In this document: piece after piece, positions 1-64,000 of the stretch | How positions within the stretch are numbered: the first letter of the stretch is position 1 | Layout: each line of letters starts with the position of its first letter | Assembly (NCBI GenBank): GCA_033442325.1 | Contig: JAWQFM010000017.1 | Location: 416,731-480,730 of the forward strand | DNA length: 64,000 nucleotides | Origin: Salpingoeca rosetta | Lineage: Eukaryota > Protista > Choanoflagellata | Direction: 5' to 3' | Position numbers and translations under genes: made by a program | The notes under the pieces: model-generated | Database searches by the model: none | Told to the model about the DNA's origin: nothing | What the model saw: only the letters and a program-made list of their open reading frames with translations

Positions 1-159
1 GTCAGCACAGTCATGTCAAGCCACACACGGACACAAATACACGTCCACACACATACACACACACACACACTTATTCCCACCATCACTGTATCTCCACTCA
101 CATTGCATTGTGCTGTTCATCCCTCTCCTTCCTTTCCCTCATTCCCTCGTCTTCGATAG

Positions 160-441
160 GCGCGCCACCCGAAGCTGCTGAAGCAGGTGATCCAGGTTGT
201 GCAGTCTGAGTTCTTCCCTCAGATCCGGCTGTGCACGAGCAGCGGACACGTGCACGTGCGCACAGACAACGAGATCTTCTTCGCCCACAAGAAGGCGCTG
301 AAAATGGCCATTTGCCTCCTCAGCGAACGCGGCTTTGAGGTGAGCAACAGATGCATTGTGCTTGCACGTGTCTCAATCCTGCAACTGCTTCGAACCGCCA
401 CACGCACATCTGCACACGCATGTGGCAAAGACACACAAACA

Positions 442-507
<66 letters not shown>

Positions 508-679
508 CACTCACACACACACACATACACACACACACACACACACCACGCCACAGGTGTCTGTGAGCCGGGAGAGCGAGCGCGAATATCACAGCGTCGA
601 TCCCGACACACACGAGCTGCTCTATGACGTGAAGCAGTCGTATGTGTTTGAGATTGGTTTCCCAAAGGCAACCATGTAA
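160..679 (+). CDS. 3' end (last two exons, 160-339 and 557-679) of a gene; C-terminus resembles the extension of atypical adenylate-kinase-like proteins
   Basis: AG/GT-bounded exons splice in frame to ARHPKLLKQVIQVVQSEFFPQIRLCTSSGHVHVRTDNEIFFAHKKALKMAICLLSERGFE|VSVSRESEREYHSVDPDTHELLYDVKQSYVFEIGFPKATM*. The family call is a recalled resemblance only; the catalytic part lies upstream of the window. Confidence 0.5.
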
Positions 680-755
680 TTGCTGCCTCAGCAATCAACC
701 TTCTTGCAGAAGTGCAAAATTGCCCGAATGAACCCCCCCCCCACCACCACCACCA

Positions 756-831
<76 letters not shown>

Positions 832-1389
832 CTCCCATGTTGACGTTGAGTACCTGACGATACATGCACGCGCACACGCACACAGTAAAGGCACTTGAGT
901 TGTTGTTCGTGTCAGTCTTGATCGTGTTTCCTCGACACCGTTTCGTGTTCACTCCTGCCCGTCCCGTCGTTGCGCGTGTTGTCTGGTTCCTGCATGTCTG
1001 TTTTTGTTGTCTGTGTTGTTGTTGTTTTCTGTTGCCTATCGACACACTTGATTGCAGCACACCACAGCACCGCGGTGTCGTTGTGCTTTTGCAAGTGCTA
1101 CTGAACCCCCGAATAGTTGACTTCTCCCGCCTTGTTCCTTTTTGCGTCAGTTCACTGACGGTGCAGGTTTGCTGCTTGCTTCCCTTTGCCAAGCCAGTTG
1201 TTGGTTTCGTTTTGTTGTTGCTTTATGTGTGTGGAGGATTGATTGAACCCAAACAAGGCCCATGCGTTGTTGTCAGCAGCAGACAGACAGACAGACAGAG
1301 CATGGCGGCTGATGCATGCAAGCAACAGACGCAATCAACCACACGCGTGAACACAGGGCGGTTATGTGGTGGAAGGGAAGAGGAAAAGC

Positions 1390-1427
<38 letters not shown>

Positions 1428-1720
1428 AACAAGCAGCGCATTGGCATGGGAGAGTGGCGGTGGTGTCAGCGCAGAGTAACAACAAACCGCAAACACGTGA
1501 AAGAGACATGACACGAAATAGAGGAGGAGAGGGAGGGAGAGGAGGAGGAGGAGGACAAGAAAAGAAGGGTGATGTCACACCAGCAAGCACGCACGTACGC
1601 AAGCAAGCCGTTGGTTCAGACGTTGCCTGCAAGCACACAGCGTTCACCGACACGTGACATGATGCACGCTGCAGCAAGAAAAGACACAATGTGGCGTGCT
1701 TTGTTGATCCGTGACAGCGC

Positions 1721-5846
<4,126 letters not shown>

Positions 5847-6291
5847 TCTTGGTGGTGGTGGTGTTGTTGTTGTTGTTTGTTGTTGTTGTTGTTGTTGTTT
5901 GTTGTTGTTGTTTTGACAAGGCGTGCAACAGCAGGCTGGCCGGCTGGTGGAGAAGAGTGTTTGATGTGAGTGTCAGCGACAGTGGGACGGCGGGTGAATG
6001 ATGACGACGATTGAAGCGATGTGCGGGAGTGAGAGAGGGATGGCAGCGCGCAGTGAACGGAGAGAGAGAAATGCAAACAAAACACCAACCAACCACTTCA
6101 GAACCATGAGCAAGAGAGCAAGCAAGAAGCGTTCGTTCGTTCCGTTCACTGACGAGTTCTGATGGCGATGGAAAGGGAGGACGGCACAATCAGTGAAAAG
6201 GGAAAAATTGACTTTCGCCAAAGGCAAAATTGACCACGGCGCAGCGGATACAACCACACGGCAAAGTGGAGCAAAGAAGACATCGCTCACG

Positions 6292-6322
<31 letters not shown>

Positions 6323-6391
6323 CACACACACAGACACACACACACACACACACAGACACACACACACGCACACACAGAGACACAGTTGAGG

Positions 6392-7701
6392 ATGGGGTTG
6401 CGGTTCTTCTTGCTTGTGAACAAGCAAGGGCAGACGCGTGTTGCACAGTACTACCAGTACCGCGATGTGGAGACCAGGGTGACAAACGAGGCGGAGATTA
6501 TCAGAAAATGCCTCGCACGGACAGAGAAACAGGTCCGCCAACACCTTGCTTGTAATTGTGTGTGCGGGGGAATGTGTACGCTGCTGCTTCTCGTGCTTGT
6601 GCTTGTGCTCTTGCTTGTGCTCTTGCTTGCGTGTGTTGATGTTTGTTCACCAACGTACATCGTGTGCTGTGTGTTTGGTTTTGTAGTGCTCGTTCATGGA
6701 GTATCGGGGCTTCAAGCTCATCTTCCGACGATACGCTTCGCTCTACTTCATCGTTGGCGCCGACAACGACGAGGTGCGTTGTCACTGCGATGTTGACGTT
6801 GTTGTGTTGTGCTGTCACACACGTCCGATCGTTGCACGTGGTTGAGTGGTTGCTGCGCAGTTGAGTGGTTGTTGCGCAGTTGAGTGGTTGTTGCTGCACC
6901 AGATTCACCCGCTTTTTTTTTTTGTTGCACCCCTTGACACTCCAGAACGAGCTGGCCATTCTGGAGTTTATTCACATGGTTGTGGAGACGATGGACCAGT
7001 ACTTTGAGGGCGTGGTAAGGGATGTGATCTGTGGCTCTGGGCGTGCGACTGTAGTTGTGGGCGTGTGGCTATCGTTGTGCGTATTCAACTGTGCCTGTTT
7101 TGCTGCTGCTGTGTTTGACGCACATGTGTGCGTTTGTGTGTGGAATGCTGCACCTTTGTTTGCTGCGTGTTACCCCATTACACGCACTGACCGTCTGGCT
7201 TTGTGGGTGCACATCGGTTTGGGCACCATTCCATGGGCCGATTCGGGACCACCAGTGCGAACTTGATGTAAGTTGTAGTGCTGCACTCGCATGTGATGGT
7301 GGTTCAGCGAGAGCTGCGCAGTATTTGTGCGTGTGTGTGTGTGCGTGTGCGCGCGCGTGTGTGTGTGTGTATGCACGCGCCTGTGTGTGTGCGTGTGTGT
7401 GTGTGCGCGCGCGCGCGTGTGTGTGTGTATGTGTGTGTGTGTGTGTGTAGTTTCTCTTTGTGGTGTGCATTCGTTTGCAGTGTGTTGGTTGCGTGGTATG
7501 CTCTTTTTTGTGCGAATGCGCTCTCCCCCTCCCCCGCTGACTTTGTTCTCATGACCACATGTGCAGATTATGTTCAACATTGACAAGGCGCACTTCATCC
7601 TGGACGAGATGATTGCCAACGGAGAGATTGTGGAGACAAACAAGACACGCATCATTGCTCCCATCAGGGTCATTGACAAAGTCGACAAGCTCAGCAGCTG
7701 A
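6392..7701 (+). CDS. AP4S1: AP-4 adaptor complex sigma subunit; exons 6392-6532, 6687-6773, 6946-7014, 7256-7267, 7567-7701 (147 aa)
   Basis: [21 protein letters not shown]...[12 protein letters not shown]...[23 protein letters not shown]|CELD|[26 protein letters not shown]. The VNKQGQTR signature fits sigma-4. Confidence 0.9.
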
Positions 7702-8533
7702 ACTCTTTGCACGCGTCATCGCTTTGCTTTGCTTGTTGTATGCGTGATTGTATTGGTGTGTGTGTGTTTGTGTGTGTATTGTCTGGAATGTGTGTGTGTG
7801 TGTGTTTTGCTTGTATGCGTGATTGTATTTGTGTGTGTCATGTGTGTAATGTGAGTGTGTGTGTGTTGAATGTGTGTGTGTGTGTGTGTGGTTGTGTGAT
7901 TTACTGTGATTGCGTGGGTGTTGTGGAATTGTTGTGTTATTGCGAGTGTGTTGTGTGTTGTTTTGCTGCAACTCGATTTCACATCCTGTCGCATGTTGAT
8001 TCCACGTTGTGCCCCTCTGCCTTTACCACACCCTTTGTCTTCCCTCATCCTCATCCTTCACTTCCGACGCTCTCGCCCTGCACTGGTGTTCACGTTACGG
8101 TCTAGCTGATAGATGGTGTAATCAACGCCTGCTCCACCTCTCTTTCGTGTCTCTCAGCAATACACACCACGCGGGCCCTTACAGCTCAGTCAAACACACA
8201 TACAAGGCAGCGCGAGACAGAGAGACGGAGAGACAGGGACAGACAGACTAAGACACACACACACACACACACACACACACGATGGCACTCGCCCAGACTT
8301 TGCACGGCAGACCGCTGTTGCGGTGTATGTAACAAGCTAGCAAGCAAGGCAATCAGTCATGATGACAGACAAATCAAACAAGCAAGCAACAAGCGGAGGG
8401 GAGAAGGCAACAAGTTGGAGACGACGGCAGCAGCAGTCGAGGACGAGAAAAGGGAATTAGGGAAGCAGAGGAACAGGCAAACATGGGTACGACGGTGTGG
8501 ACAGTCATTGCGACGGGTCAATTATCTTGGGTG

Positions 8534-10374
<1,841 letters not shown>

Positions 10375-11384
10375 GGCTGTTGGTGTGCTCGGTGTGGTGC
10401 GTGGTGCGTGTGCTTGATGCTGGTGGATGTGGTGTGCTGGATGCTTGTGCTGCTGCTGTCGCTTGTCTTTGCTGCTTGTGCTTCTTTCCCTTTGCTTCTT
10501 CCCACACACGTGTGTTTGTGACGCTGAATTCAGGCTTTGGTGGCTTGTCAAGGTCGAAATTGACGTGGGCCACGAGACAAAGGCAAGTTTGACCTTGTCA
10601 ACTTTGACAGCTCCCCACACATGCGAGCGAAAAGAGGGTGGTGTGTGGCGCAGAAATTATCGCCACTGCCTTTTTCTCCGCACGCAGCCGACAGCCACCC
10701 TTCTCCCCTTGCTTCCAACACAGGTGCGTGTGCGTGGTGTGGCAGCAGCGGATATGAGGAGATGAGACGTGCTAGATGATGTGCACGCGTGTGTGTGCAC
10801 GCCGGCGTGAGCAAGCCGCAGCTCGCCCACGGGCTGCCTGTGCACACACGAGCACAGTTGCGCCAGATGTGATAGCGTTGTGGTGTGCGTGCGCGTGTGC
10901 GTGCGCGTGTATGCGCCAATGCAACCACACGTGAAGCAAGGCAGATGAAACGAGAGACATGATGGCGTGATTGATGCCGCAGCCAGCGGATGAGGAGAGC
11001 AAGCAGCGTGCACGCGACAGCGGTGGTGGTGGATGGAGCGGGAAGATGTGTGAACAGATCAGCCGCAGGTGTGCCCACTAGACTTACACCATTAGCAGCA
11101 GCCATGTCAGGAGCATGATGACCACCACTCCAGCACTTTTCCAGCCACACACATACACATACACCACGTGCACACATGAAGAAGACCTGCATCGCAGCTC
11201 TGCACGACACGCACTCACGCGCGTTTGGATCAGCATCAGCTCTCAACACACATCAGAGAGGACGGGGCTGTCTGTGGCACAGTTGTAGTCTTGTATCATC
11301 TGTCTTCCACAGCACATCACGTGCGCCTCGTTTTCGCTCACACATTTCTCCCACCACTACTCCGTTCCTCGCTCCGTGCTTTAC

Positions 11385-11450
11385 CTTGTCTCTGCCTGCG
11401 CCCCCTCTTCTTCTCTTCTCCCTTTCCTTCTGTTCTCTCTCCTCCCTTGT
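11385..11450 (+). promoter_or_regulatory. Pyrimidine-rich tract just upstream of the RPL18 ATG (possible TOP-like 5' leader)
   Basis: A ~60 nt almost pure C/T tract ends about 20 nt before the ATG. The transcription start site is unknown. Confidence 0.3.
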
Positions 11451-11467
11451 TGCCAACCACAGCCGAC

Positions 11468-13105
11468 ATGGGTAAGGACATCTGCCACAAGCACGACAGG
11501 AAGAGGCGCCGCACCGCGCCCGTGTCGGAGGACCCCTACCTCCGCCTCCTCGTCCAGCTGTACCGCTTCCTTGTTCGCCGTACCAACTCCAGCTTCAACA
11601 AGGTACTGGGCACCGTCGCGTTTGAGTGTGCGTGTGCGCGTGTGTAAGGAGGGGCGTACGCACTATTCGAAAGTAGTGTTGGAGAGTGCCAAAGAGAGAG
11701 AGAGTGTGTGTGTGTGTGCTGGAGTGTGTGTGTGTGTGTTTGCATGCGTTCGTGCGAAGCGAGTCATGCACGCGTAAGTGGAGTGGTCCGCCTTTACTGA
11801 ACAGCAACCACACCGTCAGCTCTTAGGCACCTGTCGCCCTTGTTGTTCATCCTTTTGCAGCCAGCTGCTCACTTTTCGTTGCTGTGCAATGCTCGTGGCT
11901 CTGTCAACAGGTTGTGCTGAAGCGCATGTTCATGAGCAAGATCCACCGCCCACCAATGTCGCTGTCCCGCATCGTCCAGAACATGAAGGGCCGTGAGCAG
12001 CTCATTGCCGTCATTGTCGGCACTGTCACAGATGATCCTCGTATGCTCGAGGTGCGTGATGGCGGTTGTTGCGATTCTCGTTGCGGTTACTGCTTTGGTA
12101 TTGTGTTTGGGCTTGGGCTTGCTGAAGCCACGTGACAGCGCATGCGTGTCTGTGGTGTATGTTGTGGCTGTCGGTTGTTGTCGTTCGTGGATGTTGCCGC
12201 TTCTCTGTGCTGCTTTCATCGTACATGCACTTGTTCCGCCATGACCATCCATCTCCCCTTTACCTTCCTTTCTCACGCTCCTGTCACCTCAACTCTTCCT
12301 ACGTCCCACTCCCACCTCTCGTCATGCCCACAGCTCCCCAAGCTGACCGTGTGCGCTCTTCGCTTCAGCGAGACCGCCCGCAAGCGCATCCTTGCTGCCG
12401 GTGGCGAGTGCCTCACATTCGACCAGCTTGCTCTCCGCTCCCCCAAGGGCCAGAACACCGTCCTCATGCAGGGTGCGTCTGTATATGTCTGGGTTGATAG
12501 TTTTGCATTTGTGTGTGTGTGTGTGTTGATGCGTGTAGATGAGCGTGTTTTTGGTGTTTCAAAGTGTCGAGTGTGTGCCGGTCGTCTTCCCGCTCGTTGT
12601 CCTTTAGTGAAGCCGCATGTGCCCCCCCCCCCCCCACATAAACCCACTCACTATTGTTACTCACACAATCCATCTGTTGTCGTTTCTTTGCTCTGCCTGT
12701 GCCTTAGGTCCCCGCAAGGCTCGCGAGGCCGTCAAGCACTTTGGCCGTGCCCCTGGTCTCCCCGGCAGCCACGCTCGCCCTTACGTCCGCGCCAAGGGTG
12801 CGTTGATTGTTGATTGTGATGAGCGTGTGCATTTGTGTTTGGTTTGGTGTGCCGCTTTTTTGTGTGTGTGTGTGAGTGTGTGTACTTTCGTTGCTTGTGT
12901 GTGTGAGTGTGTACTTTCGTTGCTTGGTGGGCTTGGCTTTCGTCAGCTCTCTCCCTGCCTCCCTTTGCCTGCTGCTCTTCTTTTGAACACTGACACTCAC
13001 ACGCCTCTTACATGCAACTCCAACCACCCTCTGTCATTACCACCACCAGGCCGCAAGTTCGAGAAGGCGCGTGGTCGCCGTACCTCCCGTGGCTTCAGGG
13101 CTTAA
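11468..13105 (+). CDS. RPL18: 60S ribosomal protein L18 (eL18); exons 11468-11602, 11911-12051, 12334-12472, 12708-12797, 13050-13105
   Basis: [39 protein letters not shown]...[18 protein letters not shown]...[20 protein letters not shown]...[27 protein letters not shown]. Confidence 0.97.
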
Positions 13106-13603
13106 AGAAGAAGCTCGCGGGGCTGCGTCTGGAAAGTGTACTTGGCTCGTTGGTTCATGGGGTGTGGTCGTTGGTTCCATCGTCTCTTTACGTGTCTTTG
13201 TTGTGGTGGTGGTAGTGCTGTATGCATTGCGCCACATTGCATGCACGTGTTTGGTGATGCCGTGCCGCCCACACCCGTTTTGTTCTCGACAAATATAAAG
13301 CGAACACCAAGCAACACGCAAGTTGTGGCAAAGAGAAAGAGGGAGAGAGTGTGTGTGTGTGTTTGAATGCGAACAAGTGACGAGTGATGTGTTTGAATGC
13401 AAACAAGTGACGAGTGCTTGTGTTAGCCTGCGACAGCAAACAAGCAACATGCTGGGTACTGTAATGATGATTGACATCAGAAGAGAAGTAACAATGTAAG
13501 CACACGGAGAGAGAGAGAGAGAGCCAGACACGCACACACACAACACACCTCACACACGCGCACGTACACTCACACTGACCCACCTGCCCATTTGCCCGTG
13601 CCG

Positions 13604-13702
13604 CCGCCAAAGGCTTGAAAACTTTGTTGGCGCGCATTGCCAACGAAAATTGATGAAAAATAAGCGCCAATATTCAGCAACCGGTTGGAGGTTGGCGCGA
13701 GA
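13604..13702. promoter_or_regulatory. Cluster of four E2F-like sites upstream of the cyclin-like gene
   Basis: CCGCCAAA 13604-13611 (TTTGGCGG on -), TTGGCGCGC 13627-13635, GCGCCAA 13664-13670, TTGGCGCGAGA 13692-13702. Confidence 0.35.
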
Positions 13703-15116
13703 TTTGGCCGTTACGCCGCGCAGATTTCGCAGACGCCAGCCAGCCAGCCCAGCATTCTTCTCCTTTGTTTTTCCAGCACTTGCCAGTGGTTACAAGCAAG
13801 CGGCACTGGTTGCAACCCATCCACACGCACCACGCACCGCAACCGGTGGATCGTGCGCATTCCTTCCCCTTCTCCCTCTTTTGCACCCCCACGTGCATGA
13901 GAGGGGCTCATTTACCCCACCACCCTTCCAAAGAGAAGCTCGCTGTGTGTGCCCACAGTCGCCAAGCCAAGCAAGTAAGCGAATACCAAAAACCACTGAG
14001 ATCACTACCTCCCCTCTCTGCCATCGACACCTGCTCTTGTCTCTTGCTCGCAAGAACAAGGCAGTGTTGCGCACTGAGCTGGTAGCTGCATCATTGACGT
14101 GTGAGGCGATACCAAAACAAGGCTGTGTTTGAGTGAGCGAGTCGGAGTATACTTGATTCAGGGCGTGTCGAAAGACCAAAGAGCTCACTGTCCCCTGAGA
14201 AAGACGCTTGAAACGCACATCCACCCCACACGCCTAGCTCGCTAGCTGTTGTGGACGGTGTTGCTTTGTCTGGAGGGGTTTTCATCTGTTGCACGAGAAC
14301 CGATATCGAGGGATCCTCGCAAGAAGAACCCTCTCCCCTTCCATTTTCAACGCGCGCTGAGAGTCGCACGTTCCATTGTTCGCATCATCATCACAACTCA
14401 TCATCTGCGGTTTTTCCCCCCATCCGCGTTTGTTCCCTCTCCCTTCTTACCCTGCCTCCACCTTTCCAACCTCCCCTTCACAACCAAGCGCCCACTGCTT
14501 GCTTCACACGCGCGAGCGTGCTGAACCTGCTGTTGGAGTGTGTGTGCGGCGGCGACGGCGGTGGCCACCTGTCTTGTTTGAGCAACTCCCCCTGTTCTTT
14601 CCTTCCTTTCGATCGAAACAGGGCCAAACTCTCTCAAACCTCGACGGTTCTCAGCGAAACACAGCATCCCCTTAGATCAGGGCACCAGCAGAGCTACCTC
14701 TTCTAACCCTCTCTCATCACCGAGCCACTCTCACCCACCATCACCTTTCCCCCTTTACACCAATTTTCAGGTTGCACAACACACCCACATTGCACCAACA
14801 CCCACACCACTGGTCACACATCTCCTTTATCACACGTTGCACAAGCACCAACCACGACCATTGCTTCTTGCGACCTGCTTGCATCATCGCATCCCACCCG
14901 ACACGACGAATTTTTCCTCGCTCCTGTCCGGATCGGAACAACAGACAGCAACAAAGGACCAAGTTCATCAAGTTCATCAGCAGCAGCACCCCAGGCTCGT
15001 CCAAACAAGTTTCTTTGATCACATCAACGCATCACTCCTTTCCCGTGGGCAGCCAGTTGGTTAATTCGCGGCAGTCTCATTTCCCTCGACGCAACAGCAG
15101 CCCACACCCACCAGCC

Positions 15117-16454
15117 ATGACGCTTCAGGAAGATACCCTGACCAACCGCATCTCCGCCGTGAACTCGCCGGCGTCGTTTGTTACAGGTCCACTGGACCCA
15201 GCACCCAAGCCCCACCACAACACAACCGTCACTGCCTCAACAACAGCAACACAGCAGCAAAAGACACAACAACAACAGCGGCCGCTATGGACGCCTCACG
15301 CATACTTCACACAGCGCGCCATCTCTGTTGACGACCGCGACCGCGCCTGCGCCGCCATGCAGCGCATCTGCAGCGCCCTCAGCCTCCCTCCCGCCGTCTC
15401 GGGCACCAGCTGCCTCCTGTTCGACCTGGTGCTCTCCAGCATCGAAGTCAAGGCGCAGCTCGTGCGCATCGTCTCCGTGGCCTGTGTGCGGCTGGCCGCC
15501 ACCATGGAGCTCGGCGAGGACGCCCTCAGCGACGACGCACTGCTCCGTGCTGCTGCAGCCAAGTTCTCGTCAAAGGACCTACAGCGCATGGCGCGTCTCC
15601 TCACATCCAAGCTCCCTCCGCGGGCACAGCTTCCCCTCACAGCACACCACCTCATTGGCGATCTCGTGGCCGTCCTCGACCTCACCTCCTGCCTGAAGCC
15701 CCTGCGACAGCGCCGCCGCCGCAGCAAGCTCCAGCCACCGGGCGTGTCGGTTCTCCCCGCCATCCCGGAGGACGACGTGGTCGTGGACTTTGGTGCAGAC
15801 ACAGACTGCACCGCTAGCACCAGCGCCCTCGCCTCGCTGCACCACCAGGCGCAACAAGAAACCGAACAACAGCAACAGGCACAAGTTGTCGTTGACGTGG
15901 AAGCCCACCGCCAGCGTGTACTGGACATGGCCATGGCAAAGGCAGCCACGTACGGCCTGGCGTACAGCAACGTGTCCACGTGCTCCATCATTGCGTATGC
16001 GGTTGGCTGTGTTGCCAGCGCCCTGCACACGGAGTTTGGCCTCCGCGCACACGCCGTTGTCACTGCGCTTGAGACAGCCTCCAACGTCTCCAGCGAGGAG
16101 CTCAAGCAGGCCTCGTGGCTGCGCTGCCTCACAGAGGGCCAACAGTCGTCCACAGCCACTGCGCCGCCGTCATCGCCGTCGCCTCAGCAGACTGCACCCC
16201 CTCAGTCGCCAACAGCGGTGGTACCGCGCTCTCCCGTGTCGCCGCCATCATCTGCAGCGCCATCCCAGCACCAGCGGCCACCATCGCGTCTGTCGCCGTC
16301 CAGGCTGCTGTGCCGTCCATCCAACCCGACAACGTCGTCGTCGTCGTCGTCGTCACAGTCGTTGCCTTGTGCACCGTGCTCGCCGTCGTCATCGCCTCCG
16401 CTGCGTCACAGGAGGGCGCAGCTTGGACACAGAGGCTCATTTCGAAAAGTATGA
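15117..16454 (+). CDS. Intronless cyclin-fold protein, most like cyclin G/I, with a Ser/Pro-rich tail
   Basis: ATG in GCCATGA context. Cyclin-box pattern DRDRACAAMQRICSALSLPP...LFDLVLSSIEVKAQLVRIVSVACVRLAATME...KFSSKDLQRMARLLTSKL...TAHHLI resembles the cyclin G/I N-terminal box. Confidence 0.7.
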   Translation: MTLQEDTLTNRISAVNSPASFVTGPLDPAPKPHHNTTVTASTTATQQQKTQQQQRPLWTPHAYFTQRAISVDDRDRACAAMQRICSALSLPPAVSGTSCLLFDLVLSSIEVKAQLVRIVSVACVRLAATMELGEDALSDDALLRAAAAKFSSKDLQRMARLLTSKLPPRAQLPLTAHHLIGDLVAVLDLTSCLKPLRQRRRRSKLQPPGVSVLPAIPEDDVVVDFGADTDCTASTSALASLHHQAQQETEQQQQAQVVVDVEAHRQRVLDMAMAKAATYGLAYSNVSTCSIIAYAVGCVASALHTEFGLRAHAVVTALETASNVSSEELKQASWLRCLTEGQQSSTATAPPSSPSPQQTAPPQSPTAVVPRSPVSPPSSAAPSQHQRPPSRLSPSRLLCRPSNPTTSSSSSSSQSLPCAPCSPSSSPPLRHRRAQLGHRGSFRKV

Positions 16455-17283
16455 TATGATGGCTTCAACCTCAAGTTTTCCCTCTCCCGTCACCTGTTAC
16501 CGGTGTTCACGTCCCTTTATCTCTCCGTGACTGTGACAAAACTGTCGACTTCCTTGTTCTGTGTGGAGTCCTTTACATTGCAACGAACCATGTCTTGTAC
16601 GTGCTCGTTGTCCTTCCTTTTATTGATATCTGTACGGTGTTAACGTCTCATTTTCTCCCTCTTTAACCCCAACACGGTGCACGCTGCTTCTTGTTGTAGC
16701 TGTGAGCGATTGCGCCTTATTTGCCACGTGTGTGTATGCGTACGTGTTTTATCTTCTTGTGTGTGTCGTCGCGTGATGTGCGCGTGCGCGTGCGGTTGTT
16801 TGCTCTTGCGCTGCCTTGTTCTTGTCAGCAGCGGCAGGTGTTCAACGGGCGTTCACGCGTCACCCGTGATTACCACTTCGTCATGCCATGCATGTATTGT
16901 GTGTTTCTCAGTCGAGTGTGTGCTCCCTGTGTTGTGATTGATGAATTGTAGGGAGGAGTTGATGGTGTGCTTGTGTGCTTTGCACTTGAATGGATGTCAG
17001 TGTTGCACCTCCATCAGCGCCCTGTCCCTGTGCTTCTTGTCACTCGCACTGTTTTGCGCCACTCTTGGACACATATATTATCCCCAAGCTGTGACGAGCG
17101 CCATCATGAGCGTGCTCTGAGCAGGGAACCCAGCAAATAAATGAAACCATCTGCCACCGTGACTGATGAGCCAGTGGGGTGAGGGGGCAAGTGGAGTCAA
17201 AGGACAGGTCAAGGTCTCATCTCTCACATCGCACCAGCATCAACAAAATTCCGGAACACTCTTCTTGCTTCATGGCAACAAGA

Positions 17284-22046
<4,763 letters not shown>

Positions 22047-22231
22047 AGACGTCTGTCTGTCTGTCTGTCTGTCTCTGTGTGTGTGCATTGAGCCCTAATT
22101 AAATGACCATCGAATCGCGAAGGATTGCTGTCCTTTTGCCCTCATTTCGCATCATCCCCATCGCCAATACAAACAACTGCACCACTGCACAACACTGTCC
22201 TGCTGCACTGTGACGACTTGTGATACGTACT

Positions 22232-23570
<1,339 letters not shown>

Positions 23571-24116
23571 ACACACACGCGCGCACATGATGAATGGGCT
23601 GGGGAGTGATCAGCGGTGGAATTAGAGCGCCAATGCGACACGCAATGCTTTGATTGTCACCATCGTCGTCATCGTCACCCTCATTGGCCTCATTAGCCTG
23701 CATGAATGGCGTTGACATCACACCAACCATCACCCCTGTCTCAAGCTGCCCCTTTCGTGCCAGTCAGAGGTGCAAGTTTCGTTATTCATCTTCACACCAC
23801 ACGTCTGTGACAACCAAAGTAAACGATAAATGTTGCCGCGCGTGACAAGTGAAACGATATTAAAGACATGTGCAAAGGGGTACATGGGGCACACGGGTGG
23901 TGTGTGCATGATGTGCGAGGTGCAATGAATGGCAAAGGGGGGATGAAGCAAGCTGCGTGGATATGTACACAGATGAGAGAGAACAGGAATCGATTGCACG
24001 AGAGAGCCAAGCCAAAGCCACGATCGAGCCGAGTGCAGTAAACTGGCGGGCATGAGAGAGATAGTGTGTGTGTGTGTGTGCGTGCGTGTCTGCACATCTG
24101 TATGTGTGCGTGAATG

Positions 24117-24287
24117 CTACAATTCGACGTCAAAGGAGATGCCATCGTATCCCATGTGGATGTTGAGGTCTTCTCCATCGTCAACAACGCTGCACAGCGC
24201 CTGGTCAAACGTGTTGTAGTCAAACTGCACGTGCACATGTGCACATGCGCATGTGTGTGTGCGTGTGCATGTGTGTGCATATGTGCA

Positions 24288-24321
<34 letters not shown>

Positions 24322-39077: not shown

Positions 39078-40313
39078 GCGCGTGCGCGTTTAATGACAGT
39101 ACGCCGCATAATTGGTTGCTCTGCATTGTCGTGCAGCTTCGGTCAGCACTTCTCCTGCTTCCCATCACATCACTCCATTATTGCTTACCAGCACCACCCC
39201 ATGTTGCATTCACAATGCCGACAGGAAATCAACTCGGAGAACGTGCTTGCAAGCACGCGAGAGCGCGTGGAGGAGCTGTTAAACAGCAACAACGTGCTCG
39301 AGCTGGTTGTCACCACCAACTCCGCGGGCTTTGACAAGTACCGTGACTTCACCGGTGGGGAGGAGCGCCTCGTCACGCTGCAGCGTGGCGCGCACGGGTT
39401 TGGGTTCACGGTCTGTGGCCCAGACGCCGAGGGCAGTGGTGCACCTGGTGTGTACATTGCGTCTGTGAGCAAGCATGGCCCGTGTGCTAAGGGACAGGTT
39501 GCCGTGGGCGACCAAATCATCAGCATCAACGGCGCCATCGTGAGTAGGAAGAATGCAATGCGCTGCGTGTTCGCATGCGAATGTGTGTGTGTGTGTGCGC
39601 GTGCGTGCGTGCGTGTGTGTGTCTGTGTGTGTCTGTGTGTGTGTGTGTCTGTAAGCATGAACATGTGACACTTGATCGCTGCCTGTCCTTCTCTTTGTTG
39701 GCAAGGCTAACCTAACCGTGCGTTGCTCGCCTGTGTCCCCCGCCTCTGACCTTCCCTTCCTGTACCGCTATCAACACCACTCCGCCCGCACTCTGCAGAC
39801 GCTGAAGGCCACGGCGCCGGACGTGGACGAGCTGCTGAACGACTCTGGGCCCGAACTGGTGATGGTGGTGTGCGCCAACCACGCTGGGTTTGAGCCCTAC
39901 CGTAAGACTGCCCGCAAGCAGCAGGTGAGCATTCGTCGCACGGAGCAGCGCCGCAAGCGCAAGAGCGCGCGGCAACTGCAAGGCGCAACGAAGGTGAAGC
40001 ACATCACGCTTCGTCGTGACTCCCCAAGCACGCCATGGGGACTGAGCATCTGCGGCCCACAGGACGTCAACGATGACAGCGCAGGCGTCTTCATTGCCAC
40101 CGTCGCGCCAAGGTAATGCAATGATGCAGTTGTGACAGTGCCCGCACTACTTGGGCCACGGCATGACAAATTCCTTGCTTCCCTCCTCAACCTCAACTCA
40201 ATCGTGCATGATCATCTCGCTTTGTACATCGACACACGTCACACAAACACATGCGCATACTCCTCTGCCCCCCCCCCCACACACACACACATGCGCATAC
40301 TCCTCTGCCAACA

Positions 40314-40386
<73 letters not shown>

Positions 40387-43300
40387 TCACTCACTCACAC
40401 ACAAACGCGCGCGCACAAACACTCACTCACTCACTCACACGTGTAACGCCGCCCCCCCCCCCAAATACATACACACACGCAACAGTGGCGTTGCGCATAA
40501 GGACGGCCGCGTTGCAGTTGGTGACCAGCTGCTTGCCGTCAACTCGCACGACGTGCGCCTGGCGAATGTGGAGGATGTCATGAACCTGCTCATTGACTCT
40601 GACATGGAGGCAACGCTGTCCCTCGCCACGAACAACGAGGGCTTTGCGCAGTACCGCGATGACATGGCACAGGTGCACCGGGATGTGCGCACGGTCACCA
40701 TCGACTGCACAGACGCACACGGCCCCGGGTTCTCTGTTGTCGGCGGATCTGAGATGGGAGCTGACATCTTTGTATCTGTCATCCATGTTGGCGGCCCCGC
40801 TGAGCGCACGGGGCACCTCTCCGTTGGCGACCAGCTGCTCACCATCAACGGGCAGGAGGTGACGGGATTCTCGCGCCTGCAGGTGGAGTCAATGCTCCAG
40901 GCAGCGAGTGGGCAAATCACACTCGATGTTGTGGAGAACGCGGATGGGTTTGCGCCCTTCCGCGAGCAGCTGCGCATGCGTCGCTACTCCCAGACGCCCA
41001 AGTTCTTCTCCCCCATGGAGCTGAGACTGATTGAGCTGCCCTGCCACAAGGAGACGGCCGCAGATACGACAACGACAGCGACAGCCGCAGCTGCTGTTGC
41101 GACGGACAATGCGACAATGACCACCGCGAGTGAGGCATTTGGGTTCACGCTCACGGGGTTCAGCGAGACTGGCAAAGGCCCGCAGCGCACAGGCGTGTAT
41201 GTGTCGACCGTTGTGAAGGGCAGCGCGGCTGAGCAGCAAGGGCTGCAGGTTGGCGATCAGCTGATTGAGATTTCTGGCGCGAAAACGGACGAGTGGACCT
41301 CGCTGCGCACGGAGAGCTACCAGCAAGCACAGCGGCTGCTGGCCAAGACATGCCTAGTCGCCGACAGCGTCTCGCTGGTGGTGATGGAGAACATGGAGGG
41401 CTACCTCCTCTTCAGCGAGGTGACGAACAGCGAGCGCATTCGTATCGTCCTTCCTCGTCCCACGCAGGCCTCGCCGCTTGGTTTCGATCTTGCAGCCAGC
41501 AAGCATCACCCACGCAGCGCCCCGGGTATCTTCGTGTCCGATGTCATTGCAGACAGCGACGCGGACAAGGCCGGCGTGCGCGTTGGCCTGCAGCTGCTGG
41601 AGGTGAACGGTCACGCCATTGACGAGCTGGACCTGGACGCCTGCTGCACACTGCTGAGTCAGCAGATTGGTGATGTGGTACTGTGCTTCCAGGAGGACAA
41701 GGATGCATATGAACGCGTCATTGCCAGCGGCTGCAGCTCTGTGTCTGGCGGTTCCATGGCAGACCTGTACAACCGGGCAACCGTCAACCTGAACAAGGCC
41801 CAGCGCTCGAGCAAGCAGGCCTTGATGCAAGGTGAACAGGACGCTGCGGCTGCAAAGAAGCAAGCAGCTGCCACTGCCTTAACGGGTGCTCCTACTCCTA
41901 CTACGACTGCAGGAGCAGAAGCCGCGACTGGGTCAGCACAGACAACACAGCAGGCGCGTAAGAAGCAGGCGTCATCCTCGTCTGCTTCGTCCTTGCAGGC
42001 AGCGGTGGACGCGGTTCCACTTCGCCAAAAAGCAGACGATGCCAGTGCCAGTGCGAGCACTGGTGTCGGGGCCATGAAGGCCGGTCGGCGTCGCAGCAAG
42101 CAGAGGCGGCAGTCACGCTTCCCGCCACTTCCGTTTTACGTGCGCGCACTGTACGACTATGAGGCAGAGCATCACTCGCAGCTGTCCTTCAAGCGCCGCG
42201 ACGTGCTTGAGGTCACCAACGTGTCTGATCGCGAGTGGTGGATGGCGCGCAACCCGGCAACGGGAAAGATGGGCCACATTCCCTCGCGCAACCGCCGTGA
42301 GAAGGACTTTATGATGACGCGCGAGTGGGCAGACCTCTGTGCCCGTGTGGAGGAAAACATGTCCAAGCCTCAAAAACGCCTCACCCTCACCAACAAGGTG
42401 TGTACGACGTGTGATTTATGTGATGTGTGTGTGATGTGTGATGTGTGTGCGTGCGTGATGTGTGCATGCGTGATGTGTACGTTGTGTGTGCGTATGTGTG
42501 TGTGTGTGTCCGTGTTTACGTTGTGGCGCAGGAATGCACGTTTGCTTCTGCCGTTGTTTGCCTGCGCTTCTTGTTTCACTGCATCGCCTCACACGTCCCC
42601 TTCCCCGCACACCCTCAGACCCCGGAGGAACGCAAGGCCGAGGCTGTGTCCATTCGCTCATATCAGGTAGTATCGAAGCGCAGTGTTGCCGGGAATTTCA
42701 AACGCCCACTGGCCATCATCGGGCCGGAGTCGCTTCGCATTACAGAGGCGGTGCGGCACGTCCTGCCCAACATTGAGTTTGTGCACGCTGTTCCCCATAC
42801 GACGCGCGCGCCACGCGAAGGCGAAGTGGACGGTGTTGACTACTTCTTCATCACGCGCCAGGAGATGGACGACATGCTCTCCCACAAGGTTTGTTTTGTA
42901 TTGTCGTTCAAATCTGTGTGTGTGTGTGTGGGTGTGTGGTTGTGTGGGTGTGTGTGTGTCTGTGTGTCTGTGTGTCTGTGTGTGTGTCTGTGTGTGTGTG
43001 TGTGTCTGTGTGTGTCGCTGTGGTCCTCCGGATGATGATAGTTTGAATTTTGCGCCAACCACAGGCATGATTTTATGGTGTCGTTGTGTTGCATTTCAAT
43101 CAAACCGCACGGTTTTTCCACCACCACCACCACCACGACAAGTCTTGTTCGCGATCAACATCGTCACGCCGTGTCCTACTTGCCCCACTTGCTCACTCTT
43201 TCCTTCCCTCCATCTCCTCCCCGCTCTCTCTTCCTTGCTTGCTGCCTGATCTATCTGTCTGGAGCAGAAGTTCATTGAGGCTGGGCGGTACAAGGGCAAC

Positions 43301-43911
43301 CTGTATGGCACATCCCTGACGGCCATCCGTGAGCCCGCAGAGGAAGGGAAAGTTGTCATCCTCGACACGCAGCTCAAGGCGATCCAGCGCCTGCAGCAGT
43401 TTGGCGACATCCACCCCGTGGTCATTTTCCTTCGCCCGAAGAGCGTGGACACACTGCTCAAATCACTGCAGCAAGCGGCTGCCGCAGACGACGAGGACAC
43501 GCCTGTCGACAAGTCAACAGCAGAGGCGCTGTACAACGCAACGATGGCCACGGAGGACGAGTTTGATCACCTCTTCACCCACGTTGTCGACACGGGCGTG
43601 AGCTTGGCCAAGACAGTCAAGTCCGTCGCCAACATTGTCTTCCACTGCGTCGACGCCACATACTGGGCCCCCGATTTCACCCAGCTGCCGCTCGCACCAC
43701 CAGCATCGTCGCGCGCTGAGTTGACAGCAGCAAGCTTCCGCGTGTCCCCGCTCGAAGCCGTGGCGGAGGAAGAGGCATCATCAGTGCAGCACGGCGATGG
43801 TGATGGTGCTGAGCAGCAGAAGTCGGCAGCGGGCCTGGATGCCATCCCAGAGATCACTGCCGTGTCGACAGAGAAGGCTGTCGACACATCGCCTGCCAGT
43901 GCATCACCTCA

Positions 43912-43947
<36 letters not shown>

Positions 43948-45377
43948 CCAAGATGACGGGAGCAGTGGCGATGATGCTGCTGCAATCGCCAAGGCGAAGA
44001 AGCGACGGCGCCGTAAGCAGAAGGGAAGATCGCTGGCACCACGTGGCATTGCTCCTGTTACCGTTGTGGTTCGGCGGAACGACAAGGGCTCGTTTGGCTT
44101 CAGCGTTGCTGGGGGCATTGAGGATGATCTGCTGCCTGCGATCGTGCTTCGCCCCAACGTCACCCCCCTTGTTGTTCGCGGCGAGCCCCTTGGCAAGGGC
44201 GACGAGATTGTGTCGGTGAACGGCGTGAATGTGGCGGGGCAATCGCATGCCGAAGTCATCCGTCTGATCAAGAGCGCTGGTGATGAGGTCACGCTCTCCA
44301 TCCTCAAACGCAAGACAAACCAGTCCTACAGAAAGGTGTGTGTATGTATGTTTGTGTGTGTGTGCGCGCGCGCGTGTGTGCATGTGTGTGTGTGTGTGTG
44401 TGTGTGTGAAAGTGCACGTCGCGGTACTCAACTCACGCTTTGTACGTTTCCAACCTGGCTGGTGACCACCAAGGTGAGCGAGCTGATGGCACTGCCATCG
44501 ATGGACGAGGATGCGGCGGCGTTGCAAGACCAGGTCAAGAGCACGCTCTACAGCATGACCGTACCCGTCACGTCACGTCCAAAGCAGGAGGATGAAGTTG
44601 ACGGCGAGGACTACCAATTTGTCTCCACAGCAGTGTTTGAGGAGGTGTGTGTGTGTTGTGTTGTGTGTGTATGTGTGTGCGTGTATGTGTGTAAGCACTT
44701 GTTTGTGTATGTGTGTGTGTGTGCAAAGTTCTGTGCTGCACTCTGCTTGCGTCCTTACTCACTTCTCGATGTATGTTCGTGCCATGCCTGTGGTCTAGAT
44801 GATCATGAACGGGCAGTTGCTTGAGTGGGGCAAGTACAAAGGCCACTACTACGGCACACCCAAGGTCATTCCAAGTGATCTCGACCCCAGCCGCCGCTTT
44901 GAGCGCTCCCGCACTTTCAAGGTGTGTGTGTGTGTGTGTGTGTGTGCGTGCGTGCGTGTGTGTGTGTGTGTTTGGTTGGTTGGTTGGTTGTGTGTTGACG
45001 TTAGTGACAGAAGCGTGCGCTGTCTCTGCTCACGACATCCTCTGTCGACTCTTCTAATATTCTCATACCTGTGCCGACAGCATGCGATGAAGAACAAGGA
45101 TCGCAAGGGCACGCGCGTGAACACCGTAATCCTGCAGAGGAAGCCAGAGACGAAAGGGTTTGGTATTGAGTTCCAGGGCGGGATTGAGAAGGACGAGCTG
45201 CCAACCATCACGCACTTGAACGACCCAGTTGTTCTCAGTTCAAGCTATGGCAACATTCAGGAGGTGGGTTGGAGGTGACGTGTGTGCATTCTGTTGCGTG
45301 TATACGTGTGTGCATTCTGTTGCGTGTATACGTGTGTGTGTGTGGGTGTGTGTGGGTGTGTGTGGGTGTGTACATGC

Positions 45378-45419
<42 letters not shown>

Positions 45420-47663
45420 CCGTGTGGACTGTCCAGAGCGCATGTATTGACAAATGCACATGCGGGGTTCATGTTCGCTCGTCACTAGGGTGATTGCATC
45501 TTGGCCATCAACTCCCTAAATGTCGCCGGCACCACCCACGACAGCGCAATGCGACTGCTCGAGGTACGCGATGAAAAGGGAGGGCCGCATGTGCGTGTGT
45601 GTGTGTGTGTGTGTGTGTCGGAACCGATCTCAAGTTTGATTGTGATCTTGGTGATCGTGCTGTTACCTTCCCCTTCCTCGCCTCCACTCATTCCTTTCTC
45701 CTCCCCACCACCAACCCGCCATCCCACGCATCGTCACAGGGGGCGGATGACACGGTTGAGTTGTTGGTGCTGTGCAGAGAAGCGCAGAACTGGAAGCACC
45801 GACGCTCCATCCGCGAATTCCTGGCGCCATCTGTTCACGATGATGACGCTTTGAAGGCCATCAAGGCCGATGTCCGACGTGGCATGTACAGCCACACCGT
45901 CCCGCTTACAACACGCAAGCCCCGCGAGGGCGAGAAGGTACACCAGTGGTGCGAATTGTTTGTGAGTGAGAGTGTGTGTGTGTGCTTGTGCGTGTGCGCG
46001 TGCTTGTGCGTGTATGTGTGTGTGTGTGTGCGTGCGTGCGGGTGCGAGTGTGTCATTGTCCGCTTTGCGTGCATGCATGTCCAACACCACTTCCGCTTCC
46101 AGTACACACCAATCCAATGCCTCTCCCTCCCCCTCGCGGTTTGTTTTCGTTTCCGCCCATCCCTCTGCAGCACGGCGTGCACTACTTCTTCGTGTCGAAG
46201 GAGGAATTCGAGGAGATGATTGAGCGGGACGAGCTCTTTGAATGGGGCGAACGCAACGGTCAGTAGCTGTTTTGCTTGATTGTGTTTTGCTTGATTGTGT
46301 TTTGTTTGATGTTGTTGCCGTGCATTTCCCGGTCATCTTGCACTTGTGCACACTTGCTCACACACATACACCTACACACACACGCTCACTCGCACACACA
46401 CACACGCTCACACACACATTCAACGACAGGTGTGTACTATGGCACGCGCAGGTCCGCTGGGCAGAACCAGACGGACGGCGGACTGATTCGATGCACGTCG
46501 CTGACAAAACGGTCCAGTGCCAAGGATCTGGCCAGGCCCACGCTCGTCACGTTTAAGCGCGGCCCAACCGGATTTGGTTTCAACATCGTGCACGTGCGGG
46601 AACAGCCTTGCCCAGGCATCTACATTTCGCACGTCAAGCCTGGCAGCCCAGCGGATGAGCAAGGCGGGCTGCAGGAGGGGTTGCAGGTGTTGGCGGTGAA
46701 CGGTCAGGATGTGGCCAGTGCATCGAAGGAGGAGGCATCCGCTGCGCTCAAGAGCACCGGTGACTACATCTCTCTCCTCGTTCGCACCAACCCACAGGTG
46801 AGCAGATGTGTGTGCGTGTTTGTGTGTGTGTGTGTGTGTCTGTGTGTGTGTCTGTGTGTCTGTCTCTGTGTCTGTGTGTTTGTGGGTGCGTATTGCGTTT
46901 TTGCGTATGTGCGCGTATGCCTACTATTCATGTACCACAACAACACTTCTCACGCAAGGTTTCCTCTGCTTCACAGGGCTACGCTGGGTACAAGCGTGCG
47001 CTGCGCCGTGACAGCTACCAGCAGGCAGCCGACATGGAGTCACGCATCCAGCGGATTGGCGGCACAAACGTGCGCATCGTGCACGTCGAGCGCACTGACA
47101 AGGGCTTTGGCCTTCGCATTGCCAAGGACGATGACTTGGGTGTTGTGCACATCACAGAGGTGTTGCCTCAGTGCCAGGCGCTTGACATTGCGACGGGCGA
47201 TGCCATTGTGCAGATGGACGAACACCCTGTGCAGGATCTGCAACACGAAGAAGTCTTGGATCTTCTCAGGCGCAAGTCCAAAGTCTCATTTGTGGTCGTC
47301 TCCCTGCCGGTGAGCGTCATAGTGTGTGTGTGTGTGTGTGTGTCTGTGTGTGTGCTGCACCCATACGACGTGCCCCAAGCAAAGCTATATGTTTATCATC
47401 ACCATCATCATCCATTTTCCCCACTCACCCCAATGCATGCACGCGCGCCCGCCCATTACAATCTGTAGTCCGTGTCTGTTGTTGAGGACGCCAACGCTCA
47501 TGTTGAGAATGCAGCCACAGCCGCCGAGCGCAGCGTGCATCTTGTCAAGCGCGGGCAGGGCTTTGGTTTCACGGTCGCCTCTGATCCCGACACGGGATTG
47601 CAGTCACGCATTGCCAGCGTTGTTGAAGGCAGCGTGGCCAGCGATTCGGGAATGGTGAGTGTA

Positions 47664-47697
<34 letters not shown>

Positions 47698-49030
47698 TGT
47701 GTCTGTGTCTGCGTGTGTGTGTCTGTGTTGTGTCTGTGTCTGTGTCTGTGTGTGTGTCTGTGTGTCTGTGTATGTATGAAACCGTGGACTTTGCTAGTTG
47801 CTTCCTGTCAGCGTTCACTTTGCCTCTACCATTGCGCATTGAAGTTTCCTCGCTGGTCTCACCCCCCCCCCCCACTTCGGTCTGTCCATGTCACACTCTC
47901 CTTCTCCCACCGCACCACCGCTACTGCCAACAGCTGTTCTCTGGAGACCGCATCCTGGCCATCAATGGCGAAGACGTGTCAAACATGATTCACGAGGACA
48001 TCATTGCGTGCCTGCGTGCGTGCGATGAGCTTGACCTGCGAGTCACAAGCGACACCGCCCCTCTCCCCGCTGCCCTGACATCATCGCCAAAGACACCATC
48101 ACGTGCGCCGTCGAACGACGTGACCCCTGCGCGTGGACAGCTACAAACAGCGGCTGCAGCGACGACGAAACAAATGCTCACTGTTGGCGGGCTGGATGCG
48201 CTTGATGAGGAGTCGACGACTGACGGGTACGACAACCTCGGGTCCATCTATGGTCGCGCATCGACAGGGACAGGTGCACGCACCAAGGCAGCGGCGGCAG
48301 CAGCAGCGACAGCTGCACAGGACACACACACGGTTGAGGTCGCACGTGGTTCGGCAGGCCTTGGCCTGACCATCATCACGGACGAGGAGCTTGGCATTGT
48401 GCGGGTTGCGGGACTGGTACCAGGTGGTGCTGCCGACGTGACGGGCATGATTGAGATTGGGGACCGCATCTTGGCCATCAACGGCGAGATGACGGCTGGC
48501 AAGTCGCACGGTGGCGTGGTAGACATGCTTCGGCAGGGCGACGCTGTGCAGCTGGTCGTGTGCCGCGATCCAACACCGCTGCCAGAGGCGGACGAGGAAG
48601 AGGAAGTGGCTGGCGGCGAAGGCGCCGTGTTTGGCGGTGGCGGTGCGGGCCACGATGCCCATCACCCCATTGAGGAGCGGCGTGTTGTTCTGCACAAGAG
48701 CGAGCTTGGCTTTGGCATGCGCATCTCCTCTCCCTCCGACAACGACGTCGGCGCGTGCGTCACCACCGTTGTGGATGGCGGACCAGCCGCAGCCTCGGGC
48801 TTGGTGAGTGAGTAGTGCTTGTGTGTGTGTGTGGTGGGGGTGGGGGGGTGGTGAGTCGTTCGTCGTTCGTGTGTGTCGTGTGTGTGTGTGTTGNNNNNNN
48901 NNNNNNNNNNNNNNNNNNNNNNNNNNNNNNNNNNNNNNNNNNNNNNNNNNNNNNNNNNNNNNNNNNNNNNNNNNNNNNNNNNNNNNNNNNNNNCGTCGTC
49001 GTCGTCGTCGTCGTTGTGTTGTTGTTGTTG

Positions 49031-49102
<72 letters not shown>

Positions 49103-50911
49103 GCTTTGCGGCAGATATTCTGCTTGTGCAGCCGCTAACATGACCCTCTTCATGCACACACACACACACAACGTGGCAGGTGCGAGAGAACGATGTGCTG
49201 GTGTCTGTAAACGGCGTGGAGGTGCTTGACATGCGCCACGACGACATTATTGACCTTCTCCGTCGCAACTCAACCGTGGACCTGGTGCTGTCGTCTGACC
49301 TCTCACTTCTCGGCCTCACCCTCGTGCCCGAGCGACGCACGGTTGTGCTTCGGCGCACAGAGCAAGGGTACGGCATGAAGGTGACGACAGACGAGACGCT
49401 GGGCATTGTGCGCATCACCGCCATCACAGAGAACGGGCCCGCGTATGAGTCTGACCTCGTGTTTGTGGGTGACGTGATTCTGGAGGTGAACGGCGAGCCG
49501 CTTGCTGGTTGCACGCACGAGGATGTGATCAGGGCAATGACCGCACACGACGAAGCAGAGCTGGTGCTGCTTGCTGACGACTCACCGCTGCCTGTTGCCG
49601 ACCACGGTGGGCTGGACCAAGACTTTGGCGTGAATGACATTCGCGTGGTGCACTTGAAGCGTGAGGACCGCGGGTTTGGCCTGCGGCTTGCGCCGGCAGA
49701 CGAGACGGAGTATGGCGCCATTGTGATTGACATTGTGCCAGGTGGTGCTGCCTCGTTCAACAAGAACATTCGGCTGGACGACATCCTTGTTGAGATTGAC
49801 GGCATGAACGTCCTCGACATCGAATACGTGAGTGGCTATGCGCGTGTTTGAGGCGGGGTGGGGATGGTAAGCGCCTGTGTTACGTTTGAGGGATGCTATC
49901 GGAAACAACTCGTTTGATTGCATCTCCCCATGCTTTGCCGCTGTCTCACCTTGCCCAACAACAACACACGCATGCATGCACGCGTGCTCATGCACACATG
50001 CACATCCACACTGGGTACGTTTCAACGACCGCAGAACGAGATCATCAACATGCTGGTGAGCAAGCGGCAGGTGACGCTGACGCTGTCCAGCGACTTGGCG
50101 CTGCTCGGTCTGCAAGCCGTGGACCGGCGGGTGGTGAAGGTGAAGAACTCCGAGCATGGCTACGGCATGGAGATTGAGGCGAACCAGGACGACGGCTTTG
50201 TTCAGATTGTCAGCGTCGATCCCATCGGCACCGCCGGCCAGACCGCACAGGTGAAGAAGATGTTGTTAATGTGTGTTTGTTTGTGTGTGTGTGCGTGCGT
50301 GTGCGTGCGTGTGTGTGCGTGTGTGCGTGAGTGTGCGTGCGTGCGTGCGTGCGTGCGTATGTGTGTGCGCGTGCGTGTGTGTGAGTGTGTGTGCGTGTGT
50401 GTTTGTGTGCGTGCGTGCGCGCGTATGTGTGCGCGTGATTTCACTCTCGTTCGCACTTCTGACCTCACTCCTCGTGTCGTTTGCACATTTCTTTCTCCTA
50501 CAGGTGTTCCCGGGCGATCTGATTGAGATGGTGAACAACCAGTTTGTGGGCGGCATGAGCCGAGATGAGGTCATACAGATCATGACTGAGTACGACCAGG
50601 TCGAGTTGGTGCTGCTTGGCAACGACCAGGTCGAGTTGGTGCTGCTTGGCAACGCCGACAACAGCAACGCAGGCGGTGGCGGTGGCGGCGGCGGCGGGCA
50701 TGGCTCGTCAACCAGCGCCAGCCAGCAGCAGCCTGCGCTCGCACCAGGGATGCAGGTGCCACCGTCCTCAAATCTCATTACGCAAGTTGGCCCCCGCATG
50801 GGGCGTTCAGAAGAAGGTGTGCATGCGTGCTGTGTTGTGTGCATGCGTGTGTGCATGCGTGCTGTGTTGTGTGTATGTGTGTGTGCATGCGTGCTGTGTT
50901 GTGTGTATGTG

Positions 50912-50942
<31 letters not shown>

Positions 50943-52055
50943 GTGCGTTGTGTGTTGTATGTGTTGTGCATGTGTGCTTGAGTGTGTTTGGGTTGTGCAT
51001 GTGTGCTTGAGTGTGTTTGGGTTGGTTTCGTTCGTTTGTTTGTTCACAATTCATGAAGTGTCTTGCGTTCCGTTGTGCTGTGTGTCATCATCACCGTCAT
51101 CACCGTCATCATCGTTGTCACCGCTCACTCGCTCGCTCATTGCTGTGTTCCTCCCTCGCTGCACACAGGTGTCATTGCAAAAGGGCGCCAATGGGTTTGG
51201 TCTCAACCTCACGTTCTCGGACACGATGCACGCTGCAGTAATTGCCAACGTGGCGAGCAACAGCCCCGCGGAGGCGTGCGGACAGCTGGCGATTGGCGAC
51301 GTGATTGTTGCCATCAACGGCGTGAACACGGTGGGCGTGGCCCTGGAGGAGGTTGTCGACCTGATGCGCACGTGCGGCGAACACGTGGAGCTGTCGCTTG
51401 TGGCGGACGTGGCGGTGGTGCAGCTGCAGGACGGGACGCTACCTGTGCCATCGTCACTCCGCACAGTTGTGCTTGAGCGCACCAAGGAGACGCCCCTCTA
51501 TGGGATCCACCTCACCACCACCAATGACCGCGTGCGTGTGAGCGAGATTCTGCCGTGCAGTGCTGCGGATATCAGCGGGGAGGTGTTCCCTGGCGATGCC
51601 ATTGTGGCCGTGAACGGGGTGCTGATGGAGGGCAAGACGAGGCAGGACGTTGCTGATGCCATTCGCACGCAGCAGCGCGTCGTGCTCGTCTTGGATGCCG
51701 ACATTTCCCCGCTCCCAGAGAACAACGACATTGTGGCGGAGGTGTGTTTGCCTGTGTGTGTGTGTGGGGGGGGGAAGTGTTTGTTGAACTTGATGCACGT
51801 TTGCCTTTACTTTTGCAACGGGGGAGGGGGGTTGCTTTTGCGCCGTAATCTCGCACGTGTTCTCACTGTCATGTGCCTTCCTCTCCGTTGTTGACGTTGC
51901 AGGAGCTGATTGAGCTGACGCGGAAACCTGGCGAGTCGCTTGGGTTTTCCTTTGAAACGTTTGACAACACCCCGGGCGTGTTTGTTAAGCGCGTCAAGTC
52001 CATGGGCGTCGCTGCCAAGGACGGAAGACTACGCATTGGCGATCGCATCATCGAG
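32078..52055 (+). CDS. Giant multi-exon scaffold: FERM - 10 PDZ - SH3 - GUK - (PDZ - truncated GUK)x2 - at least 11 PDZ; 3' end lost in the gap at 52264-52534
   Basis: FERM about 32120-34910 (EQDFFGLVY, FRIKFY, RYLFFLQL, MYGVDLY, CKALWKSAIQHHTFFR). 23 GLGF-type PDZ units counted by eye. SH3 about 42133-42295 (YVRALYDY...WWMAR...GHIPS). GUK about 42700-43670 (AVPHTTRAPREGEVDGVDYFFI, EAGRYKGNLYGTS). Two more GUK cores at about 44530-44866 and 45860-46447. Confidence 0.85.
50592..50654 (+). repeat. Perfect 30-nt in-frame tandem duplication (DQVELVLLGN x2)
   Basis: acgaccaggtcgagttggtgctgcttggca occurs twice in tandem. Confidence 0.95.
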
Positions 52056-52263
52056 GTATGGTGTGTGTGTATGTATGTGTGTGTGTATGCGTGTGTGTGT
52101 GTGTGTTGGTTGGTTGGATACACTTGTCTCCGCCTGATGTGTTGTTCTTGTCTGTTGGTCACATGCTCGCTTTGTGCTTCAGTTGCTACAGTTGTGCCTC
52201 ACCACTTATCCTCCCCCCCCCCCCCCCCACACACACACACACAACTTCTCCCCTCCTCCTATC

Positions 52264-52534
52264 NNNNNNNNNNNNNNNNNNNNNNNNNNNNNNNNNNNNN
52301 NNNNNNNNNNNNNNNNNNNNNNNNNNNNNNNNNNNNNNNNNNNNNNNNNNNNNNNNNNNNNNNNNNNNNNNNNNNNNNNNNNNNNNNNNNNNNNNNNNNN
52401 NNNNNNNNNNNNNNNNNNNNNNNNNNNNNNNNNNNNNNNNNNNNNNNNNNNNNNNNNNNNNNNNNNNNNNNNNNNNNNNNNNNNNNNNNNNNNNNNNNNN
52501 NNNNNNNNNNNNNNNNNNNNNNNNNNNNNNNNNN
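52264..52534. other. Assembly gap (others at 24781-24880, 30028-30127, 33309-33408, 48894-48993)
   Basis: Runs of N. Confidence 0.99.
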
Positions 52535-52552
52535 GCAGACGAACGAAACAAC

Positions 52553-52627
<75 letters not shown>

Positions 52628-52679
52628 CGATTATGCTCCGATAGCTTCATTTCATGTTGGGCACGTGCTTGGCATTGTC

Positions 52680-54368
52680 CTAGTGTCGAGGCTGCATGCT
52701 GGCTTGTTGGCGGCGGAAGAGGCCATTCAAGGGGTGGCCGGTGTTGGTCTTGGTGTGGCTGATGCTGCTGTTCCTGTTGTTGCGAAAGGAGGTTGCCTGT
52801 GTGGCTGCCAGCTTCTTGCTTGCGCTCCGCACGCCATACATGGACTTGTACTTTTCCTCCTTACTCGCCGGCGGAAGCGACATGGCGGACCGTGCGTGCA
52901 GGCTCTGTGTTCTGGGCGAAACACGCGGCCACGTGGCATCAGCGTTAGTTGTGTTGCTACTATTGCTGCTGTTGTGATTGAGTGTGGCCGAGGAGGTGAA
53001 CGTCGGTGTCGTTGGCGCGGGAGCGGAGGCGCCAAGGACAACGGCTGGGTGGTCGTAGTCATCATCACGGGGCGGCTGTGAACCCGAAGAGGAGGAAGAG
53101 ATGAGTTGCACGTCGTTGTACGCGTGCTGCTGCGGTTGCTGCTGCTGTTTGGGTGGGAGCTGGGGCGGGGTTGAAGGGACGTCGTAGACGGCCGCGTAGT
53201 CCTCTTCTTGCTGCTGTTGCTGCTGCTGTTGCTGCTGCGGTAGTGGTGGTGGCGGTGGTTGCTGGCGGCGTTGTGGGGGCAGGGGCGGCGGCGGTGCTGG
53301 AGAGGAAGAAGCCACTGGCACAACGTAGACCTGTCGGGAGGCGCTGCCTGCGCTGTTGTTGCTGTGCTTGTCGTTGGGCGATGTCGCTCCACTGGTTCTC
53401 GGTGGCAAGGGAGGGGCTGGTGGCTGCGGTGAACTGGCGGACACTGACGCCACGCGAGGGCGCAGTGGAGGAGGCGGTGGCGATGGCGGAGATGGGCGAG
53501 AAGCCTTTCCGAGCGTGTGGGAGAGCGGTTGCGTAGACAGGGTTGAGCGACGCGGCGGTGGGAGTGCAGGGGCTCGACCGAGGGTGGAGGAGGTCCGGCG
53601 GGCTGTCGTGGTGATGGTCGCGGCCTTGCCAGACACAGACGGGGTGAGTCCTGCAATGGTGGGGTGGCTGTAACCTTCGTGCTTGTTGATGGTGTTGCTG
53701 TTGGTGGTTGTGGCGCTGGTGCTGCTGCTGGTGCTGCGCCTGAACGAAGGCTGTGATGGAGCGAGGCCTGTGACGGTGGGGTGGCTGTACCCTTCGTGCT
53801 TGTTGCTGGTGGTGTTGGTGGTGGTGGTGGTGCTGCTGCACCTGAACGACGGTTGTGATGGAGCGAGGCCTGTGACGGTGGGGTGGCTGTAGTCATCTAA
53901 CCCGTCGTCGTCGTCGTTGTCGTCATCGTCGTTGTCGTGGCTGTTGCCTGTTGTTGGTGGAGGGGCCACTCCTCTGCTGTTGGTGGTGCTCAAGGTTCTT
54001 GTCCTGTTGATCATGCTCAAAGTTGCTGTCCTGTTGATCATGGTGCCACACGCATCTGGGATGACGGTGGGGTGGTCATAGTCGCTGTCCTGCTGTCCGG
54101 ACGGGGCAGTGTCCGGTTGTTGTTGGTGGTGATGTTGTGGTCGTTGTTGGTGGTTTGTGTTCATCCAGGTGTGCCTGTTCTTGGAGGAGACGTGACAAGA
54201 AGCGGTGCGTCGTGGGGGAGGCAGCTCTGGCGCCGTGGCTGGTGGGCCGTGCTGTCCGGTTGGCCGCCTCCTGGTCATGAGGGTGGCGGATGAGGTCGTG
54301 GTGGCCGCAGAAGTCGTGTCGTCCACGCGCGCCCTGCACCGACGCGGCTGCTGCTGCCAACGCTGCAT
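52680..54368 (-). CDS. Intronless 562-aa Pro/Gln/Thr-rich disordered protein with 7 YxxP motifs
   Basis: Long ORF free of dinucleotide microsatellites, likely ATG at 54368 (MQRWQQQP). Motifs YDHP x2, YSHP x3, YVVP, YDVP and many PPPLPPR-type motifs. A sense-strand TG repeat follows the stop, as in other genes here. Confidence 0.6.
   Translation of the reverse strand: MQRWQQQPRRCRARVDDTTSAATTTSSATLMTRRRPTGQHGPPATAPELPPPRRTASCHVSSKNRHTWMNTNHQQRPQHHHQQQPDTAPSGQQDSDYDHPTVIPDACGTMINRTATLSMINRTRTLSTTNSRGVAPPPTTGNSHDNDDDDNDDDDGLDDYSHPTVTGLAPSQPSFRCSSTTTTTNTTSNKHEGYSHPTVTGLAPSQPSFRRSTSSSTSATTTNSNTINKHEGYSHPTIAGLTPSVSGKAATITTTARRTSSTLGRAPALPPPRRSTLSTQPLSHTLGKASRPSPPSPPPPPLRPRVASVSASSPQPPAPPLPPRTSGATSPNDKHSNNSAGSASRQVYVVPVASSSPAPPPPLPPQRRQQPPPPPLPQQQQQQQQQQEEDYAAVYDVPSTPPQLPPKQQQQPQQHAYNDVQLISSSSSGSQPPRDDDYDHPAVVLGASAPAPTTPTFTSSATLNHNSSNSSNTTNADATWPRVSPRTQSLHARSAMSLPPASKEEKYKSMYGVRSASKKLAATQATSFRNNRNSSISHTKTNTGHPLNGLFRRQQASMQPRH
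53640..53895 (-). repeat. Three coding repeats of YSHPTVTGLAPSQPSFR
   Basis: Near-identical nucleotide copies (tgtgatggagcgaggcctgtgacggtggggtggctgta x2) plus one diverged copy. Confidence 0.9.
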
Positions 54369-55246
54369 GATGATGTGACAAGGGGAGAAGGGTTCTGGGG
54401 TTGTTGCCTTGCTGTTTGCTTTTGCTGTTGTCTTTCGCAGCTGTCGACGGAAAAATGAACCTGCTGTTCTGCTGTTTGTTCGGTGGGTTGTGTTAGTGGA
54501 TGGTGATGAGCTGTCTTGCTTTGCTTGCTTCTTGTGGGAATGCGGCTTCGCTGTTGTTGTGAGATGCGCAGTGTGTCTGATGCCGCCTGATGCCACCCAC
54601 CCAAACCACGCACATGCACATGTCCGTTCGTTTTCCCCTTTGTTCTTTGAACCTACCGACACAACCACCACAACAACACCAACAACCACAGAAACCTCAC
54701 CCACGTGTACACGTCGTCGAGAATCGGACACCAACGGCACGAATCGTTTTGTGGCGTGCTGTTGTGTGGCGCGTGTGCGTGTGTGAGCGTGGGACGCGTT
54801 CGGTGCGCACTTCCAGCAAAAATTGGACAGTATTTCCGAAATTAGTTCCGTTCTCGCCGTTTTGACCAAATGTGAGTCACGAAACGTCACTCCTTGACAG
54901 ATATCGGTGGGATACGTGGTGGCGTTCTGAGCCTACTGCCTTTGTTCTCCAAGCGTCACAACCGTCGTTGTTTAACAAAGAGGACAAACCAACAAAGAGC
55001 GACCCGCAACCGCAACAACAACGACCGGATGGGCAGAACGCGCCACACAAGAACAAGCAGTCGACGACGAAACACAACACGTGTGCGCCGTTGTGTTGGA
55101 GGGCAACAAACACGCGAAAGAGTAGCAGAAAGCACTGCACCACCATTTCACGCCTCCCTTCCACGCAATTCACAAACCCGCTGCTGCCTCTTGTTGTTGT
55201 CGCCGCCCAAGCAAGGAAGCAAAAAGCAAGAGAACTAAATTACACT

Positions 55247-56128
55247 ATGGAACAGCAGCAGCCACGGCAACAACAACAGCAGCAACAAAGTCGCCGGTTT
55301 GCTGTGCGGCCGCCACCACCGCCGCTTCCAACAGAGCAGCCGCCAACGGGGAAACATGCGTGGGATCCAAAGAGCTATGACATGATGGAGGAGACGGGCT
55401 CATCGTCAGCCCACACACACCAAGGCACACACCAAGGCACACATCAAGGCACACATCAAGGCTACCCACTCGCCCCTGCCACACAACACCCGCCCACGGG
55501 CAAACATGCGTGGGATCCAAAGAGATACACCATGGTGGAGGAGACGGGCTCATCCACAACGCTGCCAACCCACTCCCGGACAGCATCGATCCAAGGTCTC
55601 AACCAACGCGCGTCCAAACAGCACCACCAACAACAACAACAACAACAACAACCACAGCAACAACCGGACAGGCGAACCGAAACGCTGCTTGAACAGCAAC
55701 AGCGAGTCGCCATGCAACACCGGCAACAACACCACCAACAGCACCAACAGCAACAAGGGCGTGCGGTGGGGGCTCACGACGACACGCGCAGGCCCTCGGT
55801 GGTGTTTGGCCTTGCAAAGCCTGCACCCTCTTACACTGGCACCATGCAGCGGGCACGAATGCCCTCGCCCCCAACGCCACCTGGCACCACGCAAACAACA
55901 ATGGCAACGTCTACAAGCGTGACGGGTACAGCAGCGGAGGGGGAGCTTCCACCGCCACCTCCACCACCACTCATGCCACGCGGCACGGCCACCATCAATC
56001 GAGGGACAAGAAGAACCACTAGTAACACGCCGCTTGGCGACACGCCACGCAAGAAGGCCATCCACGCGTACTCGCATCCCATCATCTTCTCCCGCGAAGA
56101 GGCTGACAAGCGTGCACGAGAGCGCGGA

Positions 56129-56197
<69 letters not shown>

Positions 56198-56893
56198 AGG
56201 CGTAGAGGAAGCAGCACAGCCCACACTGATGCCAGTGGTGACGACGAAGGCACTGTGTTTGGTTTCCCAGGACAGCTGATCGGGTTGGATACATTGAACT
56301 CCAAGCACACAGCAGTGTCAGCATCAGTGGCAAGGCGACCACAAGTGGCAGCAGCCACAAGCACCACCACGGCCACCACCACAACAGCAACAGCATTGCC
56401 ATCCCCACCTTTGCCGCCACTTCCACCCGGTTTGTCAACGCACCACCGACAGCGGGCGGCCACGGGCACAACGGCAGTGCGCAGCATTGAGCTTGATCGC
56501 CGAGCGCTGCAGTACGATGACTTTGAACCACCGTCGTTGCGACAGCAACGGGCAGGCAGGAGTGGATCGGGCGGGGCACGCGTGTTTGGCCAAGCCACGG
56601 CGTCCACGCAAGACGAGGTGATGCAGCACAACGTGTATGGCCAACGCGTGCAGCGAAATGACATCAGCATCAACGGCGCAAACGGCCGACGCATCACCAT
56701 CACAGATCGCCAGGGCTCTGTCTTGGAAAAGCGCAGGCAGCTGCTCCGACAACACCAGCAACAGCAGCAAAGCGGTGGCGATAACAGCAGCAGTGACACG
56801 AGTGCATCCACCAGCACGGACACGTCCAACAGCTCCGAGTCCTTGGATGAGCAGCAGGTCCGCGTCTTGCTCGGCGATTTTGCCCCGTATTGA
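55247..56893 (+). CDS. Intronless 548-aa Pro/Gln-rich disordered protein with a duplicated PPTGKHAWDPKxYxMxEETGSS motif
   Basis: Long ORF, likely ATG at 55247 (ACTATGG). Contains poly-Pro, YSHP, YDDF and YDMM. A TG microsatellite starts right after the stop. Confidence 0.6.
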
Positions 56894-56933
56894 GAATGTG
56901 CGTGCGCGTGTGTGTGTGTGTGTTGTGTGTGTG

Positions 56934-56982
<49 letters not shown>

Positions 56983-57520
56983 TTTTTGAGGTGCTGGTGC
57001 TGGTGCTGGCACTAGTGTATTGGGAGGCCGCTGACATGCAAGTTTGAGTTATTGTTGTTGCCGTCTTCATCAGCTGGTTTGGTTCTTGCTTCTTGGCTTC
57101 GCTCATGCTTTTCCTTCATTTCATTCGTTCTTTCTTATTTTCTTCTGCACTGCATCATGAAATGGATCGCTGAGTTGACATGACTGAGAGGTGAAAGGCA
57201 TAAAAGGCGTGGTGCGTGTGGATGGATGTGGCGCAGCAGAGTCTGAGAGTGAAACTAGTGGTGGACTTATCCCCTCCCTTCGTTAAAATCACATCACATC
57301 ATTCGATCCGCCTTGAAGTTCTGTTCGTGGCGTTTTGGGAATGTGCGTGACAAGCATGCATGTTAGAGGGTGGCGAAGCACAAGCATCCTGGCAGCTGCA
57401 GCTGCTTGCGACAACCGCAAGGAGCAGGCGATGCACTCTTCAGGCAGGCAAGCAAGCACCAGCACATCGTTCCATTCAGCCATTCCAACGGCCACCCACA
57501 AGTACGCCCTCGCGATCGCC

Positions 57521-60112
57521 ATGAGTGTGAGGCTTCTGTTGTTGCTGCTGACGCTCGGCCTCGTCGCTGCACCGAGCGCGACGATGAGGGTGATGGCGAT
57601 GGCTGCCTCTTCCGAGTCTTCTGCTGGTGATGGTGATGCCGATCCCCGCGCCGCGTCGCCGCGAGCGAGCGCGTTCAGCTCATCCACTGCACACCTTGGG
57701 GTGGGAGCGACGCAGGCGCCACCAAAACGCGTGACAAATGCACAGCGTGCTGCTGATGCAGCATGGCGTGCTGCGCCAGCAGATGCGCCTTCGCAGTACC
57801 TTGTGGACAAGAAGCCAACCAACGATGGTGGGCTGCTCTTTGTCTACACAAACGACAAGGACGCAGGCGCTGCGCCTGAAGAGCACCCCTTGCCGCCTTG
57901 TGACGTCTCTGCAGTCATCAGCTATCGCGAACGCATTGACCCGATCCATCAGGTGTGCGATGTGTGCATGAGTGCATGTGTGTATGGATGTGTTCGTGTG
58001 TTATGTACATGTGTTTGGGGTTGTACGTGTGTGTGTGTGTTTGTGTGTGTTTGTGTGTGTGTGTGTGTGTTTGTTTGTTTGTATGTTTGTGGTTGTACGT
58101 GCACCCTTGCTTGCTTTTCGACAACCTCGAACTGTATCTCTCCCTCCCTTTCTCTTTCTGTCTCACTCACTCACTCACACACACACACACTCACTCTCTC
58201 TGAATGAAGATTATTCAAACGCGGCTGCGCCAGGAGGGCGTGTGCCACTTTCATCTTGTGGTTGTGTTGTGGGACGTGGCATGGACCAAGCATCAGGTGG
58301 GGAGTGTGCTGCGCTAAGGTATTTGCATCGTGCCTGCAGGCAAGCAAGCGAGCGTGTAAGAGTGCTTTGCTGGCTTGGTTTTGTGGTCCACTCACCAATG
58401 CTCACACACACATTTTGTTTGTGTTGACAGGTGGAGGAGTATGTTCGTGTACTGAAGACACGACCGCGGACAACATTGCTGATCCACCGCGGATCGCTGA
58501 CGTGCTATATGTGTTTGCGCAACATGGCCTTGCCATACATTGCCTCCACCAAGTACACCCTCTGGGCAGATCACGGCACCTTGTGGAAGGACAAGTACGC
58601 ATGGAGATGCGTGTGTGTGTGTGTGTGTTGCGATGTGTGTGTGTGTGTGTGTGTGCGTGTGTGCATTGCTGGTGTGTGGCAGTACTGACATCCATTTATT
58701 ATTACTCTCTCCAACCCTCTCCCTCCCCTCCCTTCTTATTTGCACACACACTAGCATGCTGGCGGTGATGCTGAAGACGGCGAGGACAGATCCTCGCAAG
58801 CCCGTGCTGGTCGCCCCACACGTCAACGAATTCGAAAGCACTGACGGTCATATCACGTGCGTGAGAAATGGCAACAGTACTGGCCATGGCAGTCCCCCTT
58901 TCGTGATGTTCACGCCGCCGTGCCAGCCGTGCCATTATCCTTCACCTCTTGCTTGTTACCAACCGACTTGCATTGCTCACATGGCTCGTTTGCTCTCTTG
59001 CTTTTCCGTTCTCGTCGCCGCTGTTAGGGTCTGGCGCAACAGCACGATGGCGGAGGAGGGCGATTCGCACCATCCCCACACGTACATCCTCTTGTACTCG
59101 AGTGCAAAGGACAGGCCCCTCTCCATTCGCCAGCGTTTCGGCACAGTCGCTCCAAAGGGGGTGCGTGCGTGCGTGTGTGCATGTGTGTGTGTGTGTGTAT
59201 GTGTGCTTGTGTGCGTGTATGTGTGCGCATGCATAACACCCATTGGTCATGTTTGAGCCTCCTCCTTTGAGCCCTGCCCTTACCTGTTGTTTTGTCTTCT
59301 CCTTTCCACAGACAACGGTCGTGAATGGCGTGGCGGCAACCGACTTGGCCGAGCCTCACATCTACCTCACCGCAAACCAATACTACTTCCAAGTCCTGTA
59401 AGTGGCGCGCACGTGTGTGCTTGTGTGTGTGCATGTGCGTGTGCGTGTATGCGTATGCGAGCGTGTGTGTGTGTGTGTGTGTGCGTGTGTGCGTGCGTGT
59501 GTGTGTGTCTGTGCTTATGGTTGCGTTTTCCAAAGCCCGTCTCGCGCTCGCCCGACCACTGATCTCACTCATCCCACTCATCCCACTCCTCCTCCCTGCG
59601 TGTTCGAGAAGGCCCCATTTTCTGGTGGTCAGGGCCGCTTGATGCATACGCTGAGCCTGCCCATTCTCCGCAAATTCGGTCGCCAGCGCCAGGTGACGCA
59701 GGTGGAAGCAGAGGGCGCTTTCCCTCTGCCATCGGTACGTCATCAGAACATGATTTCGTGTGTGATGCGATCGTGTGTCTGTTGGCAGGTTGGCGGAAAG
59801 AACTGACTCTGAAACTGAACACTCATTCCCCCCCCCCCCCCCCACACACACACACACAAACACGCACACACGTGCAGAGTGGGTACGAGGCGAGCGATGT
59901 CATCAACTTCATGTGGCAATGGGAGCCCATGACCAACATTCAACACACACACTACACGAATGCCAACAACGGCTTTGTTGACCTCAACTTTCGGTGAGCG
60001 ATGGACGAAACGTGGATAGAGCATGCAGTGTCGTACTTGCTCTGATGATTTTACCGAATATTGCGGCCCTTCAAGTTGCCTGCTTCTTTGGTTCACACAC
60101 ACACACACACAC

Positions 60113-60189
<77 letters not shown>

Positions 60190-61057
60190 TACACCGATCC
60201 ACAACCTACACAACAGGTGCCTGCACAGCGACTTGACGATGCGCTTGTCGGAGATGTCGATGCTGGAGCGCGTACCCAACGACCCGCAGACACACGCGGC
60301 ACTAATCATGGGCCAGCTTGGGCTTGCCTTCTGGCACCAGTTTTGCTTCGTCGACGGCGCAGACGTAAACGTGGCCAAGCACCCCATGCAGCTGTCGCAG
60401 GGCGCATTCACCTGCAATCGCTGGCTCTCCCTGCCAGAGGCGCTTGGCATGCACCCGCACACCCGCAAGAGCAGAGGCATCGTCTTCCGCAGCGAATTCA
60501 GCGTGCTGCACTCGGTGCCCTTCAACCTCACCGCCGCAGACGAGCTGCGAGGTGCGTGGGACGAACGTGTCAGACACCTCTCCTGGACGAGCGTGAGCAG
60601 GCTGGCTGAAGGAAAAGTGGAGACCAAGTGCCTGGACCGCCGCTATGCGATTGCCATCATCTCTGGCCTGGATACGAACCTCCCCGGTCACCTCCGCCTG
60701 CTTCGCAGCCTGCAGGGCCTGTCGTCCCTCGTGCTGGAGGAGGCGGGCGAACCCACCGGGAAGACGAAGGCCAGCAGCACCAGGACGCAGCTGTGGCTGC
60801 TGCTCAAGACGCGACCACTGAAGAAGACGCCGGTGCCGTTGCGGTCCTTCGCTGCATTGCTGGACGATGTCGTGGAGCAGGTGCGCTTGCACAATCCACA
60901 ACACACTGGGCAGTTTTTGAAGGTGCAGTACCTCTCAGCGGAGGGCGACGCTACGGAGCAGTACGTGCTCTGGACAGCAGGCTTGAAGGTGCGCGGCGTG
61001 CGACACCACCGCATCGCCCTCCAGGAGCTGCAGGGCGCGCTCAGGCCAAGGTGGTGA
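57521..61057 (+). CDS. Secreted or signal-anchored multi-exon protein with a possible GT-A (GT2-like) glycosyltransferase region
   Basis: Signal peptide MSVRLLLLLLTLGLVAA. RNMALPYIASTKYTLWADHGTLWKDNMLAVMLKTART...VLVAPHV resembles the GT2 pattern RNxG...YxxFxDxD...L. Long last exon about 60217-61057. Confidence 0.5.
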
Positions 61058-61593
61058 TTGGTCTTGGGGTCTTGGTGGGTTGAGAAGAGAAGAAGAGAAG
61101 AGGCTGGAGGTGCGTTATATTGAGATGTGCTTTCGTTTGTAGCTGTGCCTGACAAGTAAAGACGTGATTCTGAGAGACAATTGACAACCTATGAGCTGAG
61201 TGATGGATGTGAAGCCAAGAAGCTGAAGAGAGGGGGAGAGAGGAACGGACGATGGTATGGCGATCAACACGCGCTTGCATGCTCGCTTGCTGCTCTGGAA
61301 GCAAATACACGTGCCCTGTGTGTTTTTGTGTGTCGCGCTGTCGTGCATGGCTGCTTTTGTTGAAGATCTTTGTTGAAGACTTTTGTTGACAGTGTGAATG
61401 AAATTTCCACGTACGCCTATCTGGCAGCAAAACGATGGTGGAGGAAAGCGACGCCATTTTGCTCTGCACTCCCACAACAAACAACAAGCGCACGACAAGC
61501 AACAACCGCTGGACCACTGCCTTTGTGTGTGTTAGGTGTGTTGGAGCTGTCCTGCGAAGAGGAGAGCGTCTCACCTTCCCCTTCCCTGCCAGG

Positions 61594-63433
61594 ATGAGCT
61601 CGCGAAAGCCAGCTAAGAAGAAGGCATCCCAACGCAGCCGTCGCAAGAAGGTGTTCATTTCGCTGCGTTTTGGAGAGGCTGGCCATGCAGGCAAGCTGCT
61701 CAAGCGAGAGTTGGAGCAGGTGCACGGCCTGGACGTGTTCCTGTGTGACGTTGAGCCTGGTGGCAACATGGAAGAAGAGATCATCACGGCTCTCGCGGCC
61801 TGTGACTTGGCTGTCATCATGGGCACCAAGACGTACGGCAAGAAGACGCCTTCCACCTTCAGCACTTATGAGGAGCTGCGGTTTATCACGGCAAGGCAGA
61901 AGCCATTTTTCTTCATCAAGATGTGTGACGACTTTGAGGAGGAGTTCGCCCAGTTCCATCTTCCGGATTCCATCTCCTACTTTCCCTGGATCCCTGCATC
62001 CAACGATCCAGAATCCATGACGCTTCCACCCGACCTCACCTCCGCCATCGTGAACAAGCTCACCCACATCAGCACAACTAACGGCGTGACAGGCGGCAAG
62101 GGTCGCTCAATTGCCATCACCCGGCAGCTCCCAACCACGCTGGACGCTGGCCTGACACAGTGGCTGCAGCGTTACAACATGTTGTCCTCCATGGGGCTGG
62201 TGCTTGAGAAGCACCACATCACAAGTCTTCACAAGTTGGAGCAGGCAACAGAGGCCATGCGGAACCCAAGAAAGCGTGCACTGGCGAAGCGGCAGCAGCA
62301 ACAGCACCAGGGGAAGAAACGAGAAGTGCAGGGAAGCGAACCCAAGCCAACGAAGGGCGTGCGACAGCTGCATGAAGGAGTGCTGATGAAAGAGAAGGAG
62401 TTGAAGCCAGCAGAGATTGCCAAATTCCGGCGAGCGTGCAAGGCGAAGACGTGGCGCAACAACGATATGGGAAATGAGAAAGATGCGAAGGTGGATGGCA
62501 CAGAAGAGGTGCGTGAAAACGAAGATGCAAAGCAGGCAGGCGACACGTTTAATGATGAGGCAGGCCACGAAGAAGAACAAAATAAGGTGCAACCGCAACA
62601 GCAAGCGAGTGAAACACCACCGCCTGTGCGTGAGAATGTTGCGAATGAAGCGCTGTTTCGGACGTGCTTGGAGAAAGTGAGCGACGAGGACGGTAAGGAA
62701 AAAATTCTCAGCATTTGGAACAATACGTGCGGCTCCAAACTCTCGTAAGTACAGACTCCAAGGAAGCATATAAACGACGAATGGGTCCATGTGGCGTGTG
62801 AGATGGCTGTAATGGTGTGGATTGTGGACGTATGTTGTGGACAGGTTTGTGGTGCACGGTACTTCGACGGATTGTCTGATGCACTGTGCCTTTAACGCGA
62901 CATTGCATCTACATACACACACATATCCGACCGAACCACATGCAGCCTTGCATTCAACAATCTTGGACCTGCAGGCGGAACGGCGATTGGGGAGGCACTG
63001 AAAGTCAACACCACGCTGACATCGCTCGAGTTAGTTGTCGAGTGATTGTGTGCGCAGAAGCATGATATATCATGAATTTTGATGTAGTGTTTGTGTTGCG
63101 GTTGTACATTGTGGTGTTGATGTGTTGTGAGTGGTGGTTTGTGTGGTGGTTTGTGAGTGGTGGTGTGGGTGAGATAGTGGAGGGGGGCGTGTTGTAACAA
63201 CGTGAGACGATGCCGCATGCCTCCCTTTGTTTTGTGCGCGCGTGCGCGTGTGAGCATGTTTGCTGTGCGTGCATGTGTTTTGTGTTTTGAGTGGAATGCT
63301 GAGGTGGATTGTGTGATGGGCTGTGTCATTCTCTCAACATTGCATACACACATACGTACACACACACATACACACTTACGTACACACACGCGCGCGCATA
63401 CTCACATACGTACACATACGCACGCGCATACTC

Positions 63434-63479
<46 letters not shown>

Positions 63480-63559
63480 CTTAAACAACAACAACTTAAA
63501 CAACAACAACAACAACAACTTAAACAACAACAACTTAAACAACAACTTAAACAACAACT

Positions 63560-63596
<37 letters not shown>

Positions 63597-63716
63597 CCAC
63601 ACGCCGCAATCAATGCACAAAACAACATGCAGCTTGTACAGTAACAGTCTTGGACCTGCAGGCGGAACGGCGATTGGGGAGGCACTGAAAGTCAACACCA
63701 CGCTGACATCGCTCAA
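61594..63716 (+). CDS. TIR - SAM-like - RI-type LRR protein, 5' part (exons 61594-62744, 62946-63029, 63633-63716; continues past the window)
   Basis: TIR: KVFISLRFGE...LDVFLCD...IITALAACDLAVIMGTKTYG...STYEELRFI...KPFFFIKM. SAM-like: LTQWLQRYNM...LEKHHITSLHKL. 28-aa LRR exons: LAFNNLGPAGGTAIGEALKVNTTLTSL. Confidence 0.8.
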
Positions 63717-64000
63717 GTGAGTTGTTTTGTTGCGGCTGTGTATGTTGTGTATGAATATGTGCGACATTGTGTGCGACATTGTGCGCGTGCTTGCGTGTGG
63801 TTATGTTGCGGTTGTACATTGTGGTGTTGATGTGTTGTGAGTGGTGGTTTGTGAGTGGTGGTTTGTGAGTGGTGGTTTGTGTGGGTGAGATAGTGGAGGG
63901 GGGCGTGTTGTAACAACGTGAGACGATGCCGCATGCCTCCTTTTGTTTTGTGCGCGTGTGCGCGTGTGAGCATGTTTGCTGTGCGTGCATGTGTTTTGTG
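62946..64000 (+). repeat. Tandem exon+intron duplication (about 690-nt unit) carrying LRR cassettes
   Basis: Exons 62946-63029 and 63633-63716 share an identical 66-nt core. Intron sequence about 63095-63285 recurs almost identically at about 63805-64000. Confidence 0.9.

What the first reader, a model, noticed from the sequence alone, without database searches (positions are those of the whole stretch)
61594..63716. Cytosolic TIR - SAM-like - LRR protein: candidate innate immune receptor with an NADase-type TIR
Seen: an N-terminal TIR retaining Glu at the catalytic-helix position (STYEELRF), a SAM-like helical segment, a charged linker and then RI/NLRC3-type LRRs. There is no signal peptide, TM segment or NACHT/NB-ARC before the LRRs. 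Established: SARM1, plant and bacterial TIRs use this Glu for NAD+ cleavage upon oligomerisation, and SAM domains drive SARM1 oligomerisation. Inference: an NLR-like sensor in which SAM replaces the NTPase as the oligomeriser, an architecture I do not recognise from animals or plants.
Basis: partly seen in the sequence, partly recalled or inferred. Interest (0 to 1): 0.8.

Follow-up and report, generated by a model that had tools for sequence, protein, structure and literature searches.

The report
TIR-SAM front of choanoflagellate ROCO receptor
This is the front end of a Salpingoeca rosetta gene that joins an enzyme-type TIR domain and a SAM-like domain to leucine-rich repeats; five sister genes continue into a Roc-COR GTPase, so the "sensor without an NTPase" idea probably fails.

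Summary
Exon 1 (61594-62744) encodes a confidently modelled TIR fold with a conserved Glu (E94). It also encodes a SAM-like five-helix domain split by a basic insert, a charged linker and the first LRR. It fits in phase 2 onto two 84-nt RI-type LRR exons (62946-63029, 63633-63716).

The window is scaffold GL832972.1 of Salpingoeca rosetta, and an assembly gap starts just after base 64000. The public model here is therefore a truncated 389-aa protein.

Four annotated paralogues have N-termini 38-81% identical to exon 1 (PTSG_13127, 12575, 07288, 12838). Three have mapped exon plans that match the window's. All four continue after 4-7 LRR exons into a Roc GTPase and COR domain. A more distant fifth (PTSG_08667) has a TIR-like N-terminus, LRR, Roc and COR.

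The gene is therefore most likely a TIR-SAM-LRR-Roc-COR (ROCO) protein, with the NTPase after the LRRs rather than missing. I could not see the downstream exons of this copy. I found no RNA evidence for the exon 1-exon 2 splice.

Function as an NLR-like NADase sensor is inferred, not shown. Earlier agents of this scan reported related ROCO-TIR families elsewhere in this genome. I rate it a new variant of a known kind, of moderate interest.

The parts
61594..62744 (+). Exon 1 (1151 nt, ends in phase 2): TIR, SAM-like domain, charged linker and first LRR
   Evidence: ORF and donor GTAAGT at 62745. It is 75-81% identical in protein to exon 1 of PTSG_07288, PTSG_12575 and PTSG_13127, and 38% to PTSG_12838. 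Three mapped paralogue models end exon 1 at the homologous donor in phase 2. dN/dS against paralogues is about 0.27.
61642..62088 (+). TIR domain (residues about 17-165)
   Evidence: TIR_2 E 0.0019. Atlas features point to TIR_2 clusters at 0.95. AF2 pLDDT is about 95. The Foldseek PDB top 50 are all TIR. The atlas fold search returns only TIR_2 clusters.
61873..61875 (+). Codon of Glu94, the candidate catalytic Glu in the alphaC helix
   Evidence: At least 90% conserved in the 79-sequence alignment A2. It lies in the first turn of helix 91-100 of the model. It is followed by Leu, as in the plant xEL motif; the Roq1 alignment ends just before it. The mapping is partly my own inference.
62143..62445 (+). 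SAM-like helical domain (residues about 184-284) split by a basic insert (about 225-260)
   Evidence: In alignment A3, stand-alone TIR-SAM-like relatives lack the insert. The profile's best PDB sequence hits are SAM domains. VIA-align top hits are SAM domains with Z 5-7.7. There is no Pfam SAM hit and no Foldseek hit.
62446..62628 (+). Charged, low-complexity linker
   Evidence: K/E/Q-rich composition. Low pLDDT at 284-300. dN/dS is 0.3-0.47 against paralogues.
62629..62744 (+). First LRR (N-terminal cap repeat: ...ALFRTCLEKVSDEDGKEKILSIWNNTCGSKL)
   Evidence: It shows the LxIxNNxxG strand motif and is conserved in all paralogues, where it runs on into the LRR array. dN/dS is 0.12-0.25.
62745..62945 (+). 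Intron 1 (201 nt, GTAAGT...ATGCAG); holds the in-frame TAA at 62746-62748
   Evidence: The same acceptor hexamer ATGCAG is used by the LRR exons of PTSG_12575. Contigs of runs X4 and X5 cross it unspliced, but those runs may be DNA.
62946..63029 (+). Exon 2: one 28-residue RI-type LRR (84 nt, phase 2-2); donor GTTAGT
   Evidence: LRR_6 E 0.016 for the lone repeat. Homologous repeats in PTSG_12575 give LRR_6 E 5e-30.
63030..63632 (+). Intron 2, with (TG)-rich 5' part, (CA)-rich part and a (CAA)n/CTTAAA array at about 63430-63600
63633..63716 (+). Exon 3: second 84-nt LRR exon; donor GTGAGT
   Evidence: The 54-nt core is identical to exon 2. Differences sit in the LxxNx strand codons and the last codon (family D5).
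63717..64000 (+). Start of intron 3; cassette repeat of intron 2; runs into an assembly gap just past the window
   Evidence: 63879-64000 is 98% identical to 63163-63284. The N run starts at about window 64003, seen in the extension L008:1-368, which covers window 64001-64368.

Best explanation
This is the 5' part of a multi-exon Salpingoeca rosetta gene for a cytosolic TIR - SAM-like - linker - RI-type LRR - Roc GTPase - COR protein. It is a further member of a small paralogue family of ROCO proteins. The public annotation cuts it to 389 aa because the scaffold has a gap inside the repeated LRR-exon cassettes.

Shown: the TIR fold, the conserved Glu94, the SAM-like fold, the in-phase one-repeat-per-exon LRR cassettes, purifying selection on exon 1, and the Roc-COR continuation in all five annotated paralogues.

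Inferred: this copy also runs on into Roc-COR. The protein works as an NLR-like sensor: the variable LRR face binds a ligand, the Roc-COR GTPase acts as the switch and dimeriser, and the N-terminal TIR-SAM module is brought together so that paired TIR domains cleave NAD+ or make a cADPR-type signal.
For: Locus identity: the window equals GL832972.1 of GCA_000188695.1, and the gene called at 61594-63045 has 389 aa. An N run begins right after the window end.

Paralogues: exon 1 is 81, 76, 75 and 38% identical to the N-termini of PTSG_13127 variant, PTSG_12575, PTSG_07288 and PTSG_12838. In three mapped models, exon 1 ends in phase 2 and is followed by 4-7 LRR exons, nearly all of 84 nt. A large cap+Roc exon and two COR exons come next. 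Pfam finds LRR_6, Roc above its cut-off, and weak COR-A and COR-B.

Domains: TIR; SAM-like.

Selection: dN/dS is 0.2 in the TIR and 0.12-0.25 in the pre-LRR repeat.

Splicing lead: a 295-nt contig of run X5 joins a window-type LRR core (at most 1 mismatch in 54; PTSG_12575 exons differ at 5-6) directly to 28 letters. These are 27/28 identical to the start of the PTSG_12575 cap/Roc exon. That looks like a spliced junction.

Precedent: another S. rosetta TIR with a catalytic Glu made cADPR in E. coli (bioRxiv 10.64898/2026.04.20.719644).
Against: The downstream exons of this copy were not seen.

There is no RNA support. Two RNA runs gave 0 and 3 reads, none on exon 1. The only contigs crossing the exon 1 donor are unspliced, from runs of unknown type.

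The exon 2 donor is GTTAGT, and the public model reads through it to a TGA at 63043-63045.

TIR_2 and SAM scores are below Pfam cut-offs for this protein. The SAM structural Z values are under 8.

No enzyme activity, ligand or immune role has been tested for any member.
Confidence: 0.72

Rival explanations
1. The gene really is short: a stand-alone TIR - SAM-like protein (384 aa if intron 1 is retained, about 389-416 aa with one LRR). It would be like the free TIR-SAM-like proteins seen in environmental assemblies, and the LRR cassettes downstream would belong to another transcript.
For: The public model is 389 aa and ends at the TGA at 63043-63045. About 20 of the 150 best relatives are short TIR proteins with a SAM-like tail and nothing else. 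Contigs of X4 and X5 cross the exon 1 donor and intron 1 unspliced. The exon 2 donor GTTAGT is not the commonest form.
Against: The last 38 residues of exon 1 form half of an LRR unit. They are under strong constraint (dN/dS 0.12-0.25) and are continuous with the LRR array in all paralogues. The donor position and phase are conserved with three mapped paralogue models. The truncated model is explained by the assembly gap. X4 and X5 may be DNA. Donors with C at +3 occur in the annotated S. rosetta paralogue models.
Confidence: 0.13
2. One reading: a TIR-SAM-LRR sensor with no NTPase at all, in which SAM-driven oligomerisation replaces the NACHT/NB-ARC switch.
For: No NTPase domain lies before the LRRs or anywhere in the window part. 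A SAM-like fold is present next to the TIR.
Against: Every annotated paralogue with this N-terminus carries Roc-COR after the LRRs. The window stops after two LRR exons and the scaffold has a gap there. An X5 contig links a window-type LRR exon to a Roc-exon start.
Confidence: 0.08
3. A decaying duplicate: the copy is a pseudogene or a fragment produced by cassette duplication. It would not be expressed, whatever its reading frame.
For: No reads on exon 1 in about 3.2 Gb of RNA reads from two runs. The odd GTTAGT donor. Very recent cassette duplication, with introns 98% identical.
Against: The 384-codon frame is intact, with dN/dS 0.2-0.3 against three paralogues. Splice sites and phases are intact. 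Whether the RNA runs contain the organism, or the right condition, was not shown.
Confidence: 0.07

Closest known systems
S. rosetta paralogues PTSG_13127, PTSG_12575, PTSG_07288, PTSG_12838 (and the more distant PTSG_08667), all 'hypothetical protein' in NCBI
   Same: Same N-terminal TIR, SAM-like domain with basic insert, linker and first LRR (38-81% identity). Three mapped models (PTSG_12575, PTSG_07288, PTSG_12838) show the same exon 1 donor phase and 84-nt LRR exons.
   Different: The window copy has its own LRR core (GPAGGTAIGEAL rather than GPEGGKAIGEAL). Its array is interrupted by an assembly gap, so its Roc-COR part is unseen and its public model is truncated.
ROCO proteins (LRR-Roc-COR: bacterial CtRoco, human MASL1/MFHAS1 and LRRK2, brown-algal LRR-ROCO candidate immune receptors)
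   Same: The paralogues have LRR followed by Roc and COR. One LRR per phase-2 exon matches the brown-algal ROCO genes (PMC11378527).
   Different: An N-terminal TIR-SAM module and no kinase. The exons are 84 nt with RI-type 28-residue repeats, against 72 nt in brown algae. COR scores are below Pfam cut-offs.
SARM1 / TIR-1 (ARM-SAM-SAM-TIR NADase)
   Same: The TIR model matches SARM1 TIR (TM by target 0.63-0.66). The SAM-like model matches SARM1 SAM (Z 6.1-6.5). A Glu is retained in alphaC.
   Different: The order is reversed (TIR before SAM). There is one SAM-like domain with an insert, and no ARM domain. LRR-Roc-COR is attached. Sequence identity is about 20%.
Plant TIR-NB-LRR receptors (RPP1, Roq1, RUN1)
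   Same: N-terminal TIR with catalytic-position Glu, a repeat sensor and a central NTPase. These are the best structural and profile matches.
   Different: The NTPase is a Ras-like Roc GTPase placed after the LRRs, not a STAND NB-ARC before them. The LRRs are of RI type.
LRR-ankyrin-Roc-COR-TIR-SAM family of the same genome (earlier notes s1-432458, s1-435939)
   Same: The same building blocks (LRR cassettes, Roc-COR, TIR, SAM-like) in the same organism.
   Different: There the TIR-SAM sits at the C-terminus, with ankyrin repeats. Here it is N-terminal. I did not compare the sequences.

Membership tests
TIR domain (Pfam TIR_2, STIR clan) | Flavodoxin-like five-strand beta-alpha fold of TIR domains | tested here: met
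   AF2 model pLDDT about 95 for residues 20-165. The 50 best Foldseek PDB matches are all TIR domains. The atlas fold search returns only TIR_2 clusters.
TIR domain (Pfam TIR_2, STIR clan) | Score at or above Pfam's gathering cut-off | tested here: not met
   19.1 bits against 28 for this protein. At family level, 69 of 79 relatives hit TIR_2 at E<=0.01, best 2.6e-9.
Enzymatic (NADase/cyclase) TIRs | Conserved Glu in the alphaC helix | tested here: met
   E94 is at least 90% conserved, lies in helix 91-100, and shows the xEL pattern as in plant TIRs. A residue-level structural superposition was not possible.
Enzymatic (NADase/cyclase) TIRs | NAD+ cleavage or cADPR-isomer production dependent on that Glu | not testable with these tools
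   This needs an enzyme assay. The only precedent is another S. rosetta TIR of a different subfamily.
SAM domain | Five-helix SAM bundle | tested here: inconclusive
   The great majority of the 50 best VIA-align matches are SAM domains (Z 7.7 to about 5, 59-64 residues aligned, rmsd 2.0-3). Z is under 8, model pLDDT is 70, and Foldseek found nothing.
SAM domain | Sequence match to SAM profiles | tested here: not met
   No Pfam SAM hit in this protein or in 79 relatives at E<=0.01. Only weak hits exist: P0001 SAM_2 E 0.11, and the family profile against ANKS1B SAM E 0.0064.
ROCO proteins | Roc GTPase followed by COR in the same polypeptide | not testable with these tools
   This part lies beyond the window and an assembly gap. 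It is met in five paralogues: Roc 29-37 bits against a cut-off of 27, with weak COR-A and COR-B.
NLR / STAND receptors | NACHT or NB-ARC STAND NTPase | tested here: not met
   No such hit in exon 1 or in any paralogue.
SARM1 family | ARM - tandem SAM - C-terminal TIR order | tested here: not met
   TIR is N-terminal. There is a single SAM-like domain and no ARM.
Ribonuclease-inhibitor-type LRR (Pfam LRR_6) | 28-29-residue repeats with LxxLxLxxNxLGxxG and a helical back | tested here: met
   Two 28-residue units read directly. LRR_6 gives E 0.016 on one lone unit and E 5e-30 on the homologous array of PTSG_12575.

The most novel reading that the evidence does not exclude
[quoted passage not shown] In it, a Roc-COR GTPase takes the place of the STAND NTPase of NLRs. 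An N-terminal TIR-SAM module acts as a SARM1-like oligomerising NAD+-cleaving effector. Specificity comes from duplicating or alternatively spliced one-repeat LRR exons.
Probability: 0.3. Interest if true: 0.7.

Novelty: new variant of a known kind. Interest (0 to 1): 0.5.

Why it matters
A published survey of choanoflagellate transcriptomes reported no NLR-type cytosolic sensors in choanoflagellates (PMC6040629). A family that couples an enzyme-type TIR and a SAM-like domain to LRRs and a Roc-COR switch would be a candidate functional substitute. It would also give a tractable system for asking how TIR signalling was wired before animals, because S. rosetta can be genetically manipulated (from my own knowledge, not checked here). 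On the practical side, the public gene model at this locus is truncated by an assembly gap and should be revised.

Tried and rejected
1. RNA evidence. Read laying on 60300-63060 with two RNA raw-read runs and two contig runs gave no reads on exon 1 and no joints. Expression and the exon 1-2 splice therefore remain untested.

2. The gene's own full product. Three word searches failed to find it: exon 1; PTSG_12838 residues 1-460; and the PTSG_12575 Roc-COR part. They returned only paralogues.

3. Walking downstream. The neighbouring single-exon gene (52683-54368, minus strand) located the scaffold. The extra 368 bases past the window are all N apart from the first one or two.

4. PTSG_13127 as the same locus. 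Rejected: 85.6% nucleotide identity and a different scaffold. The variant contig in X4 is that paralogue, not an allele.

5. Foldseek on the SAM-like model gave no match. Only the exhaustive aligner found SAM domains.

6. phmmer of exon 1 against PDB sequences gave nothing useful.

7. The MARTX hit in NCBIfam (E 0.16, on the low-complexity linker) was dismissed as compositional.

8. Literature searches for a described choanoflagellate TIR-ROCO protein found none in the held library.

Full report
WHAT IS IN THE SEQUENCE

An ATG at 61594 opens a 384-codon frame that ends at a TAA at 62746-62748. That stop overlaps a consensus donor, GTAAGT, at 62745.

If the exon ends at 62744 it is in phase 2. 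The next AG (62944-45, hexamer ATGCAG) then opens an 84-nt exon, 62946-63029, that completes the split codon. This exon reads LAFNNLGPAGGTAIGEALKVNTTLTSL. A second 84-nt exon, 63633-63716 (acceptor ATGCAG, donor GTGAGT), continues the frame with LYSNSLGPAGGTAIGEALKVNTTLTSL.

The two exons share an identical 54-nt core. They differ in the LxxNx strand codons and the last codon. The introns are themselves duplicated: 63879-64000 is 98% identical to 63163-63284.

THE DOMAINS

TIR. Pfam gives only a sub-threshold TIR_2 hit (19.1 bits, cut-off 28, residues 20-109). NCBIfam gives a weak Thoeris ThcB4 hit.
- An exhaustive profile search found 995 relatives at E<=0.001 and 191 at E<=1e-30.
- Of 79 aligned relatives, 69 hit TIR_2.
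- The AlphaFold model built on that alignment has pLDDT about 95 for residues 20-165, with the expected beta-alpha order.
- Its 50 best Foldseek matches in the PDB are all TIR domains: RPP1, SARM1, AbTir, MyD88, RUN1.
- Glu94 (codon 61873-75) is at least 90% conserved and sits in the first turn of helix 91-100. It is followed by Leu, as in the plant WCxxEL motif. The profile alignment to Roq1 stops a few residues before it, so that mapping is partly my inference.

SAM-like domain. No Pfam SAM hit exists here or in relatives.
- About 20 short relatives carry a tail with the pattern L..WL....L..fe..L..LG....dv......G.iT...L...G...lR..Rf. The S. rosetta proteins carry the same tail split by a basic insert of about 35 residues or more.
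- A profile of this tail finds SAM domains first among PDB sequences, weakly: ANKS1B E 0.0064, then caskin, SHIP2, EphA2 and others.
- The tail folded alone (pLDDT 70) matches SAM domains almost exclusively in an exhaustive structural scan. Examples are p73 SAM (Z 7.7, rmsd 2.0, 60 of 61 residues), EphA1 (Z 7.2) and SARM1 SAM (Z 6.5 and 6.1).
- Foldseek found nothing, and Z values under 8 are not decisive. I therefore call it SAM-like and moderately supported.

The rest of exon 1. A K/E/Q-rich linker follows. The last 38 residues of exon 1 (...ALFRTCLEKVSDEDGKEKILSIWNNTCGSKL) already form an LRR unit, so the LRR domain starts inside exon 1. There is no hydrophobic segment that could be a signal peptide or TM helix.

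WHERE IT COMES FROM AND WHAT THE ANNOTATION SAYS

The single-exon neighbour at 52683-54368 (minus strand) is an exact product of GCA_000188695.1, scaffold GL832972.1, Salpingoeca rosetta. In that record a gene is called at window 61594-63045 with a 389-aa product and no Pfam hit.

Two single-intron splicings fit this product size. One uses the same acceptor as mine (intron 62664-62945); the other is 62693-62974. Both read through the exon 2 donor (GTTAGT) to a TGA at 63043-45. I could not check the model's exact exons.

The scaffold turns into a run of N directly after window base 64000. The truncated model is therefore an artefact of a gap inside the repeated cassettes.

THE PARALOGUES SETTLE THE ARCHITECTURE

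Exon 1 is 81, 76, 75 and 38% identical to the N-termini of four annotated S. rosetta proteins:
- PTSG_13127 variant (1299 aa)
- PTSG_12575 (1165 aa)
- PTSG_07288 (1102 aa)
- PTSG_12838 (1348 aa)

PTSG_08667 is a more distant member.

I mapped three of these models onto their loci. Each has a 1139-1388-nt first exon ending in phase 2 at the homologous donor. Then come four to seven LRR exons, nearly all of 84 nt. After these lie a roughly 950-1160-nt exon holding the LRR cap and the Roc GTPase, and two more exons for COR. Pfam finds LRR_6 (E 5e-30 in PTSG_12575), Roc above its cut-off, and weak COR-A and COR-B. None has NACHT or NB-ARC.

Exon 1 of the window copy is under purifying selection against these paralogues:
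- TIR: dN/dS about 0.2
- SAM-like region: 0.2-0.3
- Linker: 0.3-0.47
- Pre-LRR repeat: 0.12-0.25

EVIDENCE ON THIS COPY'S OWN 3' PART

I could not fetch the DNA beyond the gap. Two leads exist.
- An earlier first-stage note (s1-432535, unchecked) reports an LRR-cassette array on a ROCO GTPase 5.4 kb past the window end.
- A 295-nt contig of run X5 matches the window's LRR core with at most one mismatch in 54 (the PTSG_12575 exons differ at 5-6). It then continues without an intron into letters that are 27/28 identical to the first 28 bases of the PTSG_12575 cap/Roc exon, reading ...TSL NIGSNSISGR. This looks like an exon-exon junction of this gene or a near-identical copy. The run's type is not on record.

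EXPRESSION

Two RNA raw-read runs gave 0 and 3 reads, none on exon 1, and it was not shown that the organism is in those runs. Contigs of X4 and X5 cross the exon 1 donor and intron 1 unspliced, but those runs may be DNA. The exon 1-exon 2 splice therefore rests on conservation of donor, phase and coding sequence, not on RNA.

INTERPRETATION

Its key inference, an NLR-like sensor with no NTPase in which SAM is the oligomeriser, is most likely an effect of the window and scaffold ending after two LRR exons. In every complete relative the NTPase is a Roc GTPase with COR, placed after the LRRs.

The most likely mechanism is an inference from SARM1, plant TNLs and Roco biochemistry. The LRR face senses a ligand. 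The Roc-COR module switches or dimerises with its nucleotide state. The TIR-SAM module is then clustered so that paired TIRs form an active site around Glu94 and cleave NAD+ or make a cADPR-type messenger.

A 2026 preprint showed Glu-dependent cADPR production by a different S. rosetta TIR (F2UB80). The abbreviation list of its Figure 3 legend includes LRR, Roc and COR among the architectures drawn. None of the six UniProt accessions of this paralogue family occurs in its held supplements.

NOVELTY

ROCO proteins with TIR domains have been mentioned before: TPR-ROCO-TIR in Chondrus, and N-terminal TIR in 'different organisms' (PMC11378527). One-LRR-per-phase-2-exon ROCO genes are described in brown algae (same paper).

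The S. rosetta paralogues are public but unnamed. Earlier agents of this scan reported related LRR-ankyrin-Roc-COR-TIR-SAM genes in this genome.

I found no paper describing the N-terminal TIR-SAM-LRR-Roc-COR layout in a choanoflagellate. I therefore rate it a new variant of a known kind.

Noticed in passing
window 64001-64368 (seen as L008:1-368): The scaffold GL832972.1 has a run of N starting right after the window end, inside the LRR cassette array. The public gene model (61594-63045, 389 aa) is truncated there.
   Followed up: yes
L005:12072-12155 (PTSG_12575 locus): An intact 84-nt LRR exon (LRNNDLGPEGGKAIGEALKVNTTLTSL) with AG/GT borders lies between two annotated LRR exons but is left out of the public model. 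It may be a cassette exon that is skipped, or an annotation omission.
   Followed up: partly
L007:16506-23943 (PTSG_13127 locus): The closest paralogue also has a 7.4-kb assembly gap inside the gene. Its public model reads through broken LRR sequence and is fused to a TsaD/Kae1 domain (PF00814), which is probably a mis-joined model.
   Followed up: partly
window 63401-63600: Intron 2 holds a (CAA)n tract punctuated by CTTAAA units. It is preceded by (TG)-rich sequence and then (CA)-rich sequence, fitting the polarised intron pattern noted elsewhere in this genome (s1-440534).
   Followed up: no
one search hit list; P0020, P0022, P0044: The same TIR subfamily is expanded in S. rosetta with other partners. 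Examples are PTSG_02597 (728 aa), PTSG_02868 (612 aa) and PTSG_06287 (1800 aa, with SecA/helicase-like domains). Elsewhere, in proteins whose source organisms I did not look up, it occurs with WD40, ARM, PDZ and Ras-like GTPase domains.
   Followed up: partly
window 52683-54368 (minus strand): A single-exon 562-aa low-complexity Pro/Ser/Thr/Gln-rich protein with repeated DYDHP/YSHPT motifs. Its product matches the public annotation exactly, and it has no Pfam hit on record.
   Followed up: no
window 24781-24880, 30028-30127, 33309-33408, 48894-48993, 52264-52534: Five further N gaps lie in the window, several of them inside the large PDZ-rich gene noted by others.
   Followed up: no
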